DNA from: a virus
IMG/VR virus record: IMGVR_UViG_3300033047_000025
Coordinates: 2,648 to 66,647 of that record
DNA length: 64,000 nucleotides
Reading direction: 5' to 3' (one strand)
Shown: piece after piece, positions 1 to 64,000 of the stretch
Layout of the letters: every line of letters begins with the position of its first letter
How positions within the stretch are numbered: position 1 is the stretch's first letter
Position numbers and translations under genes: made by a program
Notes under the pieces: model-generated
Seen by the model: the letters and a program-made list of their open reading frames with translations, nothing else
Database searches by the model: none
What the model was told of the DNA's origin: nothing

Positions 1-2
1 TA

Positions 3-164
3 TGCGAGATAGAGCATAAAAGTCTGGCCGAGGCTAAGCTAGAAGGCCGCGAATGGCATGAAGCTGGACGACATAGGTACGCTAGCATCGTGAGCGACAC
101 GGGATCCGTATGGGAAGATGACGAAAAGGGTAAGTGGCATTCCTGTTTGCGGACCCGGCAATAA
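3..164 (+). CDS. 3' part of hypothetical protein, truncated by window start
   Basis: Open frame CEIEHKSLAEAKLEG...CLRTRQ* from position 3 to TAA at 162-164, followed by a short hairpin and T8 tract. Confidence 0.5.
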   Translation, partial: CEIEHKSLAEAKLEGREWHEAGRHRYASIVSDTGSVWEDDEKGKWHSCLRTRQ

Positions 165-272
165 TACCCGGTTTTTTTTCTCGGTTTGCTCGTGACTGGA
201 AGTAGATCGGTCGATAGATTCCTGGCCATGACGAGTAAACAAACGATCAGCGAAGCTAAGCAAGGACGCAAG

Positions 273-491
273 ATGAACACTCTCTACACGCCAGTGACGG
301 AACTGCCCGCTAGCTTTCCCCGATCTCTCGCCGAGGCCGAAGCACTCTCTACTCGCGACCTTCTTCGCGTAGAAAGCTACGCTAGTCGCTATCCGTATGA
401 CGCGAACGATGTCCGATTCGTGGCGATAGAGCTCAGCGGTTACTTCGCGAACGCGATCCTCGCGGAACGCGAAAACGGTGGGCCGCTCTAA
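273..491 (+). CDS. small hypothetical (putative early) protein
   Basis: Part of ORF 186..491; ATG at 273 preceded by AAGGA. Confidence 0.6.
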   Translation: MNTLYTPVTELPASFPRSLAEAEALSTRDLLRVESYASRYPYDANDVRFVAIELSGYFANAILAERENGGPL

Positions 492-577
492 CCTGCTTCG
501 CCTCGCCCTCGTAAAGGGCCTCATTCCGTACGCTGCCGGTCGCAGCGCAACCCAGCAACCCAGCAACGAAAGAGAAG

Positions 578-973
578 ATGGACAACAAAAACAAACGAGT
601 AGTAATCACAATGACCAACGATTCCCCGGTCAGTATCGTGGCGTCAGACTGGCCGATTATCGCCGAATCCAGCGGCGATAGCTATTCTGGTTCCGACTAT
701 TGCCGGCACCAGCAAGCGCTAGGCCAGGGCGAGTGTGACACCTACTGGATTAGAGTTCGGCAGCACCAAGATGGGCGTGCGATCATCTACGCGTCATGCG
801 ACGGTGCCACGGCGTGGACGGAATCGGAATCGTGGCGAGCGGGCCAGATGGTAGACTCTGGCGATGACATCATCGGAGCGATCACAGAGGTGGCCACGGG
901 ATGCGAGCCACCGTTGCCGGAATCGGTAACGCGTGAAATATTCGAGGATCTGCCGGCGAGAAACCTGGATTAG
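578..973 (+). CDS. hypothetical (putative early) protein
   Basis: 131 aa ORF with purine-rich leader, followed by a terminator. Confidence 0.75.
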   Translation: MDNKNKRVVITMTNDSPVSIVASDWPIIAESSGDSYSGSDYCRHQQALGQGECDTYWIRVRQHQDGRAIIYASCDGATAWTESESWRAGQMVDSGDDIIGAITEVATGCEPPLPESVTREIFEDLPARNLD

Positions 974-998
974 AGCCGGGAACAAGTGACGGAGAGTA

Positions 999-1029
999 GC
1001 TGGCCACATCGCGTGGCCGGTGTCTTTTT
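999..1029 (+). terminator. intrinsic terminator
   Basis: GCTGGCCAC-atcgc-GTGGCCGGT hairpin followed by GTCTTTTT. Confidence 0.65.
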
Positions 1030-1281
1030 GTACCTAGTTCGAGCGCTTGTAGCGTCGTCTGCTTGCCGATCGTCATTGGCATGCAATGACACGTCTAGCT
1101 AGAGATCGTAGCGCACAGCGCAACGTTGGGAGCCTTGTTCGCGGAAGACGGCCTTAAGGGGACTACAGGGGCGAAACTAAGGGGGTGAGACAAGTTGTCG
1201 TAGGCTTCAGACAAATTGTCTGCGGTTACTACTACCTAGGTAGTTTTGCCAAGCTTTTGCCACGTTTTCAGTCCCAAAGGG

Positions 1282-1316
1282 GTCCCGTTATTGAGACTGA
1301 GTCTCAATAGTGGGAC
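1282..1316. promoter_or_regulatory. palindromic operator-like site, Fur-box-like geometry
   Basis: gtcccgtTATTGAGACT-G-AGTCTCAATAgtgggac: perfect 10-1-10 core; extra half site ATTGAGACT at about 1320. Confidence 0.55.
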
Positions 1317-1333
1317 TGGATTGAGACTAGGCG

Positions 1334-1410
1334 AATCGACCCGAATCGACCGGGAATCGACCCGGCGAGTCGACCGGCATCGACCGGCGAGTCGACCGAG
1401 TCGACGCGAC
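1334..1410. repeat. cluster of seven TCGAC-core repeats
   Basis: aaTCGACccg-aaTCGACcggg-aaTCGACccggcg-agTCGAC... spaced 9-13 bp apart. Confidence 0.8.
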
Positions 1411-1535
1411 GTAGCCGCGATCGCCGACAAGGATCGTGCCAGTCGATTGGAGCCGACACACAGAACCGTGAGCGCAACATAATGACCCTTATCAGAGCAT
1501 AGCCGTTACGCCATTGTTACACGGCCTAGTCGAGC

Positions 1536-1636
1536 CGTTACAAACATGTTGCAAGATATTGCAGGTATGGGACAACTGGCGTTACAAACATGTTGCAAGA
1601 TATTGCAGGTATGGGACAACTGGCGTTACAAACATG
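1536..1636. repeat. 44-bp perfect tandem repeat, 2.3 copies
   Basis: CGTTACAAACATGTTGCAAGATATTGCAGGTATGGGACAACTGG at 1536 and 1580, partial copy at 1624. Confidence 0.95.
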
Positions 1637-1772
1637 GGACATCCCCCCCCCGTCCCGACCGACCGACCACCTCCCCCCTTCGACCCCCAGGCCCCCCTAG
1701 CCGTAAACATTACTTATTCAGAACACCCTATGCACACCGCCCTACAGACCAAGAAGTTCCGGGCTAACACCC

Positions 1773-1801
1773 TTGACGGACCTCCAAAAGTAGTGTATAA
1801 G
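1773..1801 (+). promoter_or_regulatory. sigma70-type promoter
   Basis: TTGACG-N17-TATAAG, ending 9 nt before ATG 1811. Confidence 0.7.
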
Positions 1802-1810
1802 TAAATATTC

Positions 1811-2407
1811 ATGAGTAAAAAGAGCCCTCTACGACCCGTGCCTCCCCCGGACGGCTACGTAAGGATGGTCCGTAGGCGAACTCCGAGCAGGGCTTACGCC
1901 TGCAGGGTGTGCTCACACCCGATTGCCAGGGACTCGGTCTACGAGTTTTGCAGGGCCAAGGAAGTATTTGAGACGACCAACATCTCCTACAACAAGTTCC
2001 TGACTCAGTATGTCGAAGGCGTCATCGGTTTTCCGATCAACTACCAGTCGTTCATGACGCATGTGAACAACCATGTTCGGCCGGCTCTGCGTCGAGAGAT
2101 GAGGGAAGTCGAGATCGAGCGCAACCGCGTTGATGACATGGAATGGAAGCCGCCAGACCTGAGCGACTTCCTGGTGTCGAGTAAGGATGGGGCACCCCTT
2201 CCCTACGAGCACTCGGGCCGTCCACCCGCAGTCATAGCCAACGACAAAGGGCTAGAGCCAACCGAAGACCTCGACCCAGTGACCCACCCAGAGTTTGACG
2301 ACGTTCCCAAGAAGGATTGGGACCCAGAAGTTGACCAATGCGCTTCTACCTATGCTAGGTTCTGGCGTGAGCAGGGCGATGACAAGATGCAGAAGGAAGA
2401 CGAATGA
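1811..2407 (+). CDS. hypothetical protein with CxxCxH...HxxxH putative zinc-binding/DNA-binding domain
   Basis: CRVCSHP...THVNNHV; acidic C-terminus; directly downstream of a promoter. Confidence 0.65.
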   Translation: MSKKSPLRPVPPPDGYVRMVRRRTPSRAYACRVCSHPIARDSVYEFCRAKEVFETTNISYNKFLTQYVEGVIGFPINYQSFMTHVNNHVRPALRREMREVEIERNRVDDMEWKPPDLSDFLVSSKDGAPLPYEHSGRPPAVIANDKGLEPTEDLDPVTHPEFDDVPKKDWDPEVDQCASTYARFWREQGDDKMQKEDE

Positions 2408-2584
2408 GCAAGCATCAAACTATCTGGCTGTAAGCCTGGAGACACGGTGTATGATCCGTTCATGGGAAGTGGGACGACACTAGTCGCTGCTTACACCCTT
2501 GGTATGCATGGTATTGGAACTGATACCGATGAAGGCTACGTCGGCCATGCTGTAGATCGCCTTAAAAAAGTGAGCACCCAATGA
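2404..2584 (+). pseudogene. C-terminal fragment of an N6A/N4C DNA methyltransferase
   Basis: Frame from 2408 reads ASIKLSGCKPGDTVYDPFMGSGTTLVAAYTLG...* (SAM-binding motif I); the catalytic DPPY half is absent and ATG 2404 is out of frame. Confidence 0.8.
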
Positions 2585-3060
2585 GCAACGTATACGTCAT
2601 AGGCGACCTCCACCTGGGCCACCGCAAATTGGCGGAGATTCGAGGATTCCCGAACACCGAAGAACACGATCTAACAATCCTGAATCGGTGGAATGAGACA
2701 GTGCATAAACGTGACGTCGTCTACCTACTAGGTGACGCTTGCTTCGGCAACCTGAACGCCCTAACTCGCCTGAACGGCACCAAGAAACTGGCGATGGGCA
2801 ACCACGACAAGAACGCGTCGGCTTACGTGGACATTTTCTCCCAGGTTCGCGCCATGTACCAGTTCGACGGGTGTCTGCTGACCCACATTCCGGTGCATCC
2901 ATGTCAATTCAGGCGGTGGGAGCTGAATGTCCATGGGCATACCCACTCGCACAGCCTCGATGACGACCGATACGTCAATGTGAGTGCTGAAGAGATCAAT
3001 CTGAGGCCAGTATTGCTTCGACAGTTGATTCACGAGCGCCGAACCAGTAGGATGCTGTGA
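2581..3060 (+). CDS. calcineurin-like metallophosphoesterase
   Basis: DLHLGH, LGD, GNHD, THIP and HGHTH motifs. Confidence 0.9.
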   Translation: MSNVYVIGDLHLGHRKLAEIRGFPNTEEHDLTILNRWNETVHKRDVVYLLGDACFGNLNALTRLNGTKKLAMGNHDKNASAYVDIFSQVRAMYQFDGCLLTHIPVHPCQFRRWELNVHGHTHSHSLDDDRYVNVSAEEINLRPVLLRQLIHERRTSRML

Positions 3061-3404
3061 TGGACGAACAACTACAAGCCGAATTGATCTCGATACTGCG
3101 CGAACTGAAAAACGGAGCATCGCCCGCGTTCCAAGAGATTCTCGCCCAGCGGGTGACCTATTGCTGGGTGCAGACGGCGATGTACTGCACTTGGATCATC
3201 CTGTCCTTGGTGTGTGTGTGTTGGTCCGAGAGGGTGACCCGTGGAAAGGCTTGGGTGGATGGTGAGCAACTTGGCCCGAGGATGATATTTGGCGCCACCA
3301 TCGTATTCGCTCTCTTAACGACACCATCATTCCTCAACGACGTATTCGAAAGCTTCGGCGAAGCCATCGCCCCCCTCGGCCGCGTGATGGAGATTATGCG
3401 ATGA
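3057..3404 (+). CDS. hypothetical membrane protein
   Basis: Two hydrophobic segments; coupled stop/start overlaps on both sides. Confidence 0.7.
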   Translation: MMDEQLQAELISILRELKNGASPAFQEILAQRVTYCWVQTAMYCTWIILSLVCVCWSERVTRGKAWVDGEQLGPRMIFGATIVFALLTTPSFLNDVFESFGEAIAPLGRVMEIMR

Positions 3405-3805
3405 AACACCCCCTAATCATCGGCGTCGACTTCGACGGCACTATCGTCAAGCACGAGTATCCCGGCATAGGCGGTGTCGTCCCTGGTGCGATCGAGACGA
3501 TGGAGGCCTGCGCCGACTATGGCGCGAAGCTGATCCTATGGACCATGCGTAGCAATCAGACCCTTGACGATGCCATTGCATTCCTTGATGATCACGATGT
3601 CCCCATATTTGCCGTGAACCGAAACCCCGAGCAAGAAGTATGGACAAGCAGCCCGAAGGCTCACTGCCACGTCTACATCGACGACTTGGCATTCGGATGT
3701 CCGCTGGTCTACCCCGATTACCTGGGAGGGCAACCGTATGTCGACTGGTCTAAGGTGGCGCCTAAGCTGATTGCCATGGCAGGAATGGGTGGCAACTATG
3801 CGTAG
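3401..3805 (+). CDS. HAD-superfamily hydrolase (small phage type)
   Basis: GVDFDGTIV, LWTMR and YIDD motifs. Confidence 0.85.
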   Translation: MKHPLIIGVDFDGTIVKHEYPGIGGVVPGAIETMEACADYGAKLILWTMRSNQTLDDAIAFLDDHDVPIFAVNRNPEQEVWTSSPKAHCHVYIDDLAFGCPLVYPDYLGGQPYVDWSKVAPKLIAMAGMGGNYA

Positions 3806-3986
3806 CGCAGAAGAATGGCACAAGGAGCGGCTGTCTAGCTCGGACTGCTTCAACCCTGAGTGGATTCGAAATATCCAGCGCGAGGCGTTTGATGCTGGGG
3901 TGGAGGCGATGGCTGAAGCTTCCGTTGCGCAATTTTCAGAACAGCTCCAAGAATTGAGTCCGCTGATCAAAGAGGCCCGACCGTGA
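3798..3986 (+). CDS. hypothetical protein
   Basis: ATG 3798 overlaps the upstream stop; GTGA coupling downstream. Confidence 0.55.
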   Translation: MRSAEEWHKERLSSSDCFNPEWIRNIQREAFDAGVEAMAEASVAQFSEQLQELSPLIKEARP

Positions 3987-4270
3987 ATATCACTGAACTC
4001 AGAAAGCTAGAGGTTGCGTCCCAACCAAAAAGGGGGTCTGATGAAACTAGTCAAGTGAGCGAACCAATCTGTCAAACCTGCCGACGTCCCGAGGACGAGC
4101 ATTGTGTTTTCATCCCGCTAGCCGTTCCTAGCGGCTGTATGTGTGATGTCTTCGAGTGGGGTGATCGCATCACTGATGTGTGTGAGGATTTCTTACACAC
4201 TGAAGCAGGGGCTGGTCGGTGCGAAAATTGCGAGCACGACAGGGCTTGCCATAAGGGTTCGGTTAAGTGA
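3983..4270 (+). CDS. small Cys-rich, probably zinc-binding protein
   Basis: CxxCxxxxxxHC ... CxC ... CxxCxHxxxCH. Confidence 0.7.
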   Translation: MNITELRKLEVASQPKRGSDETSQVSEPICQTCRRPEDEHCVFIPLAVPSGCMCDVFEWGDRITDVCEDFLHTEAGAGRCENCEHDRACHKGSVK

Positions 4271-4521
4271 GTGAATCGAGGAGAGTCCGTACCATAGAGT
4301 TTAGGACCGTGAAAACTGCCGTATCACAATTCATCAGAGTAGCAAACGACACAGGAGAGGACATCGTAAGCCTGTCACTGGAATGCGAAGATAAGGATGG
4401 CAAGATGGTGAAGGCCAAGCTTATTTTCGCCGCAGGGGACGTAGCTGCTGACGCTATGGGGCACGCAATCAGGATGATTGATTCTATTCGTGGTAGAGTT
4501 CATGGTACGCCGGTAACATAA
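4267..4521 (+). CDS. hypothetical protein
   Basis: 84 aa; GTGA coupling. Confidence 0.6.
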   Translation: MSESRRVRTIEFRTVKTAVSQFIRVANDTGEDIVSLSLECEDKDGKMVKAKLIFAAGDVAADAMGHAIRMIDSIRGRVHGTPVT

Positions 4522-4522
4522 A

Positions 4523-4822
4523 ATGACACGCATAAAGAGTAGCACATCAGAGAAAAACAAGTGGCACTCAATGGACCTGACCCCTATCCCTCTCAGCCAT
4601 GAAAAAGTCGAAGGTAAGTCAGTGAGAGTGTTGGTATTCTCCAAGTCAAGTGGAATCCTTGCCGGGGTATGCTGGATACGTGAATACTTTATGGATAAGG
4701 ATGACTTTGCCGAGTATTACTGGTCGGCATATTACAGCTATGGACTTTTCGGTGAACGAACTGACGGAGACATAACACACTGGATGTATATGCCAGGGGA
4801 GCCAAAGACACATGAAGAGTAG
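4523..4822 (+). CDS. DUF551-like phage protein
   Basis: KW...VLV...ITHWMYMPGEP C-terminal signature. Confidence 0.7.
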   Translation: MTRIKSSTSEKNKWHSMDLTPIPLSHEKVEGKSVRVLVFSKSSGILAGVCWIREYFMDKDDFAEYYWSAYYSYGLFGERTDGDITHWMYMPGEPKTHEE

Positions 4823-6002
4823 TCTTAGAGAAGAAATCTACAACCTGCTTGACGAAAAGATGGGTATGCGTCCCATCGCCGCCAGACTAGGGATCACTGA
4901 GTGGCAAGTCAGGAAGGCCAAGCAGCTCCGCATGGACCATACTAGGATCGGCAACAAGGCCGACCGAAGGTCGCATCGATCCGAGACGGCTATAGAGCTG
5001 CTGAACCAAGAGGTTCTCTCTGCGCTGAAGGAGATCGGTGGGCGCCTGACAACAAAGGGTCGTCGTAGCGGTAAACTGAACCCTAAAAAATCGGTGGCCG
5101 TTGTACACCTGTCCGATCACCACTGCAACGAGCTGATCTCAACACCCAACAACACCTTCGACTTCAAGGTTGCAGCTAGGCGACTGCAACTGCTAGCGAT
5201 AAAAATCAAGCTGTATTGCGAGGCCGCTGGCGTGGAGCGTATCGTTATTGCGTTCGGTGGCGACTTAATCAGCTCCGATCGTCGCATTGACGAGGTAACG
5301 AACATGGCGACCAACCGTAGTCGTGCCATGGTTCTAACCGTTCATATCTACCGTCAGTTCGTGGAAGATATTCGGGAGCACTACTTTGTCGACTGTTTCG
5401 GTATCACTGGAAACGAAGGTCGGGCCAAGCAGGAGTTATCCTGGTCGGATCCAGGTGTGACTGACAGCTATGATGCTTCGATCTACTACATGCTTCAGAG
5501 TATAATGGACGTAGCCGGCGATAAGGGGTTGAGATTCCACGAGCTACAGGGTAACGAGACGGTATTCTCGATCCACCAAGAGACCTTCCTCTTGCTTCAT
5601 GGGCACCAGATAAACATGTCCGACCAGAAGAAAGTTCAAGCGATGATCGGCAAACATTCCGCTATGGCAGGCACAAGGATTACCCATGTGCTGGCAGGGC
5701 ACATTCACACGGCGATGGTTGGTGATTACGCTAGCAGGAATGCGTCTCTATCTGGTGGCAATGCCTACTCAGAGGAGGCACTTGGATTCTGCTCCAAGGC
5801 ATCTCAAAACCTTCACATCGTGCATAAGGAGTCTCAAAACCATCCAGGGTCTCTCGATGGGATCAAGATCGACCTCCAAAACACCGATGGGGTGGTCGGC
5901 TACAACATCATTGCTCAGCTCGAGCGCCACGATGCTCGCGGAACCCAGAAGGCAGCGCAGGCAGCGATCAACCAGCCTAGGCGTCGAGTGGTGGTGGTTT
6001 GA
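4812..6002 (+). CDS. metallophosphoesterase-fold protein with N-terminal HTH
   Basis: MRPIAARLGITEWQVR (HTH); LSDHH, GGD, GNEG, HGH and GHIH motifs. Confidence 0.8.
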   Translation: MKSSLREEIYNLLDEKMGMRPIAARLGITEWQVRKAKQLRMDHTRIGNKADRRSHRSETAIELLNQEVLSALKEIGGRLTTKGRRSGKLNPKKSVAVVHLSDHHCNELISTPNNTFDFKVAARRLQLLAIKIKLYCEAAGVERIVIAFGGDLISSDRRIDEVTNMATNRSRAMVLTVHIYRQFVEDIREHYFVDCFGITGNEGRAKQELSWSDPGVTDSYDASIYYMLQSIMDVAGDKGLRFHELQGNETVFSIHQETFLLLHGHQINMSDQKKVQAMIGKHSAMAGTRITHVLAGHIHTAMVGDYASRNASLSGGNAYSEEALGFCSKASQNLHIVHKESQNHPGSLDGIKIDLQNTDGVVGYNIIAQLERHDARGTQKAAQAAINQPRRRVVVV

Positions 6003-6367
6003 GCAATGGTAGCAGCGATGCCGTAGAGTCAGTCAGAGACTTCGTGCGCTTCCTCCGCATCGAGATGCCGACAGTCAAACCTGTGAGGGTGTACTTCCGC
6101 ACGGAAGACAGTATGCCAGATGCCGACGAAATACCGGGCACTAGCCTTGATGGACTATGTGTATCAGTGAGCGTTAGAAATAGGGAGCACTACCATTCGA
6201 TCTTCATCCTAATAGGGACTCAGCGCGAGATGCTGGACACCCTAAAACATGAGTGGGCGCACGCACTAACATGGACTAGGAGAGAAGTAAACGCCCCAGA
6301 GCACTGCTACAGGTGGGGCCGAGCGATGACGAAAGTACAGCTAGCGTTCGAGAAGTGGGTCAGCTAG
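5999..6367 (+). CDS. HExxH metallopeptidase-like protein
   Basis: DTLKHEWAH...EH motif. Confidence 0.7.
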   Translation: MSNGSSDAVESVRDFVRFLRIEMPTVKPVRVYFRTEDSMPDADEIPGTSLDGLCVSVSVRNREHYHSIFILIGTQREMLDTLKHEWAHALTWTRREVNAPEHCYRWGRAMTKVQLAFEKWVS

Positions 6368-6721
6368 TTGTCGACATGTGCGTCCTGCTCAGCACAGCGA
6401 ACGTCAAAAATGAAGCGCAGCCGGTGTAACGCATGCACCAACGCTAGATCACGTCGGCTCAGGCAGCGCAAGGAGCGCTCTAGGGGCACGCACACGAAGG
6501 AGCAGTTGTGGCGCATATACATAGACCAAAGGGCGTCATGCCACTATTGCGGCATCCACATTCTATACTGGGGGCCGAGCAGCCACGTCGACCATGTGAC
6601 TCCGCTATCGAAAGGCGGTAGTAACTCGATTGAAAACCTGGTATGGGCTTGCGCCGCGTGCGATGAATCGAAGTCGGACCTGTTAGTCTGCGACTGGCCG
6701 GGTAGTAGGTGGGTCGGATAG
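6368..6721 (+). CDS. HNH endonuclease
   Basis: CHYCG...HVDHVTPLSKGGSNSIENLVWACAAC. Confidence 0.9.
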   Translation: MSTCASCSAQRTSKMKRSRCNACTNARSRRLRQRKERSRGTHTKEQLWRIYIDQRASCHYCGIHILYWGPSSHVDHVTPLSKGGSNSIENLVWACAACDESKSDLLVCDWPGSRWVG

Positions 6722-6734
6722 ATTCGGTTGTTTC

Positions 6735-6992
6735 TCATGCCTGATATTCTTCACCTATCAGGTGGGCCTTGAGAATCCCCGGCGTAACGTAGCAATTGTA
6801 GATTTTTCGCGAGATACAGCCATTATCAGACTTGGATAGGGTCACGACGCCCCAATCCTTAATGCCACGTCGGATAGCGCCACTTGGTGGTGTGGTCAGA
6901 TTCTCATTGAGTGTGATACTGCTGATAACCTCAGAGTCTGGGAGGGATTCCAAAATGTTGCTGAGTTCATTGATCAAGTCCTGTCGCTTCAT
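6735..6992 (-). CDS. hypothetical protein
   Basis: ORF in a coupled minus-strand chain (ATGA overlap). Confidence 0.6.
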   Translation of the reverse strand: MKRQDLINELSNILESLPDSEVISSITLNENLTTPPSGAIRRGIKDWGVVTLSKSDNGCISRKIYNCYVTPGILKAHLIGEEYQA

Positions 6993-7291
6993 AGGTTCAC
7001 CTTTGGCCTGTCAGGCAGGTAATCTACACCCATGCATTGGATAATCTCAGGCATGAGTTCAGCGTCCCTTTGTCGGATCATGAAAGACCCTTTGACCCTG
7101 CCATCGCAGGACGACAGGAGAGCATAGTACGGCACACCTTCGAGGTGTGGCGGCGATAAAAGACTTCCAGGATTACGCCTCACAACGTGGTAGAGGTATT
7201 CCCTTCTCCTACGTCGTCCTGTAAAGTGGTACGACTTGATGAGGTCGCCGTGCATGAACTCTCGGCCTTTCTTGTCGTAGACTGGGCTCAT
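6989..7291 (-). CDS. hypothetical phage protein
   Basis: YDKKGREFMHGDLIKSYHF start; ATGA overlaps. Confidence 0.7.
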   Translation of the reverse strand: MSPVYDKKGREFMHGDLIKSYHFTGRRRRREYLYHVVRRNPGSLLSPPHLEGVPYYALLSSCDGRVKGSFMIRQRDAELMPEIIQCMGVDYLPDRPKVNL

Positions 7292-7488
7292 GCTTTATAT
7301 CTATCCGATAATCCGTTTCTTAGCATGAGTCGACCCCTGTGACTCACCACGATACCAACCCACAGGTGGAAGATCATGAACCCGTAGAAGAGTGGCGTCC
7401 GATGAAGCATGGTTTGGATCGCATCGTCGGCCCGCTGCACACTAAGACCCCACTGGAACCTGAATCCGATCTTGTCTTTGATTTTCAT
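7288..7488 (-). CDS. hypothetical protein
   Basis: ATGA overlaps on both sides. Confidence 0.55.
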   Translation of the reverse strand: MKIKDKIGFRFQWGLSVQRADDAIQTMLHRTPLFYGFMIFHLWVGIVVSHRGRLMLRNGLSDRYKA

Positions 7489-7661
7489 GTAGATTTCTTG
7501 GAAAGATTTTGAATGACTGACTCGACATATTCGTCGTAGTCAGGGTGTATTTGCTTGAAATAATGGAGTGACGAAGTTGTATGTGTCGCACCAGCGATGA
7601 AGGCATCTTTGATAATCTTCCGAAGATCAGGTTCGGATAACTGCAATTTATCACATGCCAT
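7485..7661 (-). CDS. 58-aa hypothetical protein (below the ORF-track cutoff)
   Basis: MACDKLQLSEPDLRKIIKDAFIAGA...KKST*; TAATG and ATGA coupling to neighbours. Confidence 0.6.
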   Translation of the reverse strand: MACDKLQLSEPDLRKIIKDAFIAGATHTTSSLHYFKQIHPDYDEYVESVIQNLSKKST

Positions 7662-8092
7662 TAGTGGAAGTCTCCATATGATATATCCCCACCTCCGCCT
7701 TCATCCAAGTCGCAAAGCTCCATAGCATGCCAGGAGTCGGTAGCGTCCCATTTTTCCGATCGGGACTTATCGCGAAACATCTCAGCTTGAGCCTCGACGC
7801 TATCCACATCGGCGCCGAGGATTTTACAGACGGATAGTAGGGTTTCGTTCGCGCCGATATATTCGTCACATTGACCGCGTGACTCAGCCAGCAATTCAAT
7901 ACCCCCGGCGACTGTCCCGGCTTTCGCAAGGTCGCGGGTCAGTTCTTCACACGCCTGAATCGCCTTGATGTTGGTTGCGTCATCAGGCCGAGTGTTTAGC
8001 ACCTTCACTATGACTCCAGCACGCTCCACGAGGCGGTTCCACGCCGCTACCGCCAATTCACCTCCCTCGTTATTTCTACTGTGACCCATAGT
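7661..8092 (-). CDS. hypothetical protein
   Basis: Part of ORF 7661..8104; start approximate. Confidence 0.6.
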   Translation of the reverse strand, partial: TMGHSRNNEGGELAVAAWNRLVERAGVIVKVLNTRPDDATNIKAIQACEELTRDLAKAGTVAGGIELLAESRGQCDEYIGANETLLSVCKILGADVDSVEAQAEMFRDKSRSEKWDATDSWHAMELCDLDEGGGGDISYGDFH

Positions 8093-8390
8093 ATCCCTCT
8101 TCAATCATTTTTTCGACATGGGGTCTCGCGCCCTCGGTAACGAATCTTGCCGCGTCACTGCTAGACATTCCTATGATCTCATTACCACTAACGTAAGCGG
8201 TGGTTTGAATGACGCGAGACCATGCTATGTCAGCCTCATCATCGTCTAAGTATCCGTCGATTGTCGGTATCTCTGCTGAGACATGGACCCTGATCCGAGC
8301 TATAGACAGAACAGACTTAAGGTCGGGATCCAATCTACTTACCTTCCTTTGCACCATGCTCGGACGCCATGGTGTGGGCGATGTATGCAC
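8076..8390 (-). CDS. hypothetical protein
   Basis: 104 aa ORF in the operon; start uncertain. Confidence 0.55.
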   Translation of the reverse strand: MHTSPTPWRPSMVQRKVSRLDPDLKSVLSIARIRVHVSAEIPTIDGYLDDDEADIAWSRVIQTTAYVSGNEIIGMSSSDAARFVTEGARPHVEKMIEEGYYGSQ

Positions 8391-8637
8391 CTGACGACGC
8401 CAGATCGAACACAGCGTATACCTTGCCGGTGATGGTGATATCGGTGTGTGGGAATCCCTTTAGGGACTTATCACGAATCGCTCTAATAAACGACTGGGCA
8501 TCCTCGTGATTTTTGAACACGGACATTGGGTCACCGCCACCTTGTTCTCCGATGGTGGCTTGACTGTCGGCGCGTGCGCCCTTTGATGCTTCGGATAGCT
8601 CATGGTCGAGGACTTGTTGCCGTGTAGATTCTTGCAT
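8335..8637 (-). CDS. hypothetical protein
   Basis: ORF in the operon; true start may be MSVFKN at about 8523. Confidence 0.45.
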   Translation of the reverse strand: MQESTRQQVLDHELSEASKGARADSQATIGEQGGGDPMSVFKNHEDAQSFIRAIRDKSLKGFPHTDITITGKVYAVFDLASSGAYIAHTMASEHGAKEGK

Positions 8638-8646
8638 CTCAGCAGG

Positions 8647-9126
8647 CTAACCGACATCGACTGTATTTTCAAGCTTCGACTCATCAAGAATTGTAACCAG
8701 GATGTCAGCTTCATTGAGCGTCTCTTCGGCTCGCTTTACTGGCTCGATCCACCGGACCGGCAACTCAGGCCCACAGGCGACCACTGCCCTGATGCCGGCC
8801 TGTATGAGGTGCTTAGTGCAATTCCTGCAAGGGGCGGACCGAAAGCCATACAGGAAGAGCGTGCAGCCACGAGCATCCTTCCCGGCATCTAGGAGTGCGT
8901 TCATTTCTGCGTGGATGATCAACTCGTATTTTTCAGTTCTCAGGTTTAGCCGATCGTCATCGGCAATACCGCAGGGGAATCCATTGAAGCCGGTTCCTAC
9001 TACTCGTCGCCCACGGACCAGAACTGCACCAACCTTGGTAGAGGGGTCTTTGCTCTGCATGGATGCCAGCTTGGCTGACAGCATGAAATATCGAGCCCAT
9101 CGAATGTCGTCCATGGCTACGACCAA
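8647..9126 (-). CDS. dCMP deaminase
   Basis: SKDPSTKVGA, GFNGFP, HAEMNAL and PCRNC zinc motifs. Confidence 0.92.
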   Translation of the reverse strand: MVVAMDDIRWARYFMLSAKLASMQSKDPSTKVGAVLVRGRRVVGTGFNGFPCGIADDDRLNLRTEKYELIIHAEMNALLDAGKDARGCTLFLYGFRSAPCRNCTKHLIQAGIRAVVACGPELPVRWIEPVKRAEETLNEADILVTILDESKLENTVDVG

Positions 9127-9701
9127 CTGGTGTTTACTAGGTGGACCACCTGACTCTGAAGCTCATCCAGAGATCCATCGTTAAGGATCGTGTGAGACCT
9201 GACCTTCGGGCTATGCCAGTAGCTTCGTGAGTCGTTTTTGAAGTCTTTGCCCGGTCGCTTGATATGCACAATATGAATATCGTTCGGCCTGAACATCTCG
9301 ATAATCGGAGAAGCCTCATGGCTGAACCCGCTATCGGTCACCACGACAGTCCTTCCGATATCGTTCCTCCCCATGGTGTTCAGGAGGATCCTTCCGAATG
9401 TGTCGTAACCGAACTTCTTTTTCACCCAGTCTTCGGACAGACTGATGGCTATCTGTCGACGGGTGAACCCGAACAGATTATTGGACGGCTCACCCTTATC
9501 CATGCCATCGACGCAGGACACGCCGAACATAGCCTGCATACCGTCAATGATCGGCTGCGCAAACTTTCGCAGTGAGACGTGAACGCACTGCTCAGCAATC
9601 ATTAGCCCGACTGTGTCTTTACCGCATCGTGGTGGGCCATTGAGAAGGATGACCTTAGGCGTGAGGGGCGTCGTTACGGTTCGTTTCGAGGTGACGGCCA
9701 T
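9117..9701 (-). CDS. deoxynucleoside monophosphate kinase-like P-loop protein
   Basis: LNGPPRCGKDT, KFAQP, VVTDSGFSHE and ILNDGSLDEL motifs; start MAVTSK at 9701. Confidence 0.85.
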   Translation of the reverse strand: MAVTSKRTVTTPLTPKVILLNGPPRCGKDTVGLMIAEQCVHVSLRKFAQPIIDGMQAMFGVSCVDGMDKGEPSNNLFGFTRRQIAISLSEDWVKKKFGYDTFGRILLNTMGRNDIGRTVVVTDSGFSHEASPIIEMFRPNDIHIVHIKRPGKDFKNDSRSYWHSPKVRSHTILNDGSLDELQSQVVHLVNTSWS

Positions 9702-10006
9702 TACTCTGACTCCTTGTCGATCTGATAAATGAGACGACCCAGTGCTACCTGTAGCGACCAACCTGTGACGGAAGTCTCTCCGTGAGTTGCAGTCCAATTA
9801 TTGTCAGCCCTGGTGATCATGATCTCGTCGGGAAGTGCGGTCAGTAGCGTATTTAGCCAGATGGGTGACGAGACGAAGTTGTGCATCCCGTCCCATCCGA
9901 GGATCTTCTGGATAACTTTGTCCATGTGTCGCTCGTATCGCTTGTGATCGGTAACCGTGTTCTTAGGCATGTGAACGATGGTAGCGAGAGTTTCGGCGCA
10001 TTTCAA
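9701..10006 (-). CDS. hypothetical protein
   Basis: First gene of the leftward unit; TAATG coupling; start may be near 9970. Confidence 0.55.
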   Translation of the reverse strand: MKCAETLATIVHMPKNTVTDHKRYERHMDKVIQKILGWDGMHNFVSSPIWLNTLLTALPDEIMITRADNNWTATHGETSVTGWSLQVALGRLIYQIDKESE

Positions 10007-10068
10007 GGGCCTATCTAAGCGTTGCTAACCCACCTGTCAGGGAGGCGCAGTCAGTCATAGTCTCTCTG

Positions 10069-10461
10069 ATGATGGAAACCCCAACCAATCAGATCGTGCA
10101 GACCAGCTTCAGTCAACTTATCAGCATCCTGTGTGCCGAGTCAGGATCTTTCGCCCAGGCTTTGAACAAGGCTGTCATGGAAGACTCAGGCATGACCAGC
10201 GAAGACATCAAAGAACTAGATGCCGAGAAAGCGACCACCTTGCAAAGGTCTGTAGCTGCAGTAGACCACCTCGACGTGGTTGAGGCTGCTGTCTCCGCTA
10301 ACCCACGTCTCGCAGCTCGCGCTATCCTGCCAATGATCTACCTAACAAGCGCCGCGTTCTCGGCGCAAGAGCGCCCGGAAAGGACTGCCAATATCCTGCC
10401 AGGACCGAAGGCGGAAAAGGAGTCGAAGGACGTGCCCGACGAATCGGTAGGGGCGGAGTAG
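10069..10461 (+). CDS. hypothetical protein
   Basis: 130 aa ORF opening the morphogenesis operon. Confidence 0.65.
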   Translation: MMETPTNQIVQTSFSQLISILCAESGSFAQALNKAVMEDSGMTSEDIKELDAEKATTLQRSVAAVDHLDVVEAAVSANPRLAARAILPMIYLTSAAFSAQERPERTANILPGPKAEKESKDVPDESVGAE

Positions 10462-10466
10462 CGAAG

Positions 10467-10940
10467 TTGGCTGGTAGATCGCGGGATCCATTCTACCCCA
10501 GTGAGGTGGACCGAGCCAACTTCATTAAGACTGTTGAAGCCGGGTTGCCGGTGGAGACTGCTGCTGCTGCTGTAGGATGGACTAAGTCAGAGCTAGCATC
10601 CTTGCGTGCCGGTGACAAGGAAATCAACAGGCAGATTTCGAAGCATGCAGCGCGGGCTGAAATCAAGCTGTTCACAAAGATGATGGAGTCCGGTCAGGCA
10701 GACTGGAGGTGCGTCCAATCTGCGCTCGAACGCATGCACCCAGAGAAGTATGCCCGACCTGAAATCCAGGTGCAGCTCGCCGCATCAAAGATCGACGCTA
10801 ACGATATCTGCGAGGCGATGAAAGAGTGGCTCACGATCGCTGAGCAACGTCATAGTGGTATTACCATTGACGAAGCTCGTGGTGAAAGTATACCTGTGAC
10901 TATTGAGATCGGAGAGCCGAGGGAAGACGATGAGAAGTAG
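10467..10940 (+). CDS. terS: probable terminase small subunit
   Basis: HTH-like N-terminus, DWR...LERMHPEKY motif, directly upstream of TerL. Confidence 0.65.
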   Translation: MAGRSRDPFYPSEVDRANFIKTVEAGLPVETAAAAVGWTKSELASLRAGDKEINRQISKHAARAEIKLFTKMMESGQADWRCVQSALERMHPEKYARPEIQVQLAASKIDANDICEAMKEWLTIAEQRHSGITIDEARGESIPVTIEIGEPREDDEK

Positions 10941-12387
10941 GGACAGAAACGCACTAGACATGCGTTCGGCTTCTGGACGTATCATCATGAAGTCTCACGA
11001 GCAACGAGACAGGTTTTTGAAGTCTCGCTGTAGGTTTGATGTCCTAGCCTGTGGCCGTAGATCAGGAAAAACTTCCGAGGCGAGGTGGCGACTAATAGCC
11101 GGTACCAGGCACCGTGGAGGCGTCCATTACGGATGCCTAACACCGCCCCCAGGCATCAAGGAGCCAACGTTTGTATACGCAGCCCCTACGTACTCACAGG
11201 CAAAGCGCGTCGTGTGGGAGGCGTTCAAGAGTGAGGTGCCCGATTGGATGGTCCTAAAGAAGTCCGAGTCTGAGCTGACCATGAACTTCCGCACAGGGGC
11301 TCGATTGATTATTGCCGGCATGGATAAGCCAGAGCGAATCGAGGGAATCGCCATCGACGGAGTCGTGCTAGATGAGTTCGCCGACATGAAGCCGTCCGCA
11401 TGGACATCGTCTATCAGGCCGGCGCTCTCAACATTCGGGCGACCACCAGGATGGGCCTTGTTTATCGGCAGACCGAGAGGCAAGAACCACTTCTATCGCA
11501 TGCACGAGCTAGCGAAGACGAGACAAGACTGGGGCACCTACCACCCATGGCCATCATGGCTGATCATGGAGCCTGAGGAGGTCGAGGCAGCCAGGGACGA
11601 CTTGGATGCAAGATCATTCGACCAGGAATACGGGGGGATATTCATCGACTCATCAGGAACAGCATACTACCAGTTTGGCGAGCACAACATAACTCAAATT
11701 GATTACAATCCTGATAAGGACCTGCAGTTCTCGTTCGACTTCAATGTGAATCCTGGAGTCGCGTTAGTCTCACAAGACCAAGAGACGAAGACGCACTTCT
11801 ACGAGTGCCCTCAGTGCGACATGGTTGTGGACTTGGACTCTGGCGAGGAGTGTCCGACATGCCGATACCTATTCCCTATGGAGCGCATCACTGGGGTGAT
11901 TGGCGAGGTATTCCGTTGGGATATCGACTCCAACACCAGGCTCGTATGCGAGGAGCTGGTAGAGGGATGGGGTGCACGCCACCGTGGGGCTATCGTGTGT
12001 TACGGAGACGCCACCGGCGGCGCCCGAAGGACCAGCTCTGAGCGAAGCGACTGGCAGATCATCGAGGCACACCTTGCCTTGTGTTGGCCGGATATGACCA
12101 TTGATGTCAGTCGAACGAACCCTAATGTCCGTGACAGGCTAGTAACGACCAATAGTAGATTCCAGAGCGCCAACGGTAACATTCGAATACTCATCGATAA
12201 AGAGAAGGCGCCAAACCTGGTTCTCGACCTTGAGTCCACAACTCTAAAAGGCAACGGAGACCTAAACCCTGGACCCGAAGGCAAGTTCTCGCACATAAGC
12301 GACGCGCTAGGATACCTTGTATGCCAGAGGTATGGTTCGTTACTATACACCGACAACTACTTCGAGGACGACTTCACTCTCCTGTAA
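10930..12387 (+). CDS. terL: terminase large subunit
   Basis: Walker A CGRRSGKT, Walker B VVLDEFAD, nuclease motifs FDFNVNP, YGDATG and HISDALGY. Confidence 0.95.
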   Translation: MRSRDRNALDMRSASGRIIMKSHEQRDRFLKSRCRFDVLACGRRSGKTSEARWRLIAGTRHRGGVHYGCLTPPPGIKEPTFVYAAPTYSQAKRVVWEAFKSEVPDWMVLKKSESELTMNFRTGARLIIAGMDKPERIEGIAIDGVVLDEFADMKPSAWTSSIRPALSTFGRPPGWALFIGRPRGKNHFYRMHELAKTRQDWGTYHPWPSWLIMEPEEVEAARDDLDARSFDQEYGGIFIDSSGTAYYQFGEHNITQIDYNPDKDLQFSFDFNVNPGVALVSQDQETKTHFYECPQCDMVVDLDSGEECPTCRYLFPMERITGVIGEVFRWDIDSNTRLVCEELVEGWGARHRGAIVCYGDATGGARRTSSERSDWQIIEAHLALCWPDMTIDVSRTNPNVRDRLVTTNSRFQSANGNIRILIDKEKAPNLVLDLESTTLKGNGDLNPGPEGKFSHISDALGYLVCQRYGSLLYTDNYFEDDFTLL

Positions 12388-12393
12388 CTCAAC

Positions 12394-13926
12394 ATGATCG
12401 ATCACACTTCACACTTGTTTCGTTACTCCAGCTATCAGCCAGGTGGGATCATTGGTTCCAGGGACGGGGCGCCAGTCGGCGACTATGGCGGGGAGGCAGG
12501 GCCAGAAACTCCAAGGCCAGCTCTCGTCAATATGATCGAGGCGGCTGAGCTTACTGACGACCTTATGGGCGGCAATCGCGCCATGCGTAAGTCATCATAC
12601 AAGTGGCTGCCGCGAGAAACAGAGGAGACGATCCAGAATCATAATATCCGAGTGGGACGGGCCACGTGCTTTCCGTTCTACAAGGACACTGTGAAGGACT
12701 TGGCTGGTAAGCCATTCGTCCGCCCAGTAGTTGTTGATGGCATCAACGAGAAGTTTAGCGAGTTCATGCGTGACGTAGATGGCACAGGCCAGAACCTCAC
12801 GGTGTTCACTGATGATCTGATGGGTGGATCGATCCATCGGGGCATGTATCACGTCCTCGTAGACGCTCAAGGTACTGGAGAAACAGAAGCCGCAACAAAT
12901 GATCGCCGTGTGTACGTTCGAAAGATCGACCCGGTCGACATGCTGGACATCCGTGACTCCGCCGACGACGCGGGCAGAATGCACGTTGACTACTGTAGGT
13001 TCAGCGTGTCTCGTGCCGTGGATTCAGACTCATTCTCACAGGAGATCGAGGTGGTCATCATCGAGCTAGAGAGACCTATTGGTCAAGAGATCGGTACGAA
13101 GATCGAATACAAGCACAGCAAGGACGTTGGTAAGTGGGTAGAGTTCAAGAGGGAGGCATACAATCCTGGGGGCAACGGCATACCGTTATTTACGCACTAC
13201 ACAAACCAGACTGGATACTTCGAGGCTGAGCCGGCCATGGAAGACCTTGCTTGGGTAAATCTTGCACACTACCAGAGCCGCGCCGACCATGCTCACGTCA
13301 TGCGCGTGGCAAGGCTGGTGACGCTGGTTACTACCGGGTTCAAGTCAGCGTCACGAACAACTAAGCCAGAAAACAAGGGGAAGGACAAGATTGCACTAGG
13401 CCCATTAAGTCGCATCAATAGTGCAAACGATGCTGCTAAGGTATTCTTCCTTGAGCCAAGCGGTAGGTCTATCGAGCTGTCCATGGAAGACATGGGTCAG
13501 CTTGAGAAGGAGGCTAAGCGTTTGGGTGCTCGTCACCATAGCAGCGATAAGTCACACGTGACTGCTGAGTCAGTAATCACTGACAATCAGAAGCTATCTA
13601 ACAACCTGAATGGGTTCTGTGTCAGGATGGAGACCACTATCCAACACGTCATTGAGGCCGTGGGAGAGTGGATCAACGCCACTACTGACAATATCGAAGT
13701 GACCATCTACAAAGACTTCGACGCAAAGATGGACTTTGACGGTGGTGCTAAGTCGATTCAGGCATTGTCTGACGTGCTCACTCCTCGGCAGAAGCTGATC
13801 GAAGCCGAGCGATACGGGATGCTTCGTCCAGGATTTCCCATCGAGGAGAACCTTGCTGGCCTTGAGGATATCCAAAAGTCTGTCGAAGAGGATCTCAATA
13901 GAAGCATCGACAAGGTAGAGGACTAA
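12394..13926 (+). CDS. portal protein (DUF4055-like)
   Basis: 510 aa after TerL; DLMGG..AMR...WLP, DVDGTG and DLAWVNLAHYQS motifs. Confidence 0.9.
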   Translation: MIDHTSHLFRYSSYQPGGIIGSRDGAPVGDYGGEAGPETPRPALVNMIEAAELTDDLMGGNRAMRKSSYKWLPRETEETIQNHNIRVGRATCFPFYKDTVKDLAGKPFVRPVVVDGINEKFSEFMRDVDGTGQNLTVFTDDLMGGSIHRGMYHVLVDAQGTGETEAATNDRRVYVRKIDPVDMLDIRDSADDAGRMHVDYCRFSVSRAVDSDSFSQEIEVVIIELERPIGQEIGTKIEYKHSKDVGKWVEFKREAYNPGGNGIPLFTHYTNQTGYFEAEPAMEDLAWVNLAHYQSRADHAHVMRVARLVTLVTTGFKSASRTTKPENKGKDKIALGPLSRINSANDAAKVFFLEPSGRSIELSMEDMGQLEKEAKRLGARHHSSDKSHVTAESVITDNQKLSNNLNGFCVRMETTIQHVIEAVGEWINATTDNIEVTIYKDFDAKMDFDGGAKSIQALSDVLTPRQKLIEAERYGMLRPGFPIEENLAGLEDIQKSVEEDLNRSIDKVED

Positions 13927-14861
13927 TGTCCTCGACCTCTATCCCTCCTCGCGATGCGGATGAAGAGTGGCTAGACGAGGCTATCCTCGTAGCCATCCTG
14001 GGCATCCAATTCGGTAACGCGGCAGGAAGGCGAGCAACCAAGGTAATGTCAGATTCTGTTCGCAGCGAGGTTCTCGAAGCGATCAGGGCCATGGGGCGAA
14101 ATCCTAGCGCCGCACGTGTAAGGGCTACACTGGCAAGGATCGACAGAGCATTCAATAGGTCGATCAATGCGGTCAGGCGATCCATCTTCAGGGATTCGAG
14201 AACCCTTATCGGGGTCGAGAGGAGTAACCTCCCGGATGGAATCGACAAGCCAACAACGGCCTCCATGGTTGCTGCTCTAGGGTCGAGACTCATTGTAGGA
14301 CGGACACTGGACGACTATCTGGAAACGTGGATACGCCAGGGAGCGCTGGGTAGGGTCAGGGCCATCGTTCGTCAGCTATCGGCATCTGGGTCATCCCCCG
14401 CAGCCATCGCCGCCAGGGTGTCTGTGGACATGGTCAAAACGACGCTGGCGGTCGGATCCATAACCAAGACGGTAATGGCCGACACTTCTGTGATGGTTCG
14501 AAGCACGGCAGCTAATGGCCGTCGACTCGTGTGGATTTCTGTCCTGGACGATAGGACCACGGTTCAGTGTATCAATCTGGATGGCGACACTTGGATCGAG
14601 GGAGAGCCTCACGTCATCCCTCCTATCCACATAAACTGTAGGTCTACGATCGGTATCTTCATGGGTAGCGGAACCGGGGCCAATATGCCGAAGTACGTCG
14701 AATGGCTAAGGCGCCAGGGAAGTGCTGTTCAAAATACTGTGCTTGGCGTGGAGAGAGCAATTGCTTGGCGCGCAGGCAGCCTGTCGATCTCCCAAATGGT
14801 CGACGCCACAAGAACCAGGACACTAACCCTGGATGCCCTTAGAAAACTGGGTCGGCTGTGA
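13926..14861 (+). CDS. minor head morphogenesis protein (SPP1 gp7/Mu gpF family)
   Basis: WISVLDDRTTVQCINLDG...PPIHINCRST. Confidence 0.9.
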   Translation: MSSTSIPPRDADEEWLDEAILVAILGIQFGNAAGRRATKVMSDSVRSEVLEAIRAMGRNPSAARVRATLARIDRAFNRSINAVRRSIFRDSRTLIGVERSNLPDGIDKPTTASMVAALGSRLIVGRTLDDYLETWIRQGALGRVRAIVRQLSASGSSPAAIAARVSVDMVKTTLAVGSITKTVMADTSVMVRSTAANGRRLVWISVLDDRTTVQCINLDGDTWIEGEPHVIPPIHINCRSTIGIFMGSGTGANMPKYVEWLRRQGSAVQNTVLGVERAIAWRAGSLSISQMVDATRTRTLTLDALRKLGRL

Positions 14862-14946
14862 TGCTAACACCAGTAGAACGGAGTGGACATATTTGCTCTA
14901 CTCCATTGCAGATACCGAAAATCCCCATTACGGTTAGACATACACA

Positions 14947-15810
14947 ATGAAGATCAAGATTCGAATCGACTCCCTTGAAACTGTAAGTGAAGAGCTTCGC
15001 GGCTTCTATGAGGAGGACTCCGTCAACGGAGGTTTCATCCTACAGGCAGAGCCTGACGCCAAGGGTCTTGCTATCGGCCCACTTGCATCTCTACGAGGCA
15101 AGCTAGAAGAGTCGCAGAAGAAGGAGATTAAGGTCAAGGGCATGCTCCTGACTAAGGACGATGACTCACTGTGGTCTTTGGAGGAGGTCAACGGCATCGT
15201 CCAAGAGCTGGCTCATGCCAAGGAGGCGAACACTCTCCTTTTATCCAAGAACAAAGGGGGCGACGAGCTGCTTCAGCAGCAAGTAGCTGCAGCTAAGGGG
15301 CCACTCCAGAAGGAGAACACTGAGCTGAAGGCAAAGGTCGACGCGTACCGTAAGACGGTCTATGCCGGCGAGTCTGCCCGTCAGGTCGACAGCGTGCTCA
15401 AAGCCATGCGCCCGAAGAAAGAGTGGGAAGACCTTCTCCGCCAGGAGATTTCACGGCACGTTTCAGTCGAGGAAATCGATGGAAACCTCAAGTCTACATT
15501 CATTGATCCCTCGACCGGCGTGGCGCTGTTCAGCTCCGGCCACGATAACGATGGCCCTATGGACCTCAAGGAGTTCGCGGAGAGCACGGACATCCGTACT
15601 CGATACGCACAATGTCTTGAGGGCGACGGCAAGGTCGGCGCTAATATCAAGCCAGACGATACATCTCGAAATAAGCAGCGAACCGCAGACAAGAAGTTCG
15701 GCGCAAAGGACGTGGCTATCACGTCCGAAGATGCGGACGACTTCACAATGTTTGTGGAGGCTAGCAATAAGGCGACAAAGCAAGGCGGAACCGTAGTCAT
15801 CGTTGACTAG
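14947..15810 (+). CDS. capsid scaffolding protein
   Basis: Charged coiled-coil protein between minor head and capsid genes. Confidence 0.75.
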   Translation: MKIKIRIDSLETVSEELRGFYEEDSVNGGFILQAEPDAKGLAIGPLASLRGKLEESQKKEIKVKGMLLTKDDDSLWSLEEVNGIVQELAHAKEANTLLLSKNKGGDELLQQQVAAAKGPLQKENTELKAKVDAYRKTVYAGESARQVDSVLKAMRPKKEWEDLLRQEISRHVSVEEIDGNLKSTFIDPSTGVALFSSGHDNDGPMDLKEFAESTDIRTRYAQCLEGDGKVGANIKPDDTSRNKQRTADKKFGAKDVAITSEDADDFTMFVEASNKATKQGGTVVIVD

Positions 15811-16039
15811 GTCGAGCATGACTTGCAGTTGATGGGCGTGGTGATTCCGCCTGTTAGCTAGAGAAAGGTTGAGCCAGACCATAACCGGCTAGTGTTAGTG
15901 GTGATACCTGACGCGAACTACCTTGGGGGACCGGGTGGATGATAAGGCTTTGAAGGAGGCGTTGGTACGTCGCCGGGCCGCAGGCATGCAGAATGGCGGT
16001 CGTCCGCTAAGGTCTCGTAAGATATAGTAGGAATCACAA
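15811..16039 (+). ncRNA. structured intergenic/leader RNA candidate upstream of the capsid gene
   Basis: Several G-U-rich hairpins; two share the loop UGGUGAU(U/A)C (15827-15859 and 15892-15914). Confidence 0.55.
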
Positions 16040-17203
16040 ATGGCTAGCACACTTAACAACTACAATCCACAGTACTGGGCTAACCAAGCCCTGATGCTGC
16101 TCACGACCCGTAAGGGTTACGCCTCGCGGATCTTCCGTGGTTACGAGGGCGAGCGCGAGTCGTTCGGTCGCGGTGACGTGATCAACTTCCGTAAGCCGAT
16201 GAAGTTTACGGCCGAGGATATCTTTTCTTCGGCTCCAACCGCTATCGACCTGGACCCGCCAAAGTCGAGCCTGACTCTCGATAGCCACTTCGCTGTCCGG
16301 TTCAAGGTCTCAGACAAGGATCTCGTTTTTGCTGGTGATCGACTGGTCACTGAGCATATCGCGCCGGCGGTTGATGCTCTAGCTCAGAAGCTCGATCTTG
16401 ACGTCGCCACGATGTTCACGAACAAGATTCCTCACGTTGTTGCCACCACGCTGTCGACTACGAACGCGGCTACGCTGCTCTCGAACGTCCGCAAGAAGAT
16501 GGTCGAGAACTTGGTGCCACGCGACGGTAAGCCGCTGACGTACGTTGCCTCGCCGGCAACCATGGCTCTGATGCTGCAGAACACCGCGTTCACGCAGTTC
16601 CAAGGCGCTGATGGCGCTGGTGTTGCCGCTCAGACTAGTGGTGACCTCGGCATGAAGTTCGGATTTAGCTGGTTCGAAACGACCAACATCATCACTGGCC
16701 GTGCCGTTACTGTCCCGAATGATACAACCGGAGCCCTGTCTGCGGCTCATCTGTCGAGCGTGACCAGCATTGCTGTAGACAACTTCGGAACTTCTGAGGT
16801 TATCGCCGCAGGTCAGATCCTCACGATCGCCGGAGATTCGTACGTCGTGAAGACGGGTGCGACGATGTCAAGTGGTGCGGGCACCCTCGTATTGGAGGTT
16901 CCCACTCGTCAGGCATACGCCAACAACGCCGTTGTTTTGCTGACTTCGGACGTCACGACCGCTGTTGATAACGACATCGCGTTCCACCCGAGTGCTGCTG
17001 CCCTTGTGGTTGCCCCGCTCCCGATGCATGCCAGCTCCCTGGGCGCTAGCATCTACACCGCGACGGACCCGGCCAGTGGCCTGTCGGTCCGAGCACGCCT
17101 CAACTACGACAACGTAGCGGGCGATGTCAATGTCATCCTCGACGTGCTCTACGGTATGGCGATTATCGATCAAGACCTCGCTGTCCGCGTCGAAATCGCC
17201 TAA
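16040..17203 (+). CDS. major capsid protein (P22 coat-like family)
   Basis: GDVINFRKP, IAPAVDALAQKLD, AFHPSAAALV and LDVLYG motifs; position in the operon. Confidence 0.9.
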   Translation: MASTLNNYNPQYWANQALMLLTTRKGYASRIFRGYEGERESFGRGDVINFRKPMKFTAEDIFSSAPTAIDLDPPKSSLTLDSHFAVRFKVSDKDLVFAGDRLVTEHIAPAVDALAQKLDLDVATMFTNKIPHVVATTLSTTNAATLLSNVRKKMVENLVPRDGKPLTYVASPATMALMLQNTAFTQFQGADGAGVAAQTSGDLGMKFGFSWFETTNIITGRAVTVPNDTTGALSAAHLSSVTSIAVDNFGTSEVIAAGQILTIAGDSYVVKTGATMSSGAGTLVLEVPTRQAYANNAVVLLTSDVTTAVDNDIAFHPSAAALVVAPLPMHASSLGASIYTATDPASGLSVRARLNYDNVAGDVNVILDVLYGMAIIDQDLAVRVEIA

Positions 17204-17286
17204 GCCTGACTAGCGGCGTCCAGCATATAGCTATTCGTCGCTATCACCGCTTCATAGGTGGGGGGTGTCATAATACAGTCTCCACC

Positions 17287-17535
17287 ATGCTAAAAACTGT
17301 ACGCATGGTCAACGGCGACGGGCTCGTTCGTTTCGTTTCGGTCGGACTTGAGGCATCTTTTCTAAAAAAGAACAAGGGCTTCAAAATCGTGACCGATCCC
17401 ACTGTTGACAAGGCCGTGGTCAAGCCATCCGCAAAGATGGTCAACAGCCGAGATCCCGACCGAAAGACACAGGAGCGCAAGTTAAAGGAAAACAGTCAAC
17501 CAAACGAGGCTGGGGGGGCTTCTTCTGGTAGATAA
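17287..17535 (+). CDS. small head-module protein
   Basis: 82 aa ORF after the capsid gene. Confidence 0.55.
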   Translation: MLKTVRMVNGDGLVRFVSVGLEASFLKKNKGFKIVTDPTVDKAVVKPSAKMVNSRDPDRKTQERKLKENSQPNEAGGASSGR

Positions 17536-17616
17536 TGCACGCCCCGCAATGGGGCACCCGGCTGGCATGGTAACCCCGTGTCAGCCACTTTAGTGTCAGG
17601 ATAGGAAAGCATCAGG

Positions 17617-20600
17617 ATGGCGAAAACCCACGTTTACGGTCTGTTTGGCGACGCACATGTCCGTGGTAACAGTGGGTCTGATGCGGGTAGCTCTCCGCCT
17701 GTCGTGCTGGGTCCAGCAGAGCAGATCCTGTTTTTCTTCGGGAGCCACAATCTAGTAGCTGGTACCGACGAGAATACTACGATTGAGCAGACGATCGCGG
17801 CGGCTGCTACTGACGTTCGTGCGAGGGTGGTCGCCATCCCTAGCGCGTCGACTGTCATCGTAGAGCCAATCGTACCGTCTACTACTGCCCTGTATCCAGC
17901 TCAGCTAAATGCAGAGCGTAGGATCATGTGGAGTTCAACGGACGCAATCACATTCAATAGGGGTGCTCCACAAGGCTTAAGAGTCTTCTCTTACACGAAC
18001 TCGCAGTTGATTGAGCAGCTCAACGACGATGAGTTACTAAAGCCAACTGAAGATAGTGTATTCTGGGACCCGAATGCTCGTTTAGCCCGTACGGTCAGCA
18101 TCGAAAACTTCGACGGGTCCGGGTCAGAAGCGGTATACCCAGGAGACAAGCTTACTGCATCTAGCGGAGGAGACTTCCTGGTAGTTGGTGTGAGTAATGT
18201 AGACAATGCCGCGAAGACGGCTACGCTTCACGTAGCAAACTGGAATGGGTCAATTGCTAACGGCGATACTCTGGCGACTGACCATACCACGCCGAACCAG
18301 TCTTGGACAGGTGTGTCTATTGTTGCGTCCACAGGAATCGGCGCCGCACAATCAGCAGGGTCGTGGGTCCCGCACTGTGCCTCTCCATCTCTAGGATTCA
18401 CGATAGAGCAGCTTGAGAGTGACACTGTTGATGTTACTGTAGGTAGCATGTGGGAAGTTCCCCCAAGGGGAAACGGTAATATTAACTCCACCAAGTCTAC
18501 CTCTCCACAGCTAGGGCCAGATACCAAAATCGTTCGCAACGCGATTCGAACTTATGAGAACCTAGAGAGTGACGATCAGGGCATCCGACTTGTCAAGTTC
18601 GGATCGAATGAGACGACACTCACAGACACTGGAGGCCTAGGTGGCGTCACGCTGCAATACGTATCGGTATCCTCACCATCTGGTACATACACCACAGGAG
18701 AGGTAGTTACTTCTGATGACGCAGTACCATGGTCTGCAAAGGTAGCTGGATACTTCGGTAGCATTCTCTATGTGCACACCACGAACGGTGAGGTTCTAGG
18801 TGCATCAAAGACTATCACGGGCGCCACATCGGGTGTGACATCGACCTCCGCAGGCGCCGCAGTCGGCTGGCAGAAGGGATCCTCATACTGGAACGCCATG
18901 GCGGCAGAGCGCACATCTGCAGAGGGTGCAACAGGCTTCCTACATAACGGATCTGCAGCGAAGTGGGAGCGCATCTTCCTGATGGTCTGGGAAGGTGAGG
19001 TTGGCCCGTATTCGATCCTGTATGGGGCCGACGCAGCGGCTGGGTATGCAATGTCTATAGAGATGACACTGACTTCCCAAGCAGCGCGTCGTGCACAATG
19101 GACCACGTTTGCTGCGGATCTGAGGGCTCTGCTTGACCCTTCAGGGGGTGTTAGTATGCACATCCGTACCTGGGTCCACCATAGCGGGTCTCAGTCTGAG
19201 TCGATGACTCCTACCCTTGGTTTAGGAGTAGTCTCTGCAGCTACTCGTGCAAATATCCTTGAGCTTCCATCATACGTGACAAACTTCTCGGTTGTAGACT
19301 CCGAGCAGCGCGGCCACCTAATGGAAAGCGGTAGAAGTGCAAGCTACGGTGCAGGAGATACTGATACCGACCTTTTCCTAAGAACTAGTGACTACATTGA
19401 CCTAGGTCAGGCACTGTGGGATGGGAGGTCGAACAGGGCAATCACTGCGCCGGCCGGAAACCTTCAGATCCTACCTATCGGGGTCATTAGTGGAAGCCAG
19501 TCACAGATGCTGGGAACGGCCAATTACAACAGTGGGGTATCTGGCGTAGCCTATATCGACAGAGACCCTGAGAAGTACGCATCGGCGAGCTTCCTGGCTC
19601 ATGGTAATACCGTCATCGACACCACGGATTCGAATGCTGTCGTATTCAACTTCCAGGAAGATGAATTGGAAACGTGGGATGTGAACCTGAATGAGAACAC
19701 GTTCAACATCGCGGCCACGGCCATAGGAACAACTGGGCCTTGCCCACCCATCGTTCAGCGCATGAAGATGAGGTACGGTTCTGGTGGAACATCCGGCCTG
19801 TTCGGATTGTTCAAGGCCGTTGTGGGTGGGTCATGCCTCAACCCTGATATCCGAGTCGCTACCGGGTGCTGGCAGCCGCTCCTGACTTCCAGACCCAGCA
19901 CAGGGCCGGTGTCGACCGTTGTGACTCACGTCAACAACAAAGCAGTCTTCACTGCTGCAGGAGCATTCAGCACGTTTGGTAGCGCCGACTACACTGTCGT
20001 CATCACGGGCGGTGCCCTATTCCAGGGAGCCATGGGAAGAAACACAGTTCTTCATGGTATCAATATCGCCAGTAACATCACGTCTAACTCGTTCGAGATT
20101 GACGACGCATCTGGACTCATCGAGAACGGGACAGAGACACTCACCTTCACATTCGGTCCGCCGCCACTTTGGCCTACCATGGAAGCCAAGTGGAAGCTGT
20201 TCGTTGCGGACTGTATTCAGAAGGGCTACATACCACGGCCAGTGTGGCTATTGCAGGACCAGGGCGAGAGCGACATGTTGGAGGTATCTAGCTACAAGCA
20301 ATACCTAGACGAGTTCTGGACCGCCTTCGAGGACCTGTGTGATATGCGGGAGTCTACTTCCGACTCCGACATTGCCAAGTGCATCGTGCAGGTACATAAA
20401 TACTCTCCGTTCGGTAATACGCCAATCGCTGATATTAACACGATTAGGGGTCTCCAGTCGACTAAGTCCAGCACACTTGCAAACTGCGTTCTTGTAGACC
20501 CGACGCCCCTGTCACTAGAGGTTAGTGCAGATAGCCCTACTCCTAATATCTCTGTGCCGCCATGGCCACGTAGGTACAGGCTTGAGAATGGTATCCACCT

Positions 20601-20745
20601 AACGTTGTTCGCCATGCAAACGAAGGGCTACATGATCGACGCAGCACTCGGCTCTCTTTCGTCTATCCCATCGCACCCCAACGCTGACGTGTCCGTAGGC
20701 TATGGAGCTTCCGATGGCACGGGCAGGCTGGAGCAACAGGCATGA
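17617..20745 (+). CDS. large virion protein with tandem SGNH/SASA-like (carbohydrate acetylesterase) domains
   Basis: Second domain: SGSQSQMLG, AVVGGSCL, QGESD, NGIHLT; first, degenerate domain: LFGDAHVRG, VWEGE; Ser/Thr/Gly-rich beta segments. Confidence 0.75.
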   Translation: MAKTHVYGLFGDAHVRGNSGSDAGSSPPVVLGPAEQILFFFGSHNLVAGTDENTTIEQTIAAAATDVRARVVAIPSASTVIVEPIVPSTTALYPAQLNAERRIMWSSTDAITFNRGAPQGLRVFSYTNSQLIEQLNDDELLKPTEDSVFWDPNARLARTVSIENFDGSGSEAVYPGDKLTASSGGDFLVVGVSNVDNAAKTATLHVANWNGSIANGDTLATDHTTPNQSWTGVSIVASTGIGAAQSAGSWVPHCASPSLGFTIEQLESDTVDVTVGSMWEVPPRGNGNINSTKSTSPQLGPDTKIVRNAIRTYENLESDDQGIRLVKFGSNETTLTDTGGLGGVTLQYVSVSSPSGTYTTGEVVTSDDAVPWSAKVAGYFGSILYVHTTNGEVLGASKTITGATSGVTSTSAGAAVGWQKGSSYWNAMAAERTSAEGATGFLHNGSAAKWERIFLMVWEGEVGPYSILYGADAAAGYAMSIEMTLTSQAARRAQWTTFAADLRALLDPSGGVSMHIRTWVHHSGSQSESMTPTLGLGVVSAATRANILELPSYVTNFSVVDSEQRGHLMESGRSASYGAGDTDTDLFLRTSDYIDLGQALWDGRSNRAITAPAGNLQILPIGVISGSQSQMLGTANYNSGVSGVAYIDRDPEKYASASFLAHGNTVIDTTDSNAVVFNFQEDELETWDVNLNENTFNIAATAIGTTGPCPPIVQRMKMRYGSGGTSGLFGLFKAVVGGSCLNPDIRVATGCWQPLLTSRPSTGPVSTVVTHVNNKAVFTAAGAFSTFGSADYTVVITGGALFQGAMGRNTVLHGINIASNITSNSFEIDDASGLIENGTETLTFTFGPPPLWPTMEAKWKLFVADCIQKGYIPRPVWLLQDQGESDMLEVSSYKQYLDEFWTAFEDLCDMRESTSDSDIAKCIVQVHKYSPFGNTPIADINTIRGLQSTKSSTLANCVLVDPTPLSLEVSADSPTPNISVPPWPRRYRLENGIHLTLFAMQTKGYMIDAALGSLSSIPSHPNADVSVGYGASDGTGRLEQQA

Positions 20746-21314
20746 CATCTGGAACACCAGGAGTAGGAAACATCGTTATCGAGGATGGTACTGGTTACGA
20801 CAACTCGGACAGCATCGCTTCGGTGACGTTTGCCGACACGTTCCTCCTAATTACTGACCCATCATCGATGTGGCATAACGTCTCGACTACAGACGTCATG
20901 AAGGGATCAGCTCTCCGAAAGGCAACCATGGAGTGGATGGAGGGTCAATACCAGGACTCTCTACGCGGAAGGATTTCTGTCCTGGACCAGTTTTTATCTA
21001 TGCCTAGAATTGGGTTGTTCGATGATTCTGGACGCACTGTCGGATCAGCAGAGATCCCTGTCAAAATGCAGCAAGCCATCGCGATGATTGCCCATGACAT
21101 CGTGATCAACAGTACTACTGTTCTACCTACAGGCGTACAAAGGTCTTCGTCGATCACTGAGGAGACCAGTAAGATTGGGCCTATGAGTAAAACCACCAGG
21201 TGGAATAATCAGGGTTCGGACACCGAATCGTCTCTTGTAGCTTATCTGGCTGCGGAGGCTCTATTCTATCCCTACATTGACAATGATGGTCTGAATACCG
21301 TGGTGTTGTCCTAG
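20742..21314 (+). CDS. head-tail adaptor (DnaT-like family)
   Basis: IVIEDGTG..NSDS.ASV.FAD, L.MPR and IPVKMQQA motifs. Confidence 0.8.
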   Translation: MTSGTPGVGNIVIEDGTGYDNSDSIASVTFADTFLLITDPSSMWHNVSTTDVMKGSALRKATMEWMEGQYQDSLRGRISVLDQFLSMPRIGLFDDSGRTVGSAEIPVKMQQAIAMIAHDIVINSTTVLPTGVQRSSSITEETSKIGPMSKTTRWNNQGSDTESSLVAYLAAEALFYPYIDNDGLNTVVLS

Positions 21315-21706
21315 TGGGATTCGGCACGGAAATGCAGCTAGCGGTGTTGGGTTTGATCCACGATACCGGAGGTTTCGGTCACAGGATCAGCGTAAAGTTC
21401 AACAGTCGCACGGCCAATGTGACCACTGGTAGTGTTGCCGTGTCTACGGTTACACAGGAGACCGTTGGCGCCGTAACTGGATCCATAGACATGGAGTCGT
21501 TCTTTGGGCATTCCACGCTTACCGCGATGTCCACTTCTGTCGTGCTTTCTCCCAGTGACATTTCGGACGTTCCTGAGCTTCACGACGAGATTGCGGTTGA
21601 GAGCGGCGTATATCTTCGCGTCCTTGATGTCAACAAGATCATCGCGCCAGATGATCTGACGTCATACCCAGTCATAGTGGCTTACGTTGTAGCCCTAGGA
21701 ACGTAA
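21314..21706 (+). CDS. head closure protein (putative)
   Basis: 130 aa, beta-rich, follows the adaptor. Confidence 0.6.
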   Translation: MGFGTEMQLAVLGLIHDTGGFGHRISVKFNSRTANVTTGSVAVSTVTQETVGAVTGSIDMESFFGHSTLTAMSTSVVLSPSDISDVPELHDEIAVESGVYLRVLDVNKIIAPDDLTSYPVIVAYVVALGT

Positions 21707-22239
21707 TGGGCGTCAACTCCCGTAACGCTAGCAAATACGAGAGGGAGCTTCGTAAGATGGCTCAGAATGTGGGCGATGTGATCATCATGCCTATCGTTCG
21801 TGAGGCTGTTGCAGACATCGTCGAGGTTGCCGCATCCCTGGCTCCGTACAATCTTGGGCATCTAAGGTCTGCCTTTACGGCCACAGTCAATGGATCAGGA
21901 CGACTCCCAGGTAGCGCCAACATTGACAAGATCCGAGCTACAGCAGTCAGAAACCTGAGACGTGCCCGGTTAAGCGACGTTATCACCGTCGAAAACCAGG
22001 TTCCATACTCTGAGACGTATGAGTACGGACTGTTCGAGCCGGCTACTCCTGAATATGCCAAGCTTGGTGGTAGTGAAGCTCGTCATGTTCCCAAGTCACG
22101 CAAGCACGAGAAGCTTGGAAAGGTTCTGATCGTCAGCGGTTTCAATGTAACTGCTCCGAACGGCATGGTGTCTGAAGCATTGCAGATCGTAAACTCCCGT
22201 ATCGCCGCAGGCAAGTACAAGCAGGGGTCATTCAAGTGA
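21706..22239 (+). CDS. neck/tail-completion protein (HK97 gp10-like)
   Basis: APYNLGHLRSAF, NQVPYSETYEYG and APNGMV motifs. Confidence 0.8.
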   Translation: MGVNSRNASKYERELRKMAQNVGDVIIMPIVREAVADIVEVAASLAPYNLGHLRSAFTATVNGSGRLPGSANIDKIRATAVRNLRRARLSDVITVENQVPYSETYEYGLFEPATPEYAKLGGSEARHVPKSRKHEKLGKVLIVSGFNVTAPNGMVSEALQIVNSRIAAGKYKQGSFK

Positions 22240-23081
22240 CAATCGCTGACGTGGAAAACTCTCTGCGTGTGGCTGCCTCCGTATGGGCGACAGCAAACAA
22301 CATCCAGTTCGAGTTTGATAACTCAGTGTCTGCTAGTGTGTCTAACCCGACCACGCCAATTCTCATGTGGGGGTTCAGCGAGATGTCCCGCGATCGAATC
22401 TCTAGTGCTCATGTCCTTGTTGAGGGGGAATGCCGTGGCACAATCCTGATACCTGTCACGCCAGACGACGGGACTAGCCAGCCTGTCAAGGAACATATTG
22501 AACTGGTTGAGTCCCTGCTGGATAATTTCCGTGGCAAGACGGACTCTAACGATACTTTTTCTCTAAGTGAATCCCGACTTGAGTATGGGTCCAACATAGG
22601 ATCGATGCGGGCCATTACCGCCGTGATCGAGTGGCAGTGGACAGATAATAGGTACGTGTCAGGATCAGTAACTGCACCACTGGCCACGAAAGGCGTCGAT
22701 AAGGCTTATGAGATTCTAAGGTCCGTATGGGGGTCAAGAGTTCAGTCCACAATATCGACCAATACATTCTTTGACGGCACTCCGGGGTTAGCTATTGCAC
22801 TACCGGCTTGCATATGTTCGTTCTCAGTACTCAAGGGGCGTTCCCTAGAGATGAACTCTACCAAGTCAACTGGACAAGTTAATGTCGACCTACATTACCC
22901 CCTAGGTACCGGCGTTACCTCTATGCAGTTGGATACTGAACTGATCATTCAGTCTTTCGATTCTATCGAAGGTGGTGGTGTAGTATTCGAGACCCCACAG
23001 GTCTCACGCATCGGCAGGACAACCGAGGAAACATGGCACGTAAATGTCCGCATGCCATTTACCTTTCAGGACATCTCATAA
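22236..23081 (+). CDS. tail terminator-like protein with two tandem domains
   Basis: Two roughly 135-aa units each with G-x-V-x-(I/L)-x-P-x-G-x-G pattern; position just before the tail tube. Confidence 0.7.
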   Translation: MTIADVENSLRVAASVWATANNIQFEFDNSVSASVSNPTTPILMWGFSEMSRDRISSAHVLVEGECRGTILIPVTPDDGTSQPVKEHIELVESLLDNFRGKTDSNDTFSLSESRLEYGSNIGSMRAITAVIEWQWTDNRYVSGSVTAPLATKGVDKAYEILRSVWGSRVQSTISTNTFFDGTPGLAIALPACICSFSVLKGRSLEMNSTKSTGQVNVDLHYPLGTGVTSMQLDTELIIQSFDSIEGGGVVFETPQVSRIGRTTEETWHVNVRMPFTFQDIS

Positions 23082-23084
23082 AAA

Positions 23085-24476
23085 ATGGCAACCATCAAGA
23101 AAAATGCAGGTCTTGGCTTTTACGTCGAGGCCGTCATCGGAACCTGCCCGACACTTTCCGCATCGAATCCCATTCGAGTCACTCGACTTGTCAGTGAAGA
23201 CCTAAACGCGAGCTTCTCGCGAGACGAATCCAATGAGGTTCGTGGCGATGCGCAGACTGCAGGATCTGTCATTACGGGGGTATCGGGGTCAGGATCGATA
23301 TCGATTCAGTACTCTATGGAGACCTATGATGACTTACTCGCCGGCCTACTGTTTGCCCACGGCACCGTAGATGGTGACGACGAGTTGTCAGGATGGGAGG
23401 GACCCGATAGTGGATTTGTTGCGAGCGGCGCTTCGGTACCGAACAACATGGGAACATGGGAACTGGCGGGTAACGTTCTGACTCTTGACACGGGTGACGT
23501 GGCTACGTTAGCGATCGCTGACGATGAGTATGTCCAGATTAGCGGTAGTGGAAACGCGAACCTTGACGGTGTCTGGCGCCAGGTATTCACTGGAGAGGAT
23601 GTCACACTTGAATCTCCGAACCCGACTCAAACGGTAGCTCAGTACACGGGTCTATCTGGAACCCTTACGACTACAGCTATGACCATTACGCCGCTAGACG
23701 GTGTATCGGCAAATGGAACCCAGGACCGCTCATTCGGGTTTGCCAGGTTCTACTCGGACTCGTCACTTGCCGGGGATAACTCGTCGAGCACTGTCAACCT
23801 GGCTAGCGCGTGCGACATCGCAATCTTCCGGGGCGGATTTATCACCTCCATGCAGCTTTCGGTCGCTCCTGGGCAAGCTGGCTGGACAGGCTCGTTCTCT
23901 GTGCTTCACGCCGGCGAGGAGAGTACTACAGTAGCCACCACTGTGGCTCAGACGCCTCTTTCGAGTTTCGTTATGCCTACGTGGGACGTGAGCGTGGCTC
24001 CGAACACCAATCCACTACCAGACGCTATCCTTGGTGTCTCGAACGTTAAGCTCCGAAAGATTGGGGTAGCCAACGGCGCGCGCATTGACCCTTTGTCGCT
24101 CAACTTGACGATCTCGAACAACTCATCTGAGGTATCGGCTCTTCGCAATAGGGGTGCATTTGCTATCATTCAGGGCACTACCAGTGCGACTGTCGACATG
24201 GAAGTCATCTATGAGGACAACCTTCTGCACACCTCAATGGAGGACGACGATGCGTATGAGATCGAGATTGCGGTCGTAGACTCGGACGACAAGTGTCAGC
24301 TTATCCGATTGCCAAAGTGCCGACTCACTTCCGAGCGACCGAACCCTGGCAAGAACGCTCCTATCGTCCAACGGTTGAGCTTCACGGCTGAGCCAGGTGG
24401 CACTGACTTCGAAGGAGTCGCTAACGCAAAGATGGTCGAGATTCTCCGGTTCTACACCCCGACAGCGTACAGCTAA
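23085..24476 (+). CDS. major tail tube protein
   Basis: ESNEVRGD motif, YDDLLAGLL, internal beta insert; position. Confidence 0.85.
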   Translation: MATIKKNAGLGFYVEAVIGTCPTLSASNPIRVTRLVSEDLNASFSRDESNEVRGDAQTAGSVITGVSGSGSISIQYSMETYDDLLAGLLFAHGTVDGDDELSGWEGPDSGFVASGASVPNNMGTWELAGNVLTLDTGDVATLAIADDEYVQISGSGNANLDGVWRQVFTGEDVTLESPNPTQTVAQYTGLSGTLTTTAMTITPLDGVSANGTQDRSFGFARFYSDSSLAGDNSSSTVNLASACDIAIFRGGFITSMQLSVAPGQAGWTGSFSVLHAGEESTTVATTVAQTPLSSFVMPTWDVSVAPNTNPLPDAILGVSNVKLRKIGVANGARIDPLSLNLTISNNSSEVSALRNRGAFAIIQGTTSATVDMEVIYEDNLLHTSMEDDDAYEIEIAVVDSDDKCQLIRLPKCRLTSERPNPGKNAPIVQRLSFTAEPGGTDFEGVANAKMVEILRFYTPTAYS

Positions 24477-24597
24477 CAAGACGGAGAACGCTTCTCCAGA
24501 TAACCGATTAGACCGCCCTGGCGAACAGCGAAAGCTGTCGCTGGGTCGTTTCTATGGGTTAGCCATGGATTGCCCCGGCAGAGATAGGATCTGAGGG

Positions 24598-25035
24598 ATG
24601 CAACCCCAGCTATTCAAGTCACTACGCACGGACCCGAAGAAGACCGAAGAGGGCATCTGGTTCACCAACCTAGAGTCGGGCGATAAGCTCCGCATTCGCC
24701 CCCTGATGTGCTCTCAGCAGATCAAGGCCTATATCGAGGCTCTCGACGATTACGTCGACCAGCGCGGCGAGGATAAGCGTGAGAGCGAAGGTGCTGAGAA
24801 GCACGCCGAGGCGTTCTCCACTGCAGTCGGCCAGATTACCGACTGGAACCTTAAGGACTACCCAGACACCAAGTATGACCCGGCTCGGATGGCTGCGGCC
24901 CTGGCTGACCCGGAGCTTGAGGATCTTCGCATCTGGATTCGTTCTTGCAGCCTGCGGAAGAGCAAGTTCCGCCCAGAGGTGGTCGCGGGAAAGTCAGTGA
25001 GTACCTCCGATGGTGGAGGGTCAACGGCAGAGTGA
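24598..25035 (+). CDS. tail assembly chaperone (gpG-like)
   Basis: LRTDPKKTEEGIW start; slippery GGGAAAG at 24987-24993. Confidence 0.85.
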   Translation: MQPQLFKSLRTDPKKTEEGIWFTNLESGDKLRIRPLMCSQQIKAYIEALDDYVDQRGEDKRESEGAEKHAEAFSTAVGQITDWNLKDYPDTKYDPARMAAALADPELEDLRIWIRSCSLRKSKFRPEVVAGKSVSTSDGGGSTAE

Positions 25036-25331
25036 TTGAACAGATGGAGCAGCGGGAGAAGATGAACGAGACGCGCGAGCGTAAAGGCATGCCACCTCTC
25101 CGCATGCACTCGTCATGGACCGACCGCCCGAAGATGAACCCTGCCGAGTGGTCTATCTTCGTTGACTTCACGAGCTTCTCATCATTGTGTGGCGGCGAGA
25201 TTACCCCCCAAGCATTGTCTGCGTGGTTCGATATGAACCGCGTGAACGATGACGACCGCGACTGGATGATAAAGGTGTATACAAGGCTGTCTTCAGTTAT
25301 CAGGGAGCCGGCGCAGGAATCTGAGCAGTAG
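24987..25331 (+). CDS. tail assembly chaperone gpGT-like extension made by -1 frameshift
   Basis: The -1 frame is open from the G GGA AAG site to TAG at 25331, just before the tape measure gene. Confidence 0.8.
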   Translation, partial: GKVSEYLRWWRVNGRVIEQMEQREKMNETRERKGMPPLRMHSSWTDRPKMNPAEWSIFVDFTSFSSLCGGEITPQALSAWFDMNRVNDDDRDWMIKVYTRLSSVIREPAQESEQ

Positions 25332-25340
25332 GGTAATCGA

Positions 25341-28300
25341 ATGGGACTGAAGATTGTACTCGACACCAGGGAAGCCTCGCGGAACGCGGACGAGTTTGCA
25401 AAGGCTATCGCTCGCGTAGCTCAGGCTACCGGGCTCGCAGGCAAGTCAGCCGACGAGCTTATGCGCCTGACTGCGAAGATGTCGAGACGGTTCGGTCGTA
25501 TCGGTTCTAGCGCGGATAAAGCCGGTTCGTCTGTCGCAACGATGGGCCAGAACATGGGTATGGCCTCGGCAAAGATCGGCAAGTTCGGCGACGTAAGCGG
25601 CCGAGCTGTCGGAAACACAGACAAGCTATCCAAGAGTGTCAAGCGGCTCGCCTTGGGTTTCATCGGCCTCAGGACCATCACTGCGTCAGTGTCTACCTTA
25701 GCGAAGCTTGAGCAAGGCATCGTCACCCTAGGCACTGTGACGGGCAAGACTGGTAAGGAACTCAAGGAGCTTCAGAGGATATCCGTAGGCGTAGCGCAGG
25801 CTACAAAGTTCACGCCCACGGAGGCCATCGCAGCTCTACTGGAGCTTAGCCGTGCAGGCCAGAGTGCCTCGGTAGCAGCAAAGTCCCTTAAGAGCGTTGC
25901 AGACCTTGCCGCTGCCGGCGTGCTTGACTTGGGTAGCGCCGCAGGTTTAGTGGCCGCGTCGATGGCCCAGTTTAACAAGCAGGGACTCGGTGCTGCTGAG
26001 GCGGCTGGTATCCTTGTAGCTGTTGCAGACCGGACGAAGTCCACGGTAGCATCGCTCGGATCAGCACTCTCGCAAGCTGGTCAGGCTGCCGCGTCATTCA
26101 ACATTGACATGACTCAGGCTACGGCAGCCTTGGGTGTATTGCAGACGGCTGGTGTCCAAGCTTCTCGTACTGGTCGTTCGTTGAAGACGATCCTCACATC
26201 ACTAGTCGTCAATGTGAAAACAGAGAAAGGCAAGAACGCTCTTGACGTTCTAGGACTTTCTGCCGAAGACCTGACAGCTAAAGAGGGTGACCTCATCGGC
26301 ATGCTGAAGAGGCTTAGAGGTGCCCTCCTCAACTTGTCTGATACCCAGCAGGTCGATGTTCTAAACACATTAGTTGGCAAGGATTTCCTTGCGAACCTTG
26401 CGACTCTATCTAACGATGTAGAGGACATCGAAGCAATCGTCGGCAAGACTAGGGAGGCTCTCGCCTCAGATGAGCTTGGCAGCAAAGCCGCCATTCAGAA
26501 CGAGACGCTGTCCGGCTCTATCAAGGATGTGTCTGCTGCCTACCAAGAGATGCTACTTGTCGTGGGTGACGGTGGTGCTACTGGAGCAATGAAGGGGTTC
26601 TTCCGGTCGTTAGCCGACGCGGTTAGAATCCTAGGTGGTGTGGATGGCGCCATGGGGAAAGCATCCACATCAGCCAAGGCGTTTGCGTCCGTAATGAAGG
26701 GTATCGGTGCAGCACTGGCACTCAGGGCCATCATCTCAGTGGGCGCTAGCGCACTCGGAACTCTACTAGGAATAAAGCGCGCAATGATGGGTGTGGCCAC
26801 AGCTCAAGGTGCGGTCAGCAGGTCCTCCCCTTGGGGACTTATCACTATTGGTATCACTGCAGCTATTTTCGCTCTTGATAAACTCAGTGAGAAGGAGAGA
26901 GAGAGAGCTGAGAGGCAAAAGGAGGCGAAGCGTGAGGCTGATTCTGCACAAACAATTGGAGCTAGGGTAGCAGAAGCTGTTGAGACGCGCGCCTTCTCAG
27001 TTACAAGGAGAGGGCATGAGCGTCTCGGGCCTGAAAAGTCTAACTTACTGCAAGGGTCTGATATAGAAACCGGAAGGCAAGGCCTAGAATCTCTAGTAAG
27101 CAGGTTCAAGGATGAGAGGGATAAAACCAAGTCTCTCTCAGCGGATCTAATAAATAACCTACGTAGGTTTATGACCTCAGAGCAGAAGGTCATAATCGAC
27201 AACGCTAGAGAGGCTGCAAAGAGGGTCGCTACACTAATCAAACAGGCAAGGGATACAGCATCTAAGGGTATTGGGAAATCTTTAAGTGGTGCGAATGGAG
27301 CTGGCAGGAAGCGCTATGCCGATGCGTTGAAAGAAATTGAGAGGCTGGAAAGCATTCCTAAGTTCAACGTTCCTAGAGAGTTTGAGGTACAGCTCGTCAA
27401 GCAGGCGGAGGACGCGCTGGCACTAGCCGAATCAAACCTAAAGAAGAGCCGCGATAAGAATAGGATATCAGGAGAAGAAGTCAAACCAAAATCGGAAGCG
27501 GCAAAGTCCCTGGGCATCGACCTAGAGATCGAGAAGGCCACCATCAAGCTTAGGGATTTCCGGCGTCAGTTCAAAGAAGCCGTGGCGGACCAGACTAAGT
27601 CGTTCGTCCTTAAGGTCGGTACTCCTACGCCAGAAGAACTCAAAAAGCTTATCGGTGACGTGAATGTCCAGCTCGCCGAGATACGGGGTGCCGACTTCGA
27701 TCAGGATCCTGATCTTGCAAACCTGACTCGAAAGATATCCGACTTGAAGGTCGATGAAATTGCATCACTAGAAAAAGCTAGAACCCTAAAGAAGATCGCC
27801 AGGGATCTCGATACAGAATCCAGAGCCCAGGGAAGGAAGGGTGATGCTGCGAAGATCGCTGCTGAGAAGAAGGTAAAGAAAGAGCTGATGGATCAGCTAG
27901 CTATCCGCAAGAAGATGGCAAAGTTCAGCCTTGCCACGGACCTAAAGAAGGTCACAGACGGTTTTGGTGACGACCTTCGTGAGCAAGCAGAAGCCGCAAT
28001 CTCAAAGTTCAACGATGCTCGCAATGCTGGTTTTAACGAGGAGGAGTCTCGCAGATTCGGGCTAGACGCCGCTGACAGCGTAAGTATCGTACAGGCCGAA
28101 GAGGCCGCATCGGACCTTCGATCTGAGAAGTTCAGAATACTTATCGATGAGTTCAATGACAGGAGGCAAACTCTTGAGCGTATAGGTTTACAGTTTGGTA
28201 ACAGTTTCTCGCAGGCCTTGCTTTCTTTGGCGAACAATTCAAAGTCAGCCAAGGAAGCTTTTGGAGATATGGCAAAGACTATCATCGCCCAGATTATCCG

Positions 28301-28778
28301 GATACAAGCAGCCAAGGGCTTCGCCTCTCTGTTCTCGTTTGCGGCTGGCCCGAAGCCGGTAGAGGAATCCGCCACGACAGAAAGCGGAATCAGCAGCCTG
28401 ATCCCAAACCTCATGTCATGGTTAGGGTCTTTCGGCGGAGGGGCGACAGGCAATCAGATGGGGGGACTCATCCCAGCCCAACAGGGGCGTATCATTTCCA
28501 GTCCGACCGTCTTGCGACGCGGGGGTAAGAACTTCTCCGTCTCGGAGGGCGGTGGATCCACTCCTGAGGGCGTATTTCCCTTGACCAAGAACGCCAGGGG
28601 TCAATTGTCGATCAACGCTGTGGGGGCTAGTGGCGGGACCTACAACCTGTCGTTCCCAGGTATTCGCAACTCCGCCGACGCAAAAGCAGCCAAGCGAACT
28701 ATCGGACAGACTGTCGGCGCGTTGATCGCCTCCAGTGAATCCAAGAAGAACAGGATGGGCATGAGGCCGAAGAAGTAA
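25341..28778 (+). CDS. tape measure protein (TP901-like core)
   Basis: 1145 aa, Ala-rich helical; ATKFTPTEAIAALLELSRAG. Confidence 0.95.
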   Translation: MGLKIVLDTREASRNADEFAKAIARVAQATGLAGKSADELMRLTAKMSRRFGRIGSSADKAGSSVATMGQNMGMASAKIGKFGDVSGRAVGNTDKLSKSVKRLALGFIGLRTITASVSTLAKLEQGIVTLGTVTGKTGKELKELQRISVGVAQATKFTPTEAIAALLELSRAGQSASVAAKSLKSVADLAAAGVLDLGSAAGLVAASMAQFNKQGLGAAEAAGILVAVADRTKSTVASLGSALSQAGQAAASFNIDMTQATAALGVLQTAGVQASRTGRSLKTILTSLVVNVKTEKGKNALDVLGLSAEDLTAKEGDLIGMLKRLRGALLNLSDTQQVDVLNTLVGKDFLANLATLSNDVEDIEAIVGKTREALASDELGSKAAIQNETLSGSIKDVSAAYQEMLLVVGDGGATGAMKGFFRSLADAVRILGGVDGAMGKASTSAKAFASVMKGIGAALALRAIISVGASALGTLLGIKRAMMGVATAQGAVSRSSPWGLITIGITAAIFALDKLSEKERERAERQKEAKREADSAQTIGARVAEAVETRAFSVTRRGHERLGPEKSNLLQGSDIETGRQGLESLVSRFKDERDKTKSLSADLINNLRRFMTSEQKVIIDNAREAAKRVATLIKQARDTASKGIGKSLSGANGAGRKRYADALKEIERLESIPKFNVPREFEVQLVKQAEDALALAESNLKKSRDKNRISGEEVKPKSEAAKSLGIDLEIEKATIKLRDFRRQFKEAVADQTKSFVLKVGTPTPEELKKLIGDVNVQLAEIRGADFDQDPDLANLTRKISDLKVDEIASLEKARTLKKIARDLDTESRAQGRKGDAAKIAAEKKVKKELMDQLAIRKKMAKFSLATDLKKVTDGFGDDLREQAEAAISKFNDARNAGFNEEESRRFGLDAADSVSIVQAEEAASDLRSEKFRILIDEFNDRRQTLERIGLQFGNSFSQALLSLANNSKSAKEAFGDMAKTIIAQIIRIQAAKGFASLFSFAAGPKPVEESATTESGISSLIPNLMSWLGSFGGGATGNQMGGLIPAQQGRIISSPTVLRRGGKNFSVSEGGGSTPEGVFPLTKNARGQLSINAVGASGGTYNLSFPGIRNSADAKAAKRTIGQTVGALIASSESKKNRMGMRPKK

Positions 28779-29824
28779 TGACAGTATCTTGGGACAACGT
28801 AATTCTCGATCCGATCTACTCGTACGGCTTCACTGGTGGACCTGGATTCGGGACCCGAGTAGTGCAGACTGACGGTGGCGGGGAAGAGCGCGTCCAGATC
28901 CTGGCTGAGCCTATCTGGTCCTGGTCTGCCGAGAGGGAGAACGTGGGCGCCCTGGCTGACGTGAATGGCCTGAGGGACTTCTTCCTGGCGAGGCGCGGTG
29001 CGCTGTACGGGTTCCTGTTTGTTGACCCAGTGGACTTCTCCACTGGGTCGGACGGTACAGGAGCCCCATCGCAGCTCGACGAAGTCGTAGGGTACGGCGA
29101 CGGCACGACCACCACGTTCACGATGCGTAAGACCTACGTCGACCCTGGTGGGCAGACCAGCAGGGACTACGCCAGGAGGATCATCCCGATCACAGGCACT
29201 GCGACGGCGGCGATGGCTGCGCTGTTTCCCGGTGTGTCCACGGGGGACTCGATCAACCCGGTCGTGTGGGTCAACGGAGTCCTCCAAGTGTTCGGGACTG
29301 ACTACGCCATATCTGCGGCAGGCAAGATAATCTTCGCCACTGCTCCAGCGGAAACATACCAGATTATCGCCGGTTGCTACTTCACTACGCCCGTCAGGTT
29401 CTCAGAGGACACCGACATCGCCTTTGACATGACGGCTGACTCGTTCCAAGGTGACTCCGCATCATACGGCATCGTATCGCTTCCCTATGATGAGGAGGTT
29501 CCAGTGATTCCCGGCTCTACTGAGTATGGTTTTGTAGATTGGTCTGCGTCCACCAAGAGCCTGGACTCCCTGGAGTCCCACTGGTACAGATACACCGGAT
29601 CCACGGTGACCACCGCATACCTCCCATCGACTGGGTACTACCCCCTTGGAGGGCCTCACTTCCGAATCATCAACGATGGAACTTCGTCCGGCGTTATCAC
29701 TCTCAAGGACTCGTCAGGAGACACCATCTCCACTATAGATACCACTGAGGCAGCGGTAGTCTACATCAGGGAAAACGAAGCCGGTGCTAGAGTTCCTGCT
29801 GTAGTGAAATACAACAAGGTGTAG
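28778..29824 (+). CDS. GTA-like distal tail protein (DUF2460/TIGR02217-like) with C-terminal extension
   Basis: YGFTGGPGFGT, FFLARRGALYGFLFVDP, GDGTTTTF and F.TPVRF motifs. Confidence 0.88.
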   Translation: MTVSWDNVILDPIYSYGFTGGPGFGTRVVQTDGGGEERVQILAEPIWSWSAERENVGALADVNGLRDFFLARRGALYGFLFVDPVDFSTGSDGTGAPSQLDEVVGYGDGTTTTFTMRKTYVDPGGQTSRDYARRIIPITGTATAAMAALFPGVSTGDSINPVVWVNGVLQVFGTDYAISAAGKIIFATAPAETYQIIAGCYFTTPVRFSEDTDIAFDMTADSFQGDSASYGIVSLPYDEEVPVIPGSTEYGFVDWSASTKSLDSLESHWYRYTGSTVTTAYLPSTGYYPLGGPHFRIINDGTSSGVITLKDSSGDTISTIDTTEAAVVYIRENEAGARVPAVVKYNKV

Positions 29825-29825
29825 A

Positions 29826-31262
29826 ATGGCAGACTCACTAATAGAGCTAGGACACTTCGGAGGATGGGCCAACAAGGGAATCGTCGATAGCGTTTCATCT
29901 GCTGTGTCATGGGGTGACCCAATGGCCAGGAATGTAGAGATAACACCTACTGACGATACCACGGCTGGATTCGTGTACCTAAAGCTTCCAGACGAGGCAC
30001 GTGTTACTGTTGGCGCAGAGTACAATATCTTCGTTTACAACAATATGTATTCGGGGATCGCAGTAGGCCCGACTGCGATGACATGCCATGTTAATGGAGC
30101 ACTCCTGAACTACTCGTCAGACTTCCAGTCATCTGGCTTCGAGATTGGAATGACCGTTACGGTCTCGGGGTTCCCATCACCAGGAAACAACAGCGATAGG
30201 GTCATAGCATCGTTCGTTCCTCAGGGGCCAACCGGAGAAGCCATGGTGTTTACCAGTAGCTCTGGGATGGTGTCTGAGGCCGGAGACGGCGATGAGTTAG
30301 TGGTGCTGATCAACACAAACTCGACGACTAAGGCCAAACTGCAGATCCAGGACTATGGAGGGACCAACATCACCCGCCCAGACACGAGTAACTTGCTGAT
30401 CGACCCAAGCATACCGGGGCAGGGAGAGATGATAACCATGGTATACGATGGGTCAAACTGGGTGATCAGTGGCCCCTACATGTCCGGGTCACCTGACAAG
30501 ACGGCCGAGTACACCAAGCCCACTAACGACGGATCGTACCCGACATCCGGTATCGTGATCGACTTGTATCAGGATGTGGCAAACCTGGTCGCTGCAAATA
30601 TTGCTTCATCGAACGGTTACAATGGCACGGACGGATACAGAATAGTGCTTCGATGCCACAATATGACTATAGGCTCTTCGTCCAAGAATGCATTTGCGTT
30701 CAGCACAGGTATAGGATGGGGACTAAACTGCAGCGTTCACCTGGAGCTGATCAATTCTACAGTATCAGGTTTCGGAGGCTTCGGAGGGTCCACTGCTGCT
30801 GGCGGGGTGGAGGTCGCTCCCGGTGACGGCGGAGGTGCTCTGGCTGCCTTCATTCCATTGCTAGTCATCGCTGACGATACCTCTAGGATAACTGCTGGGG
30901 GAGGTGGAGGACCAACTAACGCACTCCAGTATGGTGGCGGAGGAGGCAACGGCGGGAACATGACGTCAGGAGGGGCGTTAGTAGGCAGTGTAGGTGGGTC
31001 AGGGGACCCAGGAGTGGTAGGTGGCTATAACGGCTCTGAAGGCGGTATAGTAGATGGGGGGCTATCAGGCGGCGCTCTCGCATTCAACGGTGCTAACTGG
31101 GGGGGGGGAGTAACTGGTGGTTCCTTCTCTTCATACGGAGGATGGCTTGCGGCGTCGCAGGGGGAAACTCCAATAACATGGTCGGTAACGCCAGGATTCA
31201 GGTGGGGTAAGAATGGGACCGCGACAACCCTCCCCGCCCTACCAGAGACGGTGAGTTTCTAA
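29826..31262 (+). CDS. tail tip/adhesin-like protein with Gly-rich C-terminus
   Basis: SGFGGFGG...GDGGGAL...ITAGGGGG pattern, reminiscent of T-even gp38. Confidence 0.7.
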   Translation: MADSLIELGHFGGWANKGIVDSVSSAVSWGDPMARNVEITPTDDTTAGFVYLKLPDEARVTVGAEYNIFVYNNMYSGIAVGPTAMTCHVNGALLNYSSDFQSSGFEIGMTVTVSGFPSPGNNSDRVIASFVPQGPTGEAMVFTSSSGMVSEAGDGDELVVLINTNSTTKAKLQIQDYGGTNITRPDTSNLLIDPSIPGQGEMITMVYDGSNWVISGPYMSGSPDKTAEYTKPTNDGSYPTSGIVIDLYQDVANLVAANIASSNGYNGTDGYRIVLRCHNMTIGSSSKNAFAFSTGIGWGLNCSVHLELINSTVSGFGGFGGSTAAGGVEVAPGDGGGALAAFIPLLVIADDTSRITAGGGGGPTNALQYGGGGGNGGNMTSGGALVGSVGGSGDPGVVGGYNGSEGGIVDGGLSGGALAFNGANWGGGVTGGSFSSYGGWLAASQGETPITWSVTPGFRWGKNGTATTLPALPETVSF

Positions 31263-32209
31263 TGGCGCTCAGAGGGAACCACTTTCTCGGGGAAGCTCAG
31301 ATAGAGCGACTGAGGCCTCGTGTCACGTTCCGACTGGCATCCCTATGGAAGATAGCTCGAAAGGACGGTAAGACCATTCGTCTGGCGACCACGGACAAGG
31401 ACGTATACTTCCAGGGGGAGTGGTTTCTTGCATCCGGCCCGTCATCGTCCGACCTTGAGCAAGGCGAGGCTGCAGCGGAGTCGGACTTCGAGGTCTCGGG
31501 GATTTTAGACCACAAGAACATACTGGTGACCGACCTATACGCCGGAAAGTACGACAAAGCAAATATCGATCACTGGGTTATCGATCTGGAACGGCCATGG
31601 GTTTGGTTCCGGCACCACAAATGGTGGATCAAGCAAGTCATTTCCTTCAACGGTATGTTCAAGGCGGAGGTCGTAGGTGTCGAGAAGTTTCTAACCATCC
31701 CGATTGGTCGTCGATACGAGAAGGATTGCGACAAGGTTCTCGGTTCATTGGAGTGCGGAGCAGAGATCGTATCGTTTACAGGGACGATATTGAGCGTTCC
31801 GACTAACACACCAAGTGGGTTGATCGTATCGAGCACTAGGGACACAGTCGCATTCACGATATATCAGGCATCAGGCCTACCACTGGTTACGGCCACTGGT
31901 CTGGACCCTACGTGGAGCTTTGGCAACGTAGAGTTCAAGGATGGAGCAAACGCTGGCGTAACTAGGGAGATAGGGTTCGCTAACAGGATCGGAAACACGA
32001 TGTCGGTAGTCCTATCCCACGGGGCACCATTCAATATGGTTGTAGGGGACACCGTCAAGGTAAGTGGAGGTTGTGACGGAACCAAGGCTACATGCACTGT
32101 CACCTTCGACAACCTGATAAACTTCGGTGGTCAATTCAACATGCCAAACACATCATCACTTTACGAGTCACCCGAGCAGGTCGATTCGGAAGCGTTCACC
32201 AGTCCATGA
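31262..32209 (+). CDS. GTA-like baseplate hub (DUF2163/BR0599-like)
   Basis: WKIARKDG, CDKVLGSLECG and GCDGTKATC...FDNLINFGG motifs. Confidence 0.9.
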   Translation: MALRGNHFLGEAQIERLRPRVTFRLASLWKIARKDGKTIRLATTDKDVYFQGEWFLASGPSSSDLEQGEAAAESDFEVSGILDHKNILVTDLYAGKYDKANIDHWVIDLERPWVWFRHHKWWIKQVISFNGMFKAEVVGVEKFLTIPIGRRYEKDCDKVLGSLECGAEIVSFTGTILSVPTNTPSGLIVSSTRDTVAFTIYQASGLPLVTATGLDPTWSFGNVEFKDGANAGVTREIGFANRIGNTMSVVLSHGAPFNMVVGDTVKVSGGCDGTKATCTVTFDNLINFGGQFNMPNTSSLYESPEQVDSEAFTSP

Positions 32210-32622
32210 TTCTTGGAGCTGAGATAGCCAAGCAGGCAGAGACCCTTATCGGTAGTAGGTGGCAGAGAAATGGTAGAGGCCCCATCGGTTACGACTGCTC
32301 TGGACTTGTCGTGTGCTCAGCTAGGAACGCAGGCCTCGAAATAGAGGACTGTAGCAACTATGATGTTAGGTGCGTACCGGACGGCCTCATAGAGGATTTC
32401 TGCGCTAGGAATGGAACTATAGGATCACCTGTAGAAAGATCGCCAGGAACCGTGTTCCTCATGAAGGCGGACGGCTCAGTAGGTGTTAGCCACATGGGCA
32501 TCATCTCTACATACGATCGTGTGATTCACATGGACGCATCGAAACACAGGGTTGTTGCTGAAAGCTTTGCTTGGCTTGAGTCAAGATGTGCTATGACAAT
32601 GAAGCTCCATGGGGTCTTGTAA
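32206..32622 (+). CDS. NlpC/P60 tail-associated peptidase
   Basis: GYDCSGLV, SHMGI and IH catalytic motifs; ATGA overlap at 32206. Confidence 0.9.
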   Translation: MILGAEIAKQAETLIGSRWQRNGRGPIGYDCSGLVVCSARNAGLEIEDCSNYDVRCVPDGLIEDFCARNGTIGSPVERSPGTVFLMKADGSVGVSHMGIISTYDRVIHMDASKHRVVAESFAWLESRCAMTMKLHGVL

Positions 32623-35600
32623 ATGGCATCCCTGGTCATATCTGGAACAAGCGCATACCTTACCGCAGCCTACCCATCTGCTACCGTGGCTATCAACATC
32701 GCTTCTGCTGTGGCTGCCACTGCTGCCTACGCATATATCGATCAGCCGTACATAATCCCCGCCCTGTTCGGTGAGGAGTCAGGAACAAAAGACCAGAATA
32801 GGGTAGGGAATCTAAAGCTACCAACAACGAACCCTGGTGAACCTAGGTATAGGGTGTATGGGCGAGAGGCATATGTCCCTGGTCACTTTCTATGGATCAA
32901 GAACCAAAAAGTCCTCACCACAACGTCTGGAGGAGGTAGCGGGAAAGGTGCCACAGCTCTAAGTTCTGTGTCCGAGAGGTTCGCTGATATCGGTATAGCC
33001 GTGTGCGATGGACCGATCATGAACATCGTCTCGGCAATGTCTAACCGATCCGTGTTCTACGGGGAGAGATCCGTTTCAGGTTCGGTTTTCTCGGACCCTA
33101 GAATCGCTATGGCTAGCTCGTACTACTCAGAGTACTACGGGACAAGGGCCGATAACTGGGACCTTCCCACCGTCCTGGCTTGGGGTAACGAGCCGAGGAA
33201 GAACATCCTAAGAGTTGAGATAAACCCATCATTCGGTGTGACCGAATTGATGTCAGACCACTTTGACGCAGGCGACGTGGTAGAGTTGTTTAATGTAGGT
33301 GAGGGAGACCAGAGGTTTCAGTCGTCTGTCGGCGGCGGCGGGTTGCGTGAAGGCATCTACGCGGTATTATTCCTTGGCAAGGATCAGAATGCTGCATTCG
33401 TAGACTACATGGAGCTACTCCCCCTGGCCGGACAGAATGTTTATGGCCTACCTGGAGGAATCCTGAGGGAAGACACAGAGATTGATCCTGTAGTTATAAA
33501 GCGTGTAGACGAATGTGTGTGTGGGTATACCGTCTCTTTCAATAATCCGTTTCCGTTATATCTGCCAGGAATAAGCACTTTTAATTTCAAGAGAAACGGT
33601 ATATCTTCTGTTATTACTACCTTAACGGACTATGAGATATATGCTACCCCATTCGGCTCTAGCGGTCCGAGGCCAGAGATACTGTTCAGCATAGAGGTGT
33701 GCGGATCCCACGGTGGCTACCAGGAGATCCCCGTAAACATTAACCTTAATAGGTTTGATGCCGTTCTCAGTAGGCCATTCACAAAAATGGGCAGGGGCAG
33801 GCTTAGGCAAGGAAATAACTACGAGCTTCAAGGGTTCTGCAACGTAGCAGGACTCAGGTCATTGCAAAGCATAACTGCTAGACTGGACAGAGTGCTAGAT
33901 ATGCCACCAGGTTCCGGTGGTGACCTCTTAATCCAGTCTCCTCGTTTTAACAATACATATACTAACCCTGGTAAGAGATACGTCCTTGAGTTTAGGTGCT
34001 ATCAGGACGAGATGCAGTCGATAATTGACGAGCTTGCCACAGGTGGCTCTGCGACTGTCGGGACAAAGCTGTATCCCGGTAACGGTCAGTTCAACCCATA
34101 CAAGATAGACCCACTAGCGTCCGTACCGACACTGCCCTCAAACGTGAATGCTGGGTCTCTGGCCGACCTTTCAGTAAGCGGGGCACCAGTGACTGATACA
34201 TCACTTGCTGGTGTTATAGTGACATCAGGTGACCCATATGGGCTAAGTGCTACCCCTCTACGACGAGGAGGAGCATCCCCGAGCGAAAGAGGTGGACTTG
34301 GCGACGTTGGTTTCTGTATCTTGCCTATCCGGCAGGGGAACTTTACGTATAGGACATCACTCACTGGCCCAAACATCGGTCCACAGTCATCTGAGTTTAA
34401 CAACGGATCCTCGACTCAGCAACCAATAACAAACTCTGAAGGTATATCCTACAGGGGTCTAGCTCACGTTTCTTTCACAGACTTGAATCTATACCAGTTT
34501 GGGAATGCAATCCCACAGGCATCGTTCAAGGTTAGGGAGTCAGAATACCGTAGCGTAGGAGACATAGTCACCAGTATGATCGAGGAGTCGGCCCCATTCG
34601 GGTCCGTCCTACCTGGTTTCTCGACATCTCTCCCCTCATACGGATACTCAGTTGCAGGGGGAACTCCTACTAAGCAAGCCATCCAACCTCTTGCGGTAGC
34701 ATACGGGTTCTCCATGCAGGAACGAGCTGGCAAGCTTGCTATGTTGCAAGACTCTGAGCTGCCGATAATTGATGTCCCGCCTACGAAACTCAACGCTAGA
34801 GAGTATGGTGGCTCAGAAGGACTCATGAAGGGTCTGCAAATATCCCAGATAGACTCAGATGACCTTCCTCAACGTGTAGTCGTAAAATACCTAGCGGTAG
34901 GATCAGGAAACGAGGAGGCTAGAGCAGCCGGGATACGATCTCCAGGGTCGTTAAAATCAGGAGAACGAGACACTATCGAGTATAACTTGCGACCTCTAGT
35001 GATGACCAACGGTTATGCAAAAACCAGGGCGCAGCAGCTACTCAACAAGTCTAGGACTGAGTCCTCTACGAGCAGCACAGTACTGCCCCCATCTCGAATG
35101 GATGTTCTTCCTGGAACTGTAATATCAACAGGTAGTAACAACGACGCTGCGACTGCTCCAAGCACATCTACAGAAACGCTGATAGGTCTGTCGGATAGTA
35201 AAGGTGACGTGATCCCAGGGAGCGTATCTGTCAATCTAAGGCTTCTAAAGGTGACCGGAACGTTCTCTGGCGGTAACTACGCAGAAGAGATACTGTCTGT
35301 GAGGCTGGTCGATGACGGCGATGGCTTACTCATAGGGTTACCGAATGGAATCACTTTCACGTCGAATGTTGATTACACGTCATCAGGGCAGTGGCTTATT
35401 ACTACTGTTACTACATCTGGAGTTACAATCATTGATCCTTCCATGGTCGAGATTAGGTATCAGTACTTCACCACCAGGACTTTCAGGGCCACCAAGGCAA
35501 CTCTTAGCGGTTACGATTTCACGGTAGCTACGCCACTCGTTTCCACCCTACACGACCATACGTTTCCTTCTTACCAGCACAACATCACATTCGAACTGCC

Positions 35601-36726
35601 ACCTTACCAGGAGGGTGGCGGTCAGAATGCGTTTATCCGTCCATCCGATGATCCATCCGTAAATGGCCCATGGGGGGACCAGCCAGAGATCGGCATCGCG
35701 CTGGTGGCCCCTACCAGTGGTGGAGCGACTATTTACGAGTCCGAAGATGGAGTCTCAGACTGGACCGAGCTGGGCCAGATTTTCGGAAGCGCCAGAAACT
35801 TCACTATCGACTCTATCTCGACACTGCAAACCACTTTCTCTCACCTTCCGAGGTGGGAGACCAGTAGCACTGTTGAGTCATGGGTTGACTACGGTCTCAC
35901 CATAGTTATCAGCGGTGTTGATTGGCCACCAGCTAACAGCGGAACAGTGACCGTCCGACAGGTGGTCGAGGGACATAACAACTTCCTCGTGAACGGCGAG
36001 GTCATTGGGGCCACGACAGTCCTTGACGCGGCGCCTATAACCATCCTGCAGGGCATTATTCGCGGCCTGCGGGGAACCAGGTATGCAGCCGGACGCCATG
36101 CTGTCGGAGACGAAGTTGTCCACCTTCCTAGGGACGACAATCCAGGGATCGGTCACTTTAGCCCTGCGGCAGGACACGCTGGCACGGCCTCATCACGCTT
36201 CTTGAGGGCCGTTGTCCCAGGGAGCACCCTTTCCCTGGCTCCGACTCAGACCGTCGTCACAAGAGGCACAAGAGCGCTCCCTGGAGCGCCACTGATTGAT
36301 GGGTACAGCCTAACACTCATCGCCGCTACCGATGCAGTTTCGCCAGAAGCCATACTGTTCAAATGGGGACGACCACCGACTGCCCCTACGCCAATATTCG
36401 GGCTCGATCCTCTGCCCTCGACCTACAACGAGCAGTATGAGGTCTACGCATTCCAGGTTACTGACATCGACAGCACGCTGACCGGGCTAGCGCTAGACAA
36501 AGACATCATAGACAAGTCTTTTGCAGTCTGGAACGTCGGCAGTCAGAACACTGGATCCACAGTGATGATAGATCGGGAGATCGTCTATACACGATCTGAA
36601 CAACTGTCTGACGGATTCGTTCGCGGAAGCGAGATATCTATGATGTGTTTTGCCGTGTCACCTTCAGGTAGAGGACCTAGATGCTATCCTAGATTCGACG
36701 AAGCATTCGTCACAGTCCCATCGTAG
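32623..36726 (+). CDS. central tail tip / host-specificity protein (GTA megatron-like)
   Basis: 1367 aa; RVYGR, YRGLAHVSF.DLNL..FGN.IP and IRGLRGT...H.VGD motifs. Confidence 0.88.
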   Translation: MASLVISGTSAYLTAAYPSATVAINIASAVAATAAYAYIDQPYIIPALFGEESGTKDQNRVGNLKLPTTNPGEPRYRVYGREAYVPGHFLWIKNQKVLTTTSGGGSGKGATALSSVSERFADIGIAVCDGPIMNIVSAMSNRSVFYGERSVSGSVFSDPRIAMASSYYSEYYGTRADNWDLPTVLAWGNEPRKNILRVEINPSFGVTELMSDHFDAGDVVELFNVGEGDQRFQSSVGGGGLREGIYAVLFLGKDQNAAFVDYMELLPLAGQNVYGLPGGILREDTEIDPVVIKRVDECVCGYTVSFNNPFPLYLPGISTFNFKRNGISSVITTLTDYEIYATPFGSSGPRPEILFSIEVCGSHGGYQEIPVNINLNRFDAVLSRPFTKMGRGRLRQGNNYELQGFCNVAGLRSLQSITARLDRVLDMPPGSGGDLLIQSPRFNNTYTNPGKRYVLEFRCYQDEMQSIIDELATGGSATVGTKLYPGNGQFNPYKIDPLASVPTLPSNVNAGSLADLSVSGAPVTDTSLAGVIVTSGDPYGLSATPLRRGGASPSERGGLGDVGFCILPIRQGNFTYRTSLTGPNIGPQSSEFNNGSSTQQPITNSEGISYRGLAHVSFTDLNLYQFGNAIPQASFKVRESEYRSVGDIVTSMIEESAPFGSVLPGFSTSLPSYGYSVAGGTPTKQAIQPLAVAYGFSMQERAGKLAMLQDSELPIIDVPPTKLNAREYGGSEGLMKGLQISQIDSDDLPQRVVVKYLAVGSGNEEARAAGIRSPGSLKSGERDTIEYNLRPLVMTNGYAKTRAQQLLNKSRTESSTSSTVLPPSRMDVLPGTVISTGSNNDAATAPSTSTETLIGLSDSKGDVIPGSVSVNLRLLKVTGTFSGGNYAEEILSVRLVDDGDGLLIGLPNGITFTSNVDYTSSGQWLITTVTTSGVTIIDPSMVEIRYQYFTTRTFRATKATLSGYDFTVATPLVSTLHDHTFPSYQHNITFELPPYQEGGGQNAFIRPSDDPSVNGPWGDQPEIGIALVAPTSGGATIYESEDGVSDWTELGQIFGSARNFTIDSISTLQTTFSHLPRWETSSTVESWVDYGLTIVISGVDWPPANSGTVTVRQVVEGHNNFLVNGEVIGATTVLDAAPITILQGIIRGLRGTRYAAGRHAVGDEVVHLPRDDNPGIGHFSPAAGHAGTASSRFLRAVVPGSTLSLAPTQTVVTRGTRALPGAPLIDGYSLTLIAATDAVSPEAILFKWGRPPTAPTPIFGLDPLPSTYNEQYEVYAFQVTDIDSTLTGLALDKDIIDKSFAVWNVGSQNTGSTVMIDREIVYTRSEQLSDGFVRGSEISMMCFAVSPSGRGPRCYPRFDEAFVTVPS

Positions 36727-36768
36727 GGGTTAGCGCACCATTCCATCCCATAGAATACTATTCCCTGA

Positions 36769-37113
36769 ATGGCCGATCCAGCTCTAGGACTCCCTGAACT
36801 ACTACAGGGAGATCCGTCCGCATACCTGAACCAAAACAACCGTAACCTGGTTGTCGCTCGCCTCCTGGCCCCGGTTCTCAAGGTATCAGCTCGTCAGACT
36901 ACTGTCCCGACCGCAGACCGAGGTGACATGTTCCTGGTGGGGTCTGCTACATGGACGGCCACAGTCTGGCCGAACGCATCTACCGATGATATCGCGATCG
37001 CCCTTAGCGACAACCCTACCGCTGCCGAAGGGTGGTCTCTGATTACCCCCATTAAGGGGATGCGTGTCCATGACGGTACCAACGTGCTCAACTATCTGAC
37101 TAGCTGGACCTAG
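36769..37113 (+). CDS. DUF2793-like tail protein
   Basis: LGLPEL...N, GDMFLVG...W and GW...P.KGMR motifs. Confidence 0.75.
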   Translation: MADPALGLPELLQGDPSAYLNQNNRNLVVARLLAPVLKVSARQTTVPTADRGDMFLVGSATWTATVWPNASTDDIAIALSDNPTAAEGWSLITPIKGMRVHDGTNVLNYLTSWT

Positions 37114-37135
37114 TCAAAAACGACTCAAAAAAATC

Positions 37136-37582
37136 ATGGCTCAGGTTACAAACGCAATCGCTATCGTGCAGTGTAATGCTGCTGTTGACCCAATCGATGT
37201 AGGTACTGCAAACCTAAAAGGTATCCTACGATTCTACAGCGGGACTCCACCGATCAACCCAGATACGGCGCTCAGCGGTAACACTTTGCTGGCGGAATGC
37301 CTGTTTAGCGATCCAGCCTTCGGAGGTGCATCGGACCAGTCACCCGGAGCCATGGCGACGGCAAGCGCCATCGCAGACGACGCATCAGCCAACGCTGGTG
37401 GGGTGGCTACCTTCGCAAGAAGCTTCAGCAGGGACGATAATGTTGTAGGACAATACACCGTGGCCGGATCCACCGGCGGAGTTGCTGAGATCCTCATTAC
37501 TTCGTCGGATGCCAACGCTACGATCGTCATCAGTCTGCCAGTAAGTGTGTCGTCGTTCACTTACACTCAACCGGAAGCATAG
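37136..37582 (+). CDS. virion structural protein
   Basis: LRFYSGTPP.NPDTALSGNTLLA motif. Confidence 0.75.
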   Translation: MAQVTNAIAIVQCNAAVDPIDVGTANLKGILRFYSGTPPINPDTALSGNTLLAECLFSDPAFGGASDQSPGAMATASAIADDASANAGGVATFARSFSRDDNVVGQYTVAGSTGGVAEILITSSDANATIVISLPVSVSSFTYTQPEA

Positions 37583-37585
37583 TCC

Positions 37586-39091
37586 ATGGCGACCGGCGCA
37601 GCAATCGGCTTGATCGGTGTTGCTGCAGGTGTTGGCGAACAGGTCATATCAAACGCCACCGGCCTGATCGGCGTAGCTTCTGGCATCAGCAACCAGACCT
37701 TCACTGTAACGGTTGTGGCTACGGGGCTGCTTGCTGTTGTATCTGGTTCCGCCGGCAACAACATTGCCCAACCTGTAGGTCTACTTGCAACTGCATCTGT
37801 AGTTGCAACTCAAACACGTGAAGCTATTGCTGCTGTGACCGGACTACTGGGCGTTGCCGAAGCCAACCCATCTGTTGCCTACGCGAAGAACATACGTGTA
37901 GCCAGGGTCGTAGAGGACAATCGCGCAAAGCTGCTACCGGGTGACAGCGGGTCCACTAGGGAGATCAACTCATTCGCAATCAGGCCGCTAGAAAATACTG
38001 CATACGGAGAGATATCCGTTAATGAGAACGGCACCGTGTCTCTGGACGCGAATCTTACATCGATATCAGCACTGGGAACGACTGGTGACAGGATTGCCTA
38101 TACCACGGCGCCGGATACTTGGGCTGAGACCGCCCTAACGGTGTTCATGAGGACATTGCTAGACGACACCACGGGTGCCGCAGCACTGATAACGCTCAAC
38201 GCACAGCCTAATCACCCAGGACTAACATCGATAGCTAGCGTGTCCATGGGGACCAATAGCATACTGGTCGGATCGGGCACTGACGCCTACACCAAGGTGA
38301 CCATGTCGCCTTTCTTTCAGACGCTCGTAGGAGATACTACAGCCTCTTCCGCTCTATCGACTCTGGGCGGACAGACATCAAACGCTAATCTTACTGCACT
38401 GGCACTCGTCACCATCGCAACCGACGAGATGATCTATGGGCTGTCAGATAGTACGTGGCGGACGACTGCTCTGACTTCGGCGGCGCGCGAACTGCTTGAT
38501 GATGCGAGTGCAAGTGCGATGCGAACGACGCTTGGTCTCGGCACGATCGCATTGCTGAACAGCATCGCGAACTCGAACCTTGCGAACATGGCCAACGCGA
38601 CCGTCAAAGGTCGCACGTCTACCGGTAGCGGGGTTCCCGAAGATGTCACGATGACGCAGTTGCGCGCGATGCTCAAGCCCGTGTTGCGATGCCCGTTCCA
38701 TGCCTATGCAACCGGCACGGCGCAGCTAGGAACACATCCGTCAACCGCACAGTTCCTGCTAAACGCGAGCCAGAATATCCAGCTTGCCGATCTAGCGAAC
38801 TACTCGCAGTGCCGGATCTTCCACCGCACGATTACAAACAGTGCGAGCACAAACACGCCACGTCTGATCGCGAGGTACGTGACCAGCTACACGTCGACCG
38901 TCGCAAGCTGGCTTGACATTGGGACGTCTGAAGTATCTTCCAGCCTCGCGAGTTATGGCGTGCAAAACTCTGGATGGATGGACTTGGCTGCGGGCGCCAA
39001 GGCTGATGACGTCTACATTTCGATCATCCAAATTGGCGGCGACGGCACCGCGACTCCGCGCGTGGCAAGCGTCTTCATCGAGTTTAGGTAG
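37586..39091 (+). CDS. tail fibre protein
   Basis: Three roughly 56-aa repeats of the TALT..R.LLDD..A......L type; distinct C-terminal domain. Confidence 0.8.
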   Translation: MATGAAIGLIGVAAGVGEQVISNATGLIGVASGISNQTFTVTVVATGLLAVVSGSAGNNIAQPVGLLATASVVATQTREAIAAVTGLLGVAEANPSVAYAKNIRVARVVEDNRAKLLPGDSGSTREINSFAIRPLENTAYGEISVNENGTVSLDANLTSISALGTTGDRIAYTTAPDTWAETALTVFMRTLLDDTTGAAALITLNAQPNHPGLTSIASVSMGTNSILVGSGTDAYTKVTMSPFFQTLVGDTTASSALSTLGGQTSNANLTALALVTIATDEMIYGLSDSTWRTTALTSAARELLDDASASAMRTTLGLGTIALLNSIANSNLANMANATVKGRTSTGSGVPEDVTMTQLRAMLKPVLRCPFHAYATGTAQLGTHPSTAQFLLNASQNIQLADLANYSQCRIFHRTITNSASTNTPRLIARYVTSYTSTVASWLDIGTSEVSSSLASYGVQNSGWMDLAAGAKADDVYISIIQIGGDGTATPRVASVFIEFR

Positions 39092-39100
39092 GATAAAAAG

Positions 39101-39304
39101 ATGCAAGAACAATCTTGGAGGGAGTATAAGCTTCTAGTGATGTCCGAACTAAACAGGTTGGCAAGGTCAATCAATTCTATCGACAAGAAGCTTGACTCTA
39201 TTCGTGAAGACGTAATCGCGCTCAAAGTCAAGGCCGGAATCTGGGGCCTCGTCGGTGGTATCATACCGGCTACGGTCGCAATCATTGTTAGCAGAGGTAA
39301 TTAG
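39101..39304 (+). CDS. putative holin-like membrane protein
   Basis: Coiled coil plus one C-terminal TM helix, after the tail genes. Confidence 0.5.
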   Translation: MQEQSWREYKLLVMSELNRLARSINSIDKKLDSIREDVIALKVKAGIWGLVGGIIPATVAIIVSRGN

Positions 39305-39306
39305 TT

Positions 39307-39618
39307 ATGAGTAAGTGGATCAAATTGGCGGCGATTCTGACAGCATGTTCTCTGTTGGGGTCTTGTGCGGCTGCATCGCAGGCTACGCGAGACGTTCTTG
39401 ACAAACTGGTCAGCGATGGCGCTATGACCACCGTTACACGCGACGCGATCATGTCCTCAATGTCGAGCGGTTGGCAGGTGTTAGCTGACTACGCAATCAA
39501 CATTGTCGGAGGTGCAATCCTGGCCTACACTGGCATCACCATCCGACGGGGTGCCCCAGCCGTTGGGTCAGAACGCGAGGCTCGCAATGCAGCCAGGAAA
39601 GCATCGAAATCAGTCTAG
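39307..39618 (+). CDS. lipoprotein with internal TM segment (possible lysis/spanin function)
   Basis: Lipobox LLGSC, hydrophobic INIVGGAILAYTGI, basic tail. Confidence 0.55.
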   Translation: MSKWIKLAAILTACSLLGSCAAASQATRDVLDKLVSDGAMTTVTRDAIMSSMSSGWQVLADYAINIVGGAILAYTGITIRRGAPAVGSEREARNAARKASKSV

Positions 39619-40100
39619 ATAACCAACGTCAACTGGTCTTCGCTACGAAATATCCTGATCTTGCACCCTGTAGCGCCGTGCTTAGGGGCGTACCTCTTGT
39701 ACACGTGAAGGTCCTGAACTTGGCAGTCGTCAAACCACACTCTACCTGAGTCGGTCAGCGCGTCCATGACGGCCTTGGTCAGGTTGTCGATGTCCGGTGA
39801 TGCTACGTGTGATACGACTCCATCGGTATCCTTCTTGCGCATAAGCCTACCCGGCCTCTTGAGTAGGAAGGTTAGCTCAAGACTTAGAGGCCCACCGAGA
39901 GGACCTCTGGGACCAATCCTTAGGCCATCTACTGTGCTCATCTCCAGTACGCTATCTCTTACGGCTGTCTTCCAAGCTTCGGCGCTAGACGGCGTATAGA
40001 TACGGATGAATCCGCCTCGATTCGTAGCCCTCGGTCTAGGCTGAGGCTTTGGGTGACCGATGGCGAACCCACATACTAACTGGTCCTCGTTGCAGATCAC
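39615..40100 (-). CDS. rusA: RusA-family Holliday junction resolvase
   Basis: PKPQPRPR, PDIDNLTKAVMDAL and DDCQV motifs. Confidence 0.92.
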   Translation of the reverse strand: MICNEDQLVCGFAIGHPKPQPRPRATNRGGFIRIYTPSSAEAWKTAVRDSVLEMSTVDGLRIGPRGPLGGPLSLELTFLLKRPGRLMRKKDTDGVVSHVASPDIDNLTKAVMDALTDSGRVWFDDCQVQDLHVYKRYAPKHGATGCKIRIFRSEDQLTLVI

Positions 40101-40792
40101 CGAGACTCCAGGTGATGTGGGGAGATCGATTCGTTGAGAACTCCCTTCTCGATTTCGTCATCACTTAAAAGTGAAACATGATAAAGAAGGCTCGGGTCGC
40201 TCGGCATTCTGCCGATATGCTTAGCTATCGCTGACGACGTGTTGATCTCACGTATCTGATGGCTGTTAAGGCCGACTTTTTCGGTCATGTCTGGGAACGC
40301 AACCTCCATTTTGACACCGCTGGATTCCGATTCACACAAGCGACGTATGGTTCGCAGTAGTTCCTTGTTGTGGCGGATCCTAGCCTTTTCTACCTTTATG
40401 AATTGTATGTTCATGATGTACTCCCAAAAAATCTTGCTACCTCGTGGCATTGGCCTGCTGGGGCCAAATGTCTTGCGCGCATGGCTACGCTCCATCTTAT
40501 CGATCTCGTCATTATACCCTTGTTTCAGTCGCTGTGGGGCAATTTCCTTCTGCAGGCAGAGATCCATCATCTGCTCAATCACTTCTTCCGGCAAGTCACC
40601 AGGATCATCCTTGCCGTCACGTGATACCTCACACCTCTTGGAGCAGTAGCCCCATATCTGAGGACCCTCGAAGTCGACTCCACACGTGGAGCAGTGTTGT
40701 CGCCACTTCGTGGCTCGGCGCTTCTCCTTAGGCCACCTAAACGGTCGTGGCATCATCGTCGCCTCCCGGATCGAATCTCTTAATCTCCCCAT
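40097..40792 (-). CDS. hypothetical protein with CxxC...CSxxC zinc finger
   Basis: CSTCG...YCSKRC. Confidence 0.6.
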   Translation of the reverse strand: MGRLRDSIREATMMPRPFRWPKEKRRATKWRQHCSTCGVDFEGPQIWGYCSKRCEVSRDGKDDPGDLPEEVIEQMMDLCLQKEIAPQRLKQGYNDEIDKMERSHARKTFGPSRPMPRGSKIFWEYIMNIQFIKVEKARIRHNKELLRTIRRLCESESSGVKMEVAFPDMTEKVGLNSHQIREINTSSAIAKHIGRMPSDPSLLYHVSLLSDDEIEKGVLNESISPHHLESR

Positions 40793-41090
40793 CCTTGCCC
40801 ATGGCGATCATCGCCCCCCCGGACAAGGCGCCAACCACTCTGTTGGTTTTCTCTATGTGAGATACGATGTCATTGATTGCAATCTCGGTGTCAGCCTGTC
40901 GTTTCTTTATAGCCTCATGGATAACTGCGCTTGATTGGTGTAGATAGGAAAGCTGATGAATAAGTTTCATGCACTCATTGTTCTTGGAGCAATTATCCCT
41001 AGCCGAGTCCATCGCCCGTAGCGCAAGCCAGATAGCTACGATCGTGTTGAAAAAAACGATGATCGTCAAATACATAGCGGATCCGTCCAT
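40737..41090 (-). CDS. hypothetical membrane-anchored coiled-coil protein
   Basis: N-terminal hydrophobic helix. Confidence 0.6.
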   Translation of the reverse strand: MDGSAMYLTIIVFFNTIVAIWLALRAMDSARDNCSKNNECMKLIHQLSYLHQSSAVIHEAIKKRQADTEIAINDIVSHIEKTNRVVGALSGGAMIAMGKDGEIKRFDPGGDDDATTV

Positions 41091-41120
41091 GGATCAAATG
41101 CTAAGGCCTATTCTATCCCT

Positions 41121-41435
41121 TCACAACCCTGGACCAAGAAGAAGCCTCGCTTCTGCCCTGGTAGAAGCGGCGTCGCATTCAATCTCAGTATCAGCCCTGT
41201 CCATTAGGACGAAATACTTCTCCACGTCCCAGATAGGCATTCTGAATGTGTCCACTACCATATTCGCGTTACGGTAGGCAAGGGCCTTTAGGCAAGAAGT
41301 CGAGCATGTCGTTCTGAGCTGATTATTTACGCCCATTGGCGTAATCGTGCCGCAGTTTCTACACTCGATGCTTTTCTTTCCTCCTATAAACTTGCGCTTT
41401 GTATTTTGACAACTTGGCCCTTTAGGCTTTCGCAT
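41121..41435 (-). CDS. hypothetical zinc-finger protein
   Basis: CRNCG...TCSTSC; start uncertain. Confidence 0.5.
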   Translation of the reverse strand: MRKPKGPSCQNTKRKFIGGKKSIECRNCGTITPMGVNNQLRTTCSTSCLKALAYRNANMVVDTFRMPIWDVEKYFVLMDRADTEIECDAASTRAEARLLLGPGL

Positions 41436-42454
41436 ACCGCCTCGACTGTTTTCGTTTTTAGCAGAGAGTTTGGCCCCTCCGTAAAATACTTTCCGCTTGG
41501 GAACTTCCAATCTACTTCTCTCGCATCCTTGTCAGCTTTGACGATCTCTGCGTTCGTGATACCCGGCAACGTAATGTGCATATGGCAACCATTCCGCTGC
41601 TCCTTAGAATCAAGCAACTTCTTATTTAGGTCACAAGAGAACGTCCTGTCGACACCAACTGAACAGTCTAGGCACGTCCTACAGGACATCTCTGCGTTAT
41701 CCTCATTGTGGCAAAGATCGAAGTGCGTGCAAGGATATTCAACACCCTCCTTGGACCTATAGAGGCAGGGCGCAAAACTTCGGTCCATTCGGTCTGGGGC
41801 CGAGGCTAGGACTGAGATACCTTTTACCCGGTCTAGTGCTGCCTGAGCCTTCACCTCGTCAAAGGCTAGGAACTCGCAGTGCAGCTCGTCGGTATCCTTC
41901 TCGACAGCCATGTAGAAGGCATATTTGAGACCAGTGCCGAGCATGTAGATTTGCATCTGGATCCAGTGCTCACGCTTGCCGGACCTAACACCCTTGCTCT
42001 TGACGCGGGCAAAGGACTTCTTTGAGTGCGTCTTGAACTCCAGCAGTACTTCCTGACCCTCAAATAGTCCTGGGAAGATAGCAATGCCGTCTAAAGACCC
42101 TCCAACGTGCCCCCATCGAACACGGAACTGCTCTTTCGTGTCTGGGTCGACATCGTTCACGGTAACGCCGGCAGCGCGAAGCTCTTTTACAAACCTGTCC
42201 TCCTCTAGGTGTCCGCGATCGAACAACCGAAGAAGCTGGTGACCGTGATCTGGATCTGTAGCCCATCTAAAGTCTAGCCATATCTTACGATCGCAACTAT
42301 GGCCTGCCCCACTCGCACCTAGATGGTCCCTGCGGAAATCACCTTCCCCGGCCTTTCGAGCAGCGAATACTTCGATCATGACAGACTCAGATGCCTGTGC
42401 GAGCTTGTCTTTTAGACTGACCTTAGACTTTTCCTTGAGCTTTACTTTTGCCAT
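41384..42454 (-). CDS. Cas4-like PD-(D/E)xK exonuclease
   Basis: HLGAS..GHSC.R, RGH.EE, GSLDG, LEFKT, QMQ.YM and C-terminal Cys clusters; ATG at 42454. Confidence 0.9.
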   Translation of the reverse strand: MAKVKLKEKSKVSLKDKLAQASESVMIEVFAARKAGEGDFRRDHLGASGAGHSCDRKIWLDFRWATDPDHGHQLLRLFDRGHLEEDRFVKELRAAGVTVNDVDPDTKEQFRVRWGHVGGSLDGIAIFPGLFEGQEVLLEFKTHSKKSFARVKSKGVRSGKREHWIQMQIYMLGTGLKYAFYMAVEKDTDELHCEFLAFDEVKAQAALDRVKGISVLASAPDRMDRSFAPCLYRSKEGVEYPCTHFDLCHNEDNAEMSCRTCLDCSVGVDRTFSCDLNKKLLDSKEQRNGCHMHITLPGITNAEIVKADKDAREVDWKFPSGKYFTEGPNSLLKTKTVEAVCESLKGQVVKIQSASL

Positions 42455-42471
42455 AATCTCATTGTGTTCGT

Positions 42472-42511
42472 AAAAAAACGGGGAGCGACATACCAAAGAA
42501 TCGCTCCCCGT
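42472..42511 (-). terminator. intrinsic terminator after the SSB gene
   Basis: 11-bp stem ACGGGGAGCGA/TCGCTCCCCGT with T tract on the minus strand. Confidence 0.8.
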
Positions 42512-42547
42512 AAAGGACCGCTAGGATAGCGGCGGCTGGTCCTTAGA

Positions 42548-43021
42548 CTACCAGGGCAAAGGCTTCTTCTGACCGACGGATTGTGTCACAGGGGCAGGAG
42601 TGTCATTCTCCGTTGGGACGGGTCCGATGTCACGGACATCATTACCTGCAGGGTAGTCTCCCTTTGCAGGCTTCTCGATAACCTTAACGCCAACGTGTGC
42701 GCCAAGAAAGTCTTCGGCGTTCTGGGGGTTTCGTCCCGACACAATGGCGATGCGAGACATGTGCTTCTTGGCGATGTTGCGGGCAGTGTCGTTGGCGCTA
42801 CCGTAAACGAAGCTCGCAAAGATGAGGCGGTTGATGTGCTGACCAGATTGGACCATGAAGGTGACACTTAGCATCTTGTCACCGGCCTTCGTGTCCTTCA
42901 TCTCAGCTCGGTCGATCTTGGTGTCATACCAGCCTGCGGGCAGTGGGGTGAAGTCACCACCTCCCGTCTCTACAGTCGCAATAGCCTCATCGGTGAGGTC
43001 GAATCCAAACATGTTTGTCAT
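42548..43021 (-). CDS. DUF669-family ssDNA-binding protein
   Basis: FTPLPAGWY...I..AE.K.TKAG; C-terminal LPW. Confidence 0.88.
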   Translation of the reverse strand: MTNMFGFDLTDEAIATVETGGGDFTPLPAGWYDTKIDRAEMKDTKAGDKMLSVTFMVQSGQHINRLIFASFVYGSANDTARNIAKKHMSRIAIVSGRNPQNAEDFLGAHVGVKVIEKPAKGDYPAGNDVRDIGPVPTENDTPAPVTQSVGQKKPLPW

Positions 43022-43064
43022 ATCGTGTTTTCCTTTACTGTCTTTGAAATGGTTCTGCGAGCCC

Positions 43065-43093
43065 AGACTACAGGCTCACGTGTGTGATGTCAA
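43065..43093 (-). promoter_or_regulatory. sigma70-type promoter for the SSB gene
   Basis: Minus strand TTGACA-N17-TAGTCT. Confidence 0.7.
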
Positions 43094-43096
43094 CAA

Positions 43097-43819
43097 CTAC
43101 GCTCGCAGTCCAGTCTCTAATTCTGACCACGATAGCGGGATGGTTGGCGGCAGGTTGTACCGATTCTTCGCAGTCCAAGCGGCCTTCTCTACGGTGTGAA
43201 GCACGCGCTTACCGGTGCTGATGCCACGCTTACGCTCGCTGTTGTTTGTCGACACAACGTTGGTTTCGTGGTTCGCGAACAGGATGGCGTCGGCCCAGTC
43301 ACACAGTAGGGCCTTGGCTCGCTTGTGGAGTCTCAGATCCCATCTGTCGTAGCCGTCGGAGTCCGGTGATTCGAACCGAACCACGGTAGAGTGCGCGATC
43401 ATAATGATCATCATTCCTTTGTCACGCAAGATGTCGAGACCCTTAAGAAGGTCTCGCCAGATATCGCCAGCCTTGTCATAGCCCTTACCGTATCCGAAGT
43501 CGGCGATCGACTCCTTGCCGTCGGCTTCGCATACGTTTGCCCACACCATAGGCTCCATGGCGTCGGCGCAGTCGATCACTAGGGTTTCGTAGTCGTGATC
43601 CTCGGAGATCAACGAACCGATATCTTCCCTCACTTCGCTTAGAGACTTCGGCTGAGGGAACGCATCGACATCGAGCGAGCACAGACCGTCCTCGATAGGG
43701 ATGAATACTGGCTTCGGTGCGGCGGCGGCAATGGTGGTCTTTCCGACACCAGGGACGCCATAGATGACTAAGCGCGGTGGCTTGGCGAGATTCTTTTGGA
43801 TGCTTGCTAGGTTACTCAT
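43097..43819 (-). CDS. AAA_24/Sak4-like ATPase (single-strand annealing)
   Basis: YGVPGVGKTT, TLVID, FGYGKGY, IAH and AKNRYNLP motifs. Confidence 0.92.
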   Translation of the reverse strand: MSNLASIQKNLAKPPRLVIYGVPGVGKTTIAAAAPKPVFIPIEDGLCSLDVDAFPQPKSLSEVREDIGSLISEDHDYETLVIDCADAMEPMVWANVCEADGKESIADFGYGKGYDKAGDIWRDLLKGLDILRDKGMMIIMIAHSTVVRFESPDSDGYDRWDLRLHKRAKALLCDWADAILFANHETNVVSTNNSERKRGISTGKRVLHTVEKAAWTAKNRYNLPPTIPLSWSELETGLRA

Positions 43820-43868
43820 GTTTGGTTTTGCCTGCTCTAACGTTACAGGCTGATCCCCAAAAAATCAA

Positions 43869-46106
43869 CTAATTCTTCCGCGATCTGTATGTCGTCGCTG
43901 GCCGGCCATCACCCGTCGATACGACTTCCTCAACGTCGCCTGCTTCGATCAGGTGAGAGAGGGCATCCGAGCGCTGCTTTGCGGTCGAAGTCCTAACGGC
44001 TCGTGCGAGATTGCTACGAGTCGCGCCCTTCCTGGGGTGCTTAGCGATCTCCTTGAGCAGGCATCGCTGGAGTACTTCGTGGTCGTTATCGCCTCCCGCT
44101 AGCGACATCTCAGACTTCGTGCGGTTTATGCTCCACCGTACGAACAGCTCAGCCATTCCGACATGCCTCAGTGTGACCTCACTAGTCTTCTCGCCGCAAG
44201 CGAACACCGTGGCCACCCGACGAATTGTCTCTGGCGCGCGAACCCAAAGGCCAGCACCGTCAGACTGCGATCCTGACGTGGCCTCCTTGCGGCGAAGTTC
44301 TTTTACTTCCTCGCTAATCTCGGTCAGTCGGTCAGTAGATTCTTTGCTATACGTAGCAACGATAGGTGTCCAGTTACCACCTGAGTCAGCTACAAATCCC
44401 TTTGGTCTCAACCAGCTTGCAACGTCCTCTAGGCGATTTATAATGGCCCCACGACTTTTGCCCATGGATCTCTTTTCTTCCGACACGCTGTCAGGTATGT
44501 CGTTGTCGACTCGGATGAACAGTAGGCGATTTGTCAATCCGTCTATATTCGACCTAGCGCCTAGCGACTCGTAGACCTTATTCGGCGTGCTGACTCCATA
44601 GATGGTCAGGCAGGGGGCCGTGAGACTTACGGACGGTCGGGACTTAGGGTCTGCATACGCGACACCGCTAATCACCTTGTCGGTCGACGAACCCCAGACT
44701 TCCATGAACAGCGAGCGCATCTGCCGCTTGTTTGTGTTGGCGCCATCATTGGCTACACTGAGCCAGTCGCCAAACTCATCGATCGCAGCCACTCGACCGA
44801 ACCTTGTGTAGGTGTCTGTGTCCTGGTTGGATAGCTCTCTCCTCAGTGCAGCGTCGGATGTCCAGTCGCTTGAGCATACGATACCGCCGCAACCGATCTC
44901 GGTGAGAAGGGACGAAACAGCGTTCTTGCTGGCGTCCTTGCCGCAACCAGACTCACCGAGCCCGACGATATACAGGTGGTTGAAGCGACCGTCGCCAGTT
45001 CGGACGATTGAACCCATCAAACCGTTCACGATGGCCATAGCAGCGCCAAAACCTAGCGCCGGCTGCGGGAAATCATCGTTTACGTGGCCAATGTAGTGGG
45101 TCAGATCACCGATCAGTCCCGGCACGTTGAGCAGTTCGGACGGGAACTTCTCCTTACCTTTCTCGATATGTTCGAACAGCTTGGATGCATCTTCAGACGG
45201 CTGGTAAGGCTCATCAGGAAGGCCAGAAGCATCGATCCAACCGCTCTCTTTGGCGCGATGGAACATCGACCCAAGGGTTACCTCAGACCCGTCAAGACGA
45301 AGCTCTCGGAACGATTGCCAGCGTAGCCTGCACTCACGTTCGTCGAACGCTCCATAGTTGTGCGATGACCACTCCGACCAAAGTGAGTAAGCTTGGGACT
45401 TGGCGAACGTGCTCTTGAGAGCCATGCCAACCATTACCCACGTGTCGTGGTCGTGGTTATCGATCTCCGATAGGGCAGACCTTATCCTTGCGACCTCGCC
45501 GTCACTCATCTTCATCGCCTTACCGGAATCTATGCCGACCGACGAAGATGGGCCACGACATGCAACCACGATATCGAGGACCCACTGTGGGGCCTGCGTA
45601 ATGGCGCTAGTCCCATCCTCCTCCTCCTCCTCGAACGGGTCACCCTCCGCCCACTCTCGGCCAGGATCAGACGGGCTAGGCACGATGAAGTAGCCACCGT
45701 CGCCACGGCAGTCGATACCGGAGTCCTTGATCACGTTGTTTGTGGTCGTGATCCGCTGCCCAGGGTGGATGTAGACGATATGGCTACCCCCAGACGGGGT
45801 AGAAGCCATCAGTCCACGGTTATCATCCCCGAAATCCTGCTGGGCGAACTCCCACGCTTGCACGCCGTCCCGAGCGTTACCGTGGTTTCTGTCCAGGTCA
45901 ATGACGAATATGCCCGACTTGAGACAGGCTACACCGATACCGGCAGACCCCCACTTGCCCCACCATTCTTTAATCTGGTCCGGGCAAGTCGTCGCCGCGT
46001 GGAATCCGGTGGCAACCAGAGGGCGCTTATCCGGGCCTACCGGGAAAACTGACCATCCGATCTCCGCATACTGCAGCGCGGAAAGAAGCTGAGGGTGGTC
46101 AGTCAT
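43869..46106 (-). CDS. bifunctional primase-polymerase with PriCT-2 and DUF3987-like ATPase/helicase domains
   Basis: WSVFPV, IDLD, TPSGGSH, DCRGDGGY; HDTWVMVGMAL; GESGCGKD, IDEFG. Confidence 0.92.
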   Translation of the reverse strand: MTDHPQLLSALQYAEIGWSVFPVGPDKRPLVATGFHAATTCPDQIKEWWGKWGSAGIGVACLKSGIFVIDLDRNHGNARDGVQAWEFAQQDFGDDNRGLMASTPSGGSHIVYIHPGQRITTTNNVIKDSGIDCRGDGGYFIVPSPSDPGREWAEGDPFEEEEEDGTSAITQAPQWVLDIVVACRGPSSSVGIDSGKAMKMSDGEVARIRSALSEIDNHDHDTWVMVGMALKSTFAKSQAYSLWSEWSSHNYGAFDERECRLRWQSFRELRLDGSEVTLGSMFHRAKESGWIDASGLPDEPYQPSEDASKLFEHIEKGKEKFPSELLNVPGLIGDLTHYIGHVNDDFPQPALGFGAAMAIVNGLMGSIVRTGDGRFNHLYIVGLGESGCGKDASKNAVSSLLTEIGCGGIVCSSDWTSDAALRRELSNQDTDTYTRFGRVAAIDEFGDWLSVANDGANTNKRQMRSLFMEVWGSSTDKVISGVAYADPKSRPSVSLTAPCLTIYGVSTPNKVYESLGARSNIDGLTNRLLFIRVDNDIPDSVSEEKRSMGKSRGAIINRLEDVASWLRPKGFVADSGGNWTPIVATYSKESTDRLTEISEEVKELRRKEATSGSQSDGAGLWVRAPETIRRVATVFACGEKTSEVTLRHVGMAELFVRWSINRTKSEMSLAGGDNDHEVLQRCLLKEIAKHPRKGATRSNLARAVRTSTAKQRSDALSHLIEAGDVEEVVSTGDGRPATTYRSRKN

Positions 46107-46192
46107 AGGGGTGAAAACTCCCGTACGGCCATGAAAAAACCGTACGGGACGGGCGAGGTCAAAAATTGACACTCACGACCGGAGAGGTGCAA

Positions 46193-46221
46193 ACCCTAAC
46201 GACTCCTGGGACCATTGTCAA
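46193..46221 (-). promoter_or_regulatory. sigma70-type promoter for the primase gene
   Basis: Minus strand TTGACA-N17-TAGGGT; leader hairpin CCCGTACGG/CCGTACGGG at 46120-46148. Confidence 0.6.
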
Positions 46222-46466
46222 GCGTTGGTTGCTCTCTCCTCGCGCAAGGATTCGATCACGCCGCCCGGAACGTAAAACCCCTGCTCACTCAGAAATTGTA
46301 GGCGGTCGGCGCACTCACCGGGAGTGCCATCCAGGAACGTCTCGCCAGCGTGCTCTTTGTCGATGACAACAAACAAGTCGCTCCTATTATATAGGTCCAG
46401 TCGTTGCCCTGCAACATGTGTGACCTAGTATCCGTCTACATGCTCATATACATAAACATCGCTCAT
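46218..46466 (-). pseudogene. phage hypothetical gene interrupted by an in-frame TAG
   Basis: MSDVYVYEHVDGY*VTHVAG...AGETFLDGTPGECADRLQFLSEQGFYVP...; TAG at 46425-46427; fills the helicase-primase gap. Confidence 0.7.
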
Positions 46467-46475
46467 GACATTCTA

Positions 46476-48197
46476 CTAAAACGGCAGGTCTTCGAGGTCA
46501 CCAAGGACCAATGGACCCGGCTCGTCCTCGGTCTCATCTCCGGCTTCGCGCTCGATATAGAGACGATCGGTCACTGACGGAAATGATCCGCTCTCATTCA
46601 CGCGCAGATGTGTCGGTGGTGTTAGTTCGGACAGTCGGTCCATCGCTTCGTCCGTGCTCTCCGGCGCCGGCATATCGCCGCCGAGCGAGCCCCATGCCTG
46701 ACTGGCCTTACGTCGCATAAAGTCGCCATGACTGAAGCAGAGCCACTCGCTGACATCGGTGACCATATTGATGGTGTAAGTAATCCTTAGAGAGTCAGGC
46801 TTGCCGGCCTTCTGATGGCGCCTAGTCCTCATGTTCTGTACGCTGACCGCTGGGATTTCCGCTGGGCCAACATCATCGCTGATAACCGCAAGATACGACG
46901 GGCTAGCTTCGTGCTTGACTATTTCCCTGTCGGGAAACTCGTGCCCGCATGCTGGACAGACAAGCACGCCGGAAGGGCACAGTTCCTGACACTTGGGGCA
47001 CTCTTTGACGGGTGGCGTGCCGTCCCCTTCGCCGGGCTCCCGAACACGGATGTTGTCCAGTGGACCATGGCGCTCAATGTTTCCGGCAAAATCTAAAATC
47101 AAGCAATTTGATTTTTCTGGAGCAGTGCGTAGCCCACGCCCCACGATCTGAACGTGAAGCCCCGGAGACATGGTTGGACGCATTAGGGCGATCAGGTCAA
47201 CGTGCGGCGCATCGAATCCAGTCGTCAGGACGCCAACCGAGACCATGGCCCTGACTTTCTGGGCCTTGAAGTCCGCGATCATGTCGCGTCGCTCGGCCTT
47301 CGGAGTGTGACCCATGACTAACGAGCACGTGTAGCCGCGCCGCTTGACTTCGTCCACGATCATCTCAGCGTGCTTGCGACCCGAAGCGAAGAACAACCAA
47401 CCTTTGCGACTCTCTCCCCTGGAAATCACCTCGTCGACAGCGCTGGAGACATTATCTCCATCCATAGCTGCGCCTTCTAGCTGACCACTATTGAAGTCAC
47501 CGCCGGACTTTGCTACGCCCTCGACGTTGATCCTGCTCTTCGTGGCCTTGCTAGTGACTCGACACAGGTGGCCACGATCCATCAGTTCTAGCAGCGGAAT
47601 GTCGTAGACGAGTTCGTCAAACAGCTTGCCGACACCCTTGTGAAGGTATCCGCTGTCGGTTCGGAATGGTGTCGCTGTCAGGCCGATTACGCGCATGTTT
47701 GGACGCATCGTTCGGAGGGCTTTGAATACCGATAGGTATTGTCCGCTACCTTTCTTTGGAATTAAATGCGCCTCATCGACAATCACGAAGTCTGCTGCGC
47801 CTATCTTGCCAAGCGCCCGACTACCAGACTGGATCCCAGCGAACAAGATCGGAGCCTCGTGCTCCTTGCGGCCTAGACCAGCAGAAAAAACACCGACAGG
47901 AGCGTCAGACCAGTATGACTTGAGCGCCGCTTCATTCTGCTCAATCAGCTCCTTGACGTGCGTCAACATCATGATGCGCGTACCTGGTTTCATCTTCCAC
48001 GCCTCGTGACAGATGCCGGCAAGAATCATCGACTTGCCTGATCCTGTCGGAGCCGAGATCAGAGGATTGCCAGTCGATGTGTTGCGCATGTAGTCCCACA
48101 CCGCCTCGATGGCGTCGGACTGGTAATCGCGAAGCGTGATGCCTGGGGACGGGGGAGCGTAACCAGACCAGTTGTCGTAGATACTCGGTAGCTTCAT
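46476..48197 (-). CDS. SF2 DEAH helicase (RadD/YejH-like) with zinc ribbon
   Basis: LRDYQ, APTGSGKS, DEAH, LTATP, TTGFDAP, GRGLR and CPKC..CPAC motifs. Confidence 0.95.
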   Translation of the reverse strand: MKLPSIYDNWSGYAPPSPGITLRDYQSDAIEAVWDYMRNTSTGNPLISAPTGSGKSMILAGICHEAWKMKPGTRIMMLTHVKELIEQNEAALKSYWSDAPVGVFSAGLGRKEHEAPILFAGIQSGSRALGKIGAADFVIVDEAHLIPKKGSGQYLSVFKALRTMRPNMRVIGLTATPFRTDSGYLHKGVGKLFDELVYDIPLLELMDRGHLCRVTSKATKSRINVEGVAKSGGDFNSGQLEGAAMDGDNVSSAVDEVISRGESRKGWLFFASGRKHAEMIVDEVKRRGYTCSLVMGHTPKAERRDMIADFKAQKVRAMVSVGVLTTGFDAPHVDLIALMRPTMSPGLHVQIVGRGLRTAPEKSNCLILDFAGNIERHGPLDNIRVREPGEGDGTPPVKECPKCQELCPSGVLVCPACGHEFPDREIVKHEASPSYLAVISDDVGPAEIPAVSVQNMRTRRHQKAGKPDSLRITYTINMVTDVSEWLCFSHGDFMRRKASQAWGSLGGDMPAPESTDEAMDRLSELTPPTHLRVNESGSFPSVTDRLYIEREAGDETEDEPGPLVLGDLEDLPF

Positions 48198-48223
48198 GGT
48201 CTCTTACATTACTTACTTACAGC

Positions 48224-48523
48224 TCACTCGTCAAACTTTATTTCATGTATTGGTGTTCCTAGTCGCTTTCTCATGCTCTTCATGTCCTCACCAGGGACAA
48301 AGTCTTCAAGGGTGAGAGGCCGAGCGATGATCCACTTCTGGCTAGCGAGTATGAATGCCTTCTTCTTCCTCGCCTTGATTCTTTGGGCGAAGATCAAGCG
48401 ATCTGCTTTTCGGCACCTTTTGCAGTACTTATGCCTGCTTAGGCCACTGTCCCTATTCTTCTGATGGAACATATGGAGACCTCCTACGAAGCCGCACCGT
48501 AGGCATTCCTTGGTCTCATCCAC
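48224..48523 (-). CDS. hypothetical zinc-finger protein
   Basis: KECLRCG...YCKRC. Confidence 0.65.
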   Translation of the reverse strand: MDETKECLRCGFVGGLHMFHQKNRDSGLSRHKYCKRCRKADRLIFAQRIKARKKKAFILASQKWIIARPLTLEDFVPGEDMKSMRKRLGTPIHEIKFDE

Positions 48524-48771
48524 TACCGGCTACGGACTTCCTTCATCAGATTCATCCCTTCGACCCCAGCAGTGTAGTCACTCAAGATCGTCGACTCTGC
48601 GTCGGATCCCCTGAGTCCGTAGAAGCCCAACTGAGCCTCTATGCACTTCCAGCCTTTCATCAGATCATCCATGTCGAGGGCATCAGCTAGAGCCTCCGTG
48701 AGAGCGCTGTCAATGACGTCAGCATTCGACATCGAACGAGGTGCGTAGATGTTTGGTTCGTCGTCGTCCAT
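48523..48771 (-). CDS. hypothetical protein
   Basis: Coupled acidic ORF. Confidence 0.6.
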   Translation of the reverse strand: MDDDEPNIYAPRSMSNADVIDSALTEALADALDMDDLMKGWKCIEAQLGFYGLRGSDAESTILSDYTAGVEGMNLMKEVRSR

Positions 48772-49154
48772 TACAGGTAAATGACAAATTGTCCGAACTG
48801 AGTGGAGAGCAACACTTGTCCGTTCAAGACGATAGTGTTCCAGTTTCCAGTGGATCCGTCACCCTGAGTAATGAACGTGCCTTCGCCGTTGTAGTAGACT
48901 GACCCGTAAAAAAACTCGGACCCATAAGCGGCCGAATACGATCCAGATGTGTCACTGGATGAGTAGATGACCAGCTCCGCGCCAGCCGAGTAGTAAGGGC
49001 CACCTGAGATCGTGGCCACGTCAGCAAACCCGTCTGGTCGCAAACCTCCAGAGTAAGTGACGACGTAAGTGGTTTTTGGCTGGTCATCCCTGCAAGAGGG
49101 TAATGCGACCAGGGTGAGGAAGGCGAGCATTCTGATGATGTTCATTTGTGTCAT
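48771..49154 (-). CDS. putative lipoprotein
   Basis: MTQMNIIRMLAFLTLVALPSC lipobox; beta-rich mature region. Confidence 0.65.
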   Translation of the reverse strand: MTQMNIIRMLAFLTLVALPSCRDDQPKTTYVVTYSGGLRPDGFADVATISGGPYYSAGAELVIYSSSDTSGSYSAAYGSEFFYGSVYYNGEGTFITQGDGSTGNWNTIVLNGQVLLSTQFGQFVIYL

Positions 49155-49261
49155 TCTACAGGCTATCGACCTCCTGGTCAATGCTTCTTTAGCTTGATCA
49201 CTGGCGATCAGTTTCCGGGTGAAATGCCCGATTGTCGATCGCATGCGATCGGGTGAATAAT

Positions 49262-49314
49262 CGTCGAGGGCTAGGAATCGAACCTAGCGACCTCCCTCTC
49301 TGAGCTACCTCGAC
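49262..49314 (-). ncRNA. tRNA-like element lacking the anticodon arm
   Basis: GTCGAGG-TAGCTCAGAGAGGG-AGGTC-GCTAGG-TTCGATT-CCTAGC-CCTCGAC-G: perfect 7-bp acceptor stem, TAGCTCAG D-arm start, canonical T loop. Confidence 0.75.
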
Positions 49315-49440
49315 TTATTGTCACCCTTACCGTTGCCGATTACTTCCACCAGAAACCAAGCGACTAGCACCGGAATGACGACCATGGATAGAAGTAATAG
49401 AGCGTCTATGAGTCGGGAACGCTCAGGCAAAGATTCCATG

Positions 49441-50247
49441 CTACTCCCCCAGGTGATACCGCACCGACTGCCATCCATCGAACACGCCATACCTGCCTTC
49501 GACAGGTGTGACAACGTGTTCCATAGGAGAAGCGTGCTTGTCCTGCTCTAGCCTACGGAACAACTGCAGGTCGGACTCAGCGTCGCGATTACCGAAAAAG
49601 TTAAGGTAGCTGGCTCGAGCACATCTTGCCGCGCTGCATCGGGGCTGTTCGTCCTTAGGAATGTGAAACAACTCATTCGGCAACAGGAACGGAAGGTGCC
49701 AATCGTCCTTCTTCTTTACGGCTGGGCGAGAGGCAGCCTGCGCCTGCTTCATCTTCTGCGCTAGGTTCTGGATCTCGGGCTGCGCGTCATGTGCCAGTCG
49801 CAGTCCGTAGAAATGATCCATCCAAGGACCATTGAAAGTGAAAACAGCGGAGATCGTGAGGAACGGCTCAAGGATACGGTTAGCATGCTGCTTGTGCACG
49901 TTAGCATCAACCAGCGACTGGGCGGAAGATGCTGCAGATCGAGACGCTCGGATCCACTCGCGCCGAGCAGTTTCAGGGCTGGTGACCTCCGTGCCGGCAA
50001 CCATGCCTCGCTGATTCGAAAGGAAGTGAATCGGCACAACCGGGTCTGTTAAAACCTGATGGATCATCCTCTGCACAGGTACGGCACGGGATGACTGAGC
50101 ATTGCGCGCACACATCCGGTGCGACATCATCTGAGGATGGATGAACCGAGGGTAGCGCAACAGGAACGTAGTAACGCGGGATGACAACTTTTCGTTGACG
50201 GAGTCCGCAATTACCTCAGCACTCACGTGGTCGTATATCTCGATCAT
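49441..50247 (-). CDS. thyX: flavin-dependent thymidylate synthase
   Basis: SHRMCARNAQSSRAVP, HKQHANRILEPF, AQPEI, SAARCARASY and HASPMEH motifs. Confidence 0.92.
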   Translation of the reverse strand: MIEIYDHVSAEVIADSVNEKLSSRVTTFLLRYPRFIHPQMMSHRMCARNAQSSRAVPVQRMIHQVLTDPVVPIHFLSNQRGMVAGTEVTSPETARREWIRASRSAASSAQSLVDANVHKQHANRILEPFLTISAVFTFNGPWMDHFYGLRLAHDAQPEIQNLAQKMKQAQAASRPAVKKKDDWHLPFLLPNELFHIPKDEQPRCSAARCARASYLNFFGNRDAESDLQLFRRLEQDKHASPMEHVVTPVEGRYGVFDGWQSVRYHLGE

Positions 50248-50504
50248 AGGCTGGCCTTACACCTAAGGTGGCCAACAAGAGTGACTAGATCGGTATCTTG
50301 AAACATGTACATGCCACACCCAGTCAATTCAAACGCGGCACATCGGTCATTAGTACAACCTCCACCGGCGGTCATCACTTCCCAGGAGTTGATCGACATT
50401 TTGACATAGGTCCCTTTTTCAGATGGATGAATGAACACAGACTTAACGCCAAGCGTCGACAACGGCACGCGCTCACAGGTTTGTTCGATAGATATCTTAA
50501 GCAT
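50244..50504 (-). CDS. hypothetical protein
   Basis: ATGA coupling to thyX. Confidence 0.6.
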   Translation of the reverse strand: MLKISIEQTCERVPLSTLGVKSVFIHPSEKGTYVKMSINSWEVMTAGGGCTNDRCAAFELTGCGMYMFQDTDLVTLVGHLRCKASL

Positions 50505-50718
50505 GGTTTCTCTTAGGGTGAATTGATCCGTCTTGGGATCGTGAATTGATGATCTCCATGATGTCGATCACATATGCTACACGGCTCATGAACCACGAGT
50601 CGTCTTCGTCGGCCTTCCTCCAAACCATTGTCCCGTATGAATCAACACAGATTCCTGTCCGCCCGTTCTCCATGACAATGTCGCCGCTCTTGGCGCCTTC
50701 TGATCCGGTCCTAAACAT
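50497..50718 (-). CDS. hypothetical protein
   Basis: Overlapping chain of small ORFs. Confidence 0.55.
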   Translation of the reverse strand: MFRTGSEGAKSGDIVMENGRTGICVDSYGTMVWRKADEDDSWFMSRVAYVIDIMEIINSRSQDGSIHPKRNHA

Positions 50719-50905
50719 AGTGCATGGCCGCGATTCCTAGCGAGAAGATCAAGAGCATAGCGAAGATCCCCTGGATGTTGATGATAGAGTTATCCAATTT
50801 CATCGGAAATATATGGGACTTTCTGATGACCTCGCAGAGCAGGCAGAGTGACAGTAGGACGATGCTAACAGCTAGGGACCAGTAGGTGCTAATGGCTTCA
50901 ATCAT
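50711..50905 (-). CDS. small two-TM membrane protein
   Basis: Two hydrophobic segments. Confidence 0.6.
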   Translation of the reverse strand: MIEAISTYWSLAVSIVLLSLCLLCEVIRKSHIFPMKLDNSIINIQGIFAMLLIFSLGIAAMHYV

Positions 50906-51288
50906 TACCCACCCATGTAGATGTGATCTCCAGTCCGCGTGATCAAGCCCTCTAGGATCATATCGTCTACGGCCTTGTCGAACTCCTCGCGCGGCCGGTA
51001 GGAACCGATGGCAACCTTGATCCGAGCAATCTTGACGTGCTTGCCTTTTGGAGCAATCTTGTTCATGTGGCGCTCAATCAGGTCCTCCATTTTTGTTCGC
51101 GGGCGCCCGTGCCGGCCTCGGCGTGGCCCGCGAACCATGCTTGTGATGTAGGCCTTGAGTCGCGCTAGGTTGTCCTTCTGACCCCTGCTCCTGCAGGAGG
51201 TAGGCACAGTGTTGACGATGGTCTCCACGGCCTTTAGGACCCGTGGCGGAAAGTCTTCTTCTGAATCAGTCATCGACACAGCATACAT
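50905..51288 (-). CDS. hypothetical basic protein, winged-helix-like C-terminus
   Basis: 3' part of ORF 50905..51531; start near MYAVSMTDSEE. Confidence 0.55.
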   Translation of the reverse strand: MYAVSMTDSEEDFPPRVLKAVETIVNTVPTSCRSRGQKDNLARLKAYITSMVRGPRRGRHGRPRTKMEDLIERHMNKIAPKGKHVKIARIKVAIGSYRPREEFDKAVDDMILEGLITRTGDHIYMGG

Positions 51289-51314
51289 GGCGAAGTGCAA
51301 AAAACAATCAATAA

Positions 51315-51899
51315 CTACCCGATGACGAAAATGTTCTCGTCGCTGACGTAGAGATGCATCCCAGGTTCTAGCCTGTAGCTCTGGACGCTGACGACTGCCC
51401 CCAAAAGAAGGGCAGTCGGTGGTATGCGGACCGTAAGGAAAGATGCCTGCCAACCAGAAGGGGGCGAGACTATCGAGTAATCGTCCCAGGGAGACGGACC
51501 AAGCCACTCTAAGGTTGAAGTTGCCAGCCACAGCGCGGAAGGATACCCGAATACCACATTGTGGCCCACCACCGCGTAAGGTAGGTTGTAGGATACAGAG
51601 CTTAGCCAGACCAATGAGAACCAGTGCATCAGGTCGGCGTGCGGCTGGTAGGTCGGGACGGGGAGGTCAGCTAGAGCGGCTGAGAACAGATAGGTCGTGC
51701 CTCCTATCCTGGCACGTCGACCTAGACCATTATCAGGCAACGTATTGCCTGCCTCGGCGACGATTCTCACACGTTGCTGATTCGGCGTGCCCCCTGATTG
51801 AGTTCTAAGCGTGACCCCTACCCTGACGGCGTTAAGTGGTGCCTGCGCATGGATGGCGCTAGCAAAAGATAGAACTGCGCAAATTATTGCTGCCCGCAT
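51315..51899 (-). CDS. secreted protein with signal peptide
   Basis: MRAAIICAVLSFASAIHA-Q; C-terminal VRIPPTALLLGAVVSVQ. Confidence 0.75.
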   Translation of the reverse strand: MRAAIICAVLSFASAIHAQAPLNAVRVGVTLRTQSGGTPNQQRVRIVAEAGNTLPDNGLGRRARIGGTTYLFSAALADLPVPTYQPHADLMHWFSLVWLSSVSYNLPYAVVGHNVVFGYPSALWLATSTLEWLGPSPWDDYSIVSPPSGWQASFLTVRIPPTALLLGAVVSVQSYRLEPGMHLYVSDENIFVIG

Positions 51900-52010
51900 G
51901 ACTGTCTCCCTGGTATCTTATTCTGAGTTCACTCCTGATTCCGTAATGGTTGTGTGTCCCTGGTGCATTTTCTATTGTGTTTTGTTTTAGGTTCCGATCC
52001 TATCTGTGTC

Positions 52011-52301
52011 CTATGCAGAACCGGGCTTAGACCCAAGGTGATGTTCTAAAGTATCCGGGTATATGAATGGCTTCGTCCATTCAAGTGGATCCCCCACTAC
52101 CTGGGTATACTTCTCCACGACCCACGGACTGCTTTTCTTTGATGGCTCAAAGTTGATTACAGGCATACATCTCTTCATAATTGAACGAAGATCATATATT
52201 GCGTCTAAGCATTGGTTGATTCGATTCTTGTCACTCGATTCAGCAATCTCATCGATCAGAAACTCTATAGCAAGTTTGATGCTTTCGATCTCGTTGGACA
52301 T
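52011..52301 (-). CDS. hypothetical protein
   Basis: MSNEIES start with TAATG coupling. Confidence 0.6.
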   Translation of the reverse strand: MSNEIESIKLAIEFLIDEIAESSDKNRINQCLDAIYDLRSIMKRCMPVINFEPSKKSSPWVVEKYTQVVGDPLEWTKPFIYPDTLEHHLGSKPGSA

Positions 52302-54166
52302 TACATCACCCCAGGTGGAATCCAGCCACCGCCACCTTCTGTCACCTGCTCCCATATCTCCAGGGCGACAGCGTGATATGGTTCATGGAGCAAGATTACT
52401 GCAATGCCGGGAATCGCCCAAGTGCGTTCGTACCAGCCGGTCCGGTGACCCCCGAGGCCCTCCACCAGCTCAGATGCCGGCACGATCTCGCCGTTCCGCC
52501 ATCCGGTATGGTCCCAGTGAATCCATCGGCCATCGGTCTGCTTGCGCCAAGCATGGGCAAGGACAGCCTTCGCCGCTCGCAAAGCCAGATGGGAGCCCTC
52601 GACAGGCCCAAGTCGCGAGCATCCCAGATCGAGCCCATAGGCACCGAGAGACTGCTGATAATTCTGCTGTCCATATTGGTATCCGGTGAGCCCGCCAGTG
52701 ATACGAGGGTCGCTCCTCGGGTCCCAGATGTCACCGGGCTTGTCGGTGAACGCCGGGATATAGACCTTTTCGACCCGGTCGCGCCACCGCTGTCGGACAT
52801 GCAGGGCCATGTCGCGATCTTCGAGATTGTCCCAAAGGTGAACAGCGATGATGCCGGCATACCCGACAGCACGAGCCGCCCCTGGTGACGATGTTGCCTT
52901 GGCCGGGTCGACGGTTTCACCCATCAAAAAAAGTAGGGCTTGATTCCTTAACAGGTACTGAAGCGCTGGCGATCCAGTGTAGCGGGCTCCTGCAGTGAGG
53001 GTATTTGCTAACCAGTGCTGGCGATCCGGTCCCATCCAACCGCCAGAGGTGTCCCAGCCAGCGATAGCCCGGTTCTTTCCGAGTTGGTCTGAGCCAGAAG
53101 AATGGGGTCGACCTCCCCAAAGAACAAGGTTCGGGTGCGCGGCAGGATCGATCTGAGATCCGTCTGCTTCCAGGTAGTGGCTCGGACGGTTGGCCCACTT
53201 GCATGCGGACATGTAGACAACCCACTCAGCCCCTGCGGATCCCGGTAGCATAGGTTCTCCTCGTGCAAATAGCTGCTCCTCCTGAGCGCCTGACTGCCCG
53301 CTGTCTGCAGCGATAGCGAACGTTGGTCCCCAATCGTGAAGCCGTTCGGAAGCTGACGGGAAATGGGATCGAGCCCAGGAACGACCATCATACCCTTCGG
53401 GGTAAGTGGGGTTCCCGTCCATCAACAGGTTGCTAATACCGACCGCTCCGAGACCCATGGCCATTACCACTTGAGCGCTAGACCAGCTCTCTACATCGAG
53501 GTGCCTGAGAAATAGCACAGTGAACGGCACGACCCTAGCCTGCCCATCCGCAAACCGGGTCGCGTCGACAAGCGGTTGCCAGAACTGGCGCCCCATACCA
53601 ATCACAACGCCATCACCGATTGTTAAGCGCATGTCTTCTGCAACTTCGAATACGCCAGGAACGTTCGGGTTGCTCGAGGTGATCATAGCCTCACCGTGAA
53701 CGTAGGGTTCACCTGGGTAGTGCCGAAGCCAAACGTCGGCACACATAGTGGCGCCAGTTCGGGCTCGCATATGAACGAGCCACGCTGCCCCATCGGCTCG
53801 TAGGCTGATCCATTCCATGGGGTCACCGTTCAGGAGCATCGGCCCGCCAGTCCAATCCACCCCACGGGGGGGTGCTAGCCGGAACCCAGACGGCGAGGCG
53901 TCGGAGAGGTCAATCACCTTCTCTTGCCCTGGAGACAGTGTGACGCGCAGGTCTACGACCCGAACATCACGGCCAACCTTCCGGCCAACCACGTAGTCGA
54001 CGCCAGATACAGTACCAGCGTTATGTTCCGGGAACACGTCAATCGTAGTCCGCTTCCAGCCACTGAACGTGGTCGTGCCGTGATTTACCACGGTGACAGA
54101 CTGCGCTGCGAGTGCGCCGGAGAGTAGGACGAGGAGGGGCAGTCTTTTCATAATGGGTTCGATCAT
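52301..54166 (-). CDS. large secreted protein, possibly glycan-lyase/alpha-barrel fold
   Basis: Signal peptide MKRLPLLVLLSGALAA-Q (ATG 54151 or 54166); beta-rich N-terminal half, Trp/His-rich helical C-terminal half (DRQHW, RAVGY). Confidence 0.75.
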   Translation of the reverse strand: MIEPIMKRLPLLVLLSGALAAQSVTVVNHGTTTFSGWKRTTIDVFPEHNAGTVSGVDYVVGRKVGRDVRVVDLRVTLSPGQEKVIDLSDASPSGFRLAPPRGVDWTGGPMLLNGDPMEWISLRADGAAWLVHMRARTGATMCADVWLRHYPGEPYVHGEAMITSSNPNVPGVFEVAEDMRLTIGDGVVIGMGRQFWQPLVDATRFADGQARVVPFTVLFLRHLDVESWSSAQVVMAMGLGAVGISNLLMDGNPTYPEGYDGRSWARSHFPSASERLHDWGPTFAIAADSGQSGAQEEQLFARGEPMLPGSAGAEWVVYMSACKWANRPSHYLEADGSQIDPAAHPNLVLWGGRPHSSGSDQLGKNRAIAGWDTSGGWMGPDRQHWLANTLTAGARYTGSPALQYLLRNQALLFLMGETVDPAKATSSPGAARAVGYAGIIAVHLWDNLEDRDMALHVRQRWRDRVEKVYIPAFTDKPGDIWDPRSDPRITGGLTGYQYGQQNYQQSLGAYGLDLGCSRLGPVEGSHLALRAAKAVLAHAWRKQTDGRWIHWDHTGWRNGEIVPASELVEGLGGHRTGWYERTWAIPGIAVILLHEPYHAVALEIWEQVTEGGGGWIPPGVM

Positions 54167-55221
54167 GGGGTTGATGGTGATGCGTCCGCTAACCTGGACT
54201 TGGAGATTTCTACGTATTCTTTGTTCATTTCGATGCCTGTGAAATCCACACCTTCTTTGATGCACGCTACGCCAGTAGAGCCGGATCCCATGAACGGGTC
54301 TAGGATTACGGTGTCCGATGGCATGCGCACCATACGGACTAGCCACTGCATTAACGCTAAGGGCTTGACCGTAGGGTGGGTGTTGCCTTCGCCACGATCC
54401 TTCTTGGATGCCTTGGCGCAGTAAAAGAATCTGGACGCTGACTTGGTGTTTTCTGACCGTGCGGTCTTGGCATAGGGGGGTCCCATTTTTCCATAGCAGA
54501 CATTGGTCTGACGATCTCTACCGTTGGCCTTCAAGTCGCCCTGCTGCCCTGGCGCTTCGGGGAAAGCATCCAACACTTCATCGCTGCCATCATGCACTAC
54601 GTTGGCGGGCCAGCGACCGGCAGGCTGATCGAACGCCACGTCAGCCGTCTTACCTGGGGCCATCATTCCGGCAGAGGTATCTGATCGTGATGCGCCAGGA
54701 ATATCACTTCTATTTCCCTGCTGCCCGTAAGCTCCCCCATTCAGGTTATCGTCAGTAGCCACCCGACACCCATCCACGTTGATACCCGCCACACCATGCT
54801 CTAGTGCATTCGTAGCGAAGGTGCCTTTAAGCGGCTTCATGGCCAGGACGATCGGTTCCCATGCTGGCTTGAGGGCGGTGCCGTAGCCTTGCCACCCGTT
54901 GACCTTCTTGCCTATGTTGTGCGACTTCGGGAACCCTGAACCGTAGAGCCACATGAGGCAATCACGAATCTGGAACCCGGCATCTTCGATGCTGCACGTC
55001 AGACGGTGGTAAGTTCGTGTGCCACCGAACACTAGCGCTATACCCCCAGGTTTGAGAACACGCAAAGCTTCGCGCCAGATATCGCTAGAAGGCAGAACTT
55101 TATCCCACCCCTTACCCATGAATTGGAGTGCATAGGGAGGATCGGTAACGATGGATGTCACCGAATTGCTCGGCATGTCCCGCATCGCGTCGAGACAGTC
55201 ACCGTGTATAATTTCTATCAT
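54163..55221 (-). CDS. beta-class N6A/N4C DNA methyltransferase
   Basis: IIHGDCL, TDPPY, GSGFPKS, HPTVKP and DPFMGSGST motifs; ATG at 55221. Confidence 0.95.
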   Translation of the reverse strand: MIEIIHGDCLDAMRDMPSNSVTSIVTDPPYALQFMGKGWDKVLPSSDIWREALRVLKPGGIALVFGGTRTYHRLTCSIEDAGFQIRDCLMWLYGSGFPKSHNIGKKVNGWQGYGTALKPAWEPIVLAMKPLKGTFATNALEHGVAGINVDGCRVATDDNLNGGAYGQQGNRSDIPGASRSDTSAGMMAPGKTADVAFDQPAGRWPANVVHDGSDEVLDAFPEAPGQQGDLKANGRDRQTNVCYGKMGPPYAKTARSENTKSASRFFYCAKASKKDRGEGNTHPTVKPLALMQWLVRMVRMPSDTVILDPFMGSGSTGVACIKEGVDFTGIEMNKEYVEISKSRLADASPSTP

Positions 55222-55375
55222 CTGTCTGTCCCGTGAACTGTGTAAGAAATCCTCCGGCTGCGCCACATTGGTCTGTGCGCGCTGCTCAGGTGGGTGGTCT
55301 ACGCCCTGCTTGGTCAGCAAGCCAAGAGCACCGGAGGGTGACAAGGTGATCTTGCCAGAATGTTGTCGTATCGGG

Positions 55376-55666
55376 CTACCAATCGTAGTTGGAAGCCTCA
55401 GTCTCTGCCATTGAAATCGCCTCCTTTCGGGTCTTGGCTTGCCACTCCTCACCACTCCACCAGATATCCGATGGCAGGACCTTGGTCAGTAGCTGGCATC
55501 GCCAGCGCTGACTAGACGGCACCCTGGTGATCGGACATATCAGCTTGTCGATATCGCAAGACCATACCGCGCCCCATGTTCCTCCAATCTTTCGCAGCGT
55601 GGCGTTCGGCCTTGTTACCTCGCACGACCTGAGGACGGAGATCTTTTGCTTGTCGCTGAGCCTCAC
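55376..55666 (-). CDS. hypothetical protein
   Basis: GTGA coupling. Confidence 0.55.
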   Translation of the reverse strand: MRLSDKQKISVLRSCEVTRPNATLRKIGGTWGAVWSCDIDKLICPITRVPSSQRWRCQLLTKVLPSDIWWSGEEWQAKTRKEAISMAETEASNYDW

Positions 55667-55920
55667 AGCTCGATCACCCTGCCCTCTGGTTGTAAGGGCT
55701 TTAGCTTTATCGACTCGATGCGGCCGATTTTATCAAGGCGTAAGCGATCAGGCATGTAGATACAGCTATCGACAAGGCTGAAACAGGCGATTTCCGACTG
55801 GTCGGGCGTAGAGCTAAGGTAAACTTCACCGTAATCTATTACGACCATTACGGATGTTGGCCCAGCGTCTGTTCCTTCAGAGACAATATCGCCCTTTTTG
55901 AACACTTGTTTTGATGTCAT
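55663..55920 (-). CDS. hypothetical protein (KOW/SH3-like FKKGDIV start)
   Basis: ATGA coupling. Confidence 0.6.
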   Translation of the reverse strand: MTSKQVFKKGDIVSEGTDAGPTSVMVVIDYGEVYLSSTPDQSEIACFSLVDSCIYMPDRLRLDKIGRIESIKLKPLQPEGRVIEL

Positions 55921-56285
55921 TTCTTACCCTCAATGTCTATCGCGTCGCACATGTCGCGGATGTCGGCAATGGCCCATTCTAAGTGGAGATTTCCGTAGTA
56001 AAGTTCCTCATCCGAATACCTTTCAGGGTACATCGAAACCAATGTGTCTTGGATGGCTCTTTGTGCAGCGGGCCATGCGGGATTTGGAGAAGGCCCGATA
56101 AAGTGGGGATCGATATTGTCTATGCAACGCAAAGACGCACTCAAGGCGGGTCAGCCAACCCCTGAAACCACAAGTCTAAATAGGAACTTTTTCCTATCGC
56201 TCTGAATAAGTAATTCTACGTTATTCAAGCTGACTCGGATGGAGTCCGTTACGCCTGCATCACCAAGAAGTCCATATTTACTCAT
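55917..56285 (-). CDS. putative selenoprotein C (122 aa, in-frame TGA at codon 45, context GVG-U-PA)
   Basis: ATG 56285 overlaps the upstream stop (ATGA); TGA at 56151-56153 then CCC GCC; frame continues into ORF 55917..56144. Confidence 0.75.
56118..56136 (-). promoter_or_regulatory. bacterial SECIS-like hairpin
   Basis: GUCU-U-UGC-GUU-GCA-U-AGAC; loop GU at +23/+24 after the UGA. Confidence 0.65.
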
Positions 56286-56554
56286 TCGAGAGCTCCGATC
56301 AGAATTGATCCATCCTCAAAGTGGTCTCGTGCCCATTCTAGCGTGGTCGATTCGACGCACTCCTCGATAGCCTCGTGACCGTATGCGCCGATAAACTCGT
56401 ACGAGTCCGATATGACCGCCGACTTAATGTCCACGTCTGTATAGGCGCGAGCGCCAGGACTAGCAATCGACTCGACCTTATCGAACCCGATCAGAACTCC
56501 GCTAATCTCAACCTTGTGGTCCGAATCATTGTTCTCGTAGGGGTCGATACTCAT
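56282..56554 (-). CDS. hypothetical acidic protein
   Basis: 90 aa ORF in the operon. Confidence 0.65.
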   Translation of the reverse strand: MSIDPYENNDSDHKVEISGVLIGFDKVESIASPGARAYTDVDIKSAVISDSYEFIGAYGHEAIEECVESTTLEWARDHFEDGSILIGALE

Positions 56555-56627
56555 CGTTTTTCAGCCATGTTGAAAACTACTGTAGAAAGGTATAGTGAAG
56601 TAAAGGTTGGCCTTCACGGCATGAACT

Positions 56628-57242
56628 CTACACAGACGCGCCCCAAGAAACAAGTTCTTTCTTGATGATTTCTCGACGGTAAGTCATGTTGCAGATGTCA
56701 AGCATCTTGCCGAGCCAAAGCACCGTCGCCGCCCTGACGGACTCGTAGTTGTCGTCATCATCCTTATCGACTCTCCCGTCATACAGTCCTGGGTGTGCGA
56801 TCTCAAAGCAATCGGGGCACCATCTCTTCCCATTATGGACCAGCTTCAAGTATCGAGTCGTATGGCCAACTTTGCATAGGCCGCTTTGGAAGCGTATATC
56901 TACTTTCGATCCTCGCTGGTATACCCATGCGGTCTTGAGGCCCAGTTTACTGGCGATCTGTCGCCCGGTCTTTCCTTGCTTCGCTAGCTTTCTGATCTCG
57001 GCGTCATACTTTGAGCCCCGAAATACAGGTGACAAACCGCGAGCCTTGTCGATGGCTCGCAACGCCTTGATCCGTCTAGTATGGTAGCCAGTGCTTGCTT
57101 GCGATACAAGTTTGTAGTACTTGTCGCCAAGGAGCACCTTAAGGCTAGGTGATGGCAGGGACGCGATAAAGTCGGCAAGACGCTTCTTCTCCTTGGCTAT
57201 TCTAGCATTGAAGTACCGTAGCTTTTGTTCGGCGCTAACCAT
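56628..57242 (-). CDS. hypothetical DNA-binding protein (HTH plus Cys motif)
   Basis: GKTGRQIASKLGLKTAWV; CKVGH...WCPDC. Confidence 0.65.
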   Translation of the reverse strand: MVSAEQKLRYFNARIAKEKKRLADFIASLPSPSLKVLLGDKYYKLVSQASTGYHTRRIKALRAIDKARGLSPVFRGSKYDAEIRKLAKQGKTGRQIASKLGLKTAWVYQRGSKVDIRFQSGLCKVGHTTRYLKLVHNGKRWCPDCFEIAHPGLYDGRVDKDDDDNYESVRAATVLWLGKMLDICNMTYRREIIKKELVSWGASV

Positions 57243-58482
57243 TGGCGATCTCAATCTCATTCCTGAAGACTCCGAATGGCTTAGATTTCTCACCGTCTAG
57301 GACTACCCTGTAATGGAAAAAGTCTCCTTGGTTTCCACGCACTATGACGGTGCCAATTCGGAGTGACCTGGATTCGACATTCACCCTCACCTTATCACCA
57401 ACCTTGAAATCTAACTTTTCAGGCGTATGCTCTAATTGGTCTGACTCTACGGAGAAAGGAATACTAAGCATCTGAGACCCTTGAACATGAATTATGTCGG
57501 TTCGCACAACTCTGAGGTATAGGCCAGTGCTCTTACTCTTGACGATGTCGCCAACTTTGAAGGGTGGCTTAGGGGAAGGTCTTATCTTCTTTAACATGGG
57601 GTCGCACTCATTTTTAGGTTGGTGGGGATTGGGTTGAGGGTTATACATTTTTGATCCTTGTAAGTAAGAGACCGGCGAGAGTGCCCCGTTTTCGATGGCC
57701 CTACGCAAATCGATTACCGCCTGATTAGTTTTCAGGTTGTGGCGGTTTCCAGTAGTCTGCTCTTCCCATGTGTTAAGAGTAATCTGACACAGAACTGCCT
57801 TTGATGCCTCAATTAACGCACTCGAAGCAAACGCGGCACGCCGCTTCTCGGCCGCGCGCTCAGCGCGCAACTCCTTATTCAATGCGCGATCCTTGGACAC
57901 GATGCGAATATGGCGTTGCAAGTCTTCGGTCACAGCCCGGTGACGGGTGTGCTGGATTTCCATCTCCTCATGTAGGTCTGCGACTTGAGCCCGAAGGTCG
58001 TGAACCTGATCACGTAGTCTCTCGCGCGCGTAGCCCTCCTCTATTTCATGGCCAATCGGCTCGAATCCATCCTTGGCCATGTAGTCGTCGGCCGTTTTGT
58101 CAGAGGGCCTGAGCGTGTCCTGAACGACCGTCCCGCGATTCTCTTCGGCTTTGATGGCTTCACGAATCTTCCGCCGAATCACGGTGTTCGGATGTTCCTG
58201 CATCATGCCGTGCTCGCGCTTCCACTGGACCATCTCAGCGTTGTTGTCGTCAGTAAATGACATCCACTCATAAGCCAACTTCGCGGCCTCAAGCAACGCG
58301 CTCGAGGCGGGCTCCTGCTCGGCCTCGGCAAGGTCCTGCTTGTCATCCAGCTCGGCCAACGCATCAATGGCAATCATGTTGCCATGACTGTTCCCGTGTC
58401 GGTTACCGTTGCCTAAGCACGCCAACCTCTCCAAGACCACCCTCACGAATGGTAGTTCCGGTCTGCCTTCTAAATCACTCAT
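57235..58482 (-). CDS. multi-domain mosaic hypothetical protein
   Basis: Start MSDLEG at 58482; repeated ASSALLEAAK/ASSALIEASK, coiled coil, two FKVGD (KOW-like) units. Confidence 0.7.
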   Translation of the reverse strand: MSDLEGRPELPFVRVVLERLACLGNGNRHGNSHGNMIAIDALAELDDKQDLAEAEQEPASSALLEAAKLAYEWMSFTDDNNAEMVQWKREHGMMQEHPNTVIRRKIREAIKAEENRGTVVQDTLRPSDKTADDYMAKDGFEPIGHEIEEGYARERLRDQVHDLRAQVADLHEEMEIQHTRHRAVTEDLQRHIRIVSKDRALNKELRAERAAEKRRAAFASSALIEASKAVLCQITLNTWEEQTTGNRHNLKTNQAVIDLRRAIENGALSPVSYLQGSKMYNPQPNPHQPKNECDPMLKKIRPSPKPPFKVGDIVKSKSTGLYLRVVRTDIIHVQGSQMLSIPFSVESDQLEHTPEKLDFKVGDKVRVNVESRSLRIGTVIVRGNQGDFFHYRVVLDGEKSKPFGVFRNEIEIANG

Positions 58483-58798
58483 AAGTAACCTCCACCTCAA
58501 TACCGTGTCTGTTAGCGAGGGCAACGAATCGGTCTGCCATGTCGGCAGGTTTCGTCGTGAATGCCCTGAAATAGTCAACTGTTGTTCCGTACCCGAGCAT
58601 TCCAGAGAATATCCTTACACATATCCAGAGTCCGAGAGGATGGCCGAGCACGTCGGCATAAGATCGGGCTGGTCAACAGGTAAGTTCGATGCCGTTGATT
58701 ACTACGGGGCTGCCCTTCCAGTGGCCACTATTAGTCCATTCGGCGACGATCGGCGTGGATAAAGCAGCTTTGAGCGCCCTTCGTTCGAGAGTCTGCAT
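58475..58798 (-). CDS. putative selenoprotein D (107 aa, in-frame TGA at codon 42, context LTC-U-PA)
   Basis: MQTLERRALK...ELTC*PARSYADVLG...EVTYE*; TGA at 58673-58675; fills an otherwise empty gap and overlaps the next ATG by 8 nt. Confidence 0.78.
58640..58659 (-). promoter_or_regulatory. bacterial SECIS-like hairpin
   Basis: AU-GCCGA-CGUGC-UCGGC-C-AU; loop GU at +22/+23. Confidence 0.7.
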
Positions 58799-58857
58799 CT
58801 TTTTGCTCGTTATACCGTTGCCTTTCGCATCGTTTCTTCGTCGATCATGACTTGTAA

Positions 58858-59307
58858 CTACTCGCGGTCTCGCTCAACTTCCTTGGCAGGAAGTAGCTCG
58901 GCAAGCTCTTTTGTCCAGCTTTCGTGACCAGCTTGATCATGGTAGAACCAAGCGGTTTTACGGTTCACCTTCATGGCTGCTATGAGTCCCGTAGCCCATT
59001 TACTTACTTCTGGTTGGCATGCGTCACCGGAGATGGGTTGACCCTGGTGAGCCTTGAAGACGAAGGTAACTCTATCTGGGTCATACGTATCTTCTAGCCA
59101 TTCTCCCAAGCCGGTCTCTCGTCGGTATGCCTCACAGGCTAGGCCGATCAAGCAAAGGCAGTCCTGGCTATCCACAACTCGCCTGAGCGTTCCATGGGTA
59201 ATACCAAAGTCCTTTGAGACCTCACACATGGCATCGAGGGCGTGCTTACTGATGTTGGTTTGTCTCATCGTGACACTCTTTTGTTGTTCTTGCTTTGATG
59301 TCTTCAT
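58858..59307 (-). CDS. hypothetical phage protein with CxCxxGxxC motif
   Basis: GTLRR...DCLCLIGLACEAY. Confidence 0.7.
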   Translation of the reverse strand: MKTSKQEQQKSVTMRQTNISKHALDAMCEVSKDFGITHGTLRRVVDSQDCLCLIGLACEAYRRETGLGEWLEDTYDPDRVTFVFKAHQGQPISGDACQPEVSKWATGLIAAMKVNRKTAWFYHDQAGHESWTKELAELLPAKEVERDRE

Positions 59308-59316
59308 GCCGAGACC

Positions 59317-59547
59317 TTACCCTGTGACCACTCGGATTGCAATGTTGGTCTCGGTGTCTCTTTGCCAACTGGATGTCATGTCGACATCAAGACCACATGA
59401 CCCAACACGGTTGCCATCAGTAGCGAAAATCGCATGGGCCAACTTACCGTGAGCAGATATCTTCTCGGATGCTGCTCGGAGGATTCTCGCAATCTCCATG
59501 GGTTCCGTGGCGGTCACTTGAAGGCGGAAGGACGGGCTACTCTGCAT
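59317..59547 (-). CDS. hypothetical protein
   Basis: EIARILR...DGNRVG motif. Confidence 0.65.
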   Translation of the reverse strand: MQSSPSFRLQVTATEPMEIARILRAASEKISAHGKLAHAIFATDGNRVGSCGLDVDMTSSWQRDTETNIAIRVVTG

Positions 59548-59812
59548 CGGTCTCCCCCATGAAGCAGGCTGCCGCGCACGCGGCGATGACGATGAAGGTC
59601 AGGTAGAGCGACAGCTCGAACAGTGTTGTGGTTAGGTCCATGGGAGCAGTATCGGGCAATGGGGCTTTTGGCTTGAGACAAAAAACGCCCCGGCTGGTGC
59701 TGATACACCGACCGGGCCCATGTCATCAGTCACCCTGGAAAGGCTGACTAATCGACGATCATCACAGTAGTGCTCCTTGCGTCAAAATCTGGAAACCAGA
59801 CTCTGAAATCCC

Positions 59813-60085
59813 TCACTCGATAAACCCCAACGCTGCAGCGGCAGACCCTAGTCCATTATCCCGGTCGTAGAGGGCCGGGGAGAACTCGTCACCACTAAGG
59901 TCGACTTTCATTACACGGCCATGAACGTAATCGAAGTAAGTGGTATCTTCGAGCAGAGTGTTGGCATGATCTTCCGTCATGTCCTCAGGAGTGAAGTGCA
60001 GCAGGCCGAGACCCTGCGGCTTAGCTGCGTTGTAGAGTGCAGCTAGGGTCTTGGCCTTGTTGCCCTTGATTTTGAGTTCGGTCAT
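59813..60085 (-). CDS. conserved-looking hypothetical protein
   Basis: LAALYNAAKPQGLG, YFDYVHGRVMKVDLS and LYDRDNG motifs. Confidence 0.8.
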   Translation of the reverse strand: MTELKIKGNKAKTLAALYNAAKPQGLGLLHFTPEDMTEDHANTLLEDTTYFDYVHGRVMKVDLSGDEFSPALYDRDNGLGSAAAALGFIE

Positions 60086-60265
60086 GTGTTTTCGCCCTTG
60101 CGTCTTCGAGAAGGTGTCTGGCTCTAGCTCTGTTGGACGATCTACTTTGAGGCGTCTCATTGCATTGTTGGAGGTAAAAGTGTCTTAGAGAGCCCCTTAC
60201 GGGGGCCAGTCGGGCAGTTTGTCGACCGATGGGGATGCCATCGGGGGTTCGGGTGCCGGCCGTCG

Positions 60266-60607
60266 TCAGCTTCGGATGGTAGGGAGGTGAGGGGTTGGAG
60301 TCAAGAGGATTTCTTGTTGCCGCTCAATCTGGTGCATGGCGGTCTCCATGCGGATGATGGCGGACATGATGGCGGAAACGTGTTCGGCAAGTCGGGCTAG
60401 GGTGGCGTTTTCGTCCACCTTCTCCACCTTGGCTCGCGCCACGCACCTGTAGCAGATGTCGCTAGTGTTGCCGGGTTGCGTCCTATCGATGGGGAACCTG
60501 TTGTGGTTTCGGGACAGCTTGCAGACTGCACAGGTGGACATGACCTTGGCTTTTATAGATGGTCGACCCTCGAAAATTGGCTTGTTCATGGGGAGTGACT
60601 TTGTCAC
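60266..60607 (-). CDS. hypothetical zinc-finger plus coiled-coil protein
   Basis: CAVC...CYRC. Confidence 0.6.
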   Translation of the reverse strand: MTKSLPMNKPIFEGRPSIKAKVMSTCAVCKLSRNHNRFPIDRTQPGNTSDICYRCVARAKVEKVDENATLARLAEHVSAIMSAIIRMETAMHQIERQQEILLTPTPHLPTIRS

Positions 60608-60689
60608 AGGGAAATCAAGGGAGATAACCTATCTGGGTGATTTTGACCCTTACCGACCAAGTCGAAGGAACTAAGTCGGCAAAAAGGGT

Positions 60690-61030
60690 CATGTAAGTCT
60701 ATATATGGTAAGTGGTTATGAGCGACCCTTGCAGGCGTGGCAAAAAGTGTTTGACGTAAGTGTATTGGTATAAGCATGTTAGATGCTTACTTCCCTCAAA
60801 TCCTTTAGAATTGGCTGTTGCACAGATCCTGGTGGTGTCGGGATAGGGGTATGGGGGTTGAAGTGGCCCTAAGGAAGGAACTATGGGGTCTAAATAAGTA
60901 ATGTATATATGTACTCTACTCTCTCTCTCTCTCTCTCTATTCTCTATATAGAGACTTAAGTCCTTTATTTACAAGAGTTTACATCATTCTCTATTTCTTT
61001 AGATGATAAATAAAGAAGATGAGATTGCCG
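60690..61030. other. AT-rich non-coding region, candidate replication origin
   Basis: Lies between divergent gene blocks; (CT)n tract, TATATA runs, repeated TAAGT...TTA motifs. Confidence 0.45.
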
Positions 61031-61207
61031 GGGATACTTATCGACCATTCGGGGCAAATCCTACTTTTCGGCAAACCACTCCTAAAGCACTGCTAGTAAT
61101 TGGATTACGTCAGAATCTGGCTTTCCCTTTTGGGTCGGGAACGCTTGGTCGATAAGCATAGACCGATTTCTTCTCGATTCGGCCAAGACAAAATGGGCAG
61201 TTCTTGC

Positions 61208-61235
61208 TTGACCCAGATCGCTGGGGAGGTATGGT
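61208..61235 (+). promoter_or_regulatory. sigma70-type promoter, probably giving a leaderless GTG start at 61243
   Basis: TTGACC-N16-TATGGT. Confidence 0.45.
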
Positions 61236-61242
61236 CTGGGGC

Positions 61243-61662
61243 GTGAACAAGAAGCAAGTATTGGAAGCCATAACGCCAACCATGATTCGGGAGGCCGCAA
61301 GAGTGGTTGTGTCCGTAGACAGAGAGGAGGCGAGGAAATGGGCAGAACTCATGACGACTGAGGGTAGCAATCCAGTCGGTTGACCTGCCTACATTCTGAG
61401 CCAGTTGGTTCTGAAGCCATCATACGTAGACATAGCCCAAGCGAACAGCATGATGCTTCGCATCATTAGCGATGCGATCAGTGCTAGGGTGGAGATGTCC
61501 ATAGGGAGCAACACAGCGAAGATGATCAAGGATGATCGTAACTGCAGCTCAGCCAACCCCTTCTCATACTACATGGCGTTCCATAATTATGCGGGTCAGA
61601 GTATCATCCACGATGAACTGATTCTATGGGCCGACCGAGTGGAGGCTAGCCATGTATCTTAA
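61243..61662 (+). CDS. putative selenoprotein A (about 139 aa, in-frame TGA at codon 47, context PVG-U-PA)
   Basis: VNKKQVLEA...NPVG*PAYILSQLVLKP... continuous with ORF 61405..61662; TGA at 61381-61383; alternative start ATG 61231. Confidence 0.75.
61394..61415 (+). promoter_or_regulatory. bacterial SECIS-like hairpin
   Basis: UUC-U-GAGCC-AGUU-GGUUC-U-GAA; loop GU at +21/+22. Confidence 0.65.
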
Positions 61663-61984
61663 GCCAACATCGAGGGATCTCCATGATTGCGCGGACTACC
61701 TGGACGATCTGACTGAAGAAGAAGCTTCGTCTGTTGCGCAATCTTTCTGGGTGGAGCGAGGAGATGTCAATTTCCCGGAGGATTCAGTCCTAGATGAGAT
61801 CGTTTGACCAGCTAGGTTTCTGGCGACCCGTGTGGTTTCCTGCAAGATGGATGGGTATGAGAGAGATTCAGACATGCTTAGATTCTTGTCTGAACGCATC
61901 AAACCTCGATATTTCGAGATGCTAGATGATTCGAAGAATGAGCTGGCTAAGTTGATCAGGGAGCTAGGGGACAAGTATGAGTAA
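61652..61984 (+). CDS. putative selenoprotein B (110 aa, in-frame TGA at codon 52, context EIV-U-PA)
   Basis: GGAGG SD at 61641, ATG 61652; TGA at 61805-61807; frame stays open to TAA 61984, overlapping the MazG-like start. Confidence 0.75.
61822..61840 (+). promoter_or_regulatory. bacterial SECIS-like hairpin (weaker)
   Basis: GG-C-GACC-CGUGU-GGUU-U-CC; loop GU at +23/+24. Confidence 0.5.
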
Positions 61985-62303
61985 GATCACGAACAATGAG
62001 TTTGCAATGTCCGTAGACCGGACCCGCAACGCACACTCTTCTCAGAAGGAATTGATCTGCAACTACTCAATGGGTCTGGCGGGGGAGACCGGGGAGGCTG
62101 TCGATATCATGAAGAAGTACTGCTTCCATGGATCCGGCCTGAATGCCGACCACTTCCGAGAGGAGATGGGCGACGTCCTGTTCTATCTTGTGGGGCTGCT
62201 TAACGCGCTCGGTATGACAGTCGAGGAGTGCATGGAGGACAACAAGCTGAAGCTTGAGAGGCGTTATCCAACTGGGTTTACAGAAGGAGGAGGTGTAAGG
62301 TGA
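61977..62303 (+). CDS. MazG-like nucleotide pyrophosphohydrolase
   Basis: GLAGETGEAVD..KK, EEMGDVLFY and N..KL.RRYP.GF motifs. Confidence 0.92.
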   Translation: MSKITNNEFAMSVDRTRNAHSSQKELICNYSMGLAGETGEAVDIMKKYCFHGSGLNADHFREEMGDVLFYLVGLLNALGMTVEECMEDNKLKLERRYPTGFTEGGGVR

Positions 62304-62459
62304 AAGACTGGACGAATACAGCGATGGCTGCGGCAGACCGAGACAGCGGGTAACCTTATGGAGAACACGAGAACGGAAGTTCTGGCCACTTTGCTCCGCA
62401 GCAAGCGTGGCAGGTATGCAAACTTGATTGGAGCCGATTCGATCGGCGCCAACCTGACC

Positions 62460-62568
62460 AAAGAAAGTTTTCGAGAAAGGTCGCAAGATCGTTGATCGGT
62501 CAGTCGATGACCCTACTCTTCATGGGTCGGGCGTAGCGACATTGTTACTGGTCGACGAGACACAAGAC
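62460..62568 (+). repeat. 109-bp direct repeat, copy 1
   Basis: Identical to 63314-63422; contains TTGATC-N16-TACTCT. Confidence 0.95.
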
Positions 62569-62817
62569 GATGACGAAAGTCCTAGCAACTTTTCTACGAG
62601 GGAGGTGATGACGTCTCGATCGAATAGTTTCTTAATTCCCTACACAAATCCTGCAAATGCAGATCGTAAAGTGAAAAAAGTCAAACGATTTGTAAAAAAT
62701 CCCGACCTCCTTAGGGAAAGTCGTCAATAGGGGGTTTCAAGCCTAGCTTTGAGACGCGAAGAGGGATTGCGCGTGAGCGTACGGGAATAATTCCCTAGGG
62801 AAAATATGCCGATACAC

Positions 62818-62950
62818 ACCTGTTACACCCTAACACCTGTTAGCCTAACGGATCACTGTGTTAGGGTAACGTATGGCTAACCTAACGGATCACGAACTAC
62901 CCTAACGCCCGTTAGCCTAACATGTCGCGAACCTAACAGATGTCTAACGA
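62818..62950. repeat. CTAAC/GTTAG short-repeat cluster
   Basis: About eight CTAAC and three GTTAG; CCTAACGGATCAC occurs twice. Confidence 0.8.
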
Positions 62951-63313
62951 ACCGAACAGGACACGAACAACCACAACACCAACCTGATTCGGTCGTGCCG
63001 TAGTCTATTCTCGTGCGCCGTGTCGGGCGTTTTTGCGTTGTGTCATTTTGTCATGTATGCCATCTTGTCATGGTTACTTCGGTGCGAATACTAAGGTGAT
63101 TACGCACCGACTTATTCATCGTTCACAGGTAGGGCGGGAAGTGAAGGAAAAAGCAGGAATCCGTGTCGGGAAATGTTGCCGAGATCGCTTGTGTTCGATG
63201 ATCGGCATCGAATGCATGCTATCGCATTGCCTACCGGGTATCGTGCGTTAGAGGGGACGCTATGGCGGTCTGGCGGTGATTCGGGTGTTCTTCCTTGGTT
63301 TGCGATCTTCGGG

Positions 63314-63422
63314 AAAGAAAGTTTTCGAGAAAGGTCGCAAGATCGTTGATCGGTCAGTCGATGACCCTACTCTTCATGGGTCGGGCGTAGCGACATTGTT
63401 ACTGGTCGACGAGACACAAGAC
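63314..63422 (+). repeat. 109-bp direct repeat, copy 2 (promoter/leader of the pentapeptide-repeat gene)
   Basis: Identical to 62460-62568. Confidence 0.95.
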
Positions 63423-63438
63423 AGCAAGAGGCAAGACG

Positions 63439-64000
63439 ATGACGAACATGCTAACTAACGAGATCAAGAAAGTTTTGGCGGATCATGCTAAATGGTTGTC
63501 CTACAACGGCGGTCAACGTGCCAATCTTCACGGCGCCGACCTTCACGGCGTCAGTCTGACCGGCGCCGATCTTCACGGCGCCAATCTGACCGGCGCCAAC
63601 CTGACCGGCGCCAATCTGATCGGCGCCGACCTTCACGACGCCAATCTGACCGCAACCAGACTAATCGGCGCCAATCTGACCGGCGTCAACCTAACCTACG
63701 CCGACTTGATCGACGCCAACCTGACCGGCGCCGATCTTCACGGCGCCAATCTGACCGGCGCCAACCTGACCGGCGCCAATCTGATCGGCGCCGATCTTCA
63801 CGACGCCAATCTGACCGGCGCCAACCTAACCTACGCCGACTTGATCGACGCCGACCTAACCAACGTCAACCTGACCGGCGTCAACCTGACCGGCGCCAAT
63901 CTGACCGGCGCCAATCTGACCGGCACTAGGATTCTATCCGGTCACTCCGACTACGAATGGCACACTGTTCCTGGCCATGACGGCAGGATTCTACACTATG
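63439..64000 (+). CDS. pentapeptide-repeat protein, runs off the window end
   Basis: MTNMLTNEIKKVLADHAKWLSYNGGQR followed by many A(N/D)LxG repeats; no stop before 64000, so absent from the ORF track. Confidence 0.93.
   Translation, partial: MTNMLTNEIKKVLADHAKWLSYNGGQRANLHGADLHGVSLTGADLHGANLTGANLTGANLIGADLHDANLTATRLIGANLTGVNLTYADLIDANLTGADLHGANLTGANLTGANLIGADLHDANLTGANLTYADLIDADLTNVNLTGVNLTGANLTGANLTGTRILSGHSDYEWHTVPGHDGRILHY

What the first reader, a model, noticed from the sequence alone, without database searches (positions are those of the whole stretch)
55917..61984. Four phage genes with in-frame UGA + Pro-Ala + SECIS-like hairpin: a candidate phage selenoprotein system (U-P-A motif)
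Seen in sequence: four gaps in the ORF track close into well-coupled genes of 107-139 aa if a single TGA at codon 42-52 is read through. They are 55917-56285(-) GVG*PALSAS, 58475-58798(-) LTC*PARSYA, 61243-61662(+) PVG*PAYILS and 61652-61984(+) EIV*PARFLA. The two codons after TGA are always Pro-Ala but vary synonymously (CCC GCC, CCA GCC, CCT GCC, CCA GCT), which indicates protein-level selection beyond the stop. Each TGA is followed by a short hairpin whose loop has GU at +21 to +24. Established: bacterial Sec insertion (SelA/SelB/SelC/SelD) uses a SECIS hairpin just 3' of UGA, and in E. coli fdhF the loop GU lies at about +20/+21. Inference: these are selenoproteins, dissimilar apart from the motif and not resembling selenoprotein families I recognise. 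No sel genes are visible, so they would use host machinery and their expression could be gated by selenium. TGA is an ordinary stop elsewhere in this genome, so the recoding is site-specific.
Basis: partly seen in the sequence, partly recalled or inferred. Interest (0 to 1): 0.95.

Follow-up and report, generated by a model that had tools for sequence, protein, structure and literature searches.

The report
Phage genes with selenocysteine-type UGA signals
Five genes of an uncultured marine phage each run through one internal UGA "stop" that is followed, at a fixed distance, by the small RNA hairpin bacteria use to insert selenocysteine, so this phage probably makes selenium-containing proteins with its host's machinery, which I found described in no paper.

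Summary
Four small ORFan genes each carry one in-frame TGA followed by CCN GCY (Pro-Ala). Both halves of each gene are coding in one frame, and the read-through ends are coupled to the neighbouring genes.

The hairpins are also real. Each TGA is followed by a hairpin with G-U in its loop, the G lying 21-24 nt after the TGA. At most 1.1% of control positions have an equally stable hairpin. Of 22 ordinary gene-terminal TGA stops, 21 have none. The one exception (TGA 2405) proved to be a fifth read-through gene, a methylase-like protein without Pro-Ala.

Two sites in an unrelated 73-kb phage show the same design. The E. coli fdhF SECIS scores like them.

Best reading (about 0.6): selenocysteine inserted by a host SelB system.

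Against it:
- The only homologue spanning a site has Ser, and methylases have Leu, not Cys.
- The published SECIS model passes only 2 of 4 sites.
- The host is unknown.
- The phage carries no sel genes.

So Pro-Ala is not required for recoding.

This scan noted similar cases before on other DNA (e1-6056595, e1-6167212, e1-6124043, e1-3426393). My paper searches found no report of a phage selenoprotein.

The parts
55917..56285 (-). c1: 122-codon ORFan gene read through one TGA (codon 45, 56151-56153), context GVG-U-PALSAS
   Evidence: both halves best in frame 0; GGAG before the ATG; ATGA overlaps with both neighbours. No homologue found.
56118..56136 (-). c1 hairpin, +18 to +36 from U of UGA; loop GUU with G at +26; one 1x1 mismatch in the stem; -5.3 kcal/mol
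   Evidence: An equal or better hairpin occurs at 0.7% of 9,434 control positions.
58475..58798 (-). c2: 107-codon gene read through TGA (codon 42, 58673-58675), context LTC-U-PARSYA. The only candidate with homologues.
   Evidence: The 108-aa homologue P0007 aligns over residues 4-107 across the TGA, with Ser at that position. P0008 matches the C-terminal half.
58643..58657 (-). c2 hairpin, +19 to +33: GCCGA-CGUGC-UCGGC, G at +25; -6.0 kcal/mol
   Evidence: 0.5% of control positions. It also passes my version of the published bSECIS constraints.
61243..61662 (+). c3: 139-codon gene (GTG 61243; an in-frame ATG at 61231 is an alternative start) read through TGA (codon 47, 61381-61383), context PVG-U-PAYILS
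   Evidence: A promoter-like TTGACC-16-TATGGT lies at 61208-61235. Weak paralogy to c4. No homologue found.
61394..61415 (+). c3 hairpin, +14 to +35; upper stem GAGCC/GGUUC, loop AGUU with G at +24; -7.1 kcal/mol
   Evidence: 0.3% of control positions. It passes the bSECIS constraints.
61652..61984 (+). c4: 110-codon gene read through TGA (codon 52, 61805-61807), context EIV-U-PARFLA. Its end overlaps the MazG start.
   Evidence: GGAGG 7 nt before the ATG. Low-confidence all-alpha model in which a helix starts at residue 51. No homologue in the phage collection.
61822..61840 (+). c4 hairpin, +18 to +36; GACC-CGUGU-GGUU plus two outer pairs, G at +26; -4.0 kcal/mol
   Evidence: 1.1% of control positions. 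It fails my version of the bSECIS energy and stem constraints.
1811..2584 (+). Context KEDE-U-ASIKL, so no Pro-Ala. The extension ends at the start of the next gene (2581).
   Evidence: The extension matches DNA methyltransferase motif I (phrog_67 E 1.2e-17; PF01555 positions 177-219 of 221). Methylase homology continues upstream of the TGA, and homologues have Leu at that position.
2423..2440 (+). Hairpin after TGA 2405, +19 to +36; loop GUA with G at +26; -4.5 kcal/mol
   Evidence: It is the only one of 22 gene-terminal TGAs that has such a hairpin.
61977..62303 (+). MazG-like pyrophosphatase gene, translationally coupled to the read-through end of c4
   Evidence: Its own TGA stop has no hairpin.

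Best explanation
Five genes of this marine phage each contain one UGA that is decoded as selenocysteine by the host's SelA/SelB/SelC/SelD system. They are four small ORFans and one methylase-derived gene. The signal is a small hairpin in the coding sequence, 14-19 nt after the start of the UGA. Its apical loop presents G-U 21-24 nt after the codon, as in bacterial SECIS elements bound by SelB.

Shown: the in-frame UGAs, coding sequence on both sides, and the positioned hairpin that separates read-through UGAs from ordinary UGA stops.

Inferred: that SelB binds the hairpin, that Sec rather than another residue is inserted, and that the host has the machinery.

The Pro (CCN) after UGA in 4 of 5 sites here, and in both sites of the second phage, is a secondary feature. 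It may be a weak termination context (UGA-CC), a helix-start motif, or both.
For: (1) Hairpin statistics. All four sites have a GU-loop hairpin with G at +24 to +27. Only 4.8% of 9,434 control codon positions have any, and no more than 1.1% have one as stable.

(2) Genome-wide scan. Of all 2,370 TGA trinucleotides on both strands, 33 have such a hairpin at -4 kcal/mol or better. Of 205 TGACC sites, exactly 4 do, and they are the four candidate sites.

(3) Discrimination. 5 of 5 read-through candidates have the hairpin, against 0 of the other 21 gene-terminal TGA stops. My arithmetic for Fisher's exact test gives 1 in 65,780.

(4) Position. Other 4-nt windows from +12 to +43 give almost nothing.

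(5) Replication. A distantly related complete phage, G002 (terminase 32% identical), has two in-frame TGA-CCN sites with hairpins GGUUCC-CGUGU-GGAACC (G +26, -7.2) and CCUCG-CGUG-CGAGG (G +27, -5.7). 0 of 70 ordinary TGA-ending genes there have one. The stems differ between sites, while the loops recur: CGUG in 4 of the 6 Pro-type sites of the two phages.

(6) Positive control. For E. coli K-12 fdhF codon 140, the same routine finds GGUUGCAGGUCUGCACC, with G at +23 and -4.2 kcal/mol.

(7) Literature. Passages of PMC4605307 describe a loop G about 20 nt downstream of the UGA. The Fig. 2 legend of PMC13188914 gives a loop of 3-9 nt, G in the first two loop positions followed mostly by G or U, and a spacing of 16-37 nt. 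All sites meet the loop and spacing terms.

(8) The gene of the Ser-bearing homologue has no hairpin after the aligned codon.

(9) c2 is one protein. P0007 covers both halves.
Against: - The only homologue spanning a site has Ser (AGT) opposite the UGA, and Val opposite the neighbouring Cys. Methylases have Leu opposite the fifth UGA. Sec/Cys pairing, the usual criterion, is therefore not met.
- The published bSECIS model as I coded it passes only c2 and c3, while 77 of 250 control positions pass.
- The hairpins alone are -4.0 to -7.2 kcal/mol, weaker than the model's -7.5.
- Whole-window folding energy at +4 to +48 is ordinary.
- Rfam gave no relevant match at E <= 1.
- My hairpin definition (mismatch allowed, loop 3-6 nt) was fixed after I had seen the sites.
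- The host is unknown, so the presence of selABCD is untested.
- There is no SelA or tRNA-Sec in either phage record.
- The recurring Pro after UGA is not explained by SECIS biology.
- Five selenoproteins in one phage, all in new families, is without precedent.
Confidence: 0.6

Rival explanations
1. Leaky read-through by an ordinary near-cognate tRNA (Trp, Cys or Arg) at a weak UGA-CC context gives a minor full-length product. The hairpin would slow the ribosome or hinder RF2 rather than bind SelB.
For: C follows the UGA in 4 of 5 sites here and in both G002 sites. Homologues show Ser or Leu rather than Cys, so the inserted residue may not matter. That UGA is leaky, with Trp inserted, is stated in passages of PMC7918605.
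Against: It does not explain a G-U in the loop at a fixed 21-24 nt in all 7 sites. The other 201 of 205 TGACC sites have no hairpin. The fifth site has G after the UGA. I know of no hairpin-stimulated read-through in bacteria other than SECIS (recalled, not searched).
Confidence: 0.15
2. A UGA-suppressor tRNA reads these codons. It would be encoded in the missing ~29% of the phage genome or supplied by the host. This would be partial stop-codon recoding of the kind proposed for other phages.
For: The record is 71% complete by CheckV, so a tRNA gene could be missing. The window has an odd tRNA-like element at 49262-49314.
Against: - TGA ends 21-22 genes, including structural ones.
- G002 is complete, shows the same design, and has no tRNA by ARAGORN and no tRNA-Sec match.
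- A suppressor needs no hairpin.
- The tRNA-like element has no anticodon arm.
Confidence: 0.07
3. The TGAs are true stops. Each locus would be a short peptide gene followed by a dead or separately started remnant, so these are pseudogenes or split genes.
For: The fifth gene looks like a decayed methylase: HPTQKP has become DKMQKE and there is no DPPY motif. Weak TTG or GTG codons lie 2-9 codons after the TGAs.
Against: - Frame 0 is best in 8 of 8 halves.
- All the downstream parts are in frame, and their ends are coupled to the next genes.
- Pro-Ala follows four times.
- Every one of them has a hairpin, while ordinary stops have none.
- P0007 spans both halves of c2.
- The same design occurs in a second phage.
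Confidence: 0.08

Closest known systems
Bacterial selenoprotein genes with an in-ORF SECIS read by SelB (prototype E. coli fdhF; consensus model in the Fig. 2 legend of PMC13188914)
   Same: An in-frame UGA is followed by a small hairpin inside the coding sequence. A G followed by U lies in the first two loop positions about 20 nt after the codon. The fdhF hairpin scores -4.2 kcal/mol with G at +23 by the same routine that gives -4.0 to -7.2 with G at +24 to +27 here.
   Different: The genes are carried by a phage with no sel genes. The proteins are ORFans or methylase-derived, not known selenoprotein families. No Cys homologue was found (Ser and Leu instead). Pro usually follows the UGA. The hairpins fall short of the model's -7.5 kcal/mol, and c1 and c4 fail my implementation.
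Selenoproteins of eukaryotic viruses (the 'viral selenoprotein' literature; listings only)
   Same: A virus depends on host Sec machinery for its own genes.
   Different: Those are animal viruses with eukaryotic-type signals and are homologues of host enzymes (recalled). Here the signal is of the bacterial type and the protein families are new.
Stop-codon recoding in phages through suppressor tRNAs (e.g. code 15 in crAss-like phages; PMC9523058, abstract seen)
   Same: Phage genes contain in-frame stop codons that must be read as sense.
   Different: There the stop is reassigned genome-wide and tRNAs are usually encoded by the phage. Here only 5 sites are affected, TGA remains a stop in 21-22 genes, no tRNA is found, and each site has its own hairpin.
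Qbeta coat/A1 UGA read-through (recalled)
   Same: A phage gene is extended past a UGA.
   Different: That is a C-terminal extension of a complete protein by low-level near-cognate decoding. I know of no positioned GU-loop hairpin there.

Membership tests
Bacterial SECIS-dependent selenoprotein gene | An in-frame UGA inside a gene that is coding on both sides | tested here: met
   For c2, a homologue spans both halves. For the fifth gene, the extension matches PF01555.
Bacterial SECIS-dependent selenoprotein gene | [quoted passage not shown] 2 legend) | tested here: met
   The loops are GUU, CGUGC, AGUU, CGUGU and GUA. Spacing is 19-22 nt at the four Pro-Ala sites.
Bacterial SECIS-dependent selenoprotein gene | Upper stem of 4-16 bp and MFE <= -7.5 kcal/mol (same legend) | tested here: inconclusive
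   In my implementation, 2 of 4 sites pass (c2 at -16.3 and c3 at -9.1 with lower stems) and c1 and c4 fail. 77 of 250 control positions pass, so the test has little power. The authentic fdhF minimal hairpin is itself only -4.2 kcal/mol.
Bacterial SECIS-dependent selenoprotein gene | Homologues carry Cys (or UGA) at the Sec position | tested here: not met
   P0007 has Ser. Methylase homologues have Leu at the fifth site. No homologue was found for c1 and c3 in the 5.8-billion-protein search. c4 was searched only against the phage collection.
Bacterial SECIS-dependent selenoprotein gene | selA, selB, selC and selD available in the translating cell | not testable with these tools
   The host was not identified. 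Neither phage record has SelA or tRNA-Sec. The MAG that carries the Ser homologue does have SelA, but nothing shows it is the host.
Bacterial SECIS-dependent selenoprotein gene | Selenium actually incorporated | not testable with these tools
   This needs 75Se labelling or mass spectrometry.
Genome-wide TGA reassignment (codes 4 and 25) | TGA is not used as a stop and is frequent inside genes | tested here: not met
   21-22 genes end in TGA, about 9 of them without a start overlap. Only 4 TGAs lie inside 19,406 codons of my gene set.

The most novel reading that the evidence does not exclude
Marine and salt-lake phages use the host's SelB/SECIS recoding as a gate rather than for catalysis. A UGA plus a private mini-SECIS is placed at a tolerant spot, typically just before a helix that starts with Pro and a small residue, in several accessory genes. 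Here these are four ORFans, one methylase-derived gene and, through translational coupling, MazG. These proteins would then be made only when the host has charged Sec-tRNA and SelB. The Ser and Leu in homologues would follow naturally, because the residue itself would not matter. The phage's anticodon-less tRNA-like element with a 13-bp acceptor/T helix might interact with the same machinery.
Probability: 0.2. Interest if true: 0.9.

Novelty: new variant of a known kind. Interest (0 to 1): 0.8.

Why it matters
- Selenoprotein genes are catalogued for bacteria, archaea, eukaryotes and a few animal viruses. Two recent prokaryote reviews that I searched contain no occurrence of 'phage' (and none of 'virus' or 'viral' respectively). 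The phrases 'phage selenoprotein', 'phage-encoded selenoprotein', 'bacteriophage selenocysteine' and 'selenoproteins in phage' occur in no paper of the library.
- If confirmed, phages would be a new reservoir of selenoprotein families, and gene callers would be splitting such genes systematically.
- Five sites in one genome would tie the expression of phage accessory genes to host selenium status.
- The hairpin test used here separates recoded UGAs from ordinary UGA stops cleanly. It gave 5 of 5 against 0 of 21 in this phage, and 2 candidate sites against 0 of 70 in a second phage. It could be run over viromes.

Tried and rejected
Homology searches that gave nothing
- IMG/VR pattern scans with c1, c3, the 413-aa and 681-aa neighbours, alignment A2 and MazG found nothing. 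The two hits to c1 (L001, L002) matched only the seed peptide.
- A metagenome scan with A2 found nothing.
- tblastn of c2, c3 and c4 against 50,697 phage records found nothing, and megablast of the region found nothing.
- The 5.8-billion-protein search with c1 and c3 found nothing. With A2 it returned only P0007, P0008 and the window's own fragment.
- Pfam, PHROGs and NCBIfam gave no family for the four proteins, apart from two weak PHROG hits (E 0.002 and 0.16).
- P0007 was not found in the 40 relatives of its MAG that were searched.
- G2a has no relative other than the same phage. L013 and L014 are identical over 6,357 bases.

Structure and hairpin tests that gave little
- Single-sequence AlphaFold models were poor: c1 pLDDT 43 and c4 pLDDT 57. 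No fold search was made.
- My first hairpin tests were insensitive or post hoc: whole-window MFE, and a >=4-bp contiguous stem with G at +18 to +27 (4 of 4 sites against 854 of 9,434). They were replaced by the test.
- MAFFT did not put the hairpins in register. I therefore built no covariance model and counted no covariation.

Ideas rejected
- A DNA-level motif or a -35-like TTGACC: no -10 box follows, and all sites are in frame.
- Hopping or frameshifting: the downstream frame is frame 0.
- TadA-type editing: the motif is wrong (recalled).
- Genome-wide recoding: see the membership test.
- My interim note that stand-alone TGA stops are almost absent was wrong, and I corrected it in note 3. 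About 9 TGA stops do not overlap a start.
- TAG 8647-8649 followed by CCT GCT has an ATG three codons later and reads as two ordinary genes.
- The c4 to G2a similarity (z 4.1) is out of register with the UGA.

Sequencing runs
- No RNA holder was listed.
- X2 and X3 do not cover the TGA sites.

Host
- The host was not identified.

Full report
WHAT THE WINDOW IS. The window is bases 2648-66647 of a 66,647-bp IMG/VR virus record that CheckV rates 71% complete. The record came from seawater. It is a tailed phage. Terminase, portal and capsid genes lie at 10.9-17.2 kb, and a replication arm includes primase-polymerase, helicase, a Cas4-type exonuclease, Sak4, SSB and RusA. It also carries thymidylate synthase, dNMP kinase, a 430-aa N6/N4 DNA methylase, MazG and a pentapeptide-repeat gene. 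Its closest terminase in the phage collection is only 39% identical.

THE OBSERVATION. All four in-frame TGAs exist and are followed by CCN GCY. A 3-periodic Markov model trained on 33 long genes puts frame 0 of the stated strand first among six frames in 8 of 8 halves. The read-through genes fit the operon layout:
- c1 has ATGA overlaps at both ends.
- The last codons of c2 carry the GGAGG and the ATG of the next gene.
- c3, c4 and MazG overlap by 11 and 8 nt.

Pro-Ala occurs 59 times in 19,406 residues, so four of four is not chance. A Logan contig of run X1 at depth 43.7 is identical over 55500-62489. That rules out assembler error, although X1 may be the source sample.

THE HAIRPINS. My first tests said nothing. 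Folding energy over +4 to +48 is ordinary. The published bacterial SECIS constraints (Fig. 2 legend of PMC13188914, read), as I coded them, pass only c2 and c3, while 77 of 250 control positions pass.

For each site I asked for the most stable hairpin with a loop of 3-6 nt, allowing one mismatch or bulge. The four sites give -5.3, -6.0, -7.1 and -4.0 kcal/mol. Only 4.8% of 9,434 in-gene codon positions have any such hairpin, and 0.3-1.1% have one as stable.

The controls agree with this:
- Of all 2,370 TGA trinucleotides on both strands, 33 have a hairpin at -4 or better.
- Of 205 TGACC sites, exactly four do, and they are the four candidates.
- Moving the 4-nt window anywhere else between +12 and +43 removes the signal.
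- Of 22 gene-terminal TGA stops, 21 have no hairpin.

A caveat applies. I fixed the loop and mismatch rules after seeing the sites.

A FIFTH SITE. The one 'ordinary' TGA stop with a hairpin is at 2405-2407. There the frame runs on for 58 codons and ends exactly at the start of the next gene. That extension is real coding sequence, the SAM-binding motif I of N6/N4 DNA methylases (phrog_67 E 1.2e-17; PF01555 positions 177-219 of 221). Methylase similarity continues upstream of the TGA, where DKMQKE stands in place of HPTQKP. Homologues have Leu where this gene has UGA. The context is U-A-S, so Pro-Ala is not part of the recoding signal. In total, 5 of 5 read-through candidates have the hairpin and 0 of the other 21 TGA stops do. 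My arithmetic for Fisher's exact test gives 1 in 65,780.

REPLICATION IN ANOTHER PHAGE. A degenerate pattern built from it found IMG/VR contig G002. G002 is 73,154 bp, has terminal repeats and is rated complete. It is only distantly related to this phage: terminase 32%, portal 26% and capsid 28% identical.

Its two sites read GKC-U-PSRLAG and KFP-U-PGLALG. They carry the hairpins GGUUCC-CGUGU-GGAACC (G +26, -7.2) and CCUCG-CGUG-CGAGG (G +27, -5.7). Equal or better hairpins occur at 0.4% and 0.7% of 36,542 control positions. None of 70 ordinary TGA-ending genes of G002 has such a hairpin. A third TGA-CCC site there (L005:6808) has none, and I do not count it.

Across the two phages the stems are unrelated in sequence, while the loop CGUG recurs in 4 of the 6 Pro-type sites.

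COMPARISON WITH A REAL SECIS. For E. coli K-12 fdhF codon 140, the same routine returns the known minimal hairpin GGUUGCAGGUCUGCACC, with G at +23 and -4.2 kcal/mol. Passages of PMC4605307 state that the SECIS hairpin has a 6-8 bp stem and a conserved loop G about 20 nt downstream of the UGA. The phage hairpins are of the same kind and are shifted 1-4 nt.

HOMOLOGUES.
- c1 and c3 have no relative in the 5.8-billion-protein search.
- c4 was searched only against phage records.
- c2 has two relatives in the 1.84-billion-representative HMMER search. P0007 is a 108-aa protein of a 7-Mb MAG that aligns over residues 4-107. P0008 is a 65-aa match to the C-terminal half, and its DNA I could not reach.

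P0007 shows that c2 is one protein. It has L-S-V-S-P-D-V where c2 has L-T-C-U-P-A-R, so Ser (AGT) stands opposite the UGA and the Pro is conserved. Its gene has no hairpin after that codon. That fits a hairpin tied to UGA, but it is not the Cys expected of a selenoprotein family. The MAG has SelA, though nothing links it to this phage as host.

c3 and c4 align weakly from the Pro-Ala onward (z 2.7) and are probably tandem paralogues. The other pairs show no similarity.

WHAT THE PRO MEANS. CCN follows the UGA in 6 of the 7 hairpin sites in the two phages. The next residue is Ala, Ser or Gly. In P0007 the aligned S-P-D looks like a helix start. In the low-confidence c4 model a helix starts at residue 51, next to U52. 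The Pro may therefore reflect a helix N-terminus, a poor termination context (C at +4 and +5), or both. This is inference.

MECHANISM AND RIVALS. Sec insertion by a host SelB system explains the site specificity, the hairpin, its loop and its position. I give it about 0.6. The rivals are:
- Near-cognate leakiness does not explain the loop G-U at a fixed distance.
- A suppressor tRNA needs no hairpin, is absent from the complete G002, and conflicts with 21-22 TGA stops.
- True stops conflict with the coding signal, the coupling, P0007 and the hairpins.

A regulatory variant stays open: Sec used as a gate on expression, so that the residue itself does not matter. It would explain the Ser and Leu in homologues.

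NOVELTY. Searches found no paper on phage selenoproteins. The four phage-specific phrases have zero occurrences. Neither of the two prokaryote selenoproteome reviews contains 'phage'; PMC9312934 has no 'virus' and PMC13188914 no 'viral'. The library lacks most subscription journals, and I saw no supplements. This scan has noted similar cases on other DNA: e1-6056595, e1-6167212, e1-6167219, e1-6124043 and e1-3426393. Of these I tested only e1-6167212.

Noticed in passing
window 49262-49314 (-): A tRNA-like element with a 7-bp acceptor stem, a 3-bp D-like hairpin, an AGGUC-type variable stretch and a 6-bp T stem with a GTTCGATTC loop. It has no anticodon arm and no encoded CCA. It folds at -20.8 kcal/mol. 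Neither ARAGORN nor Rfam calls it. The 13-bp acceptor/T helix equals that of tRNA-Sec, which is intriguing next to five candidate Sec codons.
   Followed up: partly
whole window: TAG is the commonest stop in my greedy gene map (TAG 42, TGA 25, TAA 21). About 12 of the TGA stops are 4-nt start-stop overlaps. TAG dominance is unusual for a 53% GC genome.
   Followed up: partly
window 62301-62495 (+): The MazG gene ends in TGA and the frame stays open for 63 more codons. That frame scores best of six, though near zero. There is no GU-loop hairpin, so it is probably not recoded.
   Followed up: partly
window 8335-9126 (-): A 159-codon ORF ends in TAG CCT GCT (stop-Pro-Ala) and continues in frame into the next ORF. 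An ATG lies three codons after the TAG, so this reads as two ordinary genes and a chance Pro-Ala.
   Followed up: partly
window 60608-61242: A 635-bp divergent intergenic region lies between the minus-strand and plus-strand operons. It contains a (CT)n run near 60910-60955, which read laying flagged as a skipped repeat. A promoter-like TTGACC-16-TATGGT lies just before c3.
   Followed up: no
window 62460: Logan contigs of run X1 break or branch at 62460-62489, with a loose end. This fits the 109-bp duplication reported in another note on this window (e1-6173370).
   Followed up: no
L005:6808 (G002): A third in-frame TGA-CCC (GFDA*PDHSNS; 79 codons upstream and 54 downstream are open) has no GU-loop hairpin. 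Its status is unclear.
   Followed up: partly
window 58475-58482 and 61977-61984: c2 and c4 both end in ...Y-E-stop, over an identical TATGAGT junction that carries the ATG of the next gene. The c2 homologues P0007 and P0008 also end in YE.
   Followed up: no
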